From: a virus
Lineage: Duplodnaviria; Caudoviricetes
Direction: 5' to 3' (one strand)
IMG/VR virus record: IMGVR_UViG_2061766007_000330
DNA length: 64,000 nt
Shown here in pieces: positions 1 through 64,000 of the stretch (position 1 is its first letter; the number at the start of each line of letters is the position of its first letter). The notes under the pieces are model-generated. The model had not been told where the DNA came from. It was given only the letters and a program-made list of their open reading frames with translations, and made no database searches. Both the position numbers and the translations under genes were made by a program.

Positions 1-355
1 CACCCTTGCAACCACACCACATGACAGCGGCAATACTGGCACAGAGACCATAGGTCACCGTGTAGATTTCAGCTTGACAATTGTGCATAGCATGCAGCAC
101 CATGATTCCCGTATCGACGAATCCGCCACAGGAATAGAACAAAAGCTTGATGGTGTCTTCTTTTTTTGCGGAATACAAAACGTCGAACAATTCGACGTAG
201 TTGTCGGGAGCGTCGACAAATTCATCAAAGATGCAAACGTATGTTTTACCACCGTTTGGCTTTGGATAGCAGGATACGATGCCTCTGGCTCCAGCAGGAC
301 GCTGCGGCATGGAGGCAATTACTTTTGGTTTTTCAGTTTTATTTTCTTCAGCCAT
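1..355 (-). CDS. ClpP-like serine protease (partial, runs off the left edge; missing from the ORF track)
   Basis: Manual translation from ATG at 355: MAEENKTEKPK...TIKLLFYSCGGFVDTGIMVLHAMHNCQAEIYTVTYGLCASIAAVMWCG. This matches the ClpP pattern (S-x-GG oxyanion region, G-x-C-A-S nucleophile elbow). No stop before base 1. Confidence 0.8.
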   Translation of the reverse strand, partial: MAEENKTEKPKVIASMPQRPAGARGIVSCYPKPNGGKTYVCIFDEFVDAPDNYVELFDVLYSAKKEDTIKLLFYSCGGFVDTGIMVLHAMHNCQAEIYTVTYGLCASIAAVMWCGCKG

Positions 356-429
356 AGTTTTTACTCAATTTTATAGGCTATGTGTTAAAGTTAAATTGGT
401 ATAAAATGATTAATAGAGGAGATTTTAAC

Positions 430-1257
430 ATGAAAAAACTGCTGTTTTTGTGCTTGTGTCTGACCCTTTCCGTTCTTGCTGAATATCAGGTGTTCAATTT
501 CTCGACAACGATTAAACACGTTGAACCGGTCTATACAACCGGTGGAACAAAAATTGTATCGTCGACGCTTAAAGGCTATCTCGTCAGTGTCTGTTGTTAT
601 CCGTGCGGTGCCAGTTTTGGAAAAGGCTATCCGACGTGGTTGTATGTAATCAGGAGAAACGACCCTGAGAAAATCCTGTGGAAGATTCCTGTCAAGGTTG
701 ACGGCGGATTATTTGGTTATTACCTCAATCCTCTTAGATTGGAAGATATTTGGTATGATTATCACTACAGCAATGAACTGAAGAAATACACAAAGAAAGG
801 GAACAAATCTTGGGTCAGGTTGGAATATACGTCGACAAACGCCGTAGAGGTGACGTTGACGAGCAAGAAAATAACCAAGACCTCGAGGACTGTTCAATAC
901 GGACCACTCGGCAACGGATGTGGGACATTAATTGTACAGTGTTCCGGTTTCGGTTCTGGCAATGTCAAAACCAACACAAGAATTTATGAATGGGTGAATC
1001 CATATCTGGCAAGTGTCTCTGGAAGCGTCACGGGGACGTCGGTTTATCCTGAGTTCTCATTCGATCCGTCGAATTTGAGAGCGTATGACATTGCTCCAAT
1101 TACAGGCTCGTTTACAATACGATTCAACAATTCGATGACCGAGGAAATTCGAGGCACTGCTGACTGGTCGGTTATCGACAGAAGAATCTACAGACATTTA
1201 AAATACAAATCAATTGTTGAACAAGAAGGCGATGATTCGCTTTGGCTCGAGGATTAA
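430..1257 (+). CDS. Secreted/exported protein with Sec signal peptide, function unknown
   Basis: ATG at 430 preceded by AGAGGAG; MKKLLFLCLCLTLSVLA-E signal peptide; CCYPCG motif; beta-rich composition. Confidence 0.7.
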   Translation: MKKLLFLCLCLTLSVLAEYQVFNFSTTIKHVEPVYTTGGTKIVSSTLKGYLVSVCCYPCGASFGKGYPTWLYVIRRNDPEKILWKIPVKVDGGLFGYYLNPLRLEDIWYDYHYSNELKKYTKKGNKSWVRLEYTSTNAVEVTLTSKKITKTSRTVQYGPLGNGCGTLIVQCSGFGSGNVKTNTRIYEWVNPYLASVSGSVTGTSVYPEFSFDPSNLRAYDIAPITGSFTIRFNNSMTEEIRGTADWSVIDRRIYRHLKYKSIVEQEGDDSLWLED

Positions 1258-1261
1258 GAAC

Positions 1262-2050
1262 ATGGAATCTGATATACAGCAAGGGTTGAACCTGATTTCT
1301 CAATATCAAGAAAAACAGCAAGCATCGACAGAGACAATGCTTCAAGATTTCCTGAGGTGGGGTCCGTTTGGCGTTCTTGCGAACGTCTATCTGACGAGCA
1401 TTTCCAGAATTAAACGAGTGACGTTTCCTATACAGAAAGCAAAAGAGGCTGACTTTTCTTCTTCGCAGTTGGCAACAAACTGGTCTATCTATCTTCCAAA
1501 GCCAGACGAATTCGATAGACTGGTAAAAGCGTTGGAATCGTTGCGACAATCGATTATAAAAGTTACAAAAGACAAGTCGATGAAACCAGATGATGTTGTT
1601 GATAAGTTAAACAGATTAGGAATCGACTGCAAATATAACGGAAGCGTTAAATCGATGATAACCACCGATTGGGGGTGTGTGGCAGGCAGTTGGGCACTTA
1701 GTATGATCTGGTCGTTGTGTTTATTGTTCTGCCCCGCTGGGAGTATAATTGGGTCAATATTCGGTACTTATTACGGAGGTGCCATTGGATCTAAAAATGT
1801 TCAAGGTAAAGGTCTACTTCAAAACGGATGGACAGCTAAAAAGATAATCGAAGCTAGTAAAGTTGTTTATCAGACGATGTTGAACATTGAGGCACTTGAA
1901 AACGTTAAACCCTTGGATGAATCTAGAAAACTTAACGACTACGAATTCCGTGTTAAATTCATAAAGAAAGCGACAGAGGTTTACACGGAAACAGCGTGCT
2001 CTCTTGGCAGAGGTCTTTGCGCAGCAATCAATTTAGCCTACACAAAATAA
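1262..2050 (+). CDS. Putative virion head/ejection protein with hydrophobic Gly-rich hairpin
   Basis: Likely start MESDIQ at 1262 (GAGGA upstream); early A-S-T-E candidate prohead-protease site; hydrophobic segment WALSMIWSLCLLFCPAGSIIGSIFGTYYGGAIG. Confidence 0.5.
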   Translation: MESDIQQGLNLISQYQEKQQASTETMLQDFLRWGPFGVLANVYLTSISRIKRVTFPIQKAKEADFSSSQLATNWSIYLPKPDEFDRLVKALESLRQSIIKVTKDKSMKPDDVVDKLNRLGIDCKYNGSVKSMITTDWGCVAGSWALSMIWSLCLLFCPAGSIIGSIFGTYYGGAIGSKNVQGKGLLQNGWTAKKIIEASKVVYQTMLNIEALENVKPLDESRKLNDYEFRVKFIKKATEVYTETACSLGRGLCAAINLAYTK

Positions 2051-2059
2051 AAAATAATA

Positions 2060-2091
2060 ATCACTGGAGCAGACGTATCTGCTCCAGTGAT
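2060..2091. terminator. Perfect hairpin between convergent genes
   Basis: ATCACTGGAGCAGA-cgta-TCTGCTCCAGTGAT, 14-bp stem. Confidence 0.8.
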
Positions 2092-2109
2092 AATAAGTTA
2101 TAAATTGTA

Positions 2110-3647
2110 TTAATCTCTATTTCGGTCTTTTAATTTGTTATATATGGCGTTTGATAGTCTCCACGCGGACATACCTCTAAGGTTCGGTATACCGTGTGCG
2201 ATAAATGTGTTCATAACGTTGACATTTACAAAATACGACTTTAGTGTCCCAACCTGCATTTGTGTCGTATTCTTGATGGTTGTGAGAGTGTCACTAGTCA
2301 ACAGCGAAAATGGAGAATTGCTATCGTCCAGTTCTCGTTTTAATTTTTCACCATGTTCTATTGCGGTATGTAACGATTTTGCAGTCTTTGATTTAATTGT
2401 AGTCAAGTGCTCTTCGTAATTTTCACCTTCTTTGTACGGAAGACTGTAAATATTAGCACTGAGAATATCATCCCAATCAAATCTTGAATTGTTTGAATTG
2501 CCGCGTCTTGCGTAGTCCGACACACCCTTTTTGATCATTTTTATAATAGATTCCGTTGCTAAAGACGAGGATGGCAGGTTTAAAGAAATGTTAAATCCAT
2601 TAGTGTTATAGTTCTTTTTTATAGCGTTTAAATATTGTTTTGTATTTTGGATGATGTTGTTACAGTTGACAGTTACTTTGTTTTCAATAGCATTGATTTT
2701 TCCTGTCTCTTGTTTCTATCCGTTTCATTAAATAAATCGAAATATGTAGCAAACAGTGCATCACATGCTGAGATATATGTAGATGCGGCTTGTTGTATTT
2801 CTGAAAATCTCTTTATGTGGTTGCTAATTTGATTTTTCAATGCAGTTTGACCATTTTGCGTTAATGGGTTTTTCACATATTGTGCAAATTCCCATTGAAG
2901 CATTCCTTTTACAAATGTTGCCAAGACGCTTGTTGGATGTGTTTCGTAGTTTGTAGATTCATCACGCAATATGGCTAACACATCAGAAACATCATTCGAC
3001 GATAACTTAGTTTCTAATGTTCCAAAGTCGTTAAAATATTGTTTAATAGTATCGTATTTATTACTAGCGACTACAGTTCTAAAGTTTGTTGATAATTGCT
3101 CCCAAGATCCGCTTCCCGTATTAAGACTGGATGTGTCGAAATCTAAAGCGAACGTTATGAACCATATTAACTTATCTGCTAAATTATCCAAAAAATCAGA
3201 AATACAAGTTTGACATTCATTTCTTAAAAACGTTTCTGCTTTTGACTCGTCGAACGATGGATCTGGTTTTATCACGTTATACAGTATTTTAAAACTTGAG
3301 GATATGATTCCCCCACCACCGCCTCCGCCACCAGAAGAAGACAAAGCTGCAAAAATCGACACCAATATCATCAAAACAGCTCCGATGATCCATATGACAA
3401 CAGCGGCGGCAACTTCGCACGAATATGAGACATTTGGTGTTTTTAAGTTTAATTTATAACAGAGGTCTTCGAACTCTGGCATAATGTATTTGGCATAAGT
3501 TCTCGTTGTAAACTGTCTTCTGTTGAATGATTCAACAGAAGAACAAATACCAGGTCGTCCAAATCCCTCGACGTCTGAAATCGCCATCAGTTTGTCGAAC
3601 AACCCAAAGGCTCGTTGTGCTAAAATAAAACTTTCTTGACTATTCAT
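2110..3647 (-). CDS. Putative head protein (propeptide, S-x-E site, TM helix, poly-Gly); probably one gene split by a -1 frameshift near 2697-2701
   Basis: ORF 2673..3647 contains YSCE|VAAAVVIWIIGAVLMILVSIFAALSSSGGGGGGGG. The frame of ORF 2110..2538 stays open upstream to the GGAAAAATC run (…EKINAIENKVTVNCNNIIQNTKQYLNAIKKNYNTNGFNISLNLPSSSLATESIIKM), so one extra A fuses them. Paralog of 5507..7252. Confidence 0.6.
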
Positions 3648-3676
3648 GATCTTGATTAAACTTGTTAATTGGTTTA

Positions 3677-4648
3677 TTACAAAGTGTTGACAACAACGTT
3701 GTATCCGTTATCCACCAATTTTTTACGCAATTGCTTGAATATCGTTTTAGACAACGCTGTGGAATCTGGGTCTGTTGTTTGTTTGTGATAGGTCAAAGAC
3801 GGGTAGTCTTTATAGGGTATCAATTCAATTGATCCAGAATTTATACCATATTCTTTTAGTCTTTCAGGAACTTCGAGAGACGACGATTCGTTTTGTGGCA
3901 TAAGCACGTAATTGATCGTACCTAACAAACCCAAGTCATAGGCGTGCTTTATGTTTTGTATCGTCGTTTCAAAATGTCCGCCGCGCCTAATAGATTCATA
4001 GGTGTTTTTGTCAAATCCGTCGATTGATGCACCGATTTTGATAGATTTGTCACAAAGAGTCAGATGCGTAAAAATGTCGTCTTGAATTTCAGGTAATAAC
4101 CGTGTGTAGTTTGATAACGCATAGATGTTTTTGACATAATCGGATTCAGTCAACTCCATCAACCATTTATAGGAATACCCGTTTTTGAAGTCCATAAACG
4201 GTTCTCCTTTCGTGGTCAGCCGAATGCTCCTAACAATGTTCTTAAAATAGTTCATGCATTCTAACTGCACTCGTTTTCGAAGATCTTTAAGTTCGTTATG
4301 TTCATTCGATGGAATGTAACAATGAACGCATCGCAAATTACAGTCGCCATCAACAGAAATATTTACATTGTTTATTTTTGTGAACGGTTCTTCTGTATAT
4401 CGCATAGATGTGCAACGACACGTTTTTGCTAATTCAATTAACGACATATTTTCAAATAAGGCGTTAAGATAACCAGAAACGTCTCTTGAAAATTCATTAA
4501 TATCCTCTGGGATATATGAACTGATTGTGTTCCTGATCCTTTCCGCATTCTCTGGTAGTTTTGCTAGACAGCAGTCGAACCACAGTTTCAGTTTCTCATG
4601 TTCGTAGATGATCGACAGCCTTCGTGTTTTTGAACAATAAATTTGCAT
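3677..4648 (-). CDS. Radical SAM protein
   Basis: CNLRCVHC (CxxxCxxC), KGEPF (GGEP-like), SIDG...YESIR.GG.F motifs. Confidence 0.9.
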   Translation of the reverse strand: MQIYCSKTRRLSIIYEHEKLKLWFDCCLAKLPENAERIRNTISSYIPEDINEFSRDVSGYLNALFENMSLIELAKTCRCTSMRYTEEPFTKINNVNISVDGDCNLRCVHCYIPSNEHNELKDLRKRVQLECMNYFKNIVRSIRLTTKGEPFMDFKNGYSYKWLMELTESDYVKNIYALSNYTRLLPEIQDDIFTHLTLCDKSIKIGASIDGFDKNTYESIRRGGHFETTIQNIKHAYDLGLLGTINYVLMPQNESSSLEVPERLKEYGINSGSIELIPYKDYPSLTYHKQTTDPDSTALSKTIFKQLRKKLVDNGYNVVVNTL

Positions 4649-4666
4649 GTGTGTTTGTTGAATAAA

Positions 4667-4697
4667 CTCTCTGCAGGTCGCTTAAACCTGCAGAGAG
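4667..4697. terminator. Intergenic hairpin
   Basis: CTCTCTGCAGGT-cgcttaa-ACCTGCAGAGAG. Confidence 0.7.
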
Positions 4698-4709
4698 GCA
4701 GTTTAATTG

Positions 4710-5501
4710 TTATTTGAACAGACTATGGAAAATGTCATGAGCATGACCACGGGCGTCTCTCAGAACTTTACCACCCTCGTCAACATACCCATGAATTTTA
4801 CCGCAGATTTCGACATTGTCAACGCCGAGAATATCCAACAGTTCGTTGTCGTTTAGTGATTCTTGACCAATGATTTCTGTAATCTCAGAGACATGCTGTT
4901 CTGGATGTTCGATTGGAACAGAATAACCTTCACATGCTGGATCATAAACCTTGGAAGCTTCTGCATATCCTGGGCAGTCGACGGCATCAATGGTGATTAG
5001 TGCTGTGACCTTCTGTTTGATAACGAATCCATCTTCACCTGTCTTTGCGACCAGTGAACGTAATGAGAATGCAGGATTCAGAACAGGAGATTCGAGCGCT
5101 TCTTTGAGATACGTACCACATGGTCCAAACGGTTTGACATCCCCGTAGACAATCGTGTGACCTTTTTCGGTCGTTTTACCAGTGTAAACACGAAGAATCG
5201 TGTGACTAACTCGGGTACGGTCGATGGTCATGATGCGTGCCATTTCCTCGTCTTTGAAAATCAGAGGATGACACCATTCGCCTTCCAATTGACCAGCTTT
5301 GAGCTTCTTGCAAAACGTAGACGATGGAGAAGACAATGCTTCAACCATTGATTCAACTTCGTAGTCTTTCCCATTGCGGGAAACTTTTCCGATGACAAGT
5401 AGCGGAAGATCTTTGAAGATTCCGTTGCTGTCGGCTTTAAGTGCCTTCCCCTTTCCTTTCGTGGTGGTGATGGCACTGATATCAAAAGAAATATTTGACA
5501 T
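4710..5501 (-). CDS. Prohead (head maturation) protease, phiKZ gp175 / T4 gp21-like
   Basis: SRNGKDY, LEGEWCHP (His), IDRTRVSH, VKPFGP, AFSLRS (Ser), TIDAVDCPG (Asp). C-terminal ACE|G and GQE|S are candidate self-cleavage sites. Confidence 0.9.
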   Translation of the reverse strand: MSNISFDISAITTTKGKGKALKADSNGIFKDLPLLVIGKVSRNGKDYEVESMVEALSSPSSTFCKKLKAGQLEGEWCHPLIFKDEEMARIMTIDRTRVSHTILRVYTGKTTEKGHTIVYGDVKPFGPCGTYLKEALESPVLNPAFSLRSLVAKTGEDGFVIKQKVTALITIDAVDCPGYAEASKVYDPACEGYSVPIEHPEQHVSEITEIIGQESLNDNELLDILGVDNVEICGKIHGYVDEGGKVLRDARGHAHDIFHSLFK

Positions 5502-5506
5502 AATAA

Positions 5507-7252
5507 TCAGCTCTCCAAGTAAATTCTTGTTGCTTCCATTAGATTTTGAATATAGGTTTTTCTTGTTTGGTTTATTTTAACAAGTACCTTTATGCATTCA
5601 ATCTGTTTTAGCTCATGTAACGTTTGCTTGATACTAGATTTGATAGCCTTTTGCTCATCTGGATTTAGCTTGTTTATTTTATCGATGATTGATCTGTCTT
5701 CTGAAAACGCTTTAAGCTTATCATGCTGTGCCTGTCCAAACGTTCCAAACGCTTTAATCTCACCGTCTATAAATTCGGTTAACCTGTTCAGTTTGCTCAA
5801 TCCTAAACAGACAGGTTCAATGTTAACTTCGGTTCCACTGTGGCTTGATTTATACTCTGAAAGTTTTTTGATGATTTTGTCGTATTGGATTTGAACGGGT
5901 GTTATTCTCAAACCACTAATACAATCGATAATGGATTGGTAAAAAACCAAATCCCTACTGTTATCAATATCAAGTCTATACAAAGTTTGTGGTCCATCTG
6001 GAGTGTTTATTACTGGATTATCATATCTTACCTTTTCGCGTATGGAGATTGCGTTTTTGACCAATTTTTCATATCTTTCGAAAATGATAGTATCTAAGAG
6101 TTTATTCTGTACTCCATATAGAAGAGCAGAACCTGCGTCGACACCGAAATAAAATTCTGTTGTTATTGCATTGTTCTTAAATTTTAATATCTTTGCTAAA
6201 TGTTCACCATAGTTATCAAACTGATGGTGTTCTTTTCCATCGATATTGTGGCTCTCATTAAACACTTGCTTAACATCGCTTAATTCACGTCTTTGGCTGT
6301 TATGCACATCAGTTGGCATCGAGAAGATGTCGTCTTTGTCGTATTCTAGATATCTTCTGTCTATATCAAAAAATTTGTTATAAAGCAGTATGAGATTGAT
6401 TTGTGTTTCCTTTCGATATTGTAGATATATTTCCACAGTCTTCAAAACTGGAAATATATCTCTTAGCATACGTTGTTTCACATCACCACGAGCTCGACAT
6501 ATTTGGTCGACCTTCGATGTTAATGCACGCATAACATCACTTGTTTCATGCTGGAAACCCTTTTTCGAACTGTTAGCCAATTCGTTTAACTTTTCAAGTT
6601 TGTTTCTTACTTTTTCTTCATAGTCATATGTTGAATCTAGTGTTTTAAATTTATCAGGAGGAATATTTTCATCTAAAGACCGTAAATAGTTTAATATTAC
6701 TTGGTCTATTTCTTGGTCGTTCGGTAAATCTTCGAATTCATTAACTAGTCCTATACGTGCAAATTCCTGAGCGGTAGTTAACTCCCATTCCGCATCGTCA
6801 TCGAGTTTCTGCTTCAAGTCATTAATGAGATTTTTAGTATCGTCGGAACATTCATTGATGTTGCCAACAGTATCATCTATTCTTTTGCTTGGAGACTTTT
6901 TTATAGTAGCAGTACTACTACCACCACCTCCTCCACCTCCAGAGCTCTTCATGCATAGTAAAATAATAGCAACAATAATAGCAACAATAGCACCGATTGC
7001 CCACAAAACAATGGCGCCAAATGCCTCGGACGAATATCTTAGCTGTTTAGGGATTATTTTTTCCCCAAGCAAACCTTCTATTGTTTCGAATTCTGGGATA
7101 ATATAATTGGCGATAACTTTTGTATCGTAACAATACGTTTCAAACGATGTTTTGTTCTGCTTATCTTTTAAGTCCAAGAAAAACAAACAAGTTTCAGAGA
7201 GTTTTATAGCTCTATTCAGAGCTTGATAGTAATTTAATTGATTCTCGTCCAT
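5507..7252 (-). CDS. Putative head protein (propeptide, S-x-E site, TM helix, poly-Gly)
   Basis: YSSE|AFGAIVLWAIGAIVAIIVAIILLCMKSSGGGGGGG; N-terminal YIIPEFE matches YIMPEFE of the 3647 paralog; directly upstream of the protease gene. Confidence 0.65.
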   Translation of the reverse strand: MDENQLNYYQALNRAIKLSETCLFFLDLKDKQNKTSFETYCYDTKVIANYIIPEFETIEGLLGEKIIPKQLRYSSEAFGAIVLWAIGAIVAIIVAIILLCMKSSGGGGGGGSSTATIKKSPSKRIDDTVGNINECSDDTKNLINDLKQKLDDDAEWELTTAQEFARIGLVNEFEDLPNDQEIDQVILNYLRSLDENIPPDKFKTLDSTYDYEEKVRNKLEKLNELANSSKKGFQHETSDVMRALTSKVDQICRARGDVKQRMLRDIFPVLKTVEIYLQYRKETQINLILLYNKFFDIDRRYLEYDKDDIFSMPTDVHNSQRRELSDVKQVFNESHNIDGKEHHQFDNYGEHLAKILKFKNNAITTEFYFGVDAGSALLYGVQNKLLDTIIFERYEKLVKNAISIREKVRYDNPVINTPDGPQTLYRLDIDNSRDLVFYQSIIDCISGLRITPVQIQYDKIIKKLSEYKSSHSGTEVNIEPVCLGLSKLNRLTEFIDGEIKAFGTFGQAQHDKLKAFSEDRSIIDKINKLNPDEQKAIKSSIKQTLHELKQIECIKVLVKINQTRKTYIQNLMEATRIYLES

Positions 7253-7355
7253 ATTACTTACGTGTTTTAACAGGTATATTTAGGTATAAGATTTCTTTTA
7301 TAGGTTTAAAGTATCCTATGTTAAATTGAATCAATACATTAACGGAGATTTATAA

Positions 7356-8687
7356 ATGGCATGGAATTATACGAAGTGGTATCGCGCTACAAAACGCGAG
7401 CAAATAAACAACGCTAAACGCGAGGCTCGTGATAAACAGCGTCCGTTGTTAATAGCGTGGTCTAAGTTATCAGGTTGTATCAATTGCACGATGTTTCGAC
7501 GCTATGTTTCGTGTGACGGGCATTTAGGACACGTACCAGAACAGTGTAAAGTACAGGCATTAGGTCACCCGATTTGCAGCTATGCTGATTCAAACAAAAT
7601 TGTCATGCTTGAAGTAGAGATTTCATCTTGTGTGACATATGGCGGATCGTTTAAAAAATATTACAACGGATATGGCAGTGGCAGACAAGGCATTCTTTGG
7701 AACGCTTTTCCTACAATATTCATGGTACATGTAAAAGAAGACGCAGATTGCGATACAAAAGACAACTATACTCTTGTCAGAGACACCGAAATGATTTTTT
7801 GCACACAAGGTATTGGAGGAAATCCGGTATACGGAAGTCTCGGACAAGTGTCTAGCTTGAAATGTCCTAGATTGGACATGGATGCATTTACTGGTTTCAC
7901 GAATATGGTATCTGCTGTTTTTTCTGGAGAGTATCCTGAGTTTAATACGTATGGAATGAAGATAGGCCAAGCAACGCCAGACATTTCTACGTTAATAGGA
8001 TCTGAACGCAGGTTAACTTTCAAAGAAAAACGAATCCAATGTTTGTTGAGTGACGAGACAGTTAGCATCCCGATTAGTCAGATTCATCAATCGTCGAACT
8101 ACGAAGGGGGCAAAGCGGTTCAATTTACATTTGACGTGTCGATTGAACATTCGGAAATTCCAAATGTGCATTTTGGCGAATCCGTATCACAGAAGTCAAT
8201 TACAGTATCGGCTTCAACCGATGAAACCACACATTCTGTCGTTTTGAAACTGCCACTGGAATCGTCTATTCCCGACGATTGGGACACATCAAAAGAAGTT
8301 ATCCTGAAGCTCAAAAACACATCGTTGAATTTTGTCGAAACAGATAAAACAACGTTAAGCTTGAATGTCTACAAACATCCTTTAAAACCGATATTTACTA
8401 CAGACACGAGCGAATCTGTTAGTATCTCGAATGAGACGACATTGTTTGATGTTATCATGCCAAACAATAGCGTGGAATTGTTGTGGGGTTGTGTCACAGG
8501 TAGTGTTCCAAGTCACATAACCATAGACACCAGCTATACTGATACAACCGGCAAATTAATAATAACATCATCAAACACGACTAAAGACTTTAATATATTT
8601 GGCATAAAGATTTACGCTAGGCTTGGAGACACAAATAACATTGTAGAAGGTGACACTATCAAATTAAGAGCACCAACAGGATTATAA
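7356..8687 (+). CDS. Hypothetical protein (Cys-containing N-half, beta-rich Ser/Thr-rich C-half)
   Basis: 443-aa ORF with GGAGA RBS; no recognisable motif. Confidence 0.6.
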   Translation: MAWNYTKWYRATKREQINNAKREARDKQRPLLIAWSKLSGCINCTMFRRYVSCDGHLGHVPEQCKVQALGHPICSYADSNKIVMLEVEISSCVTYGGSFKKYYNGYGSGRQGILWNAFPTIFMVHVKEDADCDTKDNYTLVRDTEMIFCTQGIGGNPVYGSLGQVSSLKCPRLDMDAFTGFTNMVSAVFSGEYPEFNTYGMKIGQATPDISTLIGSERRLTFKEKRIQCLLSDETVSIPISQIHQSSNYEGGKAVQFTFDVSIEHSEIPNVHFGESVSQKSITVSASTDETTHSVVLKLPLESSIPDDWDTSKEVILKLKNTSLNFVETDKTTLSLNVYKHPLKPIFTTDTSESVSISNETTLFDVIMPNNSVELLWGCVTGSVPSHITIDTSYTDTTGKLIITSSNTTKDFNIFGIKIYARLGDTNNIVEGDTIKLRAPTGL

Positions 8688-8696
8688 AGTCATACG

Positions 8697-8725
8697 GACT
8701 GGAGTAGGCATGACCTACTCCAGTC
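8697..8725. terminator. Perfect hairpin between convergent genes
   Basis: GACTGGAGTAGG-catga-CCTACTCCAGTC. Confidence 0.8.
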
Positions 8726-8734
8726 GTTTAAATA

Positions 8735-8932
8735 TTATTTCGGCAACTGACGAACAATAGACATCAACCAGCGGTATTCTCCAATGATCATTGAATGAGA
8801 TGCTTCTTTACCATACTCCTTTTCAAGAGTATGCCGTAGCGTTATCAGATTCTTGAGCTTTAATTGAACGTTTAATTCTTTCAGTTCTTTTGCGATATCT
8901 TCGAGATGTTTTTTGTCTTCCGGCATAATCAA
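8735..8932 (-). CDS. Small hypothetical protein
   Basis: ATGA overlap with the upstream stop; helical 65-aa ORF ending just before the hairpin. Confidence 0.6.
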   Translation of the reverse strand: MIMPEDKKHLEDIAKELKELNVQLKLKNLITLRHTLEKEYGKEASHSMIIGEYRWLMSIVRQLPK

Positions 8933-9618
8933 CCTCTCAAGATATCTTCAACATACGAGTTTTGATCATTCTCATTAACCAGTGATGTGTTGATGGAATC
9001 TTGAAAATATCCACCAATGGCTTTGGCTGTAAACGATTGAGCCGTGTGTGGAATGTCTGTAAGCTTCAGCCACAACGGACGGTGTTTCATATCGGAGAGA
9101 CGATAAGGAACTCGGTAGTCTCCAGGTTTTTTCGCCATATGAGAAAAGATGGCTTCGTAGACAACATGTTTTGCAGGAATTTTGGATCCAGTGACTTCTT
9201 TAATGGTATCAAAGATAAACGCACAGTTGTCATAGGAAAGAAACTCAGGAATGAAACCAGATTCCAAATATTCCGTAAAGATGATGTAAGCAATGTATTC
9301 GTTTCTGACGACTTGCTTGTTTTTGATAAACGTGTCACCTTTATTGAAGATACACCGCAGATAATCTGCGCCATTGACCGTCACATAATCAGAACGGGTA
9401 GGGCATAGATCTAGTACGGCTGGTATGAACAGTCCGTGGTCCTGTGTCTCGTTGACGTTGATTTCAAAGATTCCTAATGCACGAACAGTATCGCCAACAG
9501 AAATCATGGCGTATTTTTCATACCGTCGTGGAATGTGTACAACTAATGTATTTCCTGTAAACGTGACACTGTCGTCGTCGTTATATTTAAGATAATCGTT
9601 AAAGTTAAAACCTGCCAT
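8929..9618 (-). CDS. Conserved phiKZ-like protein, probably structural
   Basis: HIPRRYE...ALGIF pattern recalled from phiKZ/AR9-group conserved proteins; GAGGAG RBS; in the structural operon. Confidence 0.5.
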   Translation of the reverse strand: MAGFNFNDYLKYNDDDSVTFTGNTLVVHIPRRYEKYAMISVGDTVRALGIFEINVNETQDHGLFIPAVLDLCPTRSDYVTVNGADYLRCIFNKGDTFIKNKQVVRNEYIAYIIFTEYLESGFIPEFLSYDNCAFIFDTIKEVTGSKIPAKHVVYEAIFSHMAKKPGDYRVPYRLSDMKHRPLWLKLTDIPHTAQSFTAKAIGGYFQDSINTSLVNENDQNSYVEDILRG

Positions 9619-9622
9619 TTAA

Positions 9623-11251
9623 TTACTCCTCGTGTGTGTTTTCTTCGGTCAGAGGAATACCAAGATCCAAGAAATTCATCTTCGGATGCGGCGTTGGCTC
9701 TGGTGTTTCCGGTTCTTCTATAGTATCACCGAGTATGGAGTCTTTTTCAATGAGGTACCAGTCCATCAATGAATAGTTCTTTAATTTTGTGACTTGAATG
9801 TCTTCCTCGGGATACTTGCGGTATTTGTCGACGAGGTTGTAATTGTGCCGTTCTGTCACAACCATTTCAGAACTTACATTAAACGGATCGGAGTTGTTTG
9901 GAATACTCAGATTGGATTTTCTGTTGAAACTGACTAGCAGTGATTGGTCGTATGATTCTTGTACAGATGAGAACAACTCACCAGTCAAATCGTTTCTAAG
10001 AATTCCACGAGCCGCATTGCTAAATATCAGTCGGTTCGGAGACAACTGTTTAAATGATTTGTGGTTTAAATAGCGTAACGTTGGATTTGGCTGATCAATG
10101 TAAATGATAAATGGCTTTAAACGCAATTGATATGGAGTCTTCCAATTGACATCGTCTTCGTAGTCAAACAAATACGACAACCAAGTTGACAGCGATATTC
10201 TGAACATATCTACATTTGGTTCCGTCACGCAGATTCCAAGTGCTCTCGCCAAAGCGCCAACCATATATTCCAGCATCTGAATCGGAATGGTTATCCTGAC
10301 AAGAGTTTCATTCGACGTGTCGTTGTAATAGCGAACTGTTGAACAGTAATCAGGCCAGAAAATGATGCCGTTGATGCAAGGATACATTAATCCACGAAGC
10401 TGTCCTTTCAGTCGGAAGTCAATCACAATGTTTGTCTGTGTATAGACTCTGAAGAAATTGTAAATTGTGGAGTAGAATGTTTTGTTGCGTCTGTTTGGAT
10501 TGTTTATGAAAACAGTGTTGCCACCAGATATTTCGATAGTGTCTTTTGGAAATTCCAGTAACTCAAATCCAGTTCCCATTTTGGAGAAATCCAAAAACAT
10601 CAGATCGTCTGACGGACTGTCTGCTCGTGTTGCAATGCTGTTGGCGCCGTAAGCTGTAATAGACGTTTCGTCGGTCTTTGGATAACAAGCAAATCCGTTG
10701 ACGATTGGGATCTGTCCAGTAACCAGCGTGACATTCTTCGGTTTTGTATAGACCTTGTCTGGAAGCATTGACTTGAAGAAATAGTTCTCACGGGCAGGTC
10801 GCAAATGATCTGTTATCTTAACTGTCCACCCGTCAACAAATGGCAAATACCCTCTTAATGCGTCCGTACTGTTTGTTCTATACCGTTGAAGCACTGTTCG
10901 GTTATTTCCGACGTACCATGTATCAGGGAATTTGACGGTGGATCTCAAGCGATCAGGGCTGCTACAGGTAATGCAACAAGTATCGAGTTCTTCTATGTGT
11001 GTAGACAACCACGTATAAAGGTCGTTCCATGTTAGCGATTTTGTTATCTCTGGACATTTTTCCAAAGCAGCAATTTTCTTAAAATCGAAGCATTTGATGT
11101 CGGTTCTGTAGTCCATACATAGACAAATCAAGTCGTTTTGCTTGGACGACAGAAACAACGCTTCGTACGGAGTCACTGAGTGACAGTCGTATCCGACAGC
11201 ATTGTCGTACGACATACAGAATACCGCAAGATGATTCATTGGTGTAAACAT
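9623..11251 (-). CDS. Putative virion structural (baseplate-region) protein
   Basis: 542-aa ORF in the structural operon; repeated P-x-[VI]-[ND]G motifs; no Walker A, so not a terminase. Confidence 0.45.
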   Translation of the reverse strand: MFTPMNHLAVFCMSYDNAVGYDCHSVTPYEALFLSSKQNDLICLCMDYRTDIKCFDFKKIAALEKCPEITKSLTWNDLYTWLSTHIEELDTCCITCSSPDRLRSTVKFPDTWYVGNNRTVLQRYRTNSTDALRGYLPFVDGWTVKITDHLRPARENYFFKSMLPDKVYTKPKNVTLVTGQIPIVNGFACYPKTDETSITAYGANSIATRADSPSDDLMFLDFSKMGTGFELLEFPKDTIEISGGNTVFINNPNRRNKTFYSTIYNFFRVYTQTNIVIDFRLKGQLRGLMYPCINGIIFWPDYCSTVRYYNDTSNETLVRITIPIQMLEYMVGALARALGICVTEPNVDMFRISLSTWLSYLFDYEDDVNWKTPYQLRLKPFIIYIDQPNPTLRYLNHKSFKQLSPNRLIFSNAARGILRNDLTGELFSSVQESYDQSLLVSFNRKSNLSIPNNSDPFNVSSEMVVTERHNYNLVDKYRKYPEEDIQVTKLKNYSLMDWYLIEKDSILGDTIEEPETPEPTPHPKMNFLDLGIPLTEENTHEE

Positions 11252-11264
11252 ACCTTATAAATTA

Positions 11265-11294
11265 GGAGAGTGGGATGCGACTGTCCCACTCTCC
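11265..11294. terminator. Intergenic hairpin
   Basis: GGAGAGTGGGA...TCCCACTCTCC. Confidence 0.7.
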
Positions 11295-11301
11295 GAGACA
11301 A

Positions 11302-13416
11302 CTAGACTTGACTAAATGAAGCACAGTTTTTTGTGTCCATTTCAGTTAATTCGGATTTCGTATGAACCGTTACGGGATTTCCATACAGTGTTTCGTATGA
11401 TTCCGTTGCAGTACCTTCATTGGCAACACGGTAGAACTCAATAACCCACGTGCTTTCAATGTTTGAAGGATCCACCGTCAACGTCAATGGTTTGTAATAC
11501 AATTCGACAGGTATGTACTCGTATGCCGTTCCGTCATTTTCGACAGTGGCAACTGGTTCATACTGTCCATTCTTCCATCCCATTACACGGAAATGTGTAG
11601 GTTTCGGTGGATTGGCTTCAGAAATCAGCATTGGAGGATTCGAGTCGTAGTAATACGTTGTGAGGAATATCTGTATCCGTTTGTATGTCAGATAATCTGA
11701 TTCGTTGTCAAAGTCTGTGATGCTAGTGTCACCGACAAAAGCGCCATTGTTGTAGACTGGTATTTTGTATTCTGTGACACCCTCGACTACATCTGCAAAG
11801 ATAAATGGACGATGGTGATAGCCGTCGTTTTGTCCGTAGACGTAGTTGTTCTTGGATACAGCGTCACGAATGGTGAACAACATGTCGGGTCTTGATGCTG
11901 GGTTTTTCAGTTTTATGTAACCCAACTGCTGAATCTCAACAACACCATTGCTTGTGTCGTCTATCTTGATGATGAATTTCTGTTCGGTATCATTAGGCAA
12001 CATTGTGTTGAAACTGACACCAACGTTTTCAGCATCTTCAATTGAGACATCATCGGAAGCAAATGTCATTACACCGGTTCGGTCAAACCGATAGCCCAGA
12101 ACTTTAAACAGCCATTTTGACTCAGACCAAATAGGAATCAACGATACTTTGTTGACAACATCATCAACTGTATTCGTCACATAGATGTATTTCATACAGC
12201 TGATGTAACGGCTGCTTCCGATTTTAACGTCTTTTGTCGATTCGTAGAAGTCTTGGACTGCTTGTTCACCTTCAGATGAGTTTTCTCCCAGCGCTTCTGT
12301 GATCTGGTTGTATGCATCCGTTACAGAAACATTTTCTCTCAGATAAACAGGTTGTGCAAACGGCAGATAATACTTGAACAGAATTGGAATGTGAATGTTC
12401 GGTATTTCAGAGCTTACCTCCTCTAAACCATAAACAAATCCAGAGTCTCCGTCCAGTGGAACTTCTGTCTGCGACCCGTCTGAATACGTAATGATTCCTG
12501 TAAACTGAAGTTGATACGGATCTTGTCCTCTTCGAAGGATGATGACATTACCTTCCATCTGGTTGCAGACGACATCAAAGTCGATCACAGTCGGACGGGA
12601 TTTGATGTCCAGATCTTCGTTTGGATCTACAGATGGTATTTCACTCTCACATGCTACAAGAGTCAGTTCAGCAATAATGATATTTGTTTTGTCAAATATC
12701 TTTAGCAAATACAGGTCACCTGTTTTTAATGGTGCATCGTGAATGTAAGTGATGCACGATGGCACACATTTTTTCGCATAAGGCTCTGTTGTATCGAATC
12801 CATCTTCTCCAACTGACATTTGGTATAGTGGAGCGAGAGGAATAACATGATCAGATTCTGGCACATACTGATTGTATTCTGGATACGAGCCAGCCCAGTG
12901 AGGATCCAACGGAATCGGACCGTGCTGTCCAGGCCAGTCTTCCCAGTCGCCTAAATACCGTGTAATTGGAACATCTTCAATCGTCCAAATCTGATAGGAA
13001 TAAGCATCTTCTCCGAAAATCGTAATACGTTCATCGGGAGACACAACATAGATTTCCTCAAGATGCCCGTTTTCGTTTTTTATGGTTTCTTTCTTGAAAT
13101 AGAGCATGAATAAATCGTTGGTGTAACCGCTGATTTTTCTGCTTTTTATTTTCTCGTCAAGAAACACAGTCGGTGTCAGTGTCGACGCATATGTCGTAGG
13201 ATCAACAGCAATCACCGTGTACAAACGGTTATGATTGCCTTTGATGTCATCAATGACCTGTGACCCAACAGCGGGAATGATTGTCCCCTTGCCATTGTTT
13301 GTCACAGGATCGTAGATTCGCGACAGAGGATAGAGTCCCAAGTCGCGTTTTCTGAACACCGTGACATGGTTGTCCGTCGTCTGTGTATTTCTTGTTTGCT
13401 GATAAATACTGCTCAT
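11302..13416 (-). CDS. Virion structural protein, phiKZ gp26-like (baseplate)
   Basis: Third gene of the operon divergent from the sheath; IPAVGSQVID, G-x-ITYSDGS and P-x-PTHF motifs typical of this family. Confidence 0.6.
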   Translation of the reverse strand: MSSIYQQTRNTQTTDNHVTVFRKRDLGLYPLSRIYDPVTNNGKGTIIPAVGSQVIDDIKGNHNRLYTVIAVDPTTYASTLTPTVFLDEKIKSRKISGYTNDLFMLYFKKETIKNENGHLEEIYVVSPDERITIFGEDAYSYQIWTIEDVPITRYLGDWEDWPGQHGPIPLDPHWAGSYPEYNQYVPESDHVIPLAPLYQMSVGEDGFDTTEPYAKKCVPSCITYIHDAPLKTGDLYLLKIFDKTNIIIAELTLVACESEIPSVDPNEDLDIKSRPTVIDFDVVCNQMEGNVIILRRGQDPYQLQFTGIITYSDGSQTEVPLDGDSGFVYGLEEVSSEIPNIHIPILFKYYLPFAQPVYLRENVSVTDAYNQITEALGENSSEGEQAVQDFYESTKDVKIGSSRYISCMKYIYVTNTVDDVVNKVSLIPIWSESKWLFKVLGYRFDRTGVMTFASDDVSIEDAENVGVSFNTMLPNDTEQKFIIKIDDTSNGVVEIQQLGYIKLKNPASRPDMLFTIRDAVSKNNYVYGQNDGYHHRPFIFADVVEGVTEYKIPVYNNGAFVGDTSITDFDNESDYLTYKRIQIFLTTYYYDSNPPMLISEANPPKPTHFRVMGWKNGQYEPVATVENDGTAYEYIPVELYYKPLTLTVDPSNIESTWVIEFYRVANEGTATESYETLYGNPVTVHTKSELTEMDTKNCASFSQV

Positions 13417-16148
13417 GTGGGTAATTCTCCATCTCGTATGTCATCATCATCAATCAGGAGCGTGTAGATTCGTTCCAGTTTTTGCATGGTTGACGTATCC
13501 ATGACGTTATAGATACGATAGCTAATCAGAACGTCTACAAAGTTCCTATCAACGTTTGACCGGAAGACAGGATCCCAAGCTCGATAAGTTGTAATATAAG
13601 GCTTTACTGCGTCAAGCAGTTCTTCATCCGTGAACACATTGGAGAGGTTCAATGTTCCATTCACAACATCCGAAACGATTAATTGCATTACGACAGAATA
13701 AATGCAATGAGACGCTTCGATAAGAGACAGTTTCTCCTCCGATTCAGGATTGTCAAATGTCGATACGATGTATGAAATTCTCGCATCATCTATTTGCTTG
13801 TTGGTTTCAAACGGAGCCATTACGACATCCAGTTCTTTAGGAGCCAATGCTCTTAGACGATAGGGAGCGCCATTTTTGACACCGTTTAACTCCATGATTT
13901 TCGTGTAACTTTCAATGGGAACAGAGTCACATGGAGCACCATCGGCGATTAACCCGCCAAGATGTGTAAATGCGTTCAAAACACACAAATGAACGTTTAT
14001 CTCGTTTTCAATCATAAACCCTCTGACGTCACCAATCTGTGTTTCGTTGTACAAAAGCACATCGAGTTGATTCGTGTCGTTTAAGTAACTCACATTTGTT
14101 ATAACCAAAGATGTTCCAATAAACCATCCGTCATCTGTGAATTGCTGATGAACGACGTAATCCAGATTAGGAATCAGTTCTTTGTGGTTTAAGAACACAA
14201 GAATGTTGTCGTTGTCAAATAAAGGAATGTCTTCGTCTGTCAGAATGGGTGATTGCAATGGAGCAAACGAGTCTTCTTGTAAGTCCAATGTAAATGACTT
14301 TCTGAAATAATGTCCCTTTGTAATGGCAACAACTGTACTGCCAATCATGTTTGTGTTAAATTCGTAGACGTATTGTCCGTTACTGTTTTTTGACTCAAGG
14401 ACGTTGAGACCCATTGTCAATTTGCGGTAACAATTGGTGCCTCTCGGAAGATTGCCAACAGACAACTTGGTCTTTGTTGCACTGCATGAATGAGACTCAA
14501 CGGTTTCTATTGCATAGAACTCACACGGTTCGTTGAATACGATCTCACCATATTCAGGTATGATCTGATCACGAAAAAGCACGTGTCTTGGCGTTCCATC
14601 AAAGAGTTCTGTATCGACAATTTCAGCTTGGAATGTGTCGTTGTTGTATGGATCGTTGTACCACTCTTCTGTTTCTTCAGCATGATCTCTTGGATCGGGA
14701 TAGCTGATGCCAGGCAAATCAACTGTTTCTGAATCACTGGGTTTCAACGTCCAACGTGTCAGTTTCTCATAGACACCAGGATTCAAAGCAATCGTTAAAT
14801 ACATTCCATTGCGTCTGACAGTGTAATCAGTTTCGTCAATGAGATATTTGTTTATCCACACCAACGGTTTTAACCGGTTATTGGTTGCCAGAACAACAGG
14901 GACTGGAATATCCCACGGCTTGTCAACTCTCCATGTGGTCATATCCGCCGAATGATACCGATGACAAATCAGATCGATGGTGTGATAATATCCATAGAGA
15001 TTCACAAGATTTTTTAGTGTTGACATGTTGTTCACATTACGTGAAATCAACGCCTGTTGTGACTTAGACAACGTCTGACCAGACCACGGCATATCGTAGT
15101 TTCCAGTGCTCGCTATTTGAGAGGCAATTTCGTCGTCAGACAACATGTACAGATAGTTGGTATACTCAGCGTTTCTCATCAACGGGTCTTGGTTTGAGAA
15201 ACGTATTTGAACCATGACCATCCAGTCGTCATAAAAATCCTTTGGAACATTCGGACGATTTAAGGCACTTTCGCTAATGGCGAAATCGTTGTGCGTCAGT
15301 TGTTTCACATCGTTCATCGTATCCCAGCGGTTAATGACATATCCAGGAAACGATGGATTGATTGCATACAAGTCACAATGGTCGTGAAGAATCATTCGGT
15401 TCTGCGGATTTAGTTCCTTTGGAACATGGAACGTGTAATACAGTTTGTTTGTCACGTTGTCCATGTACGCAGTCCTGAAGTTCTTAAACGGAAAATATGT
15501 CACGGCTTTGATGGACTTATCTGTAACGATTTCGATGTACCGATACAATCCCAATGTTTCCTGAGTCAAATCCAATGGTGCGACACGTCCGTCTAGATAG
15601 ACGGTGGAAACTGTCGGATCCATATTCCTAAGACGATTCCATAAGGAATACGTGTTGGAACTGGTGATCTCACCACAATAAACATTCCACGATGTGATGT
15701 CTTCATGATACATCTGACTCATGAACAGTTCGTTCTTTGCGCCAGGAGTTGACACTGGAACACAAAGCACTAGCGTTCGTTCATCGACTCGTGTAATATA
15801 CACGTCTCCACGATAGACGCTCAGACCGTCCAATGTTCCAAGTCGAATGTCAAAGCGCGATTTGTTCATCACATCCGTCAGCTTTTGCCATTTTCCAATA
15901 TCCAGATGGAATTCAAACGGGTCTGTCCAAGTAATCGGAAGATTGTACACATAACACGCTGTATTCAACGGAAGACGCAGTATCTTCGTCAAAAGTCTGG
16001 CTGTTCCACAATGTACAGTTTTCCCTATATTTGTAAGACGGATGTTCTTGCGGAAATGTTTATCAGGTTCGTGCCAGTAATGATCAAAAGCGTAACGCCT
16101 AAGATAGGCGGTAATGTAAGATAATAGGGTGTCTGTTGTCATGATCAA
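13413..16148 (-). CDS. Virion structural protein, phiKZ gp27-like (baseplate)
   Basis: About 900 aa; W-x-EP at the N-terminus, QLTHNDFAI, VFLNHKELIPNLDY; synteny with the sheath. Confidence 0.65.
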   Translation of the reverse strand: MIMTTDTLLSYITAYLRRYAFDHYWHEPDKHFRKNIRLTNIGKTVHCGTARLLTKILRLPLNTACYVYNLPITWTDPFEFHLDIGKWQKLTDVMNKSRFDIRLGTLDGLSVYRGDVYITRVDERTLVLCVPVSTPGAKNELFMSQMYHEDITSWNVYCGEITSSNTYSLWNRLRNMDPTVSTVYLDGRVAPLDLTQETLGLYRYIEIVTDKSIKAVTYFPFKNFRTAYMDNVTNKLYYTFHVPKELNPQNRMILHDHCDLYAINPSFPGYVINRWDTMNDVKQLTHNDFAISESALNRPNVPKDFYDDWMVMVQIRFSNQDPLMRNAEYTNYLYMLSDDEIASQIASTGNYDMPWSGQTLSKSQQALISRNVNNMSTLKNLVNLYGYYHTIDLICHRYHSADMTTWRVDKPWDIPVPVVLATNNRLKPLVWINKYLIDETDYTVRRNGMYLTIALNPGVYEKLTRWTLKPSDSETVDLPGISYPDPRDHAEETEEWYNDPYNNDTFQAEIVDTELFDGTPRHVLFRDQIIPEYGEIVFNEPCEFYAIETVESHSCSATKTKLSVGNLPRGTNCYRKLTMGLNVLESKNSNGQYVYEFNTNMIGSTVVAITKGHYFRKSFTLDLQEDSFAPLQSPILTDEDIPLFDNDNILVFLNHKELIPNLDYVVHQQFTDDGWFIGTSLVITNVSYLNDTNQLDVLLYNETQIGDVRGFMIENEINVHLCVLNAFTHLGGLIADGAPCDSVPIESYTKIMELNGVKNGAPYRLRALAPKELDVVMAPFETNKQIDDARISYIVSTFDNPESEEKLSLIEASHCIYSVVMQLIVSDVVNGTLNLSNVFTDEELLDAVKPYITTYRAWDPVFRSNVDRNFVDVLISYRIYNVMDTSTMQKLERIYTLLIDDDDIRDGELPT

Positions 16149-17182
16149 ACAGGAAGTTTATTAAGTAAGACTTGTTGATTTGCAACTTCATCGGCAAAAT
16201 TGTTTAAACGTGATTTCATATTACCGAGCTTAACGATATTGTTCAACAGCGGGTTCTTGTGACCGCTGCAGAGTCGAAGCATCTGCCAGAGCCAGTATGG
16301 AGGATAATCCAATCCAATGGTCATTTCAGCAGAGTCAATCGTGGACGCCGACATGATTCTGTACAGTCTTCGAGCATCGAAGTCCTTCATTCTGGACGGC
16401 CCGTGTTTCTGAATGCACGTACAAGCGATGGTTGGTGTCATCATGGAATCGCCGTTATTCGGACGACAATCTCTGACCATTTCCAGTCGACCAACAATGT
16501 CAGCAGCCGAACCAAGGAATGAGCATCGCAGAATCAGAGGAGGAATGTCCAGTTTACCATTATCGTCACCAAGACATTGTGCATAGTACGTGGCGAACAT
16601 TGTCTGGACAAAGATTTTCTCTTCCATTGTCAGATTGTAAAGCTGACCAAATGTGTCTGCGATGGACTTTGAATAGAATTCAATCATAAATGTCGAGTAC
16701 TGAGGATGTAACCACATGCCTGGCATGTCATATCCTGTGCAGCATGCGGCACGAACCAGAAGCTCGGCGACTGCCGTTTGGTCGGTGATCATCAGACCAT
16801 TGTATGTACTACTACCTTTACCCAAATATGGCGTTAGGTTAACCCAACACTTTTGAAGAAGTGCCGGAATCGGTGTTGAGGACACAGAGCGACCATTGAT
16901 CGTGACACCATCGATAGTCAGGATAGACGGTGTATCGGTAGCGGTTCTAAAATCAAAGTAAACCGCAATTGATTTGTACTTTTCGCTCGACATTAAAGCT
17001 TGTTGTATCTTCACGATGGGTGAAGATGCATAAATCTTAACGCCTGCAAGATCTTCAGTTTTCTGTTGATCTAGGATAACGGTCGGGGCGTACTTGATGA
17101 GATATTGCGATGCCTGTGGCAACGCTGTCTGAAGACCATGGACTGTGGCATATAACGTGTCCAGTAAAGTTGGTTTAATCAT
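16145..17182 (-). CDS. Virion structural protein, phiKZ gp28-like
   Basis: First gene divergent from the tail sheath; IGLDYPPYW motif; GGAG RBS. Confidence 0.6.
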   Translation of the reverse strand: MIKPTLLDTLYATVHGLQTALPQASQYLIKYAPTVILDQQKTEDLAGVKIYASSPIVKIQQALMSSEKYKSIAVYFDFRTATDTPSILTIDGVTINGRSVSSTPIPALLQKCWVNLTPYLGKGSSTYNGLMITDQTAVAELLVRAACCTGYDMPGMWLHPQYSTFMIEFYSKSIADTFGQLYNLTMEEKIFVQTMFATYYAQCLGDDNGKLDIPPLILRCSFLGSAADIVGRLEMVRDCRPNNGDSMMTPTIACTCIQKHGPSRMKDFDARRLYRIMSASTIDSAEMTIGLDYPPYWLWQMLRLCSGHKNPLLNNIVKLGNMKSRLNNFADEVANQQVLLNKLPV

Positions 17183-17272
17183 TGAAAACGCTCCAAATTG
17201 TTAATATAATGGACTTTTAAGTGGTTCATAAAATTGCCCAATTTGTATCCAAATGCTGGAGGAAAAACACAT

Positions 17273-19921
17273 ATGTCTAATTCGACACCCCTGTCGTTTC
17301 CGCATTATGAGATAAACGTCAAAGACAACTCTATCTATAATGCGCAGAAAACGGAGATTCTCCCCGTTTGGCGTCCTCTTGTTGTGCTGCGTACCAAGAA
17401 GGGTGTTCCCAACACCCCAACATGGTGTGCAAGCATTAAAGAGTTCAACCGCCTGTTCGGTGCCGAGTCTCTGAATGTCTATTCTGAATACTTTACCCGT
17501 GAATCGTTTGCATTGACCAAGTCTCTGCCGGAAACGGGTGCGTTCATCGTTCGTGCTCTTCCTGAAGATGCAACGTATGGTAACATCGTGCTTGAAGCCG
17601 TTGTGACGCCTGCGGATATTCCTCAGTATGAGCGTGACGCTGAAACTGGTAACTATGTCTACTTCCGTGACAACAACTACAACTACGCCCGTAAGCCGAT
17701 GATGCCTTACGAGGACATTGCTGATTTGTTTGACGGAGCAAGCGATGTCAACACCACGACGGGTGTTGTTAATGCTTTCACAGGTGACTTCGAGAACCTT
17801 GGACTTTCCATCGACTCTTACACCAAAGAACCCATTGACTACAACATTTACGATGGTGACAACTTCTATTTCGAAGGTCTCAAGACGGTCGATCCGAACA
17901 CGGGTCTTGAAGTCTATATCACTCTGTTCAAGCCTGCTGGTGCTACCAACTGGATGTATGTTGAACAGGTGAAGGAAGCTGGTCTTCTGATTACCTATCG
18001 TCGTCGTATTGCGAATCCTGGCGAAGACCTCACCAAGCTGAATATCATCAAGCCGAGTGGTCAGGCAACGTCATGGATTTTCCCGATTCTGTCGGCGACG
18101 GCTCTGTATCCTGGTCAGTATGGCAACGAACTCGCGTTCTGCTTGAGCTATCCTGCGAACGATATTCGTAACAGCGCTAGCAACATCGAGTACTTCGAAT
18201 CCGCGTTCTACAACATTTCGTTTGTTGAGCACGATTCGACGACGGATTCGCTTGACTATGTTTACAACAAGCAGGGTCGTACGGGCAATCTGTTCTCCGC
18301 TAATCCATACGCTATCGACAAGAACCTTGCCAAGCGCCTGAATGGTGTGACGGTTGGTCAGATGACGCTCGGATTTGAGAACACCCTGAACGCCGCATAC
18401 GATTCCGACGAGAACGTTCTTCCCATGGATGTGACGTTCTATCATGAGTCTGTTTGTGCTCTCGGTAACCTCATTGCCTCGTTTGAATACGACAGCGAAA
18501 ACGCCGATGCCAACGACTATGCTTCGATGGTTCTTGGTTTCCAGTATGATGACGACTTCAATCCTGCTGACATCAAGGCAGCGTTTGAATCCGCGTCGCT
18601 TGCAGATCTCCTTGCGTCGAAGTTCGGTTACAAGATCAATGTTCTGTCTTGCGAGAATCCTCTCCAGCAGAAATATGCGCACACGGCGATTCTGACGGCG
18701 GATACAACGTCTTCGACTCCTGGCCTTGTCAATGTCAATCTGTTTGGTACGTCTGAAGGTCGTTGGCAGCTGTCCGATGGCACTCAGTTTGTTGATGTTG
18801 CCGATCCCAAGGGTGGCGTTCTGAACGTCGGTGACCTTTTCATCGAACCCGTTACGCCAGTGGCTGATTACTGGGTGTTCCTTGTTAACGGTCACGATTC
18901 TCTCAATGGCATCGCAACGCCTCAGGGCAAAGACATGCGTGTTAACGCGGAAGGCTGGGACTATGTCATTCAGCAGACGTGGAACGACCTGCTTGGCGCT
19001 CGCCTTAAGGGGTTGACCAACACGGTCTATGACAAGTTCCGCTATCCGTTCACTCATATCTACGACTTCGGCTACAGCATCAATACGAAGTTGAACATGG
19101 TTGATTTCATCAACAACGTTCGTGACGATGTTGGTGTGTCACTGTCGACTCAGGAATTCCTGAACGAAAAGGCGTCGCAGAAGCGTGATCTTGTTGCCAA
19201 CGCACAGGAAATGGATGAAGCCAACGGCGAAATGATGCGTGCCTATGCGCTGCTCTTCAAGGAGAGCATTCTGTATGGTACGGACGCTTGCCGTGTGACG
19301 ATTTTCCCGCATGTCGCTTACCCGATTGAGGCTGGATTCCGTCACTACATGCCTGTGACTTATTGGGATTTCGTAACACATGCGAAGCTTGGTCGTATGT
19401 CCTATATGGACGCGCTGACTCCGTTTGGTACGGATCATACGAACATGGACGACTTCTTCGAGACGAAGTCCTTTAACTGGACGAACTACATGTATGGCGA
19501 TCGTCAGCGTGTTTGGGAAGCCGGCTTGAACTATGTGATGTACGGCTCACAGAAGTCCGTATTTATTCCTGGTCTTCGTACCGTGTATCAGGCTGAAACG
19601 TCTGTTCTTATCGGACAGTACCTCGTTGACGCCGTTATCTACACGAAGCACGAGATTCGCAAGGTCTGGGCACACTGGACTGGTACGGACATGCCTGCAG
19701 CGTCGGTTGACGATAACGTCAAGAACGAACTCGAAACCCGCCTGCGTGGTCTCTACAACGGCAAGTACGTTGTCAGCGTTGATGTCTATCGTACCGAAGA
19801 AGACACCAAGCTTGGCTATGTCAATCACGTTCGCGTGAACCTGACGGCTCCTGGTATGTGGCGTGTGATGCTTTGCGATGTCGAGTGCAATCGCGAAGGC
19901 TTTACTCCAGAAGAAAACTAA
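17273..19921 (+). CDS. Contractile tail sheath protein, phiKZ gp29-like
   Basis: ATG 17273 after GGAGG; INVKDNS, LFGAES, YPFTHIYDFGYS..TK, ESILYGT.ACR, PGLRTVY..ETSVL motifs; strong codon bias of an abundant protein. Confidence 0.9.
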   Translation: MSNSTPLSFPHYEINVKDNSIYNAQKTEILPVWRPLVVLRTKKGVPNTPTWCASIKEFNRLFGAESLNVYSEYFTRESFALTKSLPETGAFIVRALPEDATYGNIVLEAVVTPADIPQYERDAETGNYVYFRDNNYNYARKPMMPYEDIADLFDGASDVNTTTGVVNAFTGDFENLGLSIDSYTKEPIDYNIYDGDNFYFEGLKTVDPNTGLEVYITLFKPAGATNWMYVEQVKEAGLLITYRRRIANPGEDLTKLNIIKPSGQATSWIFPILSATALYPGQYGNELAFCLSYPANDIRNSASNIEYFESAFYNISFVEHDSTTDSLDYVYNKQGRTGNLFSANPYAIDKNLAKRLNGVTVGQMTLGFENTLNAAYDSDENVLPMDVTFYHESVCALGNLIASFEYDSENADANDYASMVLGFQYDDDFNPADIKAAFESASLADLLASKFGYKINVLSCENPLQQKYAHTAILTADTTSSTPGLVNVNLFGTSEGRWQLSDGTQFVDVADPKGGVLNVGDLFIEPVTPVADYWVFLVNGHDSLNGIATPQGKDMRVNAEGWDYVIQQTWNDLLGARLKGLTNTVYDKFRYPFTHIYDFGYSINTKLNMVDFINNVRDDVGVSLSTQEFLNEKASQKRDLVANAQEMDEANGEMMRAYALLFKESILYGTDACRVTIFPHVAYPIEAGFRHYMPVTYWDFVTHAKLGRMSYMDALTPFGTDHTNMDDFFETKSFNWTNYMYGDRQRVWEAGLNYVMYGSQKSVFIPGLRTVYQAETSVLIGQYLVDAVIYTKHEIRKVWAHWTGTDMPAASVDDNVKNELETRLRGLYNGKYVVSVDVYRTEEDTKLGYVNHVRVNLTAPGMWRVMLCDVECNREGFTPEEN

Positions 19922-19934
19922 GGAGGGCTAACTA

Positions 19935-20957
19935 ATGGCTGATAATTTTCTTAACAACTTTTTCAAAGTCACTAACGACGATAAAATCGCGCAATTAAAT
20001 CTTGGCATCACCCAGAAAGGTGTTATTCCAGTAGTTCATGACGACAAATTCAATCCGAACTTCCAGCTTGGCGTTGGTGTTAACGCTCCTGTTCTGGATG
20101 TCAGCACTCCTTTGGTTCTTCCGCCGACTGTCTGTGTGATTCTCACGATTCCTCAGATGTATATGAACGGAAGCGAGCCAACCGAGTTCGGTATTTTCCT
20201 GAAGGAACTCATGGAGTCCCATGCGAAATCTGTGTCGGGTCTTGATTTCAATTACTCACTGGATAGCGCAGGTGAAACTCCTGTTGGTCACGACAGCCAG
20301 AACATGTCCGTTCCTGGTAAGACGAAGCGCTCGTCTGCTCAGCCGAGCTTTACGTTCCAGGAACTCCAGGGCAATCTGATTCACAATGCGTTCTTGAAGT
20401 GGATCACGGACATCAGTCCCGCAGACCACTATGCGTCCATGGCTTCTGTTAACTTCCCTGGTGCCTGGTGTATGTCCGCATACTCCATGTCCATGGTCGC
20501 GATTCAGTTTGACCCGACGATGCTTCCGGATCGTATCGTGGATGCTGCGTTCTATTCGAACATGTGGCCCCAGGGCACTGGTGGTGATGTTGGTTTTGAG
20601 CGCCAGATTGGTTCGATGAGGTTCCCCGAGCGTTCCATTACGTTCAGCTCGATCGTTCATCACAATCCGTATACGAAGCTTCTGGGCATGGAAATTGCTC
20701 GTCAGCTGAAGCTCCATACGGTCGACTATAACGTCGCTCCTCCGTTTACTTCCGGTGTGCATACTGGGTTTGGTGATAAGGGTATTATGGCCGAAAGTAA
20801 TCTCCGCTCCTTTATGGGTAGTGGAAATTGGCGCGAACTTGCTACTAAAGCATGTGGTGACGAGGAGACCGTGGGTCTTGCAGAAGGTCCTGCGGGTAAT
20901 ATGGCAAGTAAATACGCCGAACAAGTCGAAAAGAATACAGCCGAGTCTAAGTTTTAA
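19935..20957 (+). CDS. Tail tube protein, phiKZ gp30-like
   Basis: Directly follows the sheath with AAGGAGG RBS; LKELMESHAKSVSGL, PVGHD, QFDPT...VDA...NMWP motifs. Confidence 0.85.
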   Translation: MADNFLNNFFKVTNDDKIAQLNLGITQKGVIPVVHDDKFNPNFQLGVGVNAPVLDVSTPLVLPPTVCVILTIPQMYMNGSEPTEFGIFLKELMESHAKSVSGLDFNYSLDSAGETPVGHDSQNMSVPGKTKRSSAQPSFTFQELQGNLIHNAFLKWITDISPADHYASMASVNFPGAWCMSAYSMSMVAIQFDPTMLPDRIVDAAFYSNMWPQGTGGDVGFERQIGSMRFPERSITFSSIVHHNPYTKLLGMEIARQLKLHTVDYNVAPPFTSGVHTGFGDKGIMAESNLRSFMGSGNWRELATKACGDEETVGLAEGPAGNMASKYAEQVEKNTAESKF

Positions 20958-20976
20958 CGATAATTGAAATATCAAT

Positions 20977-21006
20977 AGAGGGGGAGGACATCAGTCCTCC
21001 CCCTCT
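20977..21006. terminator. Perfect hairpin between convergent genes
   Basis: AGAGGGGGAGGAC-atca-GTCCTCCCCCTCT. Confidence 0.8.
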
Positions 21007-21018
21007 GTATACGTTATG

Positions 21019-24000
21019 TTACATCTGGAAATCCGGAGGTGTTTCTTCGCCGTTGGCATCCATGCTTCCGCCATTGTCGGAACTCAAGGACATGCCACCG
21101 CCTAAGTCACCACCCATTCCTCCGCCCATGTCACTACCAAATCCTCCACCAAATCCGCCCCCGCTACCGAAAGCGTCATTCTGATTACCATTAGCAACCT
21201 TGTCACCAATGTGTTGCTTAATGTCATCCATGCCTTTCTTGTGGTTGATAAGCGAGATCAGCAAGCTCTTGATTTCGCTGGTGCTAATATCTTCAATCTT
21301 TGGTAGTTCATAGTTGGACTGGAATCCAATTCGTTTAATGAAGTCTTCTGCGATTTTGTGTTTGATTTCAGCACGTATCATTGAAAGAACCTGCTGATAA
21401 TCCGACTGGCCGCCTAACAAATCATCAGAATACAACGTTTGAGTAATTTGATCAATCGTGTTCAAATACTCATTGATGTGTTCATAATGGACTTTGTCGA
21501 CGATGATTCGTGGTGGTGGTAATTTCAGATGTGCGTTATTGATAATCTTACGAAGTTTTACACGGCGACTGTCTTTGTTGCGCTTAATTTCTTCTTTAGA
21601 TTCAGGCGCTTTTGTGCGGTCTTTGTTATACTCTTTGTACTTTTCTTTCTTGTCGTTTTTGTCTTTCTCATCTTTGTCTTCGGTCAGTGATTCCGCTTTG
21701 TCATCTGAAGAATCCTTCAGCGATGATGGATCGGGTGCTTCGGTGTCATCTCCGCCTTCGTCTGCTGGAGCGTCTCCTTCGTTGAAGTCTGGTGGATCGT
21801 CGTCATCGCCTCCCTTATCATCAGACTTAGGAGTATCATCAAAATCAGGAGGATTATCATTTTCGTTTTCGTCCTCTTCGTTGTTCTCCGTGTCCGGAGA
21901 ATCGTCGTCTGTCTTTGACTCTGCCTCGAAATCCGGTGGATCATCGGCATCATCTTTCTTTTTCTTTTTTGGGCGATCTTCATCGTCATCATCCATGTTA
22001 AAATTCGGAGGTTCGTCGTCAGCTTCCATAGAAGGATACAGAATATCCTTGAAATCCTTTCGCTGAGACAATCCTTCAGAAGACTTGATTTTTGCGTCTT
22101 CTTTTTTGATTTGCTTTTCTGTTTCGTCCGATTCGTCCAGAATTTGACTGAGACGTTCAATCAACATCGGCGAGTAGCGAATGTATAATTGAATGAACTT
22201 ATCCGAAACACGTTGAACAACACGTTGTTTTCCTTTGATGTTGTTGTTGAAGTAAAGGTTCGTTGATGCAACTGTTGTCGCATACTCTTCTTCACTTGTT
22301 TTGTTTAACGCAGATGCAGGAACTTCAGTGTATTGAATTCCCATTTGGGTGAGTTTCTCTAACAGCTCGCTGTTGGGATCAATAGTTCCATTGGAACGAT
22401 TGTCTGTTTCAATGGAAAAACTATCCTCAGTACCAGGCAATCCTTTTGGAATAATCGTCAATGAACGACTAAGCAAGTCCTTCTGTATGGTGTGTGGATT
22501 ATTGTCCCACCGCATCATTCGCTTTTCAATAAATGCGTTTCGAATTTGATCCAAGAACTGCAACGCATTGGCGTTCTTAGGATCGACGTTTACAGAAATC
22601 GTACGCTGGTTAATGGAGTTTTCTGCACCCGCCATCACCTGTGCAACCATCAGTGTGTTTCGAAGAGCAAAGATTTCACGAGCATCTTCCAGTAATGATT
22701 TGCCAGTACCGTCATCATGATAGTCGAATGCATAATAGACCATCATGGCTGCAGGGACAAATACGATACCACAGCGTTTTTTCATCAAAAGATGCCTAAA
22801 AATAGCTGAAGAAAATGCTTCGTGTTGTTCGATTTTTGAGCCACCCAGTCCATACTCTTCCAGTTTGTGTTCCATTAGGTTTCTAAGCATAACAGAGAAC
22901 ACCTGCATGGTCATTTCAAACCGCTGTGTGTCGTTCGCTGATGAGTGGTTGAACAGCGCCGCTGCGTTGTACCCAAAGGTTGCCTGCATCGTCGCTTCCG
23001 TCAGTTTACGAGGACCGTTTGTTGGACTGTAATCCTGAGTATTGTCAGTTAACGGAGCACCCCATTTATCAACCAAAATAAAATACCCGATGTGATGTTG
23101 AGAATCACCAGGAATGGCGATAGGAACAACACAATGCGATGGAATGGTGACCACCGTCGCCGTGGTGTTCTCTTCTTCAGAATCTGGGTCTGAGTTTACC
23201 ATGTAAACAGGATTCAGTCTATCCTTAAACAGGAAATTGTTTTCAATCTGTTTCCAGATATTCTCGGATTTATCGGAGATTCTGTCTTTTGATTTTTTGA
23301 TGATGCTTGGATCTGCCGTAAAATACACATGATGTGTGTTATCCGACAGTAGCTTGTGAATGCTCTCGGTCAAATCTTTTGTGAAATTATTCACCTTGCT
23401 ACGGTCTCTCATAGACTCAGATTTTGTAATATCACCGTCGACTAATCCGTTGAACTTATTGAATATTTCTTCGGATAATTGAGAGAATTCGTATGACTCG
23501 GTAAATGCTTCATTGGAATAACCGGAAGATTTTAACAGCGGTTCAACATTTGACACACCTTCCAGATTTTCACCGGCATAGATTTTATCAATGCCTGGTT
23601 TGACGTCTCTGGTCCGTTCGGTTGGCTTGATAATTTCTTTCTTCGGGTCTCTACCGTTCATGTACATGTCGGCATCAACGGCTTTGTTAAGAATGTTGAT
23701 GTTTGACTGTGGTAGAATCAAGAGGCAGGTTGCACCCGTACCATAGAGAGAATTCTTCAACCAATCATACAGTTTTGAACCAAGATTGTAGTCGTTATTA
23801 AAGAAATCGGTGAGCTCGTTGGATAGCTTCTGCTCAAGGTCATCACCCAATCCGGTATTTTCTACTGTGATGCTTACAGCTTCTGTCTGTAAGTCGTTCG
23901 GCGACATAATGGATGAGATCATGATTTGTTCGGCTTGCTGAACTTCAGGAGCCAGTAGTCGAAGACACTTTGCTTCTCTAGCCCACGATTCGCTGGCTTG

Positions 24001-24399
24001 TGCGACATTCTGAGAGTAACCAAGAATATCGACATTCAATCCTGACATGGCACGTTCTGCTTCAGACCGTGTAAACGCAGGAAGATGCCGTAACTCCCGA
24101 TAGGTATATTGGGACAGATTAACGTCTTTCTGTTCTTTGAGTTGCGGAATGTCTCCAGGGAATGACACACCAATAAGACGCAAAATACGTTTCAGTGTCC
24201 GAACGTAAAACGGACCAGAATCTTGTATTTTTGCTTTATCCTCGGGTGTTCCTGTACCACCTCCCATTCCTGCGGACATATCCATTCCACCACCCATATC
24301 TGATTGTCCAGATGCTTGGGCGCTGAAATCTGGAGGTGGTGTGTCGGCACCACTGTCTGTTCCCGACGACAGCATAGGATCATTGTTTTCTTCTGACAT
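21019..24399 (-). CDS. Portal protein, phiKZ gp129-like, with acidic low-complexity extensions
   Basis: LLAPEVQQAEQIMISSIMSPNDL, VVPIAIPG...HIGYFILVD, YYAFDY..DGTGKSLLE motifs; divergent from the gp128/gp127-like pair. Confidence 0.75.
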   Translation of the reverse strand: MSEENNDPMLSSGTDSGADTPPPDFSAQASGQSDMGGGMDMSAGMGGGTGTPEDKAKIQDSGPFYVRTLKRILRLIGVSFPGDIPQLKEQKDVNLSQYTYRELRHLPAFTRSEAERAMSGLNVDILGYSQNVAQASESWAREAKCLRLLAPEVQQAEQIMISSIMSPNDLQTEAVSITVENTGLGDDLEQKLSNELTDFFNNDYNLGSKLYDWLKNSLYGTGATCLLILPQSNINILNKAVDADMYMNGRDPKKEIIKPTERTRDVKPGIDKIYAGENLEGVSNVEPLLKSSGYSNEAFTESYEFSQLSEEIFNKFNGLVDGDITKSESMRDRSKVNNFTKDLTESIHKLLSDNTHHVYFTADPSIIKKSKDRISDKSENIWKQIENNFLFKDRLNPVYMVNSDPDSEEENTTATVVTIPSHCVVPIAIPGDSQHHIGYFILVDKWGAPLTDNTQDYSPTNGPRKLTEATMQATFGYNAAALFNHSSANDTQRFEMTMQVFSVMLRNLMEHKLEEYGLGGSKIEQHEAFSSAIFRHLLMKKRCGIVFVPAAMMVYYAFDYHDDGTGKSLLEDAREIFALRNTLMVAQVMAGAENSINQRTISVNVDPKNANALQFLDQIRNAFIEKRMMRWDNNPHTIQKDLLSRSLTIIPKGLPGTEDSFSIETDNRSNGTIDPNSELLEKLTQMGIQYTEVPASALNKTSEEEYATTVASTNLYFNNNIKGKQRVVQRVSDKFIQLYIRYSPMLIERLSQILDESDETEKQIKKEDAKIKSSEGLSQRKDFKDILYPSMEADDEPPNFNMDDDDEDRPKKKKKDDADDPPDFEAESKTDDDSPDTENNEEDENENDNPPDFDDTPKSDDKGGDDDDPPDFNEGDAPADEGGDDTEAPDPSSLKDSSDDKAESLTEDKDEKDKNDKKEKYKEYNKDRTKAPESKEEIKRNKDSRRVKLRKIINNAHLKLPPPRIIVDKVHYEHINEYLNTIDQITQTLYSDDLLGGQSDYQQVLSMIRAEIKHKIAEDFIKRIGFQSNYELPKIEDISTSEIKSLLISLINHKKGMDDIKQHIGDKVANGNQNDAFGSGGGFGGGFGSDMGGGMGGDLGGGMSLSSDNGGSMDANGEETPPDFQM

Positions 24400-24482
24400 A
24401 GAAATTTTCCTTACTAAATAAGTTAGTCTGGCATTTTATAACAACTTTCAGGTATATCTCTGACAAGGAGACTTATATCACC

Positions 24483-26777
24483 ATGCTTGATGACAAACAC
24501 TATGTGAAAGAGATAATTGATTTCCTAAGAACGTGTACAATATTTAACACGTTCTTGGCTCGGCAGATGCTGGTTAACTGGCTTCGCACAGAATATATCA
24601 GCACTCTAAAACCGTATATGCATCCGTATTATCGAAATCTTAAAGGAGACTATATCCTTAAGGATCTGTCTGTTCTTGAGAAAGAATACGGCATTTATAA
24701 AAACGAATTGAACCAAGCCAAATACGAAGAGCTACTTAGAAAGTATCGTATCAACGAATTGGCTAAAGAATATGGTTTAACAACAACAACGCGTTTTGGA
24801 TCCTACGAGATGCCAAACGCGAAGATTTATATGCGTTTCAATACGCCTATAATGGTGAGGTCTTACGACAAAAACACAGACCATAAGATTCCACTGACAC
24901 GAGCAGTGGTTGAAAGCGGAAAGTACCCAAGAACTATTGCGGCTTATAGGATACCAAACGAGGGTTATTATCAACTGTGTGCGGAATACCCAAACAACGT
25001 TGACATGATCAAAGCAGTTCTGTATCCGATTAAAGAAGACTATGACGATCTTGAAAACTGTAAGAATCTTCAGTTTCTAAATTGTGACATGAATCTGCTG
25101 GAAGAACAGGAACGTAATTCTTTCCAACAGACAATCTCAGAAACACTGGAATACATTCTAGACAGGTGGACAATTAAAGAATTCACGTTCGAAGATTTGT
25201 ACAGCTGTGCTCATCAGAATCTCGTTTGGCTACACTTGTTCATGGCGTTGTTCTATTGCAGAATCAACAACATTCGAACACACTCGGCACATTCTTATCA
25301 TGTTTCTGCGTATTTGAAGTCTCATGGTCTGGACGATTATTCAAGTGTATTAACGACAAAGCAAATGATGTTTCTCTACAGGAACATTGATTATATCAAC
25401 AAAATTAAAGGTACCGCACGAGCATTTGACATTCTTAACTGGGGGTTGTTCCATGAGAACGGCATGAGAATGACAAACAAAATGCTGGTACAGGATATTG
25501 TCAATGTTGTCTCCGACTGCAAAACTTCTCCTTATGTCGTTGCATCCGATGTCGGAAAAGAAATGTTTGAAGCATTGCAACAACATCCTGACGCGTCTTA
25601 CATGGAGAAAATTGAAATCGTAGATCGCACAGCTGGTGTCGAAAGTGACAATACTGTTTCTGAGGTCGACAACGGTTCTATCGAATCGTTAGCAAATTTG
25701 TATGAAAAGGAACGGACAGCGAAACTTGAATACCAGGAAGAAGGAATGTTTAGAAAATCCACTGGTATTCAGACAAAGAAGTTCGAGTATATGCCACGGA
25801 CATGGGTTCGTACAAAACTTATTGAAATTGCTACACGACACGGATTGTCACCAGAAGAATATTGGGGATTGATCTATCTGACGAACGCTACGTTCTACAG
25901 GGCATCGCTGGACGGATTGAAATTCAATGTGACAATTTCACCTCCTGATACATCGTATTCCGAAACGATTACAGCTAATGAAGCAATTGCGTTGGCGTTG
26001 TATTGTGTTCAGAGAATCTACGGAATGACACCCAGTGAGAAGCCAATAGACAGGGCGCGTCTTGCGTTTGCTTATTGTGCAGAAGATCGTAAAATACCAA
26101 AGACATTTACATGTGCGACAAATCGATGGCTGTCTGAGTTTTTCCTAACAGAATACGGAAAGACATCGTGGCCGCATCATTCCGAAGAGTTCTACACATC
26201 CGATAGTTGGTCATTGGCGGCAGACAACGAAGTCTGTCACTTTGTGAAAGTCTATCAGGAATGCAAAGATTCTGGAGCGGCGTATCAAACAGACTTAGCG
26301 AGTTACATTGATTCGACGCATTGCATCGATGGTGTGTATCCGTTGGATTTATTGGAAGGCAATACATACGAGCAATTCTTCAACAAAAATCAGTTTCTGC
26401 AATTGACAATTATCGCTTATGAATCATATCCTGAGAAAACTATTGCTCGGTATGAAAAGTTGTTATCGGAAATAGTTCATGCACTGTTCCCGAAGATGAC
26501 ATTCCTGGCGTCGATTCTAGACGGCAATTTGGATGAACGCAGGAAAAAAATAAAAGAGCTTCTAATTTCTCTTTGCAGTTACAATATCGCCTTTATCGAG
26601 TCTCCATTCTCCAGTGGATTCGTTGGAACATTATCCAATGGTACGGTGACGGTTTCGAAGCGTATTATCAAACGTCGAATGATTATCGACATCGACACAG
26701 TAGACATTCGTACAATACGGACGTATGGTCACGAAGTACTGGTTACGGAAGCGCCTTATCACATTAACACTTATTAA
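24483..26777 (+). CDS. Virion structural protein, phiKZ gp128-like
   Basis: AHSYHV..YLKSHGL, LT.KQ..FLYRNI.YI...KG, TKLIE, LCSYNI.F motifs; AAGGAG RBS. Confidence 0.7.
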   Translation: MLDDKHYVKEIIDFLRTCTIFNTFLARQMLVNWLRTEYISTLKPYMHPYYRNLKGDYILKDLSVLEKEYGIYKNELNQAKYEELLRKYRINELAKEYGLTTTTRFGSYEMPNAKIYMRFNTPIMVRSYDKNTDHKIPLTRAVVESGKYPRTIAAYRIPNEGYYQLCAEYPNNVDMIKAVLYPIKEDYDDLENCKNLQFLNCDMNLLEEQERNSFQQTISETLEYILDRWTIKEFTFEDLYSCAHQNLVWLHLFMALFYCRINNIRTHSAHSYHVSAYLKSHGLDDYSSVLTTKQMMFLYRNIDYINKIKGTARAFDILNWGLFHENGMRMTNKMLVQDIVNVVSDCKTSPYVVASDVGKEMFEALQQHPDASYMEKIEIVDRTAGVESDNTVSEVDNGSIESLANLYEKERTAKLEYQEEGMFRKSTGIQTKKFEYMPRTWVRTKLIEIATRHGLSPEEYWGLIYLTNATFYRASLDGLKFNVTISPPDTSYSETITANEAIALALYCVQRIYGMTPSEKPIDRARLAFAYCAEDRKIPKTFTCATNRWLSEFFLTEYGKTSWPHHSEEFYTSDSWSLAADNEVCHFVKVYQECKDSGAAYQTDLASYIDSTHCIDGVYPLDLLEGNTYEQFFNKNQFLQLTIIAYESYPEKTIARYEKLLSEIVHALFPKMTFLASILDGNLDERRKKIKELLISLCSYNIAFIESPFSSGFVGTLSNGTVTVSKRIIKRRMIIDIDTVDIRTIRTYGHEVLVTEAPYHINTY

Positions 26778-26791
26778 ATAAAAGGACAATC

Positions 26792-27673
26792 ATGTCAGAC
26801 ACTATTTTTAGAACTACAGGAACTGTAACCACCTTATTGGGTATTTACAATCAGTTCCATACGGCTGTCGGTCTTCAGTATACGTTGTATCCACAGACGA
26901 CGTTGGATGCCAAATACGGATTACACGAAAACGCCATCAATAGCCCTGGATCATTACCGATGTTGCGTTATGCCGGTATTGGTGTTCGTGGTTATCAGAA
27001 CACAGACAACCAGCAAGGCGCACAGCCTTATATGCCTGCGGCAACTAATATGGATTTGTATACGCCGATTCCTTTCCGTGTTCGTCCGATTGACAACGAC
27101 CTGACCATGACTGAACGAGTAAATTATCGGTTCCGTGAAGTCCGTGAGATCGGCGGTCAAGAGTATGCGCTTTATTGGCTGAAGCTTATCGAATTCAATC
27201 CAAAAACCGTGAACTTTATTCGTAAAGACGCTGAAGATATCGAGTCTCCGTTTACGCTAGATCCGTCGTATCTGTCACCAGAGCCTCCAGATATGGATGT
27301 CGGTGGTACGGCAGAAACCAACCAGAACCGTGTGATTGTTCGTGCTACAGGTCACGTCATTGTGACCGGTGCTGAAATTGCAGAGGTCTCTACCTACTAC
27401 AGAGACAAGAACGGTAACTCTTACGGTACACGTATTTCCGAGTATGGTTTCTATACAGGATGTGAATATTGGGTGGATGAGACCGGTAAGCTGATTGGCG
27501 ATTGCTTGACTACGGACAAACCTGCCATTTACGAAGGACGTGAAGGCGTCAAGGAATCCGTGTATGTTCAACTGGCAAAGCATCAGTGCACGCTCGGCGA
27601 TGATTTGTCTGAAGAACACTCGTCCGTGAATGTCGAAGTGAATTTCGAAGCATCGAACTTCTTGGCCATTTAA
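26792..27673 (+). CDS. Virion structural protein, phiKZ gp127-like
   Basis: TTLDAKYG, LRYAGIG, LYTPIPFRVRPIDNDL...R..YR, YWLK.I, ISE.G..TG motifs. Confidence 0.7.
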   Translation: MSDTIFRTTGTVTTLLGIYNQFHTAVGLQYTLYPQTTLDAKYGLHENAINSPGSLPMLRYAGIGVRGYQNTDNQQGAQPYMPAATNMDLYTPIPFRVRPIDNDLTMTERVNYRFREVREIGGQEYALYWLKLIEFNPKTVNFIRKDAEDIESPFTLDPSYLSPEPPDMDVGGTAETNQNRVIVRATGHVIVTGAEIAEVSTYYRDKNGNSYGTRISEYGFYTGCEYWVDETGKLIGDCLTTDKPAIYEGREGVKESVYVQLAKHQCTLGDDLSEEHSSVNVEVNFEASNFLAI

Positions 27674-27729
27674 AGAAAAAAAGAAGATCCGCGAGACAGG
27701 TAGCGAGCCTGCTTCTGGTCTTCTTTTTC
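27674..27729. terminator. Imperfect bidirectional hairpin with flanking A/T runs
   Basis: GAAAAAAAGAAGA...CAGG tagcgag CCTG...TCTTCTTTTTC between convergent genes. Confidence 0.55.
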
Positions 27730-27739
27730 GGGCTGGCCC

Positions 27740-28024
27740 TCATTCCAAGTTGTCACCTGGAAAGACGACCCCGAGTCCCCTCAGAAACGCCTGATCCATG
27801 ATCAGGTTTAAGAGGGCGACTCGGTGACGGTTCCAGTCTACCAAGTAGACTGACCCCGTACGGGTCGTGAGGAACAGACCCTCGGTGCCCAACGTCGCGG
27901 ATACAACGTCAGTCGAGTTACCGACGCTGTGCTCCGTGGGTTGGGAACCATCACCATAAAACTTAATTTGGTGGTGGTGCTCTGTTAAGAGCCACCATTG
28001 GGTCCTCATGTCCTTTATGGCCAT
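27740..28024 (-). CDS. Small early hypothetical protein
   Basis: ATG 28024 after GGAGGA; TRTGSVY.L motif common in small phage proteins; has its own early promoter. Confidence 0.7.
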   Translation of the reverse strand: MAIKDMRTQWWLLTEHHHQIKFYGDGSQPTEHSVGNSTDVVSATLGTEGLFLTTRTGSVYLVDWNRHRVALLNLIMDQAFLRGLGVVFPGDNLE

Positions 28025-28075
28025 GATTCCTCCCATTGGTTGTGGGTTGCGCGTACACTATACATACGCTACGTT

Positions 28076-28083
28076 GGAATATA
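28076..28083 (-). promoter_or_regulatory. Putative vRNAP early promoter TATATTCC
   Basis: Variant of the phiKZ early consensus TATATTAC, preceded by a T-run, about 50 nt above the 28024 start. Confidence 0.6.
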
Positions 28084-28088
28084 GTCAC

Positions 28089-28128
28089 AAAAAAAATGCA
28101 TCGACACTCCTGATGGAGTGTCGATGCA
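28089..28128 (-). terminator. Intrinsic terminator
   Basis: TGCATCGACACTCC-4nt-GGAGTGTCGATGCA followed by a T-run on the minus strand. Confidence 0.85.
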
Positions 28129-28293
28129 ATTGATACATTTTGTTTATGTTTGCTAATTCGTCTAGCTAGAAAAAAATGAGGAGAATAGCGCTGTGGATTT
28201 TTACTAGAATATCTCACACCGCCTCTCCTCGCTCGTTTTTACACCCGTTGGTTCCTTACGGATGCAGCGCTCGCTTCTTTTGGGAGACTCGTT

Positions 28294-28518
28294 TTAGGCC
28301 AGTGCGCATAGGCCATTTTCTAGTATCAAACGAGCCGTCTGTTTCCCATCTCCTATAAAGGCCAGGTTGTCGCAATCCAGACACACTATCTGAATCGTAT
28401 CACTGTACGTATCGTCATACGTGCGACGTTTCGGTTCGAGGCAAAACAGACACCACCAAGAACCTACTTGTGCGTACCTAGCATTAATGGAATATATAGG
28501 TTTAAAATTATCATTCAC
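28294..28518 (-). CDS. Small putative zinc-ribbon protein
   Basis: CLFC and CLDC pairs; GTGA overlap with the upstream gene. Confidence 0.45.
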   Translation of the reverse strand: MNDNFKPIYSINARYAQVGSWWCLFCLEPKRRTYDDTYSDTIQIVCLDCDNLAFIGDGKQTARLILENGLCALA

Positions 28519-29303
28519 ACCGTTTCTTTCTTGATTGGTTTCGTGCCTTGAAAATTCGAATATTTCATTACGTCGTTGGACGTATCAAGAATTGCAATCT
28601 TTATATTGTTGTTTACATGATAATGTGCATAAATAGTGTAATTCTTTTCTGGGAAATAACGACTTGATCCTTTTAATGTAAGCACACCAATATAATCAGG
28701 ACCTGCTGAATTAAATACGGGTTTTTCACTAGATAACAAATAGTTCTTGTGGGATAAATAGTTAACTGTAGCTTTGTATAAAATTTGTTCGCAAAACCTG
28801 CGTCTATCCTCGTTTGAACTTTCTTCATATTTCTGACGAGCTTCGTTGTAATTATCCGTTAGAAATTCAGATATAGCTACGTGTATACACGTTTCCATAT
28901 ATTGACTTTTCGGAAGAGTTTCATAGGAGATAAGTTTAGCAGGTCCTAACTCTCCACGATCTATCATTTCGTGCATTTGTTTAGAATCACACATACACCG
29001 ATCTAAAAGATTAAGAACACTACCAGGTATTCGTCTGGATCCGTTATAACTTACAGATAATTTTTCGCACGTCAATTGACCACACGGAAGATACAAAATC
29101 ATCTGAGTTGTTTCACTTTTGTGCACGACACTCACGACGTCTGCCAAGTTGTTTATTTTCTGAATAACACCATTTACATCTACAGAAAAGAATCCATACT
29201 TATCCTCAAATTCACAATTGTTGTCCTCTAACATCTTAACGTATTCTGTCACGAATCTGTCTATGAGATCCTTATCCAACAGTTTACCTTTGATTTTAAT
29301 CAT
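28515..29303 (-). CDS. Hypothetical protein, tandem paralog B
   Basis: Shares MIKI.G, YGF, TQM.LYLPCGQLT, Y.GS.R.P and SN.QGT with 29300..30061. Confidence 0.75.
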   Translation of the reverse strand: MIKIKGKLLDKDLIDRFVTEYVKMLEDNNCEFEDKYGFFSVDVNGVIQKINNLADVVSVVHKSETTQMILYLPCGQLTCEKLSVSYNGSRRIPGSVLNLLDRCMCDSKQMHEMIDRGELGPAKLISYETLPKSQYMETCIHVAISEFLTDNYNEARQKYEESSNEDRRRFCEQILYKATVNYLSHKNYLLSSEKPVFNSAGPDYIGVLTLKGSSRYFPEKNYTIYAHYHVNNNIKIAILDTSNDVMKYSNFQGTKPIKKETV

Positions 29304-30061
29304 TTTGTAACCTCCTTCATTTCAACGGTTCCTTGCGTATTTGAACGTATAACAATATCATCAGACGCATCATAGATAAATATTTTTACCATCGAACCAG
29401 TAGGAAACGTATGTGACTCAAATTCATGGTTTGGGTTGTCATCTGACACTAAGTTGCAATACAGTACCTTGATATACTCATTTTCAAATTCGAGCCTACA
29501 GTTTTTTATTGTGTAGTTTAATCGTGCTAGAACTCTCGCTGTTATTAGTTTCAACAGTCGTTCTGCTTGTTCACTTGCAACAGAAGTAATCGATTCTATG
29601 GTGTCTTGTTTCGTCACAGATTCGGACCATTTACGCAAGCATGCACGTGCAATATCCATATGGTTTATCACTGCTTCGGTCGTTTTAAGCAAAAATTTAC
29701 AAGTGCCAATTTCGTACATGAGGTCACGTTGCTTATTGTTTAGATTTTCGTATTTTAGATTATTCAAAATTTGAGGAACGACATACGGAACACGTTTGCT
29801 TCCTTCGTATACAACCTTTTGTTCGCGTTCATCATAGGTTAATTGACCGCACGGTAAATACAACATCATCTGAGTAAAAATTTTGTTATCGGTACATGTC
29901 AGGTTTACAAGCTTATGTACTGTTTTTTCTTCGTCTGTCATATAAAATCCATACTCGCCGTCAAACTTTCGATGACTATCTCTTAGCAAGCAATAATATT
30001 CGAAAAGCGGATCAAACACCTGCTTCTGAGGATTGTCTACGCGTCCTTCTATTTTAATCAT
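29300..30061 (-). CDS. Hypothetical protein, tandem paralog A
   Basis: As above; GAGGAG RBS; early promoter upstream. Confidence 0.75.
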   Translation of the reverse strand: MIKIEGRVDNPQKQVFDPLFEYYCLLRDSHRKFDGEYGFYMTDEEKTVHKLVNLTCTDNKIFTQMMLYLPCGQLTYDEREQKVVYEGSKRVPYVVPQILNNLKYENLNNKQRDLMYEIGTCKFLLKTTEAVINHMDIARACLRKWSESVTKQDTIESITSVASEQAERLLKLITARVLARLNYTIKNCRLEFENEYIKVLYCNLVSDDNPNHEFESHTFPTGSMVKIFIYDASDDIVIRSNTQGTVEMKEVTK

Positions 30062-30090
30062 AATCCATTGACTCCTCTTTAATTACGGGT

Positions 30091-30143
30091 TAAAAAAACA
30101 ATCACAGAGCAGGCTTATTAGACCTGCTCTGTGATGTAATATA
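30091..30143 (-). promoter_or_regulatory. Early promoter TATATTAC (30136-30143) abutting a terminator hairpin (30102-30135)
   Basis: Exact phiKZ early consensus, then ATCACAGAGCAGG...CCTGCTCTGTGAT and a T-run. Confidence 0.7.
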
Positions 30144-30146
30144 CAG

Positions 30147-31733
30147 TTAAACAAAGATTGAAATAGTCACGTCATCGTGTTTGACAACATGACCGGAAAT
30201 GGTCTTGTTTCCGAATTTCGCACAGAAGCGATTCACCTTGTTCAGTTTGTTCGCCAGTACTTTCAAGAACCACTCGATAGGTGTGTCGGCCTTATGACCT
30301 GTGGTGATGTTGTATACATGCCATCCTTTTGCAGATGTCAAGTCTTCCATCTGGAGTCCAAGAGCTTCTCCGTCCACATACAACATCTTTTCTTTCGAGA
30401 ACTTGATGACAGTTAAATCATTGTAGATTTTCTTCTTTTCCTCAGCGTCCTCAGGCTTTTTAGATTCAACGATGTCGTAATAATACGTCGTGTTGGATGC
30501 CTCGTGTTTGACCAGGGGTTCGATTTCGCGTTCCGATTTTTCAGGATCAAGAATCGTGAAGTCGATAGCACGATCAAGACACGCCCACCAATTCGCCATA
30601 TAGGACGGTTGTGAAATCAGAGGCTTTAGTGAATCGACGTGCTCTCCACCATACGGTGTTGCAGCTTGGACTTGCTCAAGCGTTGGGAACGGCAACGGCA
30701 TCGACCGATTCAACAATGCGGTTGTATACAACGCACGTTTGTCAAACCAATCTCTGACTCGTTCTGCAACGATATCTTTCCAGAGCACGACCGCATCAAA
30801 CGAACATACGCCAAACGACTCAAGAATATGCTTGATGAAGTCTGGATTCCTTGTCGAAATTTCAGTCTTCAATGGCTCAATACAATTCTGAATCGCCAAC
30901 ATAGATGCAGATGAAATCTTGTAAACACGGAACGGACAATATTCAACCAACGCCACGAAGTTCGTATCGCCAAGCATATCTTCAATGTTCGAGATAATTC
31001 TCGAATCATATTTCGGAAAACACTTGACTGCCGCTTCCATGACTTTGACTGGTGTCTTACCGATTAACCACCGTGACACCTGACCCTCTTTGAAATAGTC
31101 TGTCGGAACTTGTCTCGTCTGCCAATTCTCATCCTTGACGATCTCAGGACATATTTTCTGAACAGGAGTTTGTAATTCCACAGTTGATTCCGTTTTTGGA
31201 ATAGGTTTCTCCTTTGGCTGTTCGGGTTCTTTGATTTCCTGAGGCTTCGGTTGAGTCAGTGGCGCGGGATGCGAATACAGCGGCTGCTGTTGCTGAGGAG
31301 CGACTTGTTGTGTCATTCCTGTATTTGCATACGCTGTCATAGGTGCCGGTGGAGGCAACTGCTGTGGTACGGGCTGAGCATACATTGGTTGACCATACAT
31401 CGGCTGTCCATACACTGGCTGACCATACATTGGCTGGCCGTATGCCGGATATCCTTGTTGTGGTATTTGACCATTGCGCTGATAATAGAAATTGTTGTAC
31501 ATAGATAAGACCCTCTCTGAAACGATTTTGTCGATGTATTCTTTGTTCGGTTTGTTGTTGATGGAGTGTGTGATAGCGTCTGCAACAGTGTAGTCGCGAT
31601 GCCGACTTGCCCAAGAGTTAACCATCACACGATATGCTTCCCCGTATTCAGGCCCTCGATATGGTGCCATAAAACGGGAAAACGCTTCGTCAACAGCGTT
31701 GTTCACTTCGTTAGTTAAAGTGATTGACGGCAT
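30147..31733 (-). CDS. Hypothetical protein with Gln/Pro/Tyr low-complexity region (positional equivalent of phiKZ gp122)
   Basis: AAGGAG RBS; follows the nvRNAP beta-N gene; YGQPM repeats. Confidence 0.55.
   Translation of the reverse strand: MPSITLTNEVNNAVDEAFSRFMAPYRGPEYGEAYRVMVNSWASRHRDYTVADAITHSINNKPNKEYIDKIVSERVLSMYNNFYYQRNGQIPQQGYPAYGQPMYGQPVYGQPMYGQPMYAQPVPQQLPPPAPMTAYANTGMTQQVAPQQQQPLYSHPAPLTQPKPQEIKEPEQPKEKPIPKTESTVELQTPVQKICPEIVKDENWQTRQVPTDYFKEGQVSRWLIGKTPVKVMEAAVKCFPKYDSRIISNIEDMLGDTNFVALVEYCPFRVYKISSASMLAIQNCIEPLKTEISTRNPDFIKHILESFGVCSFDAVVLWKDIVAERVRDWFDKRALYTTALLNRSMPLPFPTLEQVQAATPYGGEHVDSLKPLISQPSYMANWWACLDRAIDFTILDPEKSEREIEPLVKHEASNTTYYYDIVESKKPEDAEEKKKIYNDLTVIKFSKEKMLYVDGEALGLQMEDLTSAKGWHVYNITTGHKADTPIEWFLKVLANKLNKVNRFCAKFGNKTISGHVVKHDDVTISIFV
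31368..31442 (-). repeat. 5 x 15-nt coding tandem repeat (Y[GA]QP[MV])
   Basis: YGQPMYGQPVYGQPMYGQPMYAQPV with synonymous divergence between units. Confidence 0.9.
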
Positions 31734-31761
31734 TGTGGGGATTCTCCTTTAACGGTGTGGC

Positions 31762-33333
31762 TTAATCAAAGACGTGAGCAATCTCTTCAAACCACGTTGG
31801 ACGAATGATGTTGCCATCCGAGTCAATCTCAAGATACGGGTTGATCTCACCACTGACAACCGGAGATGCCGACGGAACCGCATTAACGGATTCGACGACA
31901 AGCTGACTCGGATGAGCTTTGAGTTGGAATTTAGGTATTTTCTTCTTTGACGACTTCTTCTTGCCACCCTTGGACGATGAATCCAAATCGTCATACGATC
32001 TGAATCGTTTTCCAAGTACGGACAGGAACATGTTGTCATTGTAGACAGACGGGTTCACACGGAATATCCTAGTATTCTGGGACAACCAGTTCTTCCCTTG
32101 AGATGCTTTGGAGACAAAGTCTTTCATCTTGTTGTCATCAAGTTTCTCGGTTCTATTGTTCAATATACTGAACAGAATTCGATTCACTCGATTCACCAAA
32201 GGTGTCAACAAATGCTCCAACGACGCAATCTTCTTGTTGTACAGGTCGATCGGATCATACCCGACAACCCATTGATCAATGTTGAAGAACACGTCTTTGA
32301 CAAACTCGAAAATATCTGCAGACTTGATTCCGATGCTCCTCAGATGATGCTTCGTCTTAGGATCCAAAATCGTTATAGTTGTTTCCAAATGCTTTTTGGC
32401 ATTGTCATACAACAATTGTCCACGCGACATTTCCGTCTTTTCTGGGAAGATATACTTGCCCATGGTAATCTTGTAGAATGTATGATCTCCGTTGTCTAAC
32501 AAATCGTTTATTGATAATATGAAATCCTGGCATGCAGAACACAAGCGCAAATAGGACACCACGAATCTTCGAACAAAGATGTTCTCAAGTGATTTCTTAT
32601 TTACTCTTAAACATATCTGTCCTTTGATTGGGAAATACTCATAATCACTTGAATCGTTCTGATCAGACACCACGACTTGCATGACATCTGGACCAAAACC
32701 ATACAGCGATACAACTTGGTCAAATGAATACATGACCAAATCATACAAGATCACGGGCATGCGACCTAACTTACGGCCTGCTCGCGATTGTTTCTTCTGA
32801 TGAATATGAGCTGTCGGCACGACTTCCTTTAGTTCTTTTCCAGACTTTGCTGTAAACGTATACATTTCGTCTCGATAGAACGACAGGATGGCACGCATCA
32901 CTTTGAGCTTGATGCTATCCCTGCTACAGCACAATCCGCCACGTTCGACTTCAGGCAACAACAAATAATACTTGTTGCCGCTGTTCCAAATCATTTGGTT
33001 GCGCATATACGGGATGTAGACATATACAGGATACACTTTGTTGTTGAAATCGAAATTGAATTTCACGACCTCAAACGAGGACCGCTGGATTTCAATTGAA
33101 TTTTTTGCAATCTTTCTGTTCTTGATATACGCTACGTGTTCGATTGGACTTAACGATTCGTATCCGATATAACGAACAATTTGTCCATTCTCAAACAACA
33201 TTGGCATTTCACCAAAAACCGTGTTCAAATAGTCTTTGATTTCCTCAATCTTTTGTTTTCGGAAACCGATGAGTAGGTAATCATTGAAGGGCGGAAGTTC
33301 CGCCGAGGCGTTCTTTAATAATTTTCCCCACAT
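31762..33333 (-). CDS. rpoB: Non-virion RNA polymerase beta N-terminal subunit, phiKZ gp123-like
   Basis: LPPFN..L..GF N-terminus, Y.GY..LSP.E, YVYIPY, and C-terminal HPSQLVVES...SP..SG.INPY typical of gp123. Confidence 0.75.
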   Translation of the reverse strand: MWGKLLKNASAELPPFNDYLLIGFRKQKIEEIKDYLNTVFGEMPMLFENGQIVRYIGYESLSPIEHVAYIKNRKIAKNSIEIQRSSFEVVKFNFDFNNKVYPVYVYIPYMRNQMIWNSGNKYYLLLPEVERGGLCCSRDSIKLKVMRAILSFYRDEMYTFTAKSGKELKEVVPTAHIHQKKQSRAGRKLGRMPVILYDLVMYSFDQVVSLYGFGPDVMQVVVSDQNDSSDYEYFPIKGQICLRVNKKSLENIFVRRFVVSYLRLCSACQDFILSINDLLDNGDHTFYKITMGKYIFPEKTEMSRGQLLYDNAKKHLETTITILDPKTKHHLRSIGIKSADIFEFVKDVFFNIDQWVVGYDPIDLYNKKIASLEHLLTPLVNRVNRILFSILNNRTEKLDDNKMKDFVSKASQGKNWLSQNTRIFRVNPSVYNDNMFLSVLGKRFRSYDDLDSSSKGGKKKSSKKKIPKFQLKAHPSQLVVESVNAVPSASPVVSGEINPYLEIDSDGNIIRPTWFEEIAHVFD

Positions 33334-33336
33334 GTG

Positions 33337-34635
33337 TTAGTGCCCAAATAGATGAATTGGTGGAAGGTTAACCTCTAAACCGAGGACGGAATTTGAACAT
33401 CGAATCATACTATTCAGGTTGTTATTAATTTTTAATTTATCCTTTCCATAGATAGGATATTTCGGCTTATAATTCAGCTTCAGAGACGGGCTTCTGTTAT
33501 GCTTATAATACTCCAGAGCTATCAGAGCAGCAATCGGAACGGTTGCTCCTGCTACAAGCATTATCGTTTTAAATTTGCTGTCTGACGCTGCGGATGATTC
33601 CCGATATTGAGATGCTCTCCAATCGGATTCATCCTTCTTTTCTTTTAACGCCTGCGTGTACTGTTCTTGAGATGACTTCGCTGACGCATTTGCTTGATCA
33701 ATCGCACTCTTGGCAGTCGATATCTGCTCAGTCATGGTTGTGATTTTTGCAGTTGCTTCAGATAAATCATTTGTCAGTGATTGACACTTCAGATCAAGTT
33801 CTTTGATTTTGTTGTCCTTTTCACGCAACTCCTGTTGATGTGCTTCAGTAGATTCATTAAGATTCTTTTTCAGCATTTCATCAACTTCTGCCCATGTAAA
33901 CATCTCAGTTTTGTTCTTAATCTCCGATGCCTTTTTCTCAGTTTTCGATATAAACTGAATCGGGCAACCCGTCAACGAGACATCATCTGTCGCATCTTCA
34001 TATAGCGTACTGATGTCGATAGTCTTGATGACCGGACTGCTCGATGTGGCATCTCGAATAGTCAAACATAACGTAAGACGCTCGTTCGGATCTGGCTCGT
34101 GAATGACATCAACTTTCAGAATGTCTTCTCCGATGCTTGTGTATAAAGAATCGAAGACACCTTTCGGATCATTGACGACAATATACATGGCCATCCGCTG
34201 CATGGTATCACAAACTCGCTTAGATGCATCCAGGACGATATTCTGGATGTTCTTTAACGAAGCTGGATGTGTTGCTGTGTCTTTGAACTGATCGTTCGCA
34301 ATAATCAATCCGAGTTCTTTGATATAGACCGGACGACGATTGAGCGACGTTCCCTTGACAACATACTTTTCCGTTTTCATCGCATATTGTGCATTGTCTG
34401 GAGTAAGTGTTGCACCAACATGATGACTGATTTTGATAATTACAGCCTCAGGCAGTGAATTCACCATATCCAACGGACGACGCGGTGGAAGCAACGTTGT
34501 GTTTCCATTAGCGCCTATCACATACATCCTTGAAACGGAATCATTGAATATTGATATTTCGGTGTAATATTGATCGGAAACAGATTTAAGCGTGACGTTT
34601 TCCTCAGATGAAATCTCGTAATCAGTTGAAGACAT
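33337..34635 (-). CDS. Coiled-coil protein with C-terminal hydrophobic anchor
   Basis: Long heptad region then TIMLVAGATVPIAALIAL. Start uncertain: the TTG at 34704 lies almost on the promoter. Confidence 0.6.
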   Translation of the reverse strand: MSSTDYEISSEENVTLKSVSDQYYTEISIFNDSVSRMYVIGANGNTTLLPPRRPLDMVNSLPEAVIIKISHHVGATLTPDNAQYAMKTEKYVVKGTSLNRRPVYIKELGLIIANDQFKDTATHPASLKNIQNIVLDASKRVCDTMQRMAMYIVVNDPKGVFDSLYTSIGEDILKVDVIHEPDPNERLTLCLTIRDATSSSPVIKTIDISTLYEDATDDVSLTGCPIQFISKTEKKASEIKNKTEMFTWAEVDEMLKKNLNESTEAHQQELREKDNKIKELDLKCQSLTNDLSEATAKITTMTEQISTAKSAIDQANASAKSSQEQYTQALKEKKDESDWRASQYRESSAASDSKFKTIMLVAGATVPIAALIALEYYKHNRSPSLKLNYKPKYPIYGKDKLKINNNLNSMIRCSNSVLGLEVNLPPIHLFGH

Positions 34636-34707
34636 GATGACATAGTTCCCTCTTGGTTGCAGGTTAGAATCTAATAAGTACAAGCACGTATAATACGCGC
34701 TCAAAGT

Positions 34708-34715
34708 GTAATATA
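34708..34715 (-). promoter_or_regulatory. Early promoter TATATTAC
   Basis: Exact phiKZ early consensus heading the operon that contains nvRNAP beta-N. Confidence 0.75.
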
Positions 34716-34736
34716 TAAAGTAAAGACCGATGACTA

Positions 34737-34770
34737 TAGACGCTAGACGCGATTAAGCGCCTAGCGTCTG
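34737..34770. terminator. Intergenic hairpin
   Basis: TAGACGCTAGACGC-gattaa-GCGCCTAGCGTCTG. Confidence 0.7.
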
Positions 34771-34778
34771 TGTAGTAG

Positions 34779-37097
34779 TTAGATTTCCAGAGGTCCTAAT
34801 TCAGCATAGTCTCCGTCGTATACAGGAACAGTGACGTCGGCATTCGTGTATCCACGAGTAGCGTTTACCATAGCCTGTATGTATTTGGCAGAAGATTTGC
34901 CGTATTCTGCTTCTAGTATCTTAGAATTTGTAAACGGAACATTCTTATCTTTATGTATTTTTCTGAATTTTGCATTTGTCACACACGGCAAATTGTAAAC
35001 GGAAGCACGCATAACATCCAACGCCAAATCTTTGTAGTTGATATTGGAAAAATCAATCGTGCAAACACCGTTTTCATCAAGATACGATTCGATATTTTCC
35101 GCATCATAAATCGGACGGTCTGGTTCGACAACGTTTCCATAAATGTCCATGCCGATAACCTGACCAGTTGAAAATTCGTTTGGATCGACAGCGACAATCA
35201 ACGGACGGATATAACCAATAGTCCTAGCAAGAACAATAAGGTCAGTAACGTTGAACAATGTCTGTTCTGCATTGCATTCGAGCATTGGATAAAGTTCTCG
35301 TGCATATCCAAGATCGATACCAGGTTCTTTGCAGATTTCGTAGAACAACTGCACTTCACCACGTTCTGCCGCTTCACGCAATTTGTCCGTCTGACATGCA
35401 GTAACTAAAGCAGATGTATCTTTAAGATTTACTATCTGACCAGGACGGGTAATGTTGCTAGACGACTTCGGCAACTTTGATTTGTGAGATTCGATTTTGT
35501 CTTCTGAGAACGAAGAAAGAAAGTCAGTCCACTGACTGATACAATCCATTGCTTTGGATTGAAGCTTCTTTAATTTGTTCAACAGTTTGAGCAAATCGCC
35601 CATGCCAAAGTCGAACATTGTGGAATTCAAGGATGTGTCCCAATAAGCCTTTTGTGGACACGCCAAGTCGGTGATAGTGTCTGCTAATGTGGTTAAAGAA
35701 AATGCGGCTTCCATCACCGTGTCATAAACAGATTTATCCTCTTTCGCACTGGCATCTTCCGTTTTCTTTTTGGCATTACAGCCTGCACTTTTCTTTCCAC
35801 AACATGCCGCACGTTTCTTCTTGTTTGCATCGTCGGTATTCGAATCTTCCGGATTTGTAGCATCCGGATCTTTGGCTTCGTCCGTTTGCTTATCTTTTGG
35901 TTTATCCGGAGATTTCTTCTCATCTGGATTTTCAACAGATCCAGGTGTCAGTTTCTTCAAAGCGGATTTCAGTTCGTTCGGAACACAGGTGTCGTAGAAG
36001 TGTTGACTCTGTTTTGTCACAATCTCCATGAACAAACTCTGGTTCTTCTCATCGACTTCTTTCTTCGCTTTTTCTCGTTCGGTGTTTAATTTCTTGGCAG
36101 CGTCTTCTTTCTGGGCCTGTTCTTTCTTGACATTATCAGCGGCTTTTGCTGATGTTTTTTCAGGATCATAAGTGAAGATACCGGCAATGCAATCAACAAT
36201 ACTGTTTATTTTTTGTTTCGTCAATGCCATAATGTCCGCCGGAACCGTATCTGAACTTTCACTGGCGTCATGATCAACAACAGTCCATCCTTCAGGCATG
36301 AGGATCTCTGGCATTTCATCTTGATTCGACATGGCACCAATGACGGCCATTTCGAGAGCCATTTGTTCGAAACTTTCGTCTTCGTTCAGCGTTGGAATCC
36401 CATCGCCTTCCATATCGATACCTTCCATGGCGTCTTCCATCGCCGCCATCGCACCCAGCATGGCTTCTTGTTCCATTGCTTCCATGACGCCTGGCGGTAA
36501 TTCGTTTTCCATTTCGGAAGCGGTCTCCTCTAGAGCGTCTTCAAACTCCATCTGGTGTGGAGAAATGAATTCGTCTTCCATCGGAGACCGGTCTTCCAGC
36601 ATATCGGCATTTGCTTTATCAACAGCATTCGCTGCGGATGTATCGTTTCCTTTTGTCGCGTCTTTTGCAGCATCGCCACCGGCGGCTCCAGCATCCGCAG
36701 CATCTTTGTTTTGTCCTTTAAAGAATCCAGAAATGGCATCAACTGATTTTGCTGCCAGATTGCCTGTCTCTTTAAGTCCCGCAATCGCTGCATCTTGAAT
36801 GGCACCACCAGCGGCCATAAGCTTTGTGCCAGCGTCTTTTGCTTGAGCCATGGCAACACCACCACCAATGGCGAGTCCCGTAATAACATTCACAGGGCTC
36901 AGTTTACCATTGACTAGCTGTGCGGCGCCTTTGCTTCTGGATCTGTTATTACCGGATAACAATCGAGTAACAGCATTTCCTGCTTTGATGTTTGAACGAA
37001 GCATTGTTTTTCCTCCATGATCGGAGATGGTGTATGAATTTCCACCAAAACTGACTTTAGAGGATTTTTCCGACAGAGATTGAAATCCAAAATTCAT
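34779..37097 (-). CDS. Putative processed head/inner-body or scaffold-like protein
   Basis: Acidic Met/Glu region with many A-x-E/S-x-E sites (ALE, ASE, AME x3, SFE); ATGA overlap with the polyprotein gene. Confidence 0.45.
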   Translation of the reverse strand: MNFGFQSLSEKSSKVSFGGNSYTISDHGGKTMLRSNIKAGNAVTRLLSGNNRSRSKGAAQLVNGKLSPVNVITGLAIGGGVAMAQAKDAGTKLMAAGGAIQDAAIAGLKETGNLAAKSVDAISGFFKGQNKDAADAGAAGGDAAKDATKGNDTSAANAVDKANADMLEDRSPMEDEFISPHQMEFEDALEETASEMENELPPGVMEAMEQEAMLGAMAAMEDAMEGIDMEGDGIPTLNEDESFEQMALEMAVIGAMSNQDEMPEILMPEGWTVVDHDASESSDTVPADIMALTKQKINSIVDCIAGIFTYDPEKTSAKAADNVKKEQAQKEDAAKKLNTEREKAKKEVDEKNQSLFMEIVTKQSQHFYDTCVPNELKSALKKLTPGSVENPDEKKSPDKPKDKQTDEAKDPDATNPEDSNTDDANKKKRAACCGKKSAGCNAKKKTEDASAKEDKSVYDTVMEAAFSLTTLADTITDLACPQKAYWDTSLNSTMFDFGMGDLLKLLNKLKKLQSKAMDCISQWTDFLSSFSEDKIESHKSKLPKSSSNITRPGQIVNLKDTSALVTACQTDKLREAAERGEVQLFYEICKEPGIDLGYARELYPMLECNAEQTLFNVTDLIVLARTIGYIRPLIVAVDPNEFSTGQVIGMDIYGNVVEPDRPIYDAENIESYLDENGVCTIDFSNINYKDLALDVMRASVYNLPCVTNAKFRKIHKDKNVPFTNSKILEAEYGKSSAKYIQAMVNATRGYTNADVTVPVYDGDYAELGPLEI

Positions 37098-40000
37098 ATG
37101 TTGCTCCTTAAATGCATTCCACGGAGCAAGATACCTGCCGTGACCGTGGCACGTGGACGATTTGATGCGTCAAGTGTATTTAACGACGCAGATCCTGTTT
37201 CTTCAAGATTACGTTTAAATTCAGCATAATTGGCAATGCTACCACCACGAACACTGACAAACTCATGTAGTGTTGCCTCCAACCCACGGGCTGCCAGAAT
37301 CTGAATTTCGGGATTCGTGACACCACAAGACTTGGAATCTGCCGTTACCTGACCGGTCAGTCCATCGATGGATTTATCGTCATCCGGAACAGACATCTTC
37401 TCGTCGAGGAACTGCTGTTGGCGACGAATCGGTAATTGCACTACCATGTATTCATTATCGGAAAGATATTTCTTTCCAGTAACTTTATCATGGAACCAGA
37501 TTTTGTGGAACATCTTCAATCCAAGTTCATCTGCGGCTTTCAAAAGGTTAGTGTTTTGCAACGCCACCTTCATGTTGGGTGCCAACAAATGCATCTTGAA
37601 TTTTCCAGACTTTACATTGTTCATGAACTCTGCAAATTCCTTTTCATTCATCCCACCAATCAGCTCACGATAGTAATTGGAATTATAATGTGTCGGATCG
37701 GCGATGTCGCAAATCTTACAGATATATGCAAGAATATCTTTCTTCTTTCCTGCGACGGTTCCTTCCAACGATGGAACTGAATCAGGAACAACATACGTTA
37801 ATTCTTCTAATTCAGATTTCCAGTTGAATAACCGTGGAAGAAGATTTGAGACAACCATGTTAGTCGTAGACTTTTCATCAATTGGATCGTAATAGCAACC
37901 GATATAATCAAACGAAACAGTGTTTGCAATGAAGTCTCTTGGCAGTGAGAATGTCGCACTGGTTCCGTCCTTTAACAGAATCGGGCACTTCGCAAACTGA
38001 TAAGCCGCTGCCATAACAGACGTGCAATAATGTGTTGCTTTTCTCGATCGAGAGACTTTGCCCAAGACAAACGTCGGGTCTTGGTTAAACCATTTCCTAA
38101 ATAGTGTGTGAATCACACCATTGCGATTATACGAATTATCGTGTTTGTAAACGTATTCAATGAAGTCGATGACTTTACGAACGACTTCGGGAGTTCGTTT
38201 CTTGTGTCGCAGCAATACAGCACCGCCACAATGTTCGAGGTACTGGGTCAGTGGAACTTTCTCAAGATTTAATGTTTCACCGACACCATATCCGCAAACG
38301 ATTCCGTTGTGGAGAATGATCTTACACGACACAAACGAGCAACCTTCAGCCGCCATATTTGCAATATTGTTGACTTTGTCCATGCCTTGTAGCATGTCGT
38401 ATTTTAACCATGGGATAATCAAATCACCAGGTTCTGCAGACGCCAACAATTTGTTTAAATCGATTTTTGGAATCTTCTTCATTGTGTCGCTGACATCTTT
38501 TCTAACACTCCAGAATTTTTCTTCTGAAATCATGTCAACAGATTCAGGATCAATGCCCTCAAATCCCAGCAATTGCTTTAACTTGTTCATTGGATCATAA
38601 AGAACATCAGAAGGCATATGGAACGCCGCTGCGATTGCATCGTCCGATGTCGGATCCTTAGACACATCACGTCCGTCGACAATAGCGCCAAATTGTTCAT
38701 CACTCCACTTCATAATGTCTTCCATTCGAGTAGAGAGATTGCCTTCTTTGCCAGTATCCAGAAGCATCGTGTAAATATACACTTCTGTGTCTTGTCCAAT
38801 GCGGTGAACACGGTCAGACGCTTGTTGATATTCAATGGAACGCCACGGTTTGTTTACAAACACGACTGTATTTGCAACAGTCAATGTTGCACCAGTTGAC
38901 AGTGTCTTAAGTGAAGCAATCAGAGGATTAAACTTCGGGTCTGTCTTAAAGGCGTCCAGAGTCTGTGGCAACATGTCAATGTTCTTACCATAGACCATCA
39001 ACGGCTTCATTCCTTTCTGTCGTAAATAGGTGTCGCATAATTCAATCGTCTCAACAAAGCTGGTGAATACAACCGTTTTCTTTTTCGCGAATTGAATGAT
39101 TTTCACAAGATCAGAGGCTGGCAGCATTTCACAGGTCATCTGCATACGCAGCCGTGTAAGCAAGTCACCCAGTACTTCGCCTTTGATTTTCAGCGATAGA
39201 TATTTGTAAGCAGTTTTGCCGTGTTGGAACTTCTTCTTGAGTTCTGTCGGTAACAGAGGTTCAAAAACTTCACGTTCGTATTTGTTAGCTTCTTGAATCT
39301 TTTCGCCTACTTCTCTGATTTTGTCTTGGTTGTCATGCAACCAAATAATAAACGAACAATACGATTCAAACTCGGATGTCTTGCCTTCTGCGGTTTTTTC
39401 AACATAGTCAAGAGCTTCCATGACTTCTTTCTCGTAAATAGGCATCATTTTTGTATGATACGCATACCGTTCTTTCGTGTACTTTTCTATTTCGAGTTTA
39501 ACAGAAGACAACGTGTAGTTACGTCCAGTTGGCATTTTAACCATGTTGTATAATTCGTGTTTGTCTGGCAATGAATCGCCAAGCGTGTCACGAAGAACAC
39601 GATACATGACACGGTTAATTCTGGCGTTCAAAACATCCTGAGCAGCAGAGACTGTATACCCAAAGATGTCTTTGAACATGTCTTTGGCTTCTTGGTCGAA
39701 TAGCGGATCAAGCATTTGAAGCATGGGAATCATCTCAGCTCCATAGCACTTTAGCGGTGTACCAGACATTAGAAGAATGTCTGTTGTTGGAACACTGCGA
39801 AGTCCGTTTGTGAGTTCAACCATCAACTGGACACGCTTAGCAGCTTCTCTCAGGAAGTTGTGAGATTCATCAAGAATGACACCTACCGTTTTATTCGCAT
39901 AATGTCCATCCTTGAGATGTTGCAGAACGTATGGAAGTGCGTCGTAATTGTAGATTTCATAACGGCACTTTACTGCGTTGTTGTATGCTGTCTTTGAACA

Positions 40001-42565
40001 CGGAGACGAATGAACATAAGCGGTATTGTTTGACGCAACAAATGTCTTAATGTGATACTCCCATGTTTCTTCCATCGTGTTTTTTGGACAGATAATGATA
40101 ATCTTGTCTTTTTCCAACTGTTCCATTAGTCCGATGGCGGTCATTGTTTTACCAAGACCCTGATCAAACGACAGAAGATATCCATTTAAATGATTACCGT
40201 CTTTCAGATTAACATACTGATCCAGAAATTCCTGCTGATGCTTGAGGAACTTTACTTTCGGCATTTGCTTCTTAAGCGCCGCTGGATTTGATTTCGTATG
40301 ATAAACTGGTTCTTTTGATACCCATGTCTTATTGTAAATCTCATTAATCAATGACGGTGGAAATTCAAATTTGTTGAGCAGGTAAAGAATCTCAGGTATG
40401 AAGAAATTGTGGATAGCCACTTGTCGTGATGAATAGCCACGTTTTACACCTAAACAATAAGCGAGTTTATCTAATTTTGTTGTGTGGTATTCGTCATGTA
40501 ACGCATTACAAAACGCCTGATACGGGAAATTATCACATACGTAGTAGTTTGATGTGTATGGAATATCTGGCTCTTGCGCCGACTGATCGGAGAATCCTTC
40601 GGTTGATGTTAGAGAATCATTTCTCGGGTGTTCTAGAAGCTGTTCAAATGAATTGTGCTCAGGATGACGCTTTGCATACACACGGAGAATAATTTCACCT
40701 TGGGCCGTCGTTAATCTCTTGCACTGTTTTCTGACTGCATCGACGTATTTTCCGTAGGCAATCGTCCAGAGTTTTGGACGTTTGACATAGTCGTCCAATA
40801 CAGGATAACCCAATTTTGTGTATTTAACAGCGTCTTTAACAGCCTGATAATGACTTCTGTGATAGTTAACGATTCCTTTGATATAGACCTTCGTCAGATA
40901 CCAGCCAATGTCAGGTAAGTTTGCATCAGCCGACATCAGGAAATCACCTAAATCAGATGCAGGAACTTTTTCTTTGAAATCATGATCCGCAATAGCACGA
41001 CAGATAGCCGCCAAATCTTTTGTTTCAAAGATGTCTTTTAGTTCATCACGGGCAATACGTGCGGCAACTACACCGTGATTTTCTCTGCCACAGGTGTATT
41101 TAGCAACATCGTGGTACATGATTGTTGCGTATTCTAGAATTGTCATCGGTGAATTCCGCTGACGACACAGATAGTACCCGTGGTTTAGAACACGTTGTAA
41201 ATGCGGCATGGCGTTTGGACCGTCTTGATGATAATGAGGCAACGCACGTTCACGAATCTTATCTTCCAGTCCTTCTGGAAACTCTCCATAAGGCTCGACG
41301 GAATCCAAGTCGATCTCGATTACAGGTTTGTAGATAAACGTAGGTTCGGAACCGTTGAACTTTGAACCGTTGTATCCTTCACCCATCCGTTTACAATCTT
41401 GTAGCCATTTGTCACACAAGATAGGTACTGTAAGTTTCGAAAAGTCATGCTCATTCAGAACCTGTACCATGACGCTTTCAGTATCTAGTTCTTCTTCATT
41501 GCACCATGTATGGATTCTGTATGCAATAGCCTTCCATTCTGTAATAAATGGTTCAGGGCAGTATCCGTTTTCTGTCCCATAAATGTCGATGACATAAAAA
41601 CCACCAACATCGTGAATTACAATGAACGAATGAGTTTTCATTCCGGTGAATAGAACCACCAGTTTGAATTCGATGTCCAAATCATCGCATTTTGTTCCAA
41701 TAGCCATGGATGCGTCATGGCACATTCCATAGCCGTTTTTAAGATACATCTTTGGCGACTGCACTTGAATGCATTGTGGATCGCCTTCTTCATTTGTAAG
41801 ACGTTTCTTGTTGGTTCCGTACAATCCGTATGGTAAGGATTTAAGCTTTTCAATATAAGGAATTAAATCCTGAAGCGGTGTTTCGGAAGAATTTTTCTTT
41901 GTTGTCCACTTTGCATCTCGTTGCAATGCCAATGCCTCATTACTGAAATCGTATTTCAAATATGTCTCGATTTCGGCTTTAATGGTAGACATTGGAATAG
42001 ATATGAAATGGAGTTGAGCAAACCACGCATCAAAAGATTTCCCGCCTCTTGGATAAGCCAGTCCTTGGTGAATACCGCACATCAGCGGATTTCGTTTTCC
42101 GTCTTTTGCCCAGATAGTAAACCGAAGTGCAACAGCTTCGTTGAACGTGTTGCATTCATATTTTGAATAGTTTTGAGCGCTGTCAGAAACATCAATGACA
42201 ATCCACTTCTTCCGTTGGTTTTCGATGGCAATACAAGGATGGACATAGGCGACATCTGAGAATTGCTCTCTGTTTCTATCAGTGAACATGACACACCGAT
42301 ACTTAAGCCTATATTCACGACACACGTGGTTTAGATAAACCGCAGCGTCGATCTCGTTTCCTTGTTTGTTTTCAACGTATTCCTTGTCTGTTTGAACATA
42401 TAAATCATCACCTTTTGTCAATGGCGATGTTTTCCAAACATGGCTATCGCCTTTGATGACAAAGTTGCCATATTTGGATTCTGCGATGTTCATTAAAGCA
42501 TTTAATATAGCCTTATAAACGTGGTCCGATTCTACGGATTCCACGGAAAAAAACTGTGTTTTCAT
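37094..42565 (-). CDS. Multidomain polyprotein: 2 transglutaminase-like domains, HD domain, SNF2 helicase, permuted NlpC/P60-like domain, vRNAP beta C-terminal fragment (phiKZ gp176-like)
   Basis: GMCHD/THSF/VID triad; H...HD...H...HD...D; DQGLGKT, DESH, SGTP, QASDRVHRIGQ; PGDLI...YCTS; LPIRRQQQFLDEKMS...LTGQVT...PEIQILAARGL..TLHEF.SVRGG. AAGGAG RBS. Confidence 0.85.
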   Translation of the reverse strand: MKTQFFSVESVESDHVYKAILNALMNIAESKYGNFVIKGDSHVWKTSPLTKGDDLYVQTDKEYVENKQGNEIDAAVYLNHVCREYRLKYRCVMFTDRNREQFSDVAYVHPCIAIENQRKKWIVIDVSDSAQNYSKYECNTFNEAVALRFTIWAKDGKRNPLMCGIHQGLAYPRGGKSFDAWFAQLHFISIPMSTIKAEIETYLKYDFSNEALALQRDAKWTTKKNSSETPLQDLIPYIEKLKSLPYGLYGTNKKRLTNEEGDPQCIQVQSPKMYLKNGYGMCHDASMAIGTKCDDLDIEFKLVVLFTGMKTHSFIVIHDVGGFYVIDIYGTENGYCPEPFITEWKAIAYRIHTWCNEEELDTESVMVQVLNEHDFSKLTVPILCDKWLQDCKRMGEGYNGSKFNGSEPTFIYKPVIEIDLDSVEPYGEFPEGLEDKIRERALPHYHQDGPNAMPHLQRVLNHGYYLCRQRNSPMTILEYATIMYHDVAKYTCGRENHGVVAARIARDELKDIFETKDLAAICRAIADHDFKEKVPASDLGDFLMSADANLPDIGWYLTKVYIKGIVNYHRSHYQAVKDAVKYTKLGYPVLDDYVKRPKLWTIAYGKYVDAVRKQCKRLTTAQGEIILRVYAKRHPEHNSFEQLLEHPRNDSLTSTEGFSDQSAQEPDIPYTSNYYVCDNFPYQAFCNALHDEYHTTKLDKLAYCLGVKRGYSSRQVAIHNFFIPEILYLLNKFEFPPSLINEIYNKTWVSKEPVYHTKSNPAALKKQMPKVKFLKHQQEFLDQYVNLKDGNHLNGYLLSFDQGLGKTMTAIGLMEQLEKDKIIIICPKNTMEETWEYHIKTFVASNNTAYVHSSPCSKTAYNNAVKCRYEIYNYDALPYVLQHLKDGHYANKTVGVILDESHNFLREAAKRVQLMVELTNGLRSVPTTDILLMSGTPLKCYGAEMIPMLQMLDPLFDQEAKDMFKDIFGYTVSAAQDVLNARINRVMYRVLRDTLGDSLPDKHELYNMVKMPTGRNYTLSSVKLEIEKYTKERYAYHTKMMPIYEKEVMEALDYVEKTAEGKTSEFESYCSFIIWLHDNQDKIREVGEKIQEANKYEREVFEPLLPTELKKKFQHGKTAYKYLSLKIKGEVLGDLLTRLRMQMTCEMLPASDLVKIIQFAKKKTVVFTSFVETIELCDTYLRQKGMKPLMVYGKNIDMLPQTLDAFKTDPKFNPLIASLKTLSTGATLTVANTVVFVNKPWRSIEYQQASDRVHRIGQDTEVYIYTMLLDTGKEGNLSTRMEDIMKWSDEQFGAIVDGRDVSKDPTSDDAIAAAFHMPSDVLYDPMNKLKQLLGFEGIDPESVDMISEEKFWSVRKDVSDTMKKIPKIDLNKLLASAEPGDLIIPWLKYDMLQGMDKVNNIANMAAEGCSFVSCKIILHNGIVCGYGVGETLNLEKVPLTQYLEHCGGAVLLRHKKRTPEVVRKVIDFIEYVYKHDNSYNRNGVIHTLFRKWFNQDPTFVLGKVSRSRKATHYCTSVMAAAYQFAKCPILLKDGTSATFSLPRDFIANTVSFDYIGCYYDPIDEKSTTNMVVSNLLPRLFNWKSELEELTYVVPDSVPSLEGTVAGKKKDILAYICKICDIADPTHYNSNYYRELIGGMNEKEFAEFMNNVKSGKFKMHLLAPNMKVALQNTNLLKAADELGLKMFHKIWFHDKVTGKKYLSDNEYMVVQLPIRRQQQFLDEKMSVPDDDKSIDGLTGQVTADSKSCGVTNPEIQILAARGLEATLHEFVSVRGGSIANYAEFKRNLEETGSASLNTLDASNRPRATVTAGILLRGMHLRSNI

Positions 42566-42603
42566 AAAGGTTACTCCTTGGCTGTAAAATTTGCTATACG
42601 ATG

Positions 42604-42632
42604 ACTCGGGTACGTGGAAAACGTACCCGAGT
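42604..42632. terminator. Intergenic hairpin
   Basis: ACTCGGGTACGT-ggaaa-ACGTACCCGAGT. Confidence 0.75.
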
Positions 42633-42642
42633 TTCTCGTAGT

Positions 42643-43134
42643 TTATATGATAAAAAGTCTGATGTTAAACAGAGTAGCCATGGCAATTGTCCATTTGTCT
42701 GTAATAATAAGCGCATCTGCTATTGTCAAATCATCGATAGGTGTAGTCATTGGAGCTTTGAATACGTAATACGTTCCTCCGGCGCATCCGCAGATACGAA
42801 CAAATGCTCCGTCTTTTATGTAGTATGAATTCATGTCCAATGCTCCATAAACAATGTCGAACTTTGTTCGCATTCTTAATAGATTTTTATTCAAACGAAA
42901 TATAGGCAAAAAAGAGAATTCTTCAATTGCCATTTCTTTCGGAACAACAATTTCTGGTTTTGGATACAGATCAAATATCTTTTTTATCCATTGTTGTTTG
43001 TGAGGAGGAACATAGCAAGAATCATGTTCGGTAACCAGCAACACAGGTTCTAGCAAACCCAAAGAATTGCTTGATACATAGTTTAATTTCATGGCATACG
43101 GTGACGCGAATAATGTAATAGGTGTAATAATCAC
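42643..43134 (-). CDS. Hypothetical protein
   Basis: GTG start with AAGGAG RBS; 163 aa; ends at the hairpin. Confidence 0.65.
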   Translation of the reverse strand: MIITPITLFASPYAMKLNYVSSNSLGLLEPVLLVTEHDSCYVPPHKQQWIKKIFDLYPKPEIVVPKEMAIEEFSFLPIFRLNKNLLRMRTKFDIVYGALDMNSYYIKDGAFVRICGCAGGTYYVFKAPMTTPIDDLTIADALIITDKWTIAMATLFNIRLFII

Positions 43135-43232
43135 TTGATCATCTCCTTCCAGTGAATAGGCTTATAAATACGTGACATTTTATAACATCTATACCCAATT
43201 TATTAAAATAACCTAAAGGACTATAAGGTTTT

Positions 43233-43715
43233 ATGGAAGAGAATCAACAACCGCAAGGCGAAACTCCTTGCAAAGATCAGATTGCCGTTTTACTTGCAAA
43301 AGCTGCATGTGATGAAAAGACTGCCGAGTATCAATACCAGATTGCTGCGCATATTGCCAGAGGACCTGGATATTGTGATGTCCACGATGAGTATTTAAAA
43401 CACGCTGATGAAGAGCGTGCACATTTTCAAGAGATTCTTAATCGTCTCGAACAGATTGGTGCTGGGTTTGCGTTCGATCTTTGTGATGTTGCTCAGAAAG
43501 GTAATCCGTGGACACCGATTCAGACAGCTAATGTCAAAGAGCAACTGGCGATTCTTATCAAAGCAGAACAGGACGCACAGACGTTCTACACGAGCATTGT
43601 CAATGCCGCACGTGCTTGCGAAGACTGGATTACCAATCGTCTGTTTAAGAAATTATTGGCGGACGAGTGTGAACATGAGACCGACCTCAAGCGTATTTTG
43701 GAGCATCTTGGATAA
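43233..43715 (+). CDS. Ferritin-like diiron protein (bacterioferritin/Dps-like)
   Basis: DE..A..QY, EERAH, R..Q.G, KAEQDA..FY, DECEH: full ferroxidase ligand pattern. Confidence 0.88.
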   Translation: MEENQQPQGETPCKDQIAVLLAKAACDEKTAEYQYQIAAHIARGPGYCDVHDEYLKHADEERAHFQEILNRLEQIGAGFAFDLCDVAQKGNPWTPIQTANVKEQLAILIKAEQDAQTFYTSIVNAARACEDWITNRLFKKLLADECEHETDLKRILEHLG

Positions 43716-43768
43716 CTGAGCTTGCCCTAGAACGATTTTGGGTACGGGACTCTGAACTCAAGAAAATC

Positions 43769-43946
43769 ATGGACGCAACTCCTAAGACTCAAGACGAACA
43801 AGAGTTTTTACGGCAGGTGCGTCCAGTTGATTTCATCAGCCCCTACCGAGAAGGAGAACTTTGATGATATATTCGTTCGATCCAAACAAAGACAAACTGA
43901 TGATATTGAAAAGAAACTTGACAAATTAGAGGAAGCGACGAAATGA
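43769..43946 (+). CDS. Small protein apparently frameshifted at CCCC (43840-43843); not in the ORF track
   Basis: Removing one C gives MDATPKTQDEQEFLRQVRPVDFISPTEKENFDDIFVRSKQRQTDDIEKKLDKLEEATK*, whose stop overlaps the next ATG (ATGA). Confidence 0.4.
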
Positions 43947-44761
43947 CATTGCTGAACTTACATAATCTTTCGATGGAAGTCGATGATGAGGTATCATCAT
44001 CAAACGTACCGACAATCAGTGAAGATTTGATTCAAAAAGCCACGGATATCGAAGATTCTTTAAAAGAAAACTCTGGTGCATTTAAAGATACTATGTCAGA
44101 CCTTAAATTCGAAGGTGATACACCGTTGCCTAGTCTCCAAACGATAGATAATGCGATTGAAGCTATTCACAAGTTTGTCAATTTATCTTCAACGTTGCTT
44201 GTTACAGTTACACCACAATTTGTTGAAGCCGCAACGATCGTTGCAAGTGTTCAAAACGCAGCATTTGATGTTATCTCAGACGCTACAAAAGTTGATGGTG
44301 TTTTGGAGACAAAAAATCAAGCGCTTGAAGCAGCTAACAAGAAGATAGAAAACGTTTTAAACGCCAAATGGGATGATATTAATAACGTCACACCCTCTAG
44401 CGATGTCTTGAAATTAACATTTAATGTTAAAAAAGAGAATATTAAAAAGTCGCCAAGCGACGGTGGATGGGATGCACAACTTGCGTGGATCAATAGAGCT
44501 GCAACGTGTCTTACTGTATTTGAAAACAGTGGAAAAATACTTTCTAAATTGAAAGAAGAACTCGAGAAGATTAAGAATGAAGCAGAAAAGATTAGTAAGA
44601 AAACGGATACTGAACATACACCTTCTCTTAATAAAATAAAGAACGTCGGAAAACCTATCTATGAAACATCTAGACTCATTCTAGCGTTCCTTAAATTGTT
44701 TGCCTTCTGTGAATCGTACCTATCAAAATTGATTCTTGGCGTTTACAAGGTTCTAGTCTAA
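43943..44761 (+). CDS. Putative processed head protein (helical)
   Basis: MTLLNL leader shared with the next gene (MSLLNL); LSME candidate cleavage site at residue 12. Confidence 0.5.
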   Translation: MTLLNLHNLSMEVDDEVSSSNVPTISEDLIQKATDIEDSLKENSGAFKDTMSDLKFEGDTPLPSLQTIDNAIEAIHKFVNLSSTLLVTVTPQFVEAATIVASVQNAAFDVISDATKVDGVLETKNQALEAANKKIENVLNAKWDDINNVTPSSDVLKLTFNVKKENIKKSPSDGGWDAQLAWINRAATCLTVFENSGKILSKLKEELEKIKNEAEKISKKTDTEHTPSLNKIKNVGKPIYETSRLILAFLKLFAFCESYLSKLILGVYKVLV

Positions 44762-44784
44762 TAACTTTATGGGAGATTTAGAAA

Positions 44785-45216
44785 ATGAGTTTATTAAATT
44801 TAACATCGAATCGTCCCGCGTGTGTTGTTAGCACAGAACAAATCATTATTGATTCGTATGAAAATCGATCCACGTTGATTGATCTGATTAATAAATGCGA
44901 TATGGCGTATGACCAATTGGATCGTATTAATAGACTTTCGGCAGTGTGTGAACGGTACGGGTATACACAATCTATCGAAGCTCTTGTCGGAAGCGAGCTG
45001 TATGAGTTTATGGAACAACATCCAAGCTGTGAGTCTATTACAGTCCTTGCTGCTGTTCTTATTGGACTCGCAATAGCTGCTCTCATTGCATTAATTGGAT
45101 GGTTATTATACAAACTATTCAAAAGCGATGATAAAAAGACAGACGAGAATGGAGTAAACGACACACCAGTTGGTTTAAAAGAAGCTCTTAAGAAGATCGA
45201 AGAAGCGTGTAGGTGA
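44785..45216 (+). CDS. Putative head protein module: propeptide, S-x-E, TM helix
   Basis: LSAVCERYGYTQSIEALVG...PSCE|SITVLAAVLIGLAIAALIALIGWLLYKLFK. Confidence 0.6.
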   Translation: MSLLNLTSNRPACVVSTEQIIIDSYENRSTLIDLINKCDMAYDQLDRINRLSAVCERYGYTQSIEALVGSELYEFMEQHPSCESITVLAAVLIGLAIAALIALIGWLLYKLFKSDDKKTDENGVNDTPVGLKEALKKIEEACR

Positions 45217-45220
45217 TAAA

Positions 45221-46510
45221 ATGGGTGAAACATCAGCAGGACCGCTAATGCGGTCAGCATACTACGTAGAACGTGAAACTGGTGAGATCAATGAAGGAAG
45301 CGTTAAAGAATTTAAAGCAAAATGTAATAAATTTGTTGAAAAATTCGGAAAAGATCTGACATACAATCTCAAAGAAGGATATCCATCCGCTAGTTCTTTG
45401 AATTCATATATGGAAGCTTTAAACGACTTTAACAAAGTATTTACTGACGATCTAGCGACAGAAACACCAGAAAAGTGCAAAAGTATGGTTCAACACGGTG
45501 AAGGAATCGCCGAATTAACTAATATTTTCGAAAAAATAAATCAAGAAGCAGAAGATAACGATACTATTCAAAAAGAAAAACAAGACGAAGGAATAGCATC
45601 TAAAGACGCGTATACGCTAGATCCAAAATTTAACAAATACGAAAAGTCACATCACGCTGCTTTGATTAAAATCTATACAAGCTCTGGTGCTGGTACAAAG
45701 TCATTCCCGTTTGATAACTTTTACAATGCTGTGAATGAAGCAAACCTCGACAAATTTAATGAGGCGAGCATTACAAGTGGAACAGAAAAAGACTATCATA
45801 AACTGAAGGGTCAATGGACTTCAAAAATTATTGATTGTCTTTTACGTCTCGATAAAATGACAAACGCCCTAGAACAGCATCGGACGTCTTTAACGAAGGT
45901 CAAAGACATACTCGATAATTCTGCAAACAAAGCAAAAACTTTTAAGAAAAACGTAAAACACGCACTTAACATACATGTTGCTCATGTTAAGCCGCATTTC
46001 GAAGTGCTTAAAGTCTGTGATACAATTGTCGGAAAGCAGTTTATTTTTTTGGACAAATTTGTAAACTCGTATCACTCTCAAATGAAAGCGCAAGCGATTG
46101 CTTCTCAAAATGCTACAAACAACGAGAACAAATCAACAGAATCGCTGATTCAAACAACAGAGCGATACAACCTTTACGACGAATTCAATGAAAAAGTCAA
46201 AAGAGCCGAATCTGTTTCTTCCATTTACGATAATCTTGCAACACTTTCAGCTGTTTCAAACAAATATGGGTATACAAAATCCATGGAAGCTCTTGTCGGA
46301 AAGGAAATTGACAAATTTGCTGCTTCAGCACCTTCAACTGAAGCACTGTCTACCTTGATGATAGTTGTTATAACAGTTTTGGTTGCTGCTATCCTGGCCG
46401 TTGTAGTTTTTGTGATCTACAAGCTGTTTAAAAAAGGCGGCGCTGGTTCTGAAGCCTGCAAAGCACTTGTGGAAAAAGTAAAAGAAATGACAGGATGGAT
46501 AAACAAATGA
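45221..46510 (+). CDS. Putative head protein carrying a second propeptide/TM module at its C-terminus
   Basis: AGGTGAT RBS; C-terminal KSTE...LSAVSNKYGYTKSMEALVG...PSTE|ALSTLMIVVITVLVAAILAVVVFVIYKLFK. Confidence 0.6.
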   Translation: MGETSAGPLMRSAYYVERETGEINEGSVKEFKAKCNKFVEKFGKDLTYNLKEGYPSASSLNSYMEALNDFNKVFTDDLATETPEKCKSMVQHGEGIAELTNIFEKINQEAEDNDTIQKEKQDEGIASKDAYTLDPKFNKYEKSHHAALIKIYTSSGAGTKSFPFDNFYNAVNEANLDKFNEASITSGTEKDYHKLKGQWTSKIIDCLLRLDKMTNALEQHRTSLTKVKDILDNSANKAKTFKKNVKHALNIHVAHVKPHFEVLKVCDTIVGKQFIFLDKFVNSYHSQMKAQAIASQNATNNENKSTESLIQTTERYNLYDEFNEKVKRAESVSSIYDNLATLSAVSNKYGYTKSMEALVGKEIDKFAASAPSTEALSTLMIVVITVLVAAILAVVVFVIYKLFKKGGAGSEACKALVEKVKEMTGWINK

Positions 46511-46514
46511 ATAC

Positions 46515-46546
46515 CACAGAGGAGAGTCGTGAGACTCTCCTCTGTG
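46515..46546. terminator. Perfect hairpin between convergent genes
   Basis: CACAGAGGAGAGTC-gtga-GACTCTCCTCTGTG. Confidence 0.8.
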
Positions 46547-46547
46547 T

Positions 46548-48023
46548 TTATCTGTTTGTTTCATTTGCTAATACAGAATCACGATACATCTTTACACATG
46601 GCAAGTGCAACAATTTTCGCTCTTCTGCATGTCGACACTGAACATCCAAACGCATGTCAATCAACTCAATATATTCTGGCGTGTTGCCAGATTTCAGTTT
46701 CCTTAAACGACCACGACACTGTTTGGTTGTCGTAACCGCTTTAAAACTAATCGTGTTGATGACTGTGCGCAACATTGGAACATCACGCCCGCATCCACAA
46801 CCTTTCAGAGTTGTTAGAATAATGTCCGCCTCTTCAAAGACGTCTGTGGATTTTCCATAAATGTAATAATCAACTTTGAGTCTGGGATACTGTTTTTCCA
46901 ATTCCTTGACAACTTTAAGAATCATCTCTTTGGTTGCCATGAAAATTACACAACGCTCTCCCTCGTCTTTTCGATTGATGTAATGTGCATCGATTAGCCG
47001 AACCAACGTCCGATACCAAATATCATACGCTCGCTTAGATTTCAACAGTTCCATTTCATAACGGAAATGGTTGTACTTCTGCGATCGAATGGTTTTATTC
47101 TCAGGCACGAGTCCGTAGTAGTAATACGCATAAACATTAATGTATTTGTCTCCGATGTCATCTCCCTTACGCATATGCACAGGGTAAATGAGATTGAAAA
47201 TTCTCAACGTTGATTTATCTGCATTGGCGAATGTTGCTGTCATGTAGATGTTGTTTGCGATATTCGATTGCAAGTCAATCATGGTGTCTGCATAAAAATT
47301 CAAATGGACTTCATCCATGATTTTCGTGCCGACACCATAATCTTTCAGGAATTGTTCGTATGTTGGCAAATACCTGTAATTGTCTTCGTGTTTACACCAA
47401 AGACGCAATGTCTCCAGGGAGAACACGAATATTTCAGGTTTGACGTTCGGTTCGTCGAACATCTGCGCAACCGAATCAAAGCCTCGAACAATGTGGCATT
47501 GGTTGGTTGTTGTGGTAAATTTGATGATACTATCATACCACTGTTCGACAAGTCCTGATACGACAATCATACCAACTTTTCCATACTTCACCATACCAGC
47601 AATCGCAGAAACGGTTTTACCGAAACCCGTAGCAGCAGATATGCCTTTTCGTGTTTCGGAAGGATTTGCAATATAGTCAATAATGGGAACTTGATCATCT
47701 CTCGGAACAAACGAGTCTTTCATTGTAATGGTCAAGTCTCTCGCCGTATTTGGTGGGTCTTGTACATCAGCGACTAACGCACCTGCAGACATCAGTCGGT
47801 CAACCACAAATCCCGTAACCTCAATCGGCATCGTCAAAATACGTGTCGATGTGTTGAATGTCCAGTACCTGTGGTTGAGTTCCGACTTTTTCAATCGATT
47901 GTTGAATACATAATCTGCGCAAAATCGATAAAGTGTCTGAAAGATGTGATCGCTGAATGGATAGAACTCCGGCAGTTTTACACGAGCGGCTGTACTGCCT
48001 CGGTGAACAACGATCGTGTCCAT
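46548..48023 (-). CDS. SF2 DExH helicase (UvsW / phiKZ gp75-like)
   Basis: ATGFGKT, DEVH, TAT, G.DVP.L, QCRGRLR; follows nvRNAP beta'-C as in phiKZ. Confidence 0.9.
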   Translation of the reverse strand: MDTIVVHRGSTAARVKLPEFYPFSDHIFQTLYRFCADYVFNNRLKKSELNHRYWTFNTSTRILTMPIEVTGFVVDRLMSAGALVADVQDPPNTARDLTITMKDSFVPRDDQVPIIDYIANPSETRKGISAATGFGKTVSAIAGMVKYGKVGMIVVSGLVEQWYDSIIKFTTTTNQCHIVRGFDSVAQMFDEPNVKPEIFVFSLETLRLWCKHEDNYRYLPTYEQFLKDYGVGTKIMDEVHLNFYADTMIDLQSNIANNIYMTATFANADKSTLRIFNLIYPVHMRKGDDIGDKYINVYAYYYYGLVPENKTIRSQKYNHFRYEMELLKSKRAYDIWYRTLVRLIDAHYINRKDEGERCVIFMATKEMILKVVKELEKQYPRLKVDYYIYGKSTDVFEEADIILTTLKGCGCGRDVPMLRTVINTISFKAVTTTKQCRGRLRKLKSGNTPEYIELIDMRLDVQCRHAEERKLLHLPCVKMYRDSVLANETNR

Positions 48024-49975
48024 GATACATCCCTCGGATGGTTTTGTGGAACCGTCATTCCAAAGAACGGACCGTAGATTCCAATCGGCTTAAACTGAGT
48101 ATACGTCGACGGTTGCATCAAATACATGCGTTGGTCTTCGAACGCCAGTTCTGTTGTAATCGATCGGTTCGTAATAATCTTTGGTAGTTTACCAAACGTG
48201 ACGTTGTGGATATCTGTAATCACGCTTGGGATGTGATAATCGGTTTCACTTGTGATCATACACGCCCTGAGAATTGTTTCCAGGAAGAATATGTTGATGT
48301 TAGATTTCTGATAGATAAGGTTTGAGAAATCCTCAAGACACCGACTAATGTCGTGATACAACTCAATGTTGTTTTGCAGGAACGCTGTCACACGATTCAC
48401 ATACGCAAACATATCGTCATTCATCAACACAAATCTGAAGAACGGTTTCGTAAAATCAAACTTCTTCAAGTCGATGGTGCAATAAGAATCGTCTTGTATG
48501 AGATCCTTTGCTCTTGCCTTTATGTACCGCATTGCTTCAACCGACAAAAATGGAATCGTTCCATTGGACGACTGCAAATACACAGGAATCACATCACCGT
48601 TTTCTGTCAAAATATCAACATACGTCAGGTGACTGAAAGATTCCTCTAGTGGCAATTGCCGTGTGAACAAGTCAGAAATCTGAGACATGCTGTCTTGCTG
48701 AATTCTGATAGAACACGTCTTTAGAAATCCCCATTTCTCTTGTCTGAACTTCAACACGTCATATACGACGGTTAACCATTCTTCTGCAGACGGATCGAGT
48801 TCGTACGACAGTGTTGTGGTTTTGATCAGATGCTTTGCGGACAACGATTGTTGCTCCACACGTGCAGAGAACATTGATGCTGCGTTACCACCAGGATGCA
48901 TATCTGGTGGCATATACTTCAACAAATGTCCATAAGCAAAACCAGCACATGCTTCACAGAATCCATCCGTATGACGACAGGTTAACTGTGACACCATCTG
49001 GACAGGTTTGTCCGTATAGTCGCTGATGTTTTTTCTGTTCAAGAACACAAGACTCGGATTCTTCGTCGGATCGATAATCGCCTTTCCATAGAAATTCTCT
49101 TCATATTTTGAAGGAATCACAAACGGAATGGTTAGTGTGTTTCCACACGATCCTGGATAGATGTGCTGTAGATGTGAACACGCTAGTGTGATTTTTCGCC
49201 CATTATAAGACGAATCTGGAACCGCATCGTTGTGTGCTGCAGCGGCTTTAACCGCAGATAGATGCTCAATTCCATAATCCTGAGATGTCTTTAATCCAGA
49301 GAACGATGATTCGTTAATGACTCCACGTTTGATGGAGTCATCGATGTCAGACCGAGTACCAAAGCCACAGATCATCTGCACCATCTGGTTTACTTTCAAC
49401 GAATCAACGTTCATATACGGATATAGACAATTGTTTGGTATGTCCTTCCGTCTCAATAGATTGGCGACATCAGCACCGACTTTCTTGTGACGCAACTCAA
49501 CGACACGCGTATCCACGGTATCGTTGAACGTTGTGTTCATCAGCGCTGCCAGTTCTGGATTCTGTGTCAATTTCGACATCGACATCTCATCGATCGCTGG
49601 CATGTAGTGACCAATATACCGTCGAATCCAATGATTGAAATAGTCTACAGTAAAACAGATTTCTCTCAGAATCAAAGGATGTGGAACGTTCGGTAGACAT
49701 CGAATCAGTTTGTTATACACCTTTGTCAACCGAACGTTGTTAATGATTTTGGACTTTGCGACTTTTACATTTTCGAAATCTTCAAACGATGGTTGGATTC
49801 CGAACACGAACATCGCACGCCAGATGATCACATTGAACAACCCCATTCTTACAGGAACCAATACGTTTTCATCCGCCAGGACGATTCGTACGGTTCCCGT
49901 GTCAAGATGGTTCATCATGATTTTATCTGGAAAGTCCAATTGACTATAGTCCTTGTACTCCCATTGTTGAGGCAT
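47978..49975 (-). CDS. rpoC: Non-virion RNA polymerase beta' C-terminal subunit, phiKZ gp74-like
   Basis: Q..QM..G.G, bridge-helix-like DSSYNGRK, Zn site CG...CRHTDGFCEACAG, trigger-loop-like QQSLSAKH; start MPQQW after GGAGA. Confidence 0.88.
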   Translation of the reverse strand: MPQQWEYKDYSQLDFPDKIMMNHLDTGTVRIVLADENVLVPVRMGLFNVIIWRAMFVFGIQPSFEDFENVKVAKSKIINNVRLTKVYNKLIRCLPNVPHPLILREICFTVDYFNHWIRRYIGHYMPAIDEMSMSKLTQNPELAALMNTTFNDTVDTRVVELRHKKVGADVANLLRRKDIPNNCLYPYMNVDSLKVNQMVQMICGFGTRSDIDDSIKRGVINESSFSGLKTSQDYGIEHLSAVKAAAAHNDAVPDSSYNGRKITLACSHLQHIYPGSCGNTLTIPFVIPSKYEENFYGKAIIDPTKNPSLVFLNRKNISDYTDKPVQMVSQLTCRHTDGFCEACAGFAYGHLLKYMPPDMHPGGNAASMFSARVEQQSLSAKHLIKTTTLSYELDPSAEEWLTVVYDVLKFRQEKWGFLKTCSIRIQQDSMSQISDLFTRQLPLEESFSHLTYVDILTENGDVIPVYLQSSNGTIPFLSVEAMRYIKARAKDLIQDDSYCTIDLKKFDFTKPFFRFVLMNDDMFAYVNRVTAFLQNNIELYHDISRCLEDFSNLIYQKSNINIFFLETILRACMITSETDYHIPSVITDIHNVTFGKLPKIITNRSITTELAFEDQRMYLMQPSTYTQFKPIGIYGPFFGMTVPQNHPRDVSWTRSLFTEAVQPLV

Positions 49976-52019
49976 TGATGATTTCTCCATCCAATTTAAT
50001 TCCACATACCGCCAGCTGATGAACAAACATATCCATCGCCACGGACGATTTGATAATATCCGCAGTTGTCATATTGATCTGCGGAATTGCGGTCGGATGC
50101 TCTGCTGCCAACAACGCATCCTGCAATGCTTCGATTGCTGGTTGTGAGTTGGCATAGAGACCCATGAGACGACACGTGACTTCTGGACCGACCGACATAC
50201 ACAGAATGGCGATTTCATTTTCACCATACCGAACAGGTGTTTGTCCAAACGGGCACTGTGCCTTGAGCTTTTTCGACTTTGGTTTGACTGGCAGATTGAA
50301 CTGAGACTTATAACCCCACTCCACCGACATCATCTGATCTTTTGGAATCTTTCCAAGAAGATAGATGTATTTACTACCAATCAACGCTGGATACGACGTA
50401 CGGAACACGGAACCGGTATTCGGATCATGATAAGTTACAGGCGACGCTTCAAGATTATATTTCTTGATCAGCGCTGCACACTTTTCCTGACGAAGTTCTT
50501 TGCAATACGGAGGAATCGAGAAATAGATTTTTCCTGTGTTCAGAACTTCTTTGACCAACAGCTCTTGTTCTTTTGGTGTTTGTGTTCCTTCAGCTACAAC
50601 CGTCGCCCAATTTTCACGAACAGATTTCAGATAATCCATGAGATAGGCATACAGTGTTTCTGTTGTCGCACCTTGTGAATCCATCTGACGCATTCGTTCA
50701 ACAACGACGGTTGACATGAAGTTGATAAACTGTTCAATCCACTGACCAACATTCAGTCGGTTAAACGGTGATTCTGCGGAGATAATTAAATCGGCATGAT
50801 TGCCATAGTCGTCCACAGGCATATCTTCCAATGGTAACACCGTCGATACAACGCCTTTGGCTCCATGTCTGTCGGACAACTTGTAACCAACATCGATGGA
50901 CTGCTTGACACCATATGTAATGACCAGTTTGATGAAGTCTACGGATTCTTTCTTGTCCATCAACTTCACTCTCGATCCTTCATCTCTTGGATTCAGAATC
51001 TTTGCACGAACCACTTCATTGCTAAATGCAGGCGTGCACTTATAGTCATACGTCGCACGATAAGTTTCATACAGTCTGGAGATCTCAGAATAATACTGAT
51101 ATCTTTGATCCTGATAGAACCTCAATTGGTCGTAAATCTTTCGTCCTTGAATATTCCGAATCGCGTCCGACGAAATAAAGATTTCAACGTCCAAAATTTC
51201 AGCACCGGCTGGAACAACATACACACTGTCACACAGCGGCATAGTCTCCCTTAGTGCCATTGGAGTGAAATCTGTCAACAAAGATTGCTCTGTTTTGTCA
51301 CGCAAACCAATCAACTTTCCATCTTCACGCACAAATGATCCGATATCCGGAAAAATCTTGTAGACGTCATCATCACCATACAAGTTTAACGGAATAGAAT
51401 CCGCAGACATCGTGATAGACACTGAATTGATTTCCGTGTGTGTCAGTTTGTCACGCAATCGATCTGAGATAACAAACGCATCTTCGACCGTGCCATAATG
51501 CGGAATATACACCACATTGGCATTGACACCGTTCGCATAGCCCATCTGCGTGTGGTTTGGTGATGTCCTGAACTTTGTGTCTCTTGATAAGAACGCACCT
51601 TCTCTTGGGACAAATTCATCTGCCACTTTGTTAATGAATCCAAATCCTCCGTTGAGCTGTGTGTATTCCTTGATTTCAAAACAATCCAATTGTTCTTTGG
51701 AATCCACATAGACAACCGTGTAGCTTGGATTTCGTTGGATAGAATACGCTCCAGAAGTTAGGGTGTACTTTGGAATCACCTTTAGAACCTGACCATCCAG
51801 ATCCCGTTCTTCGGTCGTGAACTCATATTGTCCCACCATGTTCTCCCAGCCCGTTTCAATCAACGGAACCTCTGCTCCATCTACAACCACTGATTGTGCC
51901 GCATGCTGATAATGCATGTTCAGTCGTTGCGAGGAGTCATGCTCGGAAAACGGCGACAACAATACAGAACCGCCAAGAATATTTGGACGGACGGACATGT
52001 CGCTTAAATAATTGTCCAT
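49944..52019 (-). CDS. rpoB: Non-virion RNA polymerase beta C-terminal subunit, phiKZ gp71-73-like (uninterrupted)
   Basis: PF.EHDSSQRLNM, G.NANV, EDAFVIS, GYKLSDRHGAKGVVS, RLNVGQ, RYGENE motifs; AAGGAG RBS. Confidence 0.92.
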   Translation of the reverse strand: MDNYLSDMSVRPNILGGSVLLSPFSEHDSSQRLNMHYQHAAQSVVVDGAEVPLIETGWENMVGQYEFTTEERDLDGQVLKVIPKYTLTSGAYSIQRNPSYTVVYVDSKEQLDCFEIKEYTQLNGGFGFINKVADEFVPREGAFLSRDTKFRTSPNHTQMGYANGVNANVVYIPHYGTVEDAFVISDRLRDKLTHTEINSVSITMSADSIPLNLYGDDDVYKIFPDIGSFVREDGKLIGLRDKTEQSLLTDFTPMALRETMPLCDSVYVVPAGAEILDVEIFISSDAIRNIQGRKIYDQLRFYQDQRYQYYSEISRLYETYRATYDYKCTPAFSNEVVRAKILNPRDEGSRVKLMDKKESVDFIKLVITYGVKQSIDVGYKLSDRHGAKGVVSTVLPLEDMPVDDYGNHADLIISAESPFNRLNVGQWIEQFINFMSTVVVERMRQMDSQGATTETLYAYLMDYLKSVRENWATVVAEGTQTPKEQELLVKEVLNTGKIYFSIPPYCKELRQEKCAALIKKYNLEASPVTYHDPNTGSVFRTSYPALIGSKYIYLLGKIPKDQMMSVEWGYKSQFNLPVKPKSKKLKAQCPFGQTPVRYGENEIAILCMSVGPEVTCRLMGLYANSQPAIEALQDALLAAEHPTAIPQINMTTADIIKSSVAMDMFVHQLAVCGIKLDGEIINASTMGVQGL

Positions 52020-52070
52020 TGCTTTCTCCTTTTTGTTAAGGTAATGTGTACAAATCAATCTCCTCAGGAA

Positions 52071-52078
52071 GAAATATA
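52071..52078 (-). promoter_or_regulatory. Putative early promoter TATATTTC
   Basis: One mismatch to TATATTAC, about 50 nt above the nvRNAP beta gene. Confidence 0.6.
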
Positions 52079-52140
52079 TACACAAACCAATTATCATATA
52101 AAGTAATCCAGATTATATAAAAAAACGGAGCGTTGGATAT

Positions 52141-52494
52141 ATGGGGCTTATTAATCTCTACAATAGTTTACAGCAAAGTAACTTTGACACGCTGGATCCC
52201 GAATGGGTTCAGTTTGTTAGAGACCATTACTTTTATCTTAGAAAAAACAGTACAGAATTCACGATAACCCCTGGCGACAATCAGCGATTTGCTTATCGCC
52301 TTCGTTCGTTTGTTAGTGAACAAGGCGGACAGATTGACATGGATTGGATTATTTGTTTAATCAATCAACTACCGTCAACTATGGAATTCATTAATCGAAC
52401 TGCAATTAAGATTCCTAGTTATAATTCAATACAACGTTTACGTCAGCTGTATGTGAATGTTCAAGCAAAAAAAGAAACATTGGACAAAAAATAA
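52141..52494 (+). CDS. Small LysM-like / T4 gp53-like putative baseplate protein
   Basis: YRL..F...WII..IN......F.....IKIP pattern; GGAG RBS. Confidence 0.5.
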   Translation: MGLINLYNSLQQSNFDTLDPEWVQFVRDHYFYLRKNSTEFTITPGDNQRFAYRLRSFVSEQGGQIDMDWIICLINQLPSTMEFINRTAIKIPSYNSIQRLRQLYVNVQAKKETLDKK

Positions 52495-52505
52495 AGATTG
52501 GTTGC

Positions 52506-52536
52506 GACAGTACTACGCAGCCAGCGTAGTACTGTC
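52506..52536. terminator. Perfect hairpin between convergent genes
   Basis: GACAGTACTACGC-agcca-GCGTAGTACTGTC. Confidence 0.8.
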
Positions 52537-52585
52537 TAGGTTTATGTTGCTTGGTTAATACGTTTACAGGACTCACATCTGTATA

Positions 52586-53194
52586 TTACAGAATGTGAGT
52601 AAACCCACGACGGGTCACCTCTTCTGGCGACATGATGTCACCCGCCTTAAGTCCGTTCGTGTTGGGCAGTGCATCGGGGAGTCCTGGGTATATCGATGCC
52701 AGACAGTATCCGTCTTCGCCGAGATCCGGCGTGAAGACAGCCGTCCATACATGCGTCTCCGTTTCGATCAGAGAGTGAGGTCCCTGAATGTTCAGGTCCC
52801 CGTGCTTACCGACAACGACTTTGCAATCGCCGGTCGGACTGGAAGTGACGTTCAGTCCATAATCGCCAGTGGCGATATGGTGGAAGATCACGCCGACCGC
52901 ATTGTCATCGAGCTCTCGGGTTTCGACGATCCGAGACGATGACAAAAAGTTGTTCACGACGTCGATTTCACGATCACGCCCGTCAAGGAAAGTCCAATAG
53001 GACTTGCCTGTCCCGCGTGCATCCGATCTATGACCACCAAAGATGTCATACGTCTTGGCCCAATCATATTTTTCCTCCAATTTGGGGAGGAGATCGTCCT
53101 TGAGGTTTGTATAACCCTCCTGGAAACGATCTTTTATTTGACCTTTGGTGGCGGTGATGAGGTCGAGAAGAATAGATTTCGAAAGCTTTTTCAT
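52586..53194 (-). CDS. Early hypothetical protein (GC-richer than its neighbours)
   Basis: 202 aa, AAGGA RBS; HR...GKS.W and ASIYPG motifs. Confidence 0.7.
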   Translation of the reverse strand: MKKLSKSILLDLITATKGQIKDRFQEGYTNLKDDLLPKLEEKYDWAKTYDIFGGHRSDARGTGKSYWTFLDGRDREIDVVNNFLSSSRIVETRELDDNAVGVIFHHIATGDYGLNVTSSPTGDCKVVVGKHGDLNIQGPHSLIETETHVWTAVFTPDLGEDGYCLASIYPGLPDALPNTNGLKAGDIMSPEEVTRRGFTHIL

Positions 53195-53206
53195 ATCTTT
53201 TCCTTT

Positions 53207-53324
53207 TGCTAAGCAGATTAAAACGAGTCAGTAAGTCGTTCGGATAGTATCACAGGCGCCAACGAAAAACAGTTCGTCAGCTGAACTAAGAACCTGTGAA
53301 GATGCCTATCCAACCTACCTAGCA
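53207..53324 (-). ncRNA. Candidate structured 5' leader RNA
   Basis: Five nested helices whose non-Watson-Crick pairs are G.U only on the minus strand; lies between the promoter at 53330-53337 and the RBS. Confidence 0.5.
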
Positions 53325-53329
53325 TAAAA

Positions 53330-53337
53330 GGAATATA
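53330..53337 (-). promoter_or_regulatory. Putative early promoter TATATTCC
   Basis: Preceded by a T-run and hairpin (53365-53399). Confidence 0.6.
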
Positions 53338-53404
53338 TTAACAAAAAAAAATGAATGTCATTCACCCGTAGTCTAGCTTGCCAGGCTAGGACTACGGGGA
53401 CTGG

Positions 53405-53773
53405 TTACCGAGGCCAAATATCCCACGGCGCGTGGTAACCATAGCAATCACGATCATTGCGATCCCAGATCCGGATATGCCGAATCCGGATAAAGGACTG
53501 TGAATTGAGAGTACGCTTGAATGACTCGAACTCGCGAGGAAGTTCGAAGTTTAGATTGGATTCCGGACTTCCGCAATCTGGATCCGTTGAATCATTTGGG
53601 TCGTACCAGTCATTAACGACGTCAACGCCGACTAAGGCATGACGATGACTGCAATTGATGTCTCGAATGATCCACCCCCAGGCTGGGACAGACACCGAAT
53701 AACGGTGCTTGGAATATTCGTACTCAATTGACTTCGAATATTGCTTTTTTAGTTTTTCGATAAGATTTGTCAT
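53405..53773 (-). CDS. Early hypothetical protein
   Basis: 122 aa; AAGGAAAAGA RBS identical to that of 52586..53194. Confidence 0.65.
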   Translation of the reverse strand: MTNLIEKLKKQYSKSIEYEYSKHRYSVSVPAWGWIIRDINCSHRHALVGVDVVNDWYDPNDSTDPDCGSPESNLNFELPREFESFKRTLNSQSFIRIRHIRIWDRNDRDCYGYHAPWDIWPR

Positions 53774-53825
53774 GATTCTTTTCCTTTTTGTTAGGGTTGA
53801 ACGACTAATACTTAAACACTATATT

Positions 53826-53905
53826 GAAATATATTGAAAAAAAAAGAACCATCGACAGAGTTTGACACTCTGTCGATGGTTTGCTATTATCACGATTGTA
53901 ATATA
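53826..53905 (-). promoter_or_regulatory. TATATTAC (53898-53905), terminator hairpin (53846-53881) with T-run, then TATATTTC (53826-53833)
   Basis: AACCATCGACAGAG...CTCTGTCGATGGTT stem flanked by two promoter-like octamers. Confidence 0.65.
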
Positions 53906-53915
53906 CTACAGTAAA

Positions 53916-54329
53916 TTAATCCAATTTCAAGCCTAGTTGTAGCAGTGCTTCGATCATCGGGACAGGAAGAATACCACCACCGTCCGTGTAATCCGTCTGT
54001 AGCCCGACATATTGGTAGGTCATGCTTTTCTTGAATTTCTCTGTTTTTTCAGCAGGGTCTTTTGGCATACCGGTTTCCGGATCCGGTTCGTGGTGATACG
54101 GATTTTCAATATACTCGCCATTATCGTGAGTCAGCACCAGTGCGGGAACACGATTCGGGTTAATGCATTGAGTCTTGCAGAAATCCACAACGCCTTCTTC
54201 CGTCAGAATGTCATGAAACTCAAACTTGATGTTCTTGTACTCTTCCTTCTCCAGTAATGCGTGCAACCTGCGTTTCAACATATCACATTTTGCACAACCG
54301 TGAGATTTACCGAAAACATGTGCGATCAT
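53916..54329 (-). CDS. Thioredoxin/glutaredoxin-fold protein
   Basis: VFGK..GCAKC (CxxC) and RVPAL cis-Pro region; AAGGAG RBS. Confidence 0.75.
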   Translation of the reverse strand: MIAHVFGKSHGCAKCDMLKRRLHALLEKEEYKNIKFEFHDILTEEGVVDFCKTQCINPNRVPALVLTHDNGEYIENPYHHEPDPETGMPKDPAEKTEKFKKSMTYQYVGLQTDYTDGGGILPVPMIEALLQLGLKLD

Positions 54330-54362
54330 TTTTATCTCCTTTAATTTATTTCATCGACACAT

Positions 54363-54800
54363 TTAGAGCATGACGCTGATAGCACGCCGAAACAGAGGCT
54401 GGGTCCAGAAGGTCTTGTGGTATTTCTGGATATTCGCCAAGACGCTTTTCGGTACCGTGTAATAAATAGCCATGCTTTCAATGGTTCGATCGATGTAATA
54501 GGACATGACTTTCGGGCTGTACTTAATGGTCACATCCACACAAAAGTCTTGTAATCGTCGTGCCATTCCCTGCTCCTGACTGGTGTTGTCCAAGAGAGCG
54601 CATAGTCGCCGATACCCGACGTTTGTCACGATAACTGGAATGCTGAATGTCGCCAAATTGTAGTAAGCGGAATCCTCGGTCTTGAACTTGGCTGCTCGAC
54701 TACATTGAATTTCGTTAAGAAGCCACTGTTGAAAATCCCTGTCTAGCATGTTGGATAAGTCCGCAAACGATTGAGATGATAATGTATTAAGCCACCACAT
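54363..54800 (-). CDS. Hypothetical protein
   Basis: Likely start MWWLN after AAGGGGG. Confidence 0.6.
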   Translation of the reverse strand: MWWLNTLSSQSFADLSNMLDRDFQQWLLNEIQCSRAAKFKTEDSAYYNLATFSIPVIVTNVGYRRLCALLDNTSQEQGMARRLQDFCVDVTIKYSPKVMSYYIDRTIESMAIYYTVPKSVLANIQKYHKTFWTQPLFRRAISVML

Positions 54801-54810
54801 AAAACCCCCT

Positions 54811-56079
54811 TTAACCGAGTAAAACAAATGGAGGAACGTTTCCATGTACAATAACAGGTGATCCTGTAGAAATCATCGAGGTGTTCAACCCTGTCAAATT
54901 TACCACACCTGTCATCGTTACGACATACGACAATCCGGAAATAAGAGCTCCTTTTCCAAACACTTCTTTGTACAACCCATTCCACGTCTGTATCGCTTGT
55001 CCGTTACAAACGTTTTCGTACTGATTCTGTGTAATGCAAGAATAAACAGCTTGTGACAAACGCAATGAACCAAACGAATCAAACGCATGGTCGCCCTTTT
55101 CGACTTTGGAGAAGAAATGCCATTGATTAATAAAATCCGTTGACTGCGCACTAACAACAAACGATCCTGGTGTCCCAGACGCTTTGGATATTGTGTCGTC
55201 TTCAACTTTGGTAAGGCATGAACCGTAGATGTGACGTTCATCTTTGATTTCAATATGTTCGGATCGTCCGCCTTTGTAAGACGCTGTGACAGAGCCTTCG
55301 ACTTTCCATGTCAAATCTCCAGGAACATTAATGCGCATATTCGGACCATCCATGTCGATGGACGTTCCTTGCGCATTGGTCATTACAATGCGTCCGATGT
55401 TTTTCTTATCGAAATTTCTATCGGCATACATCTCAAAGATGTTTCTGTCGTTAGAATCGTTCGCGTTCTCTGTCCATAGTTTAATGGATTTTGCAGATTC
55501 AGCCGCATCGATGTGCATGAAAAACCGGTGAGTTTCTCCATCAGTAGCCGCCGTCTGAATTCGAATATGCTTATGACGCAATGTATCTATTTCAATGAAA
55601 TAGGTATTGTCGTCGGTTAAGCCTTCATTGCGTTTCTGAACATCATCCGGCGGGTCTTCTTTACCCTTATGAACTATTGCAATATCCGGACACCTGAAAC
55701 GTATATCTGAAAACGCCTTGTAACTATCTTCGGCGTCAAAAGGAACAAAGTAGTATTTGTCACTGTTAGCCAGATTAAACACAAGAACACGCTGACCCTT
55801 GACAAAATAGGGTGTGGAACGGTCATACATAAAACCAAGATAGTAGGCTTCAATGGTTTTTGTTACTTTGACCGTAACGTTTTCTGTTGTTTTTAACGCT
55901 ACGTTTTGTATCTCGTATTTGTTATTTGTGTATTCTGGAGTGACATCGCCATCTTGCGATGGAATGAGATCAGGACAAAATATCCTGAATTTTCTCTGTT
56001 CTTTTTCTTTGGTGGTTTCTGTAATAAACCCAAGGAATAGTTTCCAGAGAGAGCCCTTAAAGTATTCTTTTGTGTTCAT
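54811..56079 (-). CDS. Baseplate central spike protein (OB fold plus beta-helix), phiKZ gp164 / T4 gp5-like
   Basis: TIEAYYLG...TPYFVKGQRVLV...DKYYF OB-fold motif; DNTYFIEIDT..KHI...T...DGE; beta-repeat C-terminus. Confidence 0.7.
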   Translation of the reverse strand: MNTKEYFKGSLWKLFLGFITETTKEKEQRKFRIFCPDLIPSQDGDVTPEYTNNKYEIQNVALKTTENVTVKVTKTIEAYYLGFMYDRSTPYFVKGQRVLVFNLANSDKYYFVPFDAEDSYKAFSDIRFRCPDIAIVHKGKEDPPDDVQKRNEGLTDDNTYFIEIDTLRHKHIRIQTAATDGETHRFFMHIDAAESAKSIKLWTENANDSNDRNIFEMYADRNFDKKNIGRIVMTNAQGTSIDMDGPNMRINVPGDLTWKVEGSVTASYKGGRSEHIEIKDERHIYGSCLTKVEDDTISKASGTPGSFVVSAQSTDFINQWHFFSKVEKGDHAFDSFGSLRLSQAVYSCITQNQYENVCNGQAIQTWNGLYKEVFGKGALISGLSYVVTMTGVVNLTGLNTSMISTGSPVIVHGNVPPFVLLG

Positions 56080-56170
56080 AAAAAAGAAAAAAAGAGACGA
56101 GTAGTAGTAAAGGAAACATGGGGCAAAGCACAAAACCCATAAGGACTACTACTCATCTCAAAATCAATGA

Positions 56171-56554
56171 TTATTTCTTCTCAGGATAGATCGAATGTTC
56201 TTTTTCCTGGAGCTTCGTCTCCTTGAAAGACCAACCGACATCGTTGATCTTCACAGGAACCGTAAGATTTCCGAGCTCTTTGCCGTCAGAATCAACATAA
56301 TGATTCCGCCTCAGCCATTCGGCAGGAATCATAAAATTGATCAGTTGGTTTGGAGCTTCTCCAGTCTTGAACCAGCCGATGTCACAAATAACACCCGTGT
56401 CACCATCAATCTTGCTACCGGTAACCAGTTTGCTGAACTCTTTGCCAAGCTCTTCTCGACGGGTGTCGGACTGCGCCTGATACATGCCAACAAGCGTATG
56501 TGCCAATTTTTCTTTGGCAGGCATGTCGTCAAAATGTGGAATTTTAGCTGCCAT
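56171..56554 (-). CDS. Hypothetical protein
   Basis: 127 aa, AGGGG RBS, coding-like codon usage. Confidence 0.6.
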   Translation of the reverse strand: MAAKIPHFDDMPAKEKLAHTLVGMYQAQSDTRREELGKEFSKLVTGSKIDGDTGVICDIGWFKTGEAPNQLINFMIPAEWLRRNHYVDSDGKELGNLTVPVKINDVGWSFKETKLQEKEHSIYPEKK

Positions 56555-56556
56555 GT

Positions 56557-56799
56557 TTACCCCTGTGTGTTATAAAATTTATTAAGATCAACGATCGTCC
56601 AGCCCTGTTCGCGATATTTCTTGACACAGTCTAGACAGCACAACTGAGTATCAAAACCGCCATCTGGACGAACATGCTTCATCGGAATCATCATTGGAGC
56701 ACATTCTTTACACAGATAGTTGTCACAGAGTCCACACTTCTTGGACTCCTCCTTTGGAAACTGCTGTTTACAGTTTCGACACGTTATCATTTCGCTCAT
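56557..56799 (-). CDS. Small double zinc-finger protein
   Basis: Four CxxC pairs (CRNC, CGLC, CKEC, CLDC); AGGGAG RBS. Confidence 0.7.
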   Translation of the reverse strand: MSEMITCRNCKQQFPKEESKKCGLCDNYLCKECAPMMIPMKHVRPDGGFDTQLCCLDCVKKYREQGWTIVDLNKFYNTQG

Positions 56800-56815
56800 C
56801 GATTTATCTCCCTTA

Positions 56816-59059
56816 CTATAGCGTTAACAATAATGAATCTTTGACAATTGGTGTTAGTGTTTGATCGTCAAATTTGCGGTTTCTCAACTTGATCACGTGT
56901 GTACCTTTGATGGTATTCGGTTCGAACAGGATGTAATGACATGTGTTTTTCTGTCGTAATTCCTCTGGAATATTCAGAATAAACGCTTCTAATGGATTGA
57001 AGATTCCGATGATTTTGTATTTCGAAATCAACGACACCCTGATCTCACGCATATTACCTTTGGTAGATGCGTTGGTCAACTTGACAATAGTTGGATCAGA
57101 CAAATCATAATAAGCGACAACTACATTATCCGCACAGATATTTGACAGATAAATAATTTCTGTCTTGACACCTGTTGCCGACGATGACAATCGCTTTGAA
57201 ATGTCTGATGTTAGGAACATGTTCACTCGGCGGTCATTCGTAACACCAACGAATGTGGACCCACACACGATTCCAGTTCCATCGTTTGAAATCAACGGAG
57301 CAACACCCGACATTCGCATGATGTGCTTATCACGCAACGCAATGGTGTTTTCCTGCGCTCCTCTGCTGCAGATGAATGAAGTTGCCGCAAACGATTTTGG
57401 GAAACTCAGTGTTTCGTCGTTCACAATCTTTCCGTCAGTCACCGCATAGAATCTCCGTCCTTTCAGTTTCGGATACAGTTGAACATAGACATTTTTGATG
57501 CTCCAGTCTTTCAAGAGTTTTGACAACTCCTCATATGTCGAGAACTGAATAACACCCGTAGATGTCGATATACAACCAATGAAATTTCCATACATGGTTC
57601 GGCGAGGACACCGCTTTCCGTATTTTTCTTTGACGGCTTTGACTTCTGAGATAATTCGACTGTCGATCTTCTCATACGCCCTGCTGTGTTCTTCTCTGGC
57701 CTTGGTGATATTTTCCAATGCCTTTGCGATTTCATCACGACCCTGATGTGTCAACAATCCAAGACGAGAATCGTGAATAAATTTCGCCTGCCACAACGTC
57801 ACATTGTATTTCTTATGCAACGCTTCGATGGCATCTTTTTCCGAAGCACACGAATGGATTAGGTTCGAGATTTCTTTGCCATGCTCGACAATAATCATCT
57901 TCGCCTGATACTCACGCAGTTTCTCCGCTAGACGCTTGTTCTCCGTGTTGATCTCACTGACAATGATGTCGTGACGTGCGTGATACCATACTTCCAACAA
58001 TGTCAACGGATTTAATGCGACACGGTGACCAGAACCATCAGTGAAGTTCCATATCGGTTTGACGGATGTTGTAAATCCAATTTTCTTCTTGAGTTCTGAC
58101 AAGATAGCAAATGGATCCACGCCACGGCGCAACCTGCACTGAATGTCGCCATATTCGATGTCGCATTTCAAGTCATCCACGTCTGTGAAATTCGTAGCGC
58201 TAAACGAACCCGATTTCTTCAGTTCCATGCCCAATTTCTGGACAATGTCACCGTAGTTTGATCCAGTTGGTGATGCACCAATGGTACGAATACTAATGTG
58301 ATCGGGATAAATGTCCATAAGACCGTCCGTGATCAACGCACCGTCATACACACCACGCTCTAGATTGTTTCGGATTTCTTTCTCGTTACGAATCAAACAA
58401 TACGTCGGATAGTCTGGCACAAGATACTGCGCAAAATCTTTGTACCGAACTAAAAAGTCAAACGGATGCTTCTTTCGAATTTCAATGAACTTTTCGGTCA
58501 AATCACAGACTGCCGATAAATTGTGCATCGGAATCGACGTTGCATATCCGAGTGTCGGAGCCCAAATACCTGTCAACAATGCCATTGGAATTACTGGCAC
58601 GAAGTTGATGATTTCTTGGACATTCACATCCATTTCCGCTTCTCTGCGTTTGAGATACGGCGTTGTGTCTGGATGTCCAAAATAAACATCTCGTGTAAAT
58701 TCTGATGACGTCACGTCCAGATACCTAGGCGAGGCTGCTTCACCGCCACTGTAATCTCCGAGATTGCCTTCGGATGTCACGAGCGGGATTGCCTGTTTAA
58801 AGGGTTGTGCCATTCGGATCAGTGCACCACCGACACCGCTATCGCCATGCGGATGCAGTGTCAGTGTATTGCCGATAACCTTGAAGCACTTGATGAGTTG
58901 GTCGTTTGTTCCAATAGCGACCAAAATTCTGCGTTGCACCTGAGACAAGCCATCGATACAATTAGGCATTTTGTTTTCGATGACATCGGTCCCGTAGGTT
59001 CGAAGATTGTCAACAATAATCTCCGACGCAACGACGTTTTCTCTTATTACATCGTCCAT
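56816..59059 (-). CDS. gyrA: Type IIA topoisomerase A subunit (GyrA/ParC-like)
   Basis: IDGL..VQRRIL, HPHGD, RMAQPF, GN.G...G..AASPRY (catalytic Tyr), G.ATSIP.HNL. Confidence 0.92.
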   Translation of the reverse strand: MDDVIRENVVASEIIVDNLRTYGTDVIENKMPNCIDGLSQVQRRILVAIGTNDQLIKCFKVIGNTLTLHPHGDSGVGGALIRMAQPFKQAIPLVTSEGNLGDYSGGEAASPRYLDVTSSEFTRDVYFGHPDTTPYLKRREAEMDVNVQEIINFVPVIPMALLTGIWAPTLGYATSIPMHNLSAVCDLTEKFIEIRKKHPFDFLVRYKDFAQYLVPDYPTYCLIRNEKEIRNNLERGVYDGALITDGLMDIYPDHISIRTIGASPTGSNYGDIVQKLGMELKKSGSFSATNFTDVDDLKCDIEYGDIQCRLRRGVDPFAILSELKKKIGFTTSVKPIWNFTDGSGHRVALNPLTLLEVWYHARHDIIVSEINTENKRLAEKLREYQAKMIIVEHGKEISNLIHSCASEKDAIEALHKKYNVTLWQAKFIHDSRLGLLTHQGRDEIAKALENITKAREEHSRAYEKIDSRIISEVKAVKEKYGKRCPRRTMYGNFIGCISTSTGVIQFSTYEELSKLLKDWSIKNVYVQLYPKLKGRRFYAVTDGKIVNDETLSFPKSFAATSFICSRGAQENTIALRDKHIMRMSGVAPLISNDGTGIVCGSTFVGVTNDRRVNMFLTSDISKRLSSSATGVKTEIIYLSNICADNVVVAYYDLSDPTIVKLTNASTKGNMREIRVSLISKYKIIGIFNPLEAFILNIPEELRQKNTCHYILFEPNTIKGTHVIKLRNRKFDDQTLTPIVKDSLLLTL

Positions 59060-59118
59060 TTTGAATAATACCTCTTGGTGGATTTATGGGTTGGGTCTCT
59101 ATTACATATTTGTATTTT

Positions 59119-59126
59119 GTAATATA
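59119..59126 (-). promoter_or_regulatory. Early promoter TATATTAC
   Basis: Exact consensus 60 nt above gyrA. Confidence 0.75.
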
Positions 59127-59146
59127 TAACTAGAAACAGCCCGAAT

Positions 59147-59638
59147 TTATCGACCTTTTAGTATTCTACGTTTACGATAATAAGCATTCATGTGTTTTGA
59201 CTGTGAATCTTCCCAGATTATACGGGCGTTTCCAAATTTAGCATAAATGTCCTGTGCACAATGCCACGCATCATCTTCTGCTTTAATATTCCTAAATCGT
59301 TCAACCAGCAATTCCCTGTTGGTTTCTCCGTTGGCATAGAAATCGTGTATCACTCGTTTCCTTTGCAGAAAGATCAAATGTCTCATGAAGAAGTGACATA
59401 GTTCATGAGCCAACGTTGAAATTTCAGGCCAGTTCTTTTCTCTTATGTAAGCGTGATTAAGAACAATAACACCGTTTTTTCCAAGCATCGGAATATACGA
59501 ACCAAACCATTTGTGAGACGAATCTTCAAGATGTTGAATCTCGATATCGGCAAAAAAGAAATCAATCTTGTGTTCCAGTAGCCAGTCACAGACAGCATCA
59601 ATCACGTTTCCATAAGTAATTTCTGTAAGTTCTGTCAT
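59147..59638 (-). CDS. Zincin-like metallopeptidase (ImmA/IrrE-like)
   Basis: I.LN...TLAHELCH and downstream E..AW..A. Confidence 0.7.
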   Translation of the reverse strand: MTELTEITYGNVIDAVCDWLLEHKIDFFFADIEIQHLEDSSHKWFGSYIPMLGKNGVIVLNHAYIREKNWPEISTLAHELCHFFMRHLIFLQRKRVIHDFYANGETNRELLVERFRNIKAEDDAWHCAQDIYAKFGNARIIWEDSQSKHMNAYYRKRRILKGR

Positions 59639-59690
59639 CGTATGTACCTGTCGAATTTAGATAATAGTATCTTTGATTATAGAGGTTTCC

Positions 59691-62600
59691 ATGCCACAAT
59701 TAAAACCAATTAACATTGAGATTGAGGACCCAGAGAAGTACATACGGGAAAACGATCTCAAGCCGATTACTGCGGCATTTATTCACGAGTCGTCATCTAC
59801 CAAATTTCACCACGGTGGATTGTTCTCCGAGGAGATATTCGGGCAGATAGGGTCGACTGAACGAATGGTGAAGTTTGGATACATCGATTTACGCACACGT
59901 GTGTTCCAGCCTGTCATCTACAAAAACCTTATCAAACTGAAAGCTCTTTATGGCGAAGTCATTAGCCGGAAGGCGTATGCCAAATACAACAAATCCTTGG
60001 GTGATCTTGAAAGAACAAATCCGGATGACGAAGAAGGAAATACAGGATTTGCTTATTTCATGTCGATTCTTCCAAATCTGAAATTTGAGAAGAACAATTC
60101 CATCAAGCAGAACGATCGTGTGGATGTTCTGACAAAATACAGAAACAATTCCACAATGACAAAACTGCTGGTAATTCCTGCAGGCATTCGAGACATGAAC
60201 GAGGATGAAGGTCGTCCATCTGCGGACAGTATCAACAGTCTCTATACCTCGTTGTTTAATTACACCATGGCGTTGCCACCCAACGGATCCGAAGACGAAG
60301 TCTATGACGGAGTTCGTTATGCCATTCAGAAAAAGATTGATCAAATTTATGATTATCTTTTTAATATGTGTGAAGGAAAACGAGGATTCTGGCAAAAGAA
60401 ATATGGTGAACGTGCACTGGCGCTAGGTACTCGTAATGTCATTTCTACAGCTGACATGGGATCTGCATCACCACAATCTGAACAGGCGATTAAAATTGAT
60501 GAGATGAAACTCCCAACATTCCAAGCTGCTAAAGGATTCTTGCCGGCTGTCATATATCATCTAAAGGATAAGTTTTTTTCTCGTATCTTCAAAAACTCTG
60601 CAGACCAAGTGGCGTTGGTTGATCCAAAGACATACGACTTGGTTTATCAACCTGTAACTGAAGATGAAAAAATGCGGTTTTTGTCAACGGATGGTTTAAG
60701 CAAATTAGTGAATCTCTTCAGAGACAGAGAATTCCGATTCAATCCTGTGGTTATTCATAACACGGATGACAAGCCGTTCTATTTGTGTATGGTCTACGAT
60801 GATGGTGATCGTGTTTGGATTAGCAGTTCCATGTCAGAACTTATATCGTATTTCACCGAACACAAGATACCATACAACAAATCAAAGGTTCGACCCATTA
60901 CCTATTTTGAAATCATGTACATCGCTACGTATCATGCGACGTGCGAACGGCATGCTACGGTAACTCGGTATCCATGCACAGATACGGGTTCTGATGTTCC
61001 TTGTAAGGTTCATCTGATGTCCACAAACCCTGGTCGTATCGTGGATTTGATGAACACAGCAGACGATGCTGTCACCCTAACTTATCCGGAGTATCCAATC
61101 ATGAATAAATCAAGCGTTGACTCTACCGTGTTACATCCAAGTATTCTCATAGGTCTTGGTGCGGACTTTGATGGAAATTGCGTTTCTGGCGATAGTTATG
61201 TCATTCTTGCTTACACTCAAGAATGGCTCAGAGAGACCATTCGCGGTTGTATCATACCATCGCACGAAGCCAGAAAACCAATGGGTGCTATTCCGTACAT
61301 GGGGGTTAACAGACTTCGTAGTAATCTCGAGAAGAACACCTTTGATCGTCTGAATGATGACATCTATCTTGCCGAAATACAGATTAAATATTTCCCGCAT
61401 GTCTCTGCTTACACCTATGACAAAAACGGTGCGAAAGTCTATGAAGTTCCGAAAGGCTGCTGTGTTGCATCGTTTGATCCGGTGACCAATAATTATCAGT
61501 TATATCCGATTACCACATTCACTGTGGAAAATCGGTGTGAAGCGGTTGAGTGCCACTTTGCAACAAAGAAAATAACAGTGTCTCGAAACGAATCTATTGC
61601 CATATTTAACAGAGAATCAGGGAGTCTGTTAAGAACATCTCCAGAACTATGCAAGGCGTATGACTGTGTTCCTGTGTTTCGCAGAGAGCCGTTAAGTTAT
61701 GGAAGCAAACGCACGTATCAGGATGGATATACAGACGGTCTGAAACTGCTGCATTTGCCACCGCCGTGTCAGACATTCCATCGTCCTCCTCGTCCAATTA
61801 TTCCGTTTGTATTCTGGCTTAAACGGTCATACGGATGTTTCCCGAAACCGTTGTTCATACACAACATTCACATGCCTCCAATGCCGAAACACCTCACCAG
61901 AAATTATTTGCGTGAGTCATCTAGTTCGTATCTTTGGGGACTGTTTAACGGACTGTTCAAAGATTCTGGTGTGTTATACACAGATCCAAAAACATCGTTA
62001 GTGCATTTCTACATCTATACGCCGATGCCTGATTTGCCTCCGATTATTCAGTTCTTGTTCTATTTGTTAGGTCTTCGTTACACGTATCTTTATTACATTG
62101 ACGAACGTGGCCACGAGCATTATGCGATTGAATTGAATCCAACCGACATCTATAACAACAGTGAACGTCTGCTTTTTACAGACGCCGAAGACTATCGTGT
62201 GTTTGAATGTTGGCGAAACGGGAAATGCCCGTTTGATCCATCAGACAGAATTCCATTAACAAAATTCGAATCAGAATGGTTGTCCAACAATCTAACGCCG
62301 ATGGCAGAACCGATTCGTCCGTATCTTACAGACCCATTACGTTCAGATGTTCCTCGTCAACTCCTGAAAGAATACGAAGCACATCTGGAACATTGGCAAC
62401 TCTACAGTCTGATTATGCGTATCAACGCAACATGTGTTCTGTGGGAATCCATCGAAGAATGTAAACCTGTTAAAGAGATTCCTGTATTTGACTTCCAGGT
62501 TCCAAAGTCTAAAGTATTTGTCATCAACGACGGTGTTGTTGTCTACGATACTGTTTCGGTTGACAGCATTCTTTCAGACGAGTCAAACAAGGAAGTTGAA

Positions 62601-62726
62601 AATCACTTGAACAGTGTCGGTCGTTATGTTCACTCAAACGGTTCGTTGATTATGGGTTATGATGACCTGATTGCACTCACGTTGTTTAATCTGTCTCGTG
62701 ATCCAGACGCTGAAATGAAGAAATAA
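59691..62726 (+). CDS. rpoC: Virion RNA polymerase beta' N-terminal (catalytic) subunit, phiKZ gp180-like, intein-containing
   Basis: GLFSEEIFG, FGYIDL, VIPAGIRD, GKRG, GTRNVIS, TRYP, GADFDG catalytic motif interrupted by a 457-aa insertion; ATG 59691 after GAGG. Confidence 0.9.
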   Translation: MPQLKPINIEIEDPEKYIRENDLKPITAAFIHESSSTKFHHGGLFSEEIFGQIGSTERMVKFGYIDLRTRVFQPVIYKNLIKLKALYGEVISRKAYAKYNKSLGDLERTNPDDEEGNTGFAYFMSILPNLKFEKNNSIKQNDRVDVLTKYRNNSTMTKLLVIPAGIRDMNEDEGRPSADSINSLYTSLFNYTMALPPNGSEDEVYDGVRYAIQKKIDQIYDYLFNMCEGKRGFWQKKYGERALALGTRNVISTADMGSASPQSEQAIKIDEMKLPTFQAAKGFLPAVIYHLKDKFFSRIFKNSADQVALVDPKTYDLVYQPVTEDEKMRFLSTDGLSKLVNLFRDREFRFNPVVIHNTDDKPFYLCMVYDDGDRVWISSSMSELISYFTEHKIPYNKSKVRPITYFEIMYIATYHATCERHATVTRYPCTDTGSDVPCKVHLMSTNPGRIVDLMNTADDAVTLTYPEYPIMNKSSVDSTVLHPSILIGLGADFDGNCVSGDSYVILAYTQEWLRETIRGCIIPSHEARKPMGAIPYMGVNRLRSNLEKNTFDRLNDDIYLAEIQIKYFPHVSAYTYDKNGAKVYEVPKGCCVASFDPVTNNYQLYPITTFTVENRCEAVECHFATKKITVSRNESIAIFNRESGSLLRTSPELCKAYDCVPVFRREPLSYGSKRTYQDGYTDGLKLLHLPPPCQTFHRPPRPIIPFVFWLKRSYGCFPKPLFIHNIHMPPMPKHLTRNYLRESSSSYLWGLFNGLFKDSGVLYTDPKTSLVHFYIYTPMPDLPPIIQFLFYLLGLRYTYLYYIDERGHEHYAIELNPTDIYNNSERLLFTDAEDYRVFECWRNGKCPFDPSDRIPLTKFESEWLSNNLTPMAEPIRPYLTDPLRSDVPRQLLKEYEAHLEHWQLYSLIMRINATCVLWESIEECKPVKEIPVFDFQVPKSKVFVINDGVVVYDTVSVDSILSDESNKEVENHLNSVGRYVHSNGSLIMGYDDLIALTLFNLSRDPDAEMKK
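61179..62549 (+). mobile_element. Non-canonical intein with degenerate LAGLIDADG endonuclease
   Basis: Block A CVSGDSYV; block B SRNES (no His); endonuclease remnants GLFNGLFKDSG and IQFLFYLLG; blocks F/G VFDFQVP.SKVFVINDGVVVYD|T. Confidence 0.85.
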
Positions 62727-62736
62727 TTACTATCAC

Positions 62737-62768
62737 GGTAGCTAGTGGGTCGTAACCCACTAGCTACC
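62737..62768. terminator. Perfect hairpin between convergent genes
   Basis: GGTAGCTAGTGGGT-cgta-ACCCACTAGCTACC. Confidence 0.8.
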
Positions 62769-62815
62769 TATTATCAGCTAATTCACTCAAATAAATCGTT
62801 TATTTATTGGTATCT

Positions 62816-64000
62816 TTAGAGTCGTGCGTAATCTCTCACGATATTTGAACGATACATCGCTAACGGAATTTCGGGATGACTATCTGTCTTTAATTCGTAT
62901 GTTGGCAAGTTAGAAACTGCTGTCATTCGACCAGTGGTTCCTTCATGCAGAACATCCAAACGACAAATCATAAACCTGTCGTTGATTAACGAGTTTGTTC
63001 CCGTATGCGATTTTAACCGAATGGAATACGTTCCACCTGCGTTTACAGGTGCAATCAATTCTGCAGATAACGAACATAGATCATCTGAATAATACACAAT
63101 AGGTGTTCCGTCGACGGGACACTCAAAATACATACGCTGTTGAGTAAACCAATCGTACATTAAAACACCAATAGCACGACACGTAGATTGACTGACAAAC
63201 GTTCCGTAAATTGTTGTTGGCATAACAACACCATTTCCAGGAACCACCAGTTGATTTGCATTTGACTGTTCGCCATAACCGGTTTGATAGGTTTCAGCAT
63301 CAACCGTTGCAATCTTTAACTTCACAATGTCGTTTGGTTCATTATCTTGAGGATAACTACCATAAAACACAGCAGACACGATTGGGGCTTTGGTAAGAAC
63401 AACGGTATTTGACACCTTATCCGAATTATATTCCCATACCATTCCGTTTGGTAATGTCACATCTTGATTATCAAGGAACGTTGGAAGAATACCGCTCACA
63501 CCTGTTGTATTTGTATTATCACCATACAGATGAGCAGCGCCTTCTTCCAGCATAGGACTTGCTGTCAGTTTCCACACCGCATCTGCCAACGGAGTCTCGT
63601 CGTAAATCGACACAACTGCAGTCCGTGAATTTCCTTGAGATGACGAAATGCTCATCTGCAGATAATATCCTTTCTTACCGGAGTTGTTGCTTTCAAACCA
63701 AACAACACGGAATTTTGGATAAATTCTGTAAGTGAAGTACGGATCATTATGCAAGCCAGCAAACGATGGTTCCGAAACAGACAATGGAGTAAGTTCTAAC
63801 GATTGCGCTTGTTTTGAATCAAACCGCAAACAGAAGCGACCGTCAAAGTCTTGATTGTTCTGATTCGTTATACGAATTCGGAACGTTGAAATGCTTTGAG
63901 TTCTCAAAACATTAATGTCAGACCACGTAGGTGTCGAATAGGACGCTATGGTCACCCACTGATGTTTGTTGTACACATGCGAATACTCAAACGACGTATT
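62816..64000 (-). CDS. Partial beta-rich protein, possibly tail fibre/receptor-binding (starts beyond the window)
   Basis: Frame is open to base 64000; Ser/Thr/Asn-rich, strand-like sequence. Confidence 0.5.
   Translation of the reverse strand, partial: NTSFEYSHVYNKHQWVTIASYSTPTWSDINVLRTQSISTFRIRITNQNNQDFDGRFCLRFDSKQAQSLELTPLSVSEPSFAGLHNDPYFTYRIYPKFRVVWFESNNSGKKGYYLQMSISSSQGNSRTAVVSIYDETPLADAVWKLTASPMLEEGAAHLYGDNTNTTGVSGILPTFLDNQDVTLPNGMVWEYNSDKVSNTVVLTKAPIVSAVFYGSYPQDNEPNDIVKLKIATVDAETYQTGYGEQSNANQLVVPGNGVVMPTTIYGTFVSQSTCRAIGVLMYDWFTQQRMYFECPVDGTPIVYYSDDLCSLSAELIAPVNAGGTYSIRLKSHTGTNSLINDRFMICRLDVLHEGTTGRMTAVSNLPTYELKTDSHPEIPLAMYRSNIVRDYARL

Follow-up and report, generated by a model that had tools for sequence, protein, structure and literature searches.

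The window analysed here, the whole 64,000-nucleotide stretch of phage DNA to which all positions refer, carries on its minus strand a reading frame in which enzymes of several kinds are strung together ahead of a piece of a virion RNA polymerase (RNAP). The locus raises the question of what becomes of a chain that joins proteins encoded separately in phiKZ. From the evidence set out below we infer that its product is, fairly probably, a head-packaged polyprotein of a phiKZ-like jumbo phage, cut in its linkers by an S80 prohead protease and injected in the form of separate products, and that its accessory enzymes would have roles in the host. This phage and its relatives are uncultured and are known here from sequence alone.

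Six modules in one reading frame

The sequence-only reading of the window described a single 1823-aa open reading frame (ORF) holding six modules, and both parts of this description were borne out. The ORF (37094..42565, minus strand, stop codon 37094-37096) has no internal stop across 5.5 kb, its ATG is preceded at 9 nt by its own AAGGAG ribosome-binding site, and the identical 1823-aa product is predicted on each of two contigs, 91 kb and 132 kb long, that were assembled independently. A 12-residue leader is followed by two transglutaminase-like modules, the first degenerate and the second intact, and then by an HD module, a SNF2 helicase, a permuted papain-like module and a gp149-type C-terminal piece, an order that was upheld by Pfam and PHROG matches together with structure models, the assignment of module 1 being tentative.

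The DNA comes from a metagenomic assembly, in which separate genes might be joined by an assembly chimera or a sequencing frameshift. Against such an artefact stand the identical product on two contigs, the 5.5 kb without a stop at any junction of the assembled ORF, the same plan in dozens of independent long ORFs, and the gene order around the polyprotein, which is kept in the closest relatives; we regard the possibility as negligible. The order common to these relatives is a 163-aa gene upstream, the polyprotein and then a large downstream gene, a position filled here by 34779..37097 (minus strand), which encodes an acidic protein of 772 aa and low complexity that matches no Pfam or PHROG family. 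This gene is translationally coupled to the polyprotein ORF, whose stop codon is overlapped by its ATG (ATATGA), with an AAGGAG upstream of that ATG.

Two of the modules are orthologues of phiKZ proteins. The C-terminal piece of virion-RNAP beta (37097..37762, minus strand, residues 1602-1823) matches the phrog_3233 profile over its full length (residues 1606-1823 to profile positions 3-222 of 225, E 2.6e-65), and its 222 residues align by tblastn with the full length of phiKZ gp149 at 35% identity. The SNF2 module (38558..40597, minus strand, residues 657-1336) contains both helicase lobes (PF00176, 69 bits; PF00271, 49 bits), in which the GLGKT and DESH motifs are found, and is 32% identical to phiKZ gp203 over 647 residues (E 6e-102); lobes, ATPase motifs and orthology together identify a helicase of gp203 type. 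It had been stated that in phiKZ-like phages the two are separate genes, and in phiKZ they are indeed gp203 and gp149, both annotated in the phiKZ record as structural proteins and gp149 as a head protein. The former has been reported to be head-packaged and proteolytically processed (bioRxiv 10.1101/2025.11.23.690004), and the latter, a subunit of the virion RNAP, to be packaged and co-injected (bioRxiv 10.1101/2024.03.24.586471).

The HD phosphohydrolase module (40598..41293, minus strand, residues 425-656) matches PF01966 at residues 455-533 with 22.6 bits, barely at the cut-off, and further matches were obtained to phrog_3921 (E 1.6e-9) and to E. coli YedJ (3gw7, E 5e-4). Modules 1, 2 and 5 have no PHROG or Pfam match and were resolved by structure prediction alone. 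For module 2 (41294..41935, minus strand, residues 211-424, with the fold at 229-395), the model has a pLDDT of 76-95 across residues 231-370 and finds vasohibin (Z 10.0), LapG (Z 9.7) and the CPR-C4 protease (Z 9.4) as structural matches, while an alignment of 11 sequences shows little or no variation at C282, H312 and D327; the module has a papain/transglutaminase core with a Cys-His-Asp triad on a cysteine-protease fold. The Pfam family PF04473 is passed by one homologue of this module only (P0128), the polyprotein itself falling below it. Module 1 (41936..42529, minus strand, residues 13-210) shows weak paralogy to module 2 (BLASTP E 2e-4), with Glu71 aligned to the catalytic Cys282; it has a single distant homologue among 1.8 billion representatives, and its structure model is of low confidence and too poor for a structural search. 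We tentatively regard it as probably a catalytically inactive copy of module 2.

Module 5 (37763..38557, minus strand, residues 1337-1601, with the fold at 1348-1563) had been called permuted NlpC/P60-like, in agreement with its model, which is matched by Foldseek to the permuted papain-like structures 3kw0 and YiiX (2if6) with probability 1.0 and TM 0.70-0.73, placing it near YiiX and peptidase C92. In the alignment of its homologues Cys1514 is invariant and no His is. When residues 1-660 were compared by tblastn with isolate phages, no match was returned, so that modules 1 and 2 and this variant of the HD module are absent from cultured phages at that sensitivity.

A family of fused relatives

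The fusion is not peculiar to this genome. Comparison with relatives, which the sequence-only reading had called for, revealed the same fusion with swapped modules in about 90 of the 100 top-ranking clusters of homologues, all of them metagenomic and 1100-2900 aa in length, in which variable modules precede a terminal gp149 module; nearly all of these clusters also hold the SNF2 helicase. The modules shuffled among relatives include HD, YiiX-like, GNAT, NADAR and DUF5662 domains, and many relatives carry a homologous HD module in one to three copies, before or after the helicase, but the gp149 module is always last. The forms carried by IMG/VR contigs, themselves 235-361 kb long, range from 565 to 2608 aa. 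In a tree of gp149 sequences the fused forms make up one clade (support 100/99), apart from phiKZ and other unfused forms. A related-locus search with the single protein as query retrieved no relatives, an alignment being needed as query, and a DNA search against isolate phages gave no matches.

In several genomes of relatives the core modules were found as single copies, inside the polyprotein. The sole phrog_3233 match of three complete relatives (G001, G002 and G005) lies inside the polyprotein, and the helicase is single-copy and within the polyprotein in two of these (G001 and G002) and in a further relative that is 92% complete (G003). Cultured phages differ: among 386 isolate records with a match, phiKZ included, at no one place does a match cover 80% of the polyprotein query, and the best hits put the helicase and the beta piece at two separate places, where the present genome has one ORF.

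The intact transglutaminase-like module is rare in this family, being found among the 120 listed polyprotein relatives in this protein only and, in a wider search, in one further multi-module protein (P0122). Its distribution bears on the possibility that the chain is cut by the transglutaminase-like or YiiX-like thiol peptidases embedded in it, or by both, and not by a prohead protease. Such self-processing would draw on the intact Cys-His-Asp triad on a protease-type fold in module 2 and on the invariant Cys on a papain-like fold in module 5, and autoprocessing by embedded peptidases has been proposed for classical polyvalent proteins (Iyer et al. 2017, PMC5512222). Yet besides the near-uniqueness of module 2, about two-thirds of the relatives are without a detectable YiiX-like module and keep S-x-E junctions (P0032, P0035 and P0090 among them), and a Glu at P1 with a Ser at P3 is the consensus of prohead proteases of the S80 and T4 types. 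We consider self-processing to be quite improbable and return to cleavage by the phage's own prohead protease.

Candidate cut sites and the S80 protease

The proposed processing enzyme is encoded in the same window. The gene at 4710..5501 (minus strand), previously read as a prohead protease of the phiKZ gp175 type, belongs to the MEROPS/Pfam family S80, with 95 bits to PF20034 (Peptidase_S80; cut-off 23.4) and a match to phrog_3014 (E 5.6e-32), and an S80 protease is found once in each of five relative records. Proteases of this family cut after Glu at A/S-x-E (PMC5694885; PMC10052503), a specificity with which the earlier assertion of cutting after S/A/G-x-E agrees.

The S/G-x-E sites quoted in the sequence-only reading are all present at their coordinates (Glu 9/12, 210, 424, 656, 1336 and 1601). 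The N-terminal leader (42530..42565, minus strand), with the sequence MKTQFFSVESVE, contains two S-V-E sites, at Glu 9 and Glu 12. Short leaders of a similar kind are those of phiKZ gp93, with its cut at SLE-13, and SPN3US gp53/54, with SVE-15 (PMC5694885); the leader of the polyprotein is not conserved across relatives, and a common capsid-targeting leader was sought in the family without any being found. At junction 1, the candidate site S-N-E210, followed by A (41936..41944), has low pLDDT and lies outside homology coverage; a further candidate, S-S-E228, followed by T (41882..41890), stands directly before the module 2 fold, near the position at which stand-alone module 2 homologues start. 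At junction 2, S-V-E424, followed by P (41294..41302), falls within residues 395-430, where pLDDT is below 50, and at junction 3, S-T-E656, followed by G (40598..40606), aligns with S-[T/M/D]-E before G in relatives. Junction 4 has G-F-E1336, followed by G (38558..38566), also at pLDDT below 50 and matched in the alignment of many relatives by a G-F-E or S/G-L-E that follows the helicase, and S-E-E1349, followed by K (38519..38527), at the N-terminal boundary of the YiiX-like fold. The Glu of the latter is invariant in 15 of 15 aligned module 5 homologues, whatever precedes the module, and by this alignment S-E-E1349 is probably a better cut site than G-F-E1336 or one additional to it. The site of junction 5, S-L-E1601, followed by G (37763..37771), is again at pLDDT below 50. 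All of these sites are given on the minus strand. Several junctions hold two candidate sites.

Burial of the junction sites inside folded domains, which had been named as one finding that would count against cleavage, was not what the models indicate, the sites examined being in stretches of pLDDT below 50 or uncovered by homology. A cognate protease encoded alongside conserved [SAG]xE sites in regions predicted to be accessible is what would be expected of an S80 substrate.

The statistics of site placement are modest in this protein by itself and strong at the level of the family. The polyprotein has 26 [SAG]xE motifs where 20 are expected, of which 11 fall in linkers, defined by homology breakpoints and low pLDDT, that make up 15.5% of the residues (binomial p 1e-3); the other 15 lie inside folded modules, with no depletion there. 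The sequence-only reading took its signal from sites at all five junctions, and these are present, but as placement within a single protein they carry less weight than it implied: all five internal linkers would be hit by chance with p 0.034 under random placement and 0.015 under shuffling.

The relatives' junctions were compared in anchored windows, since alignments between close relatives run on across the linkers and all-against-all coverage does not delimit these. An [SAG]xE motif no more than 15 residues ahead of the gp149 module was found in 28 of 28 non-redundant relatives, with the consensus S-[M/T]-E before A, as against 25% of random windows of the same proteins and 63% of shuffled linkers (binomial p 3e-6 versus the shuffles). 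Ser, Glu and Ala are abundant in the linkers, and the frequency in shuffled linkers indicates that composition accounts for part of the enrichment. Upstream of the HD module the motif was present in 19 of 21 relative windows (p 5e-7), and in 23 of 25 relatives a conserved helicase anchor is preceded by a site at a distance of 8-32 residues, mostly 17-20. S-x-E sites occur at aligned junction positions even where the adjoining modules differ between relatives, and are often in tandem in the relatives' linkers. Three unfused gp149 homologues (L006, L010 and L011) are without an S-x-E leader, which ties the motif to the linker rather than to the gp149 module.

These observations bear on the simplest alternative, that the chain is never cut and serves as a giant virion-RNAP subunit, to which the helicase and accessory enzymes stay tethered, in the manner of RapA, in the head and after injection. 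Functionally linked proteins can be fused without any need of cleavage, a SNF2 helicase acting with the RNAP was proposed by Iyer et al. 2021 (PMC7824862), who also described a beta region fused to an HD domain in Bacillus jumbo phages, and phiKZ gp149 tolerates a C-terminal fluorescent-protein fusion (bioRxiv 10.1101/2024.03.24.586471). An uncut chain is hard to reconcile with the retention of S-x-E at aligned junctions, frequently in tandem, in linkers whose length and sequence are otherwise unconserved. The same proteins, moreover, function as separate chains in phiKZ-type phages, and a freely shuffled subunit of 1100-2900 aa is difficult to fit into one fixed polymerase architecture. We judge an uncut subunit unlikely, and cleavage in the linkers remains the reading that is followed below.

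Proposed packaging and injection, and known precedents

Virion-RNAP subunits of SPN3US enter the prohead only as an assembled complex (PMC5694885). The precursor studied here would enter the prohead most likely within the assembled virion RNAP, by way of its C-terminal module, and loading of this kind would fix the cargo at one copy per polymerase. During head maturation, the phage's S80 prohead protease would cut after Glu at the S/G-x-E sites of the disordered linkers, freeing the helicase and the beta piece with phiKZ-like termini together with the accessory enzymes. All products would then be ejected along with the DNA, the helicase and polymerase to serve early transcription and the accessory enzymes to act on host targets or defences at time zero. 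The predicted termini agree with those of phiKZ: the product G657-E1336 would have 680 aa against 703 aa for gp203, whose residue 14 aligns with residue 668, so that gp203 starts within a few residues of the predicted cut at STE656, and the product G1602-I1823 would have 222 aa against 224 aa for gp149.

The motif, the encoded protease family and the tandem linker sites are shared with known S80 substrates, those of phiKZ gp175 and SPN3US gp245. The outcome would differ. The described SPN3US substrates mostly lose an N-terminal propeptide, all mapped cuts being of this kind except the C-terminal self-cleavage of the protease, and the release of several products by S80 cutting is not documented for SPN3US (PMC10052503); here the predicted cuts would release five or six folded proteins. 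It might be supposed that the upstream modules are themselves an oversized propeptide, which aids loading or acts as a chaperone and is then degraded or retained in the capsid, with no role in the host. Most cuts in SPN3US and phiKZ do remove N-terminal propeptides, and extra sites inside these are thought to aid their clearance (PMC10052503; PMC5694885); module 1, too, appears to be catalytically dead. However, catalytic residues are retained by module 2, the helicase and the HD module, and by module 5 in the form of its invariant Cys, and the enzyme domains exchanged among relatives (GNAT, NADAR, HD and DUF5662) are of a sort treated in the polyvalent-protein literature as injected effectors or counter-defence (PMC5512222; PMC7824862), while folded domains of 20-75 kDa would be unlikely to exit a closed capsid. 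We hold this explanation, too, to be unlikely, and favour the release of working enzymes.

Processing of head cargo has other precedents. The internal proteins of T4 and its Alt protein are cut after Glu by the gp21 prohead protease and then injected, each being a single protein with an N-terminal capsid-targeting peptide. The general logic predicted for the polyprotein is the same, but its family has no conserved N-terminal tag and the constant element is C-terminal.

Polyvalent proteins of phages and conjugative elements string together unrelated enzyme domains (SNF2, peptidases, GNAT and others), in some cases, such as the N4-like ones, with a virion RNA polymerase; they are considered to travel in the virion, enter the cell with the DNA and be divided into units (PMC5512222). 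The polyprotein shares with them its several unrelated enzymatic domains and an architecture that varies among relatives. It differs in its anchor, a fragment of a multisubunit RNAP that is always C-terminal, and in that processing would occur in trans, by a capsid maturation protease acting at linker motifs, which would widen the idea of the polyvalent protein accordingly. No metallopeptidase (MPTase) domain was matched in it by Pfam at E<=1; it has two thiol-peptidase-like folds, in modules 2 and 5, which most relatives are without. The terms "phiKZ" and "jumbo" each occur zero times in Iyer et al. 2017 (PMC5512222). The fusion of an HD domain to the beta C-terminal region in group 1 Bacillus jumbo phages (Iyer et al. 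2021, PMC7824862) is a two-domain one in another phage group, with no helicase, shuffled modules or protease-site linkers described, and the HD module of the polyprotein is among the residues (1-660) that have no tblastn match in isolate phages. The polyprotein is an extension of two themes already known, polyvalent proteins and processing by a head protease, and its resemblance to phiKZ lies in its two core modules, the orthologues of gp203 and gp149.

The fusion constitutes a link of the Rosetta-stone type between the injected RNA polymerase and the gp203 head helicase, a protein dispensable under laboratory conditions, and it supports the published guess that the helicase has a role in early transcription. 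It also brings to view a large clade of uncultured jumbo phages in which swappable enzymes (HD, thiol hydrolases, GNAT, NADAR and others) would belong to the first wave of infection, and these are candidates for new counter-defence or host-takeover activities.

A broader proposal, which we advance as possible but put at somewhat below even chances, is that the gp149-type piece is a general C-terminal adaptor for the loading and injection of any enzyme placed behind an S-x-E linker. Such cargo would be co-packaged with the virion RNA polymerase, of which a phiKZ head has about 10 copies; the head protease would release it, and at time zero it would arrive in the early infection compartment or in the cytoplasm. 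If this were so, a large uncultured phiKZ-like clade would possess natural, evolvable plug-and-play effector cassettes, and the genetics would speak directly for the head SNF2 helicase and the virion polymerase working as partners. With S-[M/T]-E before A as a linker code and an unchanging C-terminal module, the family suggests a simple means of loading cargo of choice into phiKZ-like capsids.

Modules of the polyprotein and its source

The reading frame at 37094..42565 on the minus strand runs for 1823 codons without a stop, and gene calling on two contigs assembled separately (91 kb and 132 kb) gave the same 1823-aa protein, identical throughout, bearing out the single frame claimed in the sequence-only reading. 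The frame has an AAGGAG ribosome-binding site of its own and ends in a stop codon that shares bases with the start ATG of the downstream gene (ATATGA). Judged by its sequence, the source of the window is a phiKZ-like jumbo phage. Tail sheath, head proteins and RNAP pieces are also encoded, as is the expected phiKZ gp175-type protease, found at 4710..5501 as an S80 prohead protease (Pfam, 95 bits; phrog_3014). A DNA-level search against isolate phages gave no match to the window.

The protein had been read as six modules ending in the C-terminal piece of RNAP beta. Residues 1602-1823 indeed match the whole phrog_3233 profile (E 2.6e-65) and are 35% identical to phiKZ gp149, which is encoded separately and forms the C-terminal portion of virion-RNAP beta (PMC7824862; bioRxiv 10.1101/2024.03.24.586471). 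The proposed SNF2 helicase lies at residues 657-1336 and shares 32% identity over 647 residues with phiKZ gp203, which is annotated as a structural protein and is reported to be packaged in the head, processed by proteolysis and dispensable (bioRxiv 10.1101/2025.11.23.690004). Sequence-family matches place the HD module at residues 425-656. Module 5, proposed as a permuted NlpC/P60-like domain, has a predicted fold spanning residues 1348-1563 that matches the permuted papain-like 3kw0 and YiiX; its Cys1514 is invariant in an alignment of homologues. The second of two proposed transglutaminase-like domains was likewise recovered: its predicted fold (residues 229-395) matches transglutaminase-like cysteine proteases (vasohibin, Z 10.0; LapG, Z 9.7), and C282, H312 and D327 are conserved. 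The first stood only as a weak paralogue of the second (E 2e-4), with Glu where Cys is expected and a poor structure model; with low confidence, it is probably a dead copy.

The homologues of module 2 form a small, unnamed transglutaminase-like family: stand-alone members of 150-200 aa occur in metagenomes (P0123-P0130), and P0122, another multi-module protein, contains a copy alongside HD and DUF5662.

Candidate cleavage sites at the module junctions

Every S/G-x-E site assigned earlier to a module boundary is present where it had been placed. The polyprotein contains 26 [SAG]xE motifs, with 20 expected, and 11 of them fall within linkers, set independently of the motif from homology breakpoints and low pLDDT, that make up 15.5% of residues (p 1e-3). 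A hit in all five internal linkers has a chance p of 0.034 under random placement and 0.015 under shuffling; the earlier caveat that so short a motif arises by chance was apt, and site placement in this polyprotein alone is suggestive, not strong. SSE228 and SEE1349 are additional candidate sites, probably better placed.

The main weight of the argument for predicted cleavage is carried by the relatives, not by this single protein. All 28 of 28 non-redundant relatives have an [SAG]xE motif no more than 15 residues ahead of the gp149 module (consensus S-[M/T]-E|A), compared with 25% of random windows in the same proteins and 63% of the same Ser-, Glu- and Ala-rich linkers when shuffled (p 3e-6, corrected for composition). 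A site precedes the HD module in 19/21 cases (p 5e-7), and S-x-E|G occurs 8-32, mostly 17-20, residues before the helicase anchor in 23 of 25 relatives. G-F-E or S/G-L-E often follows the helicase, and the Glu of an S-x-E at the start of the YiiX-like module is invariant in 15 sequences, whatever the upstream context. No such S-x-E leader was found in three unfused gp149 genes. STE656, GFE1336 and SLE1601 each align to junction positions conserved in relatives. The embedded thiol peptidases are unlikely to process the polyprotein themselves, since the sites persist in relatives without thiol-peptidase modules, as most are.

Cuts at STE656|G and GFE1336|G would release a 680-aa helicase, and a cut at SLE1601|G a 222-aa product; phiKZ gp203 and gp149, which are separate genes as the sequence-only reading stated, encode 703 and 224 aa, and gp203 residue 14 aligns to polyprotein residue 668. 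Given these sizes and the aligned start, cleavage would yield the separate phiKZ proteins again, nearly residue for residue. It is possible that the polyprotein works uncut with its modules tethered, and possible also that the upstream modules are degraded.

Fused relatives and module shuffling

Searching 5.8 billion proteins yielded 378 matches, and architectures were drawn from the top 100 clusters. The same fusion with swapped modules, sought as a check on the reading, was found in about 90 of these (1100-2900 aa), in which variable modules accompany an invariably C-terminal gp149 module; nearly all carry the same helicase. The HD module (one to three copies) and the YiiX-like module (as many as three) can each stand ahead of the helicase or behind it, and the variable set also includes GNAT acetyltransferases, NADAR and DUF5662. 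IMG/VR contigs of 235-361 kb encode fused forms that range from 1225 to 2608 aa, as well as a 565-aa fusion without helicase and three unfused gp149-type genes (223-230 aa). In a gp149-module tree the fused forms make up one clade (support 100/99), separate from phiKZ, with one unfused sequence, of unresolved placement, at its base.

Among the nearest concepts are polyvalent proteins (Iyer et al. 2017), S80-processed head proteins and the HD-beta fusion of Bacillus jumbo phages. A literature search found no account of a multisubunit virion-RNAP piece ending a helicase-effector polyprotein with head-protease linkers; the new point is the constant gp149 terminus.

Several relatives are unusual in form. 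The 565-aa fusion (IMGVR_UViG_3300001528_000425; 235 kb, complete, terminal repeats) joins a ~350-aa module of no known identity to the gp149 piece through a linker with A/G-M-E sites, and its genome has no gp203-type helicase at E<=1e-10. The 361-kb contig IMGVR_UViG_3300045988_163688 has two copies of one 1599-aa polyprotein locus, oppositely oriented and each close to a contig end; the probable explanation is a concatemer made in assembly or a long duplication of the termini. Among five shorter SNF2 relatives of ~1000-1060 aa (P0094-P0098), three (P0094, P0096 and P0097) carry a LAGLIDADG (PF14528) insertion within the helicase, suggesting an intein or homing endonuclease.

Proposed head loading and neighbouring genes

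Three complete genomes of relatives each have a single phrog_3233 match, which falls within the polyprotein, and the helicase is single-copy and likewise part of the polyprotein in three helicase-fusion genomes (two complete, one 92% complete); five relative records encode one S80 protease each. Virion-RNAP subunits of SPN3US must be assembled into a complex before they can enter the prohead (PMC5694885), which makes the C-terminal gp149 module, by analogy, a plausible loading anchor. We favour, with moderate confidence, a sequence in which the precursor would enter the head together with the virion RNAP, be cut in trans by the S80 protease and have its released pieces ejected. Host roles of the accessory enzymes, drawn from domain kinds, are guesses.

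A perfect GC-rich hairpin (CTCGGGTACG ... CGTACCCGAG; 42597-42625, minus strand), with no T-run after it, separates the upstream 163-aa gene from the polyprotein ribosome-binding site. Downstream, and translationally coupled to the polyprotein gene by the ATGA overlap, 34779-37097 (minus strand) encodes an acidic protein of 772 aa, rich in Ala, Glu and Lys, in which A-M-E strings recur and for which family searches gave no match; relatives have a 588-aa gene in the same position. The 772-aa protein could be scaffold-like or internal to the head. For a 160-aa ORF at 43233-43715 (plus strand), the genes tabulated for the matching contig include Ferritin/Rubrerythrin Pfam matches; ferritin-like proteins are uncommon in phages. 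The first ~520 residues of a 1017-aa ORF at 59673-62726 (plus strand) match a phiKZ-like RNAP subunit (phrog_2986, tblastn), and the last ~500 gave no match. A 523-aa protein at 31762-33333 (minus strand) bears a weak likeness (~20-23% identity) to the Erwinia phage RAY gp002-type 'RNA polymerase beta subunit', a non-virion RNAP subunit in the list of Prichard et al.; virion- and non-virion-RNAP genes would thus lie close together in the window.

Follow-up and report, generated by a model that had tools for sequence, protein, structure and literature searches.

In the stretch of giant-phage DNA analyzed here (64,000 nucleotides, called the window below), the gene for the N-terminal half of an RNA polymerase β' subunit is interrupted within its catalytic loop by an insert that, judged by its sequence, is a class-1-like intein whose all-acid active site would demand a neutral residue at position −1. 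That residue is Asn, and it stands where the third metal-binding Asp of the polymerase is expected. The junction pattern DFDGN|C...YD|T recurs in divergent relatives far beyond chance or sequencing error, and the insert apparently represents a large phage-borne lineage, new to the literature, whose homing site in RNA polymerase β' is DFDG(D)|T. We consider it very probable that the intein is active, splices canonically and depends on Asn(−1), and our preferred reading is that this Asn becomes Asp during or after splicing. The features of the locus are:

59691–62726, plus strand: virion RNA polymerase (vRNAP) β' N-half gene, phiKZ gp180-like, 1011 codons from ATG plus stop, with the intein inside
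61164–61178, plus strand: catalytic loop D498-F-D-G-N502, with Asn (AAT, 61176–61178) at the third metal-binding position
61179–62549, plus strand: intein of 457 aa, C503...D959 (aa 503–959, P0001 numbering), supported by AF2 model, Foldseek and profile family
61179–61688, plus strand: N-terminal Hint lobe, running from block A (CVSGDSYVIL) past block B into the strands that follow (strands in model residues 13–173)
61527–61529, plus strand: E619 in "TVE", the motif NX position adjoining the N-terminal scissile bond, aligned to R-H of PI-PkoII
61581–61595, plus strand: block B equivalent S637-R-N-E-S641, aligned to T-A-D-H-S (9hth) and T-S-G-H-S (2cw7)
61716–62426, plus strand: nested LAGLIDADG-type endonuclease domain, assigned through relatives that match PF14528
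62436–62549, plus strand: C-terminal Hint lobe with blocks F and G (VFDF...VINDGVVVYD), from the HMM alignment to the Ssp DnaB mini-intein (1mi8)
62550–62726, plus strand: C-extein with the +1 nucleophile T960 (TVSVDSIL... plus stop), aligned with the DFDGD-TVS... tail of intein-less homologues

The interrupted polymerase gene and its relatives

A single open frame (59673/59691–62726) spans both junctions. The P0001 numbering used here starts at the TTG at 59673, and subtraction of 6 gives the numbering from the ATG at 59691, where the database protein P0002 begins. The gene product matches phrog_2986, "RNA polymerase beta subunit", with an E-value of 8.5e-136 (aa 10–509, profile positions 5–495 of 539), and its homology to the N-half of RNA polymerase β' reaches up to the double-psi barrel catalytic loop. 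The closest phage matches are the phiKZ-type proteins KTN4_220 and N1M2_222, the latter annotated as "virion-associated RNA polymerase beta' subunit", and gp180 orthologues match the gene one-to-one in 313 phage records; it is solely this orthology to annotated virion-associated subunits that suggests a virion location of the polymerase. The DNA reads GCG GAC TTT GAT GGA AAT|TGC at the N-terminal junction (61161–61181) and GTC TAC GAT|ACT at the C-terminal junction (62541–62552), which corresponds to DFDGN|C...YD|T in the protein. In place of the Asp triad D-x-D-G-D, the gene thus encodes D-F-D-G-N before as well as after canonical splicing, which would give DFDGN-T, as the preliminary description had expected. 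In multisubunit polymerases, all three Asp residues of the universally conserved NADFDGD bind Mg-A (PMC13198411).

The uninterrupted relatives differ at exactly this position. The intein-less phiKZ-type proteins KTN4_220, N1M2_222 and Xoo-sp14 carry GADFDGD followed by T, A or M without any insert, and their alignment to the window gene picks up again at the C-extein TVSVD.... The exteins are orthologous to phiKZ gp180 and its jumbo-phage counterparts, sharing about 33% identity with cultured phages and as much as 56% with metagenomic relatives, but the cultured gp180-type orthologues examined all have DFDGD, unlike the window gene, and about 90 uninterrupted relatives have D-x-DGD with Asp at the third position. 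In one allele pair (P0167/P0169), the exteins are 99% identical, yet one member has Asn plus intein and the other Asp; the DNA comparison of this pair fits an insertion of N...Y as well as an insertion of C...D plus a D>N exchange. Motif searches in IMG/VR gave the same picture: ADFDGNT had 43 matches, none of them in a polymerase, ADFDGNC had 28, about 13 of which lie in β' and are followed by the intein, and ADFDGDT had at least 107, nearly all of them catalytic loops. By these sequence comparisons, Asn at the third triad position is tied to the presence of the intein. As a separate observation, introns strike the same motif in relatives, where ORFs end after GLGMD, DFD or DGD.

A second intact vRNAP copy, beside which the interrupted gene might be decaying, had been named in the preliminary description as a finding that would speak against it; tblastn found none within the 64-kb window, a complete 235.6-kb relative has a single gp180-like copy, the interrupted one, and a complete 178-kb phage has only one β' catalytic domain, with an N/C intein (Asn(−1)/Cys1) in it. 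The inserts themselves had no match in INPHARED when tblastn was run with the window intein, P0033 and the mini-intein of P0167, nor did the locus by megablast; the insert is covered by none of the 313 INPHARED records, and among prokaryote genomes it matched a single MAG contig only. Our literature search found no paper describing a DFDGN intein family in RNA polymerases, no mention of DFDGN in an RNA polymerase context and no intein at NADFDGD, and the jumbo-phage intein papers deal with other genes.

Fold, active-site residues and co-variation

The AF2 model of the intein (pLDDT 74.7) retrieved PI-PfuI (E 2.8e-13), the TliVMA intein (E 1.3e-11), PI-SceI (E 2.5e-5) and many mini-inteins with Foldseek, and has the Hint fold with N- and C-lobes flanking an endonuclease; together with the phrog_2986 homology, these matches bear out the original assignment of an intein in the vRNAP β' catalytic loop. 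The N-terminal lobe can be aligned with the Hint portions of 9hth, 2cw7 and a BIL2 domain, and the profile family of the intein comprises 161 representatives at E<1e-30. The nested LAGLIDADG endonuclease of the window copy is probably decayed: relatives of the intein match PF14528, but a Pfam search of the window protein and the insert gave no endonuclease match even at E≤1, the region of the first LAGLIDADG motif is deleted or Pro-rich in the alignment (pLDDT about 30), and motif 2 (LWGLFNGLFKDSG) is partly retained.

Several hallmarks of class 1 inteins are present. Position 1 is Cys503 (Cys in 118 family members, Ser in 6), the +1 nucleophile is Thr960 (Thr in 104/108, Ser in 4/108), and the invariant block F Asp (F:4) is D940, whose VFDF aligns to VFDL of Ssp DnaB. 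The usual histidines are missing, however. The block B signature Thr-x-x-His is replaced by S637-R-N-E640, and since S637-R-N-E640-S641 aligns to the T-x-x-H of 9hth and 2cw7, E640 stands at the position of the block-B His, as the preliminary description had it when it reported this His to be absent; Glu or Asp occupies B:10 in 106/118 members, although His B:10 has been called "the most conserved intein residue" (PMC4031507). Likewise, the C-terminal His-Asn (G:6, G:7) is replaced by Tyr958-Asp959, which fall on the His-Asn of the Ssp DnaB mini-intein in the alignment of blocks F and G to 1mi8, as expected from the reported Tyr-Asp end, and the whole family has Y, W or F followed by D. Asp is accepted as a rare substitute for the intein-terminal Asn (PMC4031507). 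At motif NX, E619 is aligned with the R-H of PI-PkoII, a Ser1 intein, and at the N-terminal scissile bond the NX His and Ser1 are 3.0 Å apart (PMC10189870). A class 3 (WCT) intein, which would have Trp at B:12, Cys at F:4 and Thr at G:5, usually without a position-1 nucleophile, can be ruled out, as the window intein has I642, D940 and V957 at these positions and possesses Cys1.

The conservation of these residues was analyzed in 120 representatives with both junctions, each less than 50% identical to the others. Asn(−1), Cys1, terminal Asp and Thr or Ser(+1) are common to 116 of them; by junction type there are 116 N/C, three D/S and one E/C (P0124, with Glu(−1) and Cys1), and no D/C or N/S. 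Both synonymous codons occur across members (AAT or AAC for Asn, GAT or GAC for Asp), and this, together with the divergence of the 116 representatives, shows that the junction pattern is no sequencing error. Near-invariant in 118 representatives, again each less than 50% identical to the others, are N502, C503, T617, S637, N639, S641, D940, G954, D959 and T/S960. The reported Asn(−1) of the window is found in the −1 column of 118/118 Cys1 members, and endonuclease-less mini-inteins (P0008 and P0167, the latter of 196 aa) retain the same junctions.

Asn(−1) co-varies with Cys1 (as opposed to Ser1) and with acidity at motif NX, where the alternative is His; in most members, the place of the block-B His (E640) is acidic as well. 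Position 619 is acidic in 117/118 N/C members and His in every one of the six Asp(−1)/Ser1 members. The D/S state arose at least twice, in the P0138 clade and in P0018, which shares 42% identity with P0011, an N/C member, and just 18–20% with P0138 and P0142, and position 619 is His in both lineages; the coupling of C/S to N/D is thus based on only two independent switches. Terminal Asp, in contrast, does not follow the −1 residue. It had been proposed that Asn and Asp are swapped across the junctions and that N(−1) and terminal D might co-vary, but Asp is invariant in 108/108 scored members and also in the six Asp(−1)/Ser1 members, that is, in two independent Asp(−1) lineages. It therefore does not compensate for N(−1); the apparent swap looks, at the sequence level, largely like a coincidence of two separate family traits.

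Comparison with characterized inteins places these traits in context. PI-PfuI (1dq3), TliVMA (7qss) and PI-SceI (1vde) share with the window intein the fold, the domain order, Cys1, the block F Asp and Thr+1, and blocks F and G of these class 1 inteins can be aligned by sequence, but the window intein differs by Glu at B:10, Tyr at G:6, a terminal Asp rather than Asn, an acidic NX residue, the obligatory Asn(−1) and its probably decayed endonuclease. Inteins with C-terminal Asp or Gln, such as those of CIV RNR and of Pab and Mma PolII, still splice (PMC4031507) and thus resemble the window intein in having a last residue that is not Asn yet able to cyclize; these are isolated variants in which the block-B His is mostly kept, whereas Asp is invariant throughout the window lineage and the His at B:10 and G:6 are also lost. 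The Tko CDC21-1 intein likewise lacks His B:10 and is functional with Lys58 instead (PMC4031507); it compensates by a Lys outside the motifs, whereas the candidate substitutes in the window intein are carboxylates, and its extein residue at −1 is co-adapted. Finally, the "cysteine-less" class 1 inteins PolB16 OarG, PI-TkoII and Psp Pol-1 have Ser1, Thr+1 and a motif NX His (PMC10189870). The minority Asp(−1)/Ser1 members share an aligned NX His with them, though without the preceding Arg or Lys, and those of the P0138 clade have the block-B His as well. The window intein, in contrast, combines Cys1 with Glu at NX; in published Cys1 inteins the NX His is simply missing, and a conserved acidic residue at this position is not described in PMC10189870.

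Fate of the asparagine

From these data we infer splicing, a reason for the Asn requirement and a subsequent change of the Asn as follows. An active class-1-type intein with canonical junctions Cys503...Asp959|Thr960 would have all three usual His replaced, at NX by Glu619, at B:10 by Glu640 and at G:6 by Tyr958, and would cyclize through Asp959 instead of Asn. This all-acid pocket, in combination with the Cys1 thioester chemistry, would reject the polymerase's own Asp at −1, and because Asp(−1) would not be accepted, the element would travel with an Asn codon at that position. As an isostere of Asp, Asn could form a hydrogen bond to Glu619, a contact suggested by the alignment to published structures, and would spare the thioester an attack by a carboxylate. 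Splicing would ligate Asn502 to Thr960 and give DFDGN-T, and Asn502 would then be deamidated to Asp, which would restore the Mg-A triad; this could happen during splicing via a succinimide at Asn(−1)-Cys1, or later in the assembled Mg site. We lean toward this conversion tentatively, since the universal conservation of the third Asp for Mg-A and the wide success of the N/C type argue that the mature enzyme is not crippled. Counting against it, spontaneous deamidation at Asn-Thr is not fast, ordinary deamidation yields mostly isoAsp, and no intein is known to us that restores an Asp of its extein.

It is possible, if somewhat less likely, that Asn502 stays Asn, in which case canonical splicing would produce a working DFDGN polymerase with the Asn carbonyl oxygen as a neutral Mg-A ligand, and the cost of the Asn would be borne because splicing would fail in an Asp(−1)/Cys1 allele. 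No new chemistry is required for this, the allele pair with 99% extein identity lacks a compensating change in the β' subunit, and the existence of the rare D/S chemotype indicates that Asp can be regained under selection where the chemistry permits. The third Asp also touches only Mg-A, the first two being those that bridge both metals, but it is universally conserved nevertheless (PMC13198411). The lack of uninterrupted DFDGN-T among the roughly 90 relatives and the IMG/VR polymerase matches indicates that the Asn is not neutral. Furthermore, Asp-to-Asn exchanges at polymerase metal ligands are generally crippling; nevertheless, N/C members outnumber D/S members about 20-fold, and the sole RNA polymerase of one complete phage genome carries an N/C intein.

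We consider it unlikely that the Asx at −1 acts as a catalyst of the intein itself. The backbone nitrogen of Cys1 or Ser1 would here attack the side chain of Asn or Asp, forming a succinimide and turning the scissile amide into an activated imide, which would do the job of the missing block-B His; its resolution would release ammonia, leave Asp and rebuild DFDGD from DFDGN, possibly with help from a metal in the all-acid pocket. Protein splicing of this kind would be substrate-assisted and deamidating.

The preliminary description had also considered a one-residue shift of the excision (G|N-C...Y|D), by which, or by some other chemistry, Asp959 would be kept, Asn502 would leave and DFDGD-T would result directly. 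The arithmetic fits, the simplest description of the DNA difference between the intein-plus and intein-minus alleles is that AAC TGC...TAC has been inserted between a GGx codon and a GAC codon, and related inteins that occupy a different site in the same host proteins have the canonical His-Asn end, so that the terminal Asp is particular to the DFDG(D) site. However, Cys/Ser 1 and Thr/Ser +1 are invariant, as a class-1 mechanism at N|C and D|T requires, D959 is aligned with the cyclizing Asn of a solved intein, the terminal Asp is present even when −1 is already Asp, a discarded −1 residue would have no need to be an Asp isostere, and no Hint reaction is known that cuts Gly-Asn and Tyr-Asp bonds, all of which makes a shifted excision highly improbable. 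The suggestion that the insert does not splice, and is either a permanent domain whose Asp959 completes the active site or a relic in a decaying gene copy, is likewise highly improbable, although the endonuclease part looks decayed. The frame is intact across 1011 codons, all splicing residues that are invariant in the family are kept, the window has no second copy and complete relatives have the interrupted copy only, and mini-inteins hold the same junctions. Moreover, the DFDGD loop is buried at the RNA polymerase active center, so that a 457-aa domain cannot remain there.

Repair at the RNA level, by removal of an intron or by editing of AAU to GAU (Asp) in the mRNA, is hardly credible, even if introns do strike this motif in relatives. 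An Rfam search matched no intron and no other RNA family, the insert encodes a protein fold that is conserved and in frame, and the boundaries that restore GGA|GAT are unique and define a segment that starts with AAUUGCG and ends in C, unlike group I introns, which end in G, and group II introns, which start with GUGYG. The codon context of the Asn differs among members (GGA AAT TGC, GGG AAC TGC, GGC AAT TGT), which argues against a conserved editing site. An assembly or consensus error at 61176–61178, which the preliminary description had allowed for, has practically no probability, as this residue recurs in 118 representatives, all of them independent and divergent, as well as in IMG/VR loci, N/C...D/T or S is found in 116/120 representatives, and a protein identical to that of the window lies on two contigs.

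Consequences for polymerase and intein

Either the enzyme works without the third aspartate, or its maturation re-creates it, and either outcome runs against textbook expectation. If the Asn stays, many phage enzymes would manage without a residue held to be universally essential in multisubunit RNA polymerases. A regenerated Asp, on the other hand, would mean that a targeted Asn-to-Asp conversion is carried out by splicing or by the polymerase active site, a new kind of maturation chemistry. At the same time, the family is a natural experiment with more than 100 members on intein function without any of the three usual histidines, and it offers a clean chemotype switch between Asn/Cys/Glu and Asp/Ser/His that can be reproduced by mutagenesis and could aid the engineering of inteins that tolerate or exploit acidic junctions.

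The interrupted polymerase gene and its insert

The vRNAP beta' gene of the window is a single open frame, which is interrupted in its catalytic loop (arrows mark the junctions):

59673 (TTG) or 59691 (ATG) to 62726, plus strand: single open frame
61164-61181, plus strand: N-terminal junction codons GAC TTT GAT GGA AAT↓TGC
62544-62552, plus strand: C-terminal junction codons TAC GAT↓ACT

In the database, the protein (P0002) begins at ATG 59691. Residues 10-509 match phrog_2986 'RNA polymerase beta subunit' (E 8.5e-136, profile positions 5-495 of 539), and the best phage matches, one per genome, fall on the phiKZ-type KTN4_220 and its orthologues, of which one, from Klebsiella phage N1M2, bears the annotation of a virion-associated RNAP beta' subunit. 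The aligned phage homologues read GADFDGD-T/A/M without interruption, whereas the window in the same alignment reads GADFDGN, followed by 457 additional residues and then TVSVD..., where it rejoins the homologues' C-terminal 50 residues. Upstream, an adjacent pair of RNAP beta-like genes (phrog_3015, phrog_3295) lies with a topoisomerase II-like gene (47978-52097 and 56816-59059, both minus strand). As the same neighbourhood is found on relatives' contigs of 235-270 kb, which also have phiKZ_IP-like genes, the window derives from a phiKZ-like jumbo phage.

An AlphaFold model of the insert, built from eight homologues (pLDDT 74.7), resembles intein-endonucleases (PI-PfuI, E 2.8e-13; TliVMA intein, E 1.3e-11; PI-SceI, E 2.5e-5) and also matches many mini-inteins, and the model and the alignments both identify the insert as a Hint-type intein. 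Its blocks F and G align by sequence to the Ssp DnaB mini-intein, with D940 as the block-F Asp, Y958 at the penultimate His and D959 at the terminal Asn (numbered from the TTG). When the N-lobe is aligned with the solved structures of the inteins 9hth and 2cw7, S637-x-x-E640 occupies the Thr-x-x-His column, and thus the block-B His is replaced by Glu640. The preliminary description was right about the junction codons, the intein in the catalytic loop, its Tyr-Asp ending and the missing block-B His. Only two inteins without a block-B His were known at the time of a review, one of them a pseudogene, and the terminal Asn can be replaced by Asp or Gln (PMC4031507).

The nested endonuclease of the window's copy (61716-62426) is probably dead, since a Pfam search of this region gave no match even at E<=1, and a Pro-rich stretch, modelled at pLDDT about 30, stands in place of the region with the first LAGLIDADG motif; the relatives' endonuclease parts match PF14528. 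The splicing residues are all retained, but the element has probably lost its mobility in this phage.

It had been considered that an intact second beta' gene might exist while this copy decays. No second copy was found in the window, the only gp180-like gene of a complete 235.6-kb relative (terminal repeats, CheckV 100%) is the interrupted one, and the single beta' catalytic domain of a complete 178-kb phage, which lies in a 2594-aa frame, itself bears the intein with Asn at -1 and Cys at position 1 (N/C chemotype). The interrupted gene thus appears to be the working copy.

Asparagine at the third triad position

All of the about 90 uninterrupted relatives, whose identity to the N-extein of the window is 40-56%, have D-[FHY]-DGD, with Thr as the usual next residue, and DFDGN occurs in none of them. 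A direct comparison is offered by two alleles with 99% identical exteins, P0167, which has a 196-aa mini-intein, and P0169, which lacks an intein; at the site, their proteins differ only in this reading (MDFDGN↓C...VVVYD↓TASS vs MDFDGD-TASS; DNA GAC GGA AAC TGC...TAC GAC ACA vs GAC GGG GAC ACG). Their loci, L015 and L016, also show synonymous differences in the codons abutting the insertion point (GGA/GGG and ACA/ACG), the expected product of homing co-conversion or of changes that protect against re-cutting.

Across 2.9 million IMG/VR contigs, scanned with patterns of equal stringency, there were 43 matches to ADFDGNT, none in a polymerase catalytic loop, 28 to ADFDGNC, about 13 of them in beta' and each of these followed by intein block A, and at least 107 to ADFDGDT, nearly all in polymerase catalytic loops. 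These results indicate that Asn at the third triad position is found only where an intein comes next. Most of the ADFDGDT matches among those listed (L066-L169) belong to a very abundant family reading RLSGADFDGDTV[ML]VIP, which differs from the beta'-type context HPL…GFNADFDGDTM..HVP.

In many relatives, the gp180-like ORF ends in or just past the motif (…GLGMD, …DFD, …DGD) with a short unrelated tail. Such N-parts are P0164, P0172, P0174-P0176, P0180, P0193, P0199, P0203, P0204, P0231, P0242, P0251 and P0262-P0265, and C-parts that form separate ORFs starting xFDGNC… are P0011-P0013, P0018, P0025 and P0137. From this pattern, the DFDGD codons seem to be a target of introns or gene splits as well, in some cases adjoining the intein, and the motif would be a hot spot for mobile elements.

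The intein family and its co-varying residues

A word-based search found seven homologues with the insert, all reading DFDGN↓CV...[YR]D↓T, and when 1.8 billion cluster representatives were screened with a profile, 1004 proteins matched at E<1e-3, of which 161 also at E<1e-30. The element is hosted by gp180-like proteins and by beta-beta' fusions 1900-3100 aa in length, in which the Pfam Rpb1 domain 2 match ends precisely at the intein junction. The family appears to be viral: IMG/VR loci were found, the 185,579 prokaryote genomes contributed one MAG contig, and the cultured phages of INPHARED gave no match. A literature search found no published description of it.

Junctions (-1 / position 1 / last / +1) of the 120 representatives that could be scored at both ends of the intein
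N / C / D / T: 112/120
N / C / D / S: 4/120
D / S / D / T: 3/120
E / C / D / T: 1/120

At the penultimate position, 116 of the 120 have Y, W or F. Across members, Asn is encoded by either of its two codons, and so is Asp, so selection acts on the junction amino acids. The sole member with Glu at -1 (P0124, 806 aa, DFDGE↓C, motif at residue 182) has only a partial profile match and may be decaying or represent a third solution for this residue. Fused hosts often carry second, related inteins in their beta part (P0041 614-1008, P0067 638-1020, P0083 631-1011, P0118, P0134), which end in canonical VHN↓T and apparently start with Ser; a single host protein can thus carry both canonical- and Asp-ending relatives. 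As these relatives end in His-Asn, the Tyr/Trp-Asp ending is particular to the lineage at the DFDG(D) site.

The preliminary description had read Asn and Asp as swapped across the junctions and raised the question whether N(-1) co-varies with the terminal Asp. However, the terminal Asp is invariant and is also present in all six Asp(-1) members (P0018, P0133, P0138, P0142, P0144, P0152), and it is therefore no compensation for N(-1). Residue -1 co-varies instead with position 1 and aligned position 619 ('TVE' in the window): the 118 N/C members combine Asn(-1) and Cys1 with an acidic residue at 619 (in 117), and the six D/S members combine Asp(-1) and Ser1 with His619 (6/6), while D/C and N/S combinations were absent among the scored members. 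At position 640 (B:10), 106/118 N/C members have an acidic residue, and block B of the D/S clade of P0138 is the canonical S-x-D-H. The D/S state arose at least twice, given this well-supported clade and the separate P0018, with 42% identity to P0011 of the N/C type but only 18-20% to P0138 and P0142.

In the alignment with PI-PkoII, a Ser1 intein, position 619 falls on the His of an R-H pair, and this His is the motif NX residue. The NX His is conserved only in Ser1 inteins and required for splicing; its distance is 3.0 A to Ser1, at the N-terminal scissile bond, and 3.3 A to the block-F Asp (PMC10189870). The link of Ser1 with His619 therefore follows known chemistry. What is new is the conserved carboxylate at NX in Cys1 members and a -1 residue that tracks NX with complementary charge.

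Proposed splicing and the fate of Asn502

We propose that splicing would take place at the N↓C and D↓T bonds with class-1 nucleophiles. Glu619, Glu640, Asp940 and Asp959 would form a pocket adjoining the extein residues Asp498 and Asp500, and this pocket of carboxylates could not accept a further carboxylate at -1. An Asp(-1) beside the thioester would also tend to attack it, resulting in cleavage and not splicing, as would be expected from intein and ligation chemistry. For both reasons, Asn, the isostere of Asp, would travel with the element, and the first ligated product would be DFDGN-T.

In polymerases, all three Asp of NADFDGD, a universally conserved motif, bind Mg-A, and the third Asp contacts Mg-A only (PMC13198411). 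Because Asn was never seen without the intein, N/C is about 20 times commoner than D/S, and the N/C type sits in the sole RNAP of a complete phage, we tentatively favor a conversion of Asn to Asp, during or after splicing, as somewhat likelier than its retention as a neutral ligand of Mg-A, a reading that we consider possible but doubtful. The window's copy retains every family-invariant residue, and excision shifted by one residue or a domain that does not splice is unlikely to account for its junctions. RNA-level repair, for which an Rfam search gave no match, is improbable as well. Both junctions are under strong purifying selection, and a sequencing error is an unlikely explanation.

The window's intein shares the fold of class 1 inteins and would work like one, but it lacks the textbook His B:10 and His-Asn ending and has, beyond the class 1 plan, an acidic residue at NX and Asn as the obligatory residue at -1. 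Asp- or Gln-terminal inteins, the Tko CDC21-1 intein (only the missing B:10 His) and, with respect to the family, NX-His Ser1 inteins each share one feature but not the combination. Splicing-coupled deamidation, if true, would be categorically new.
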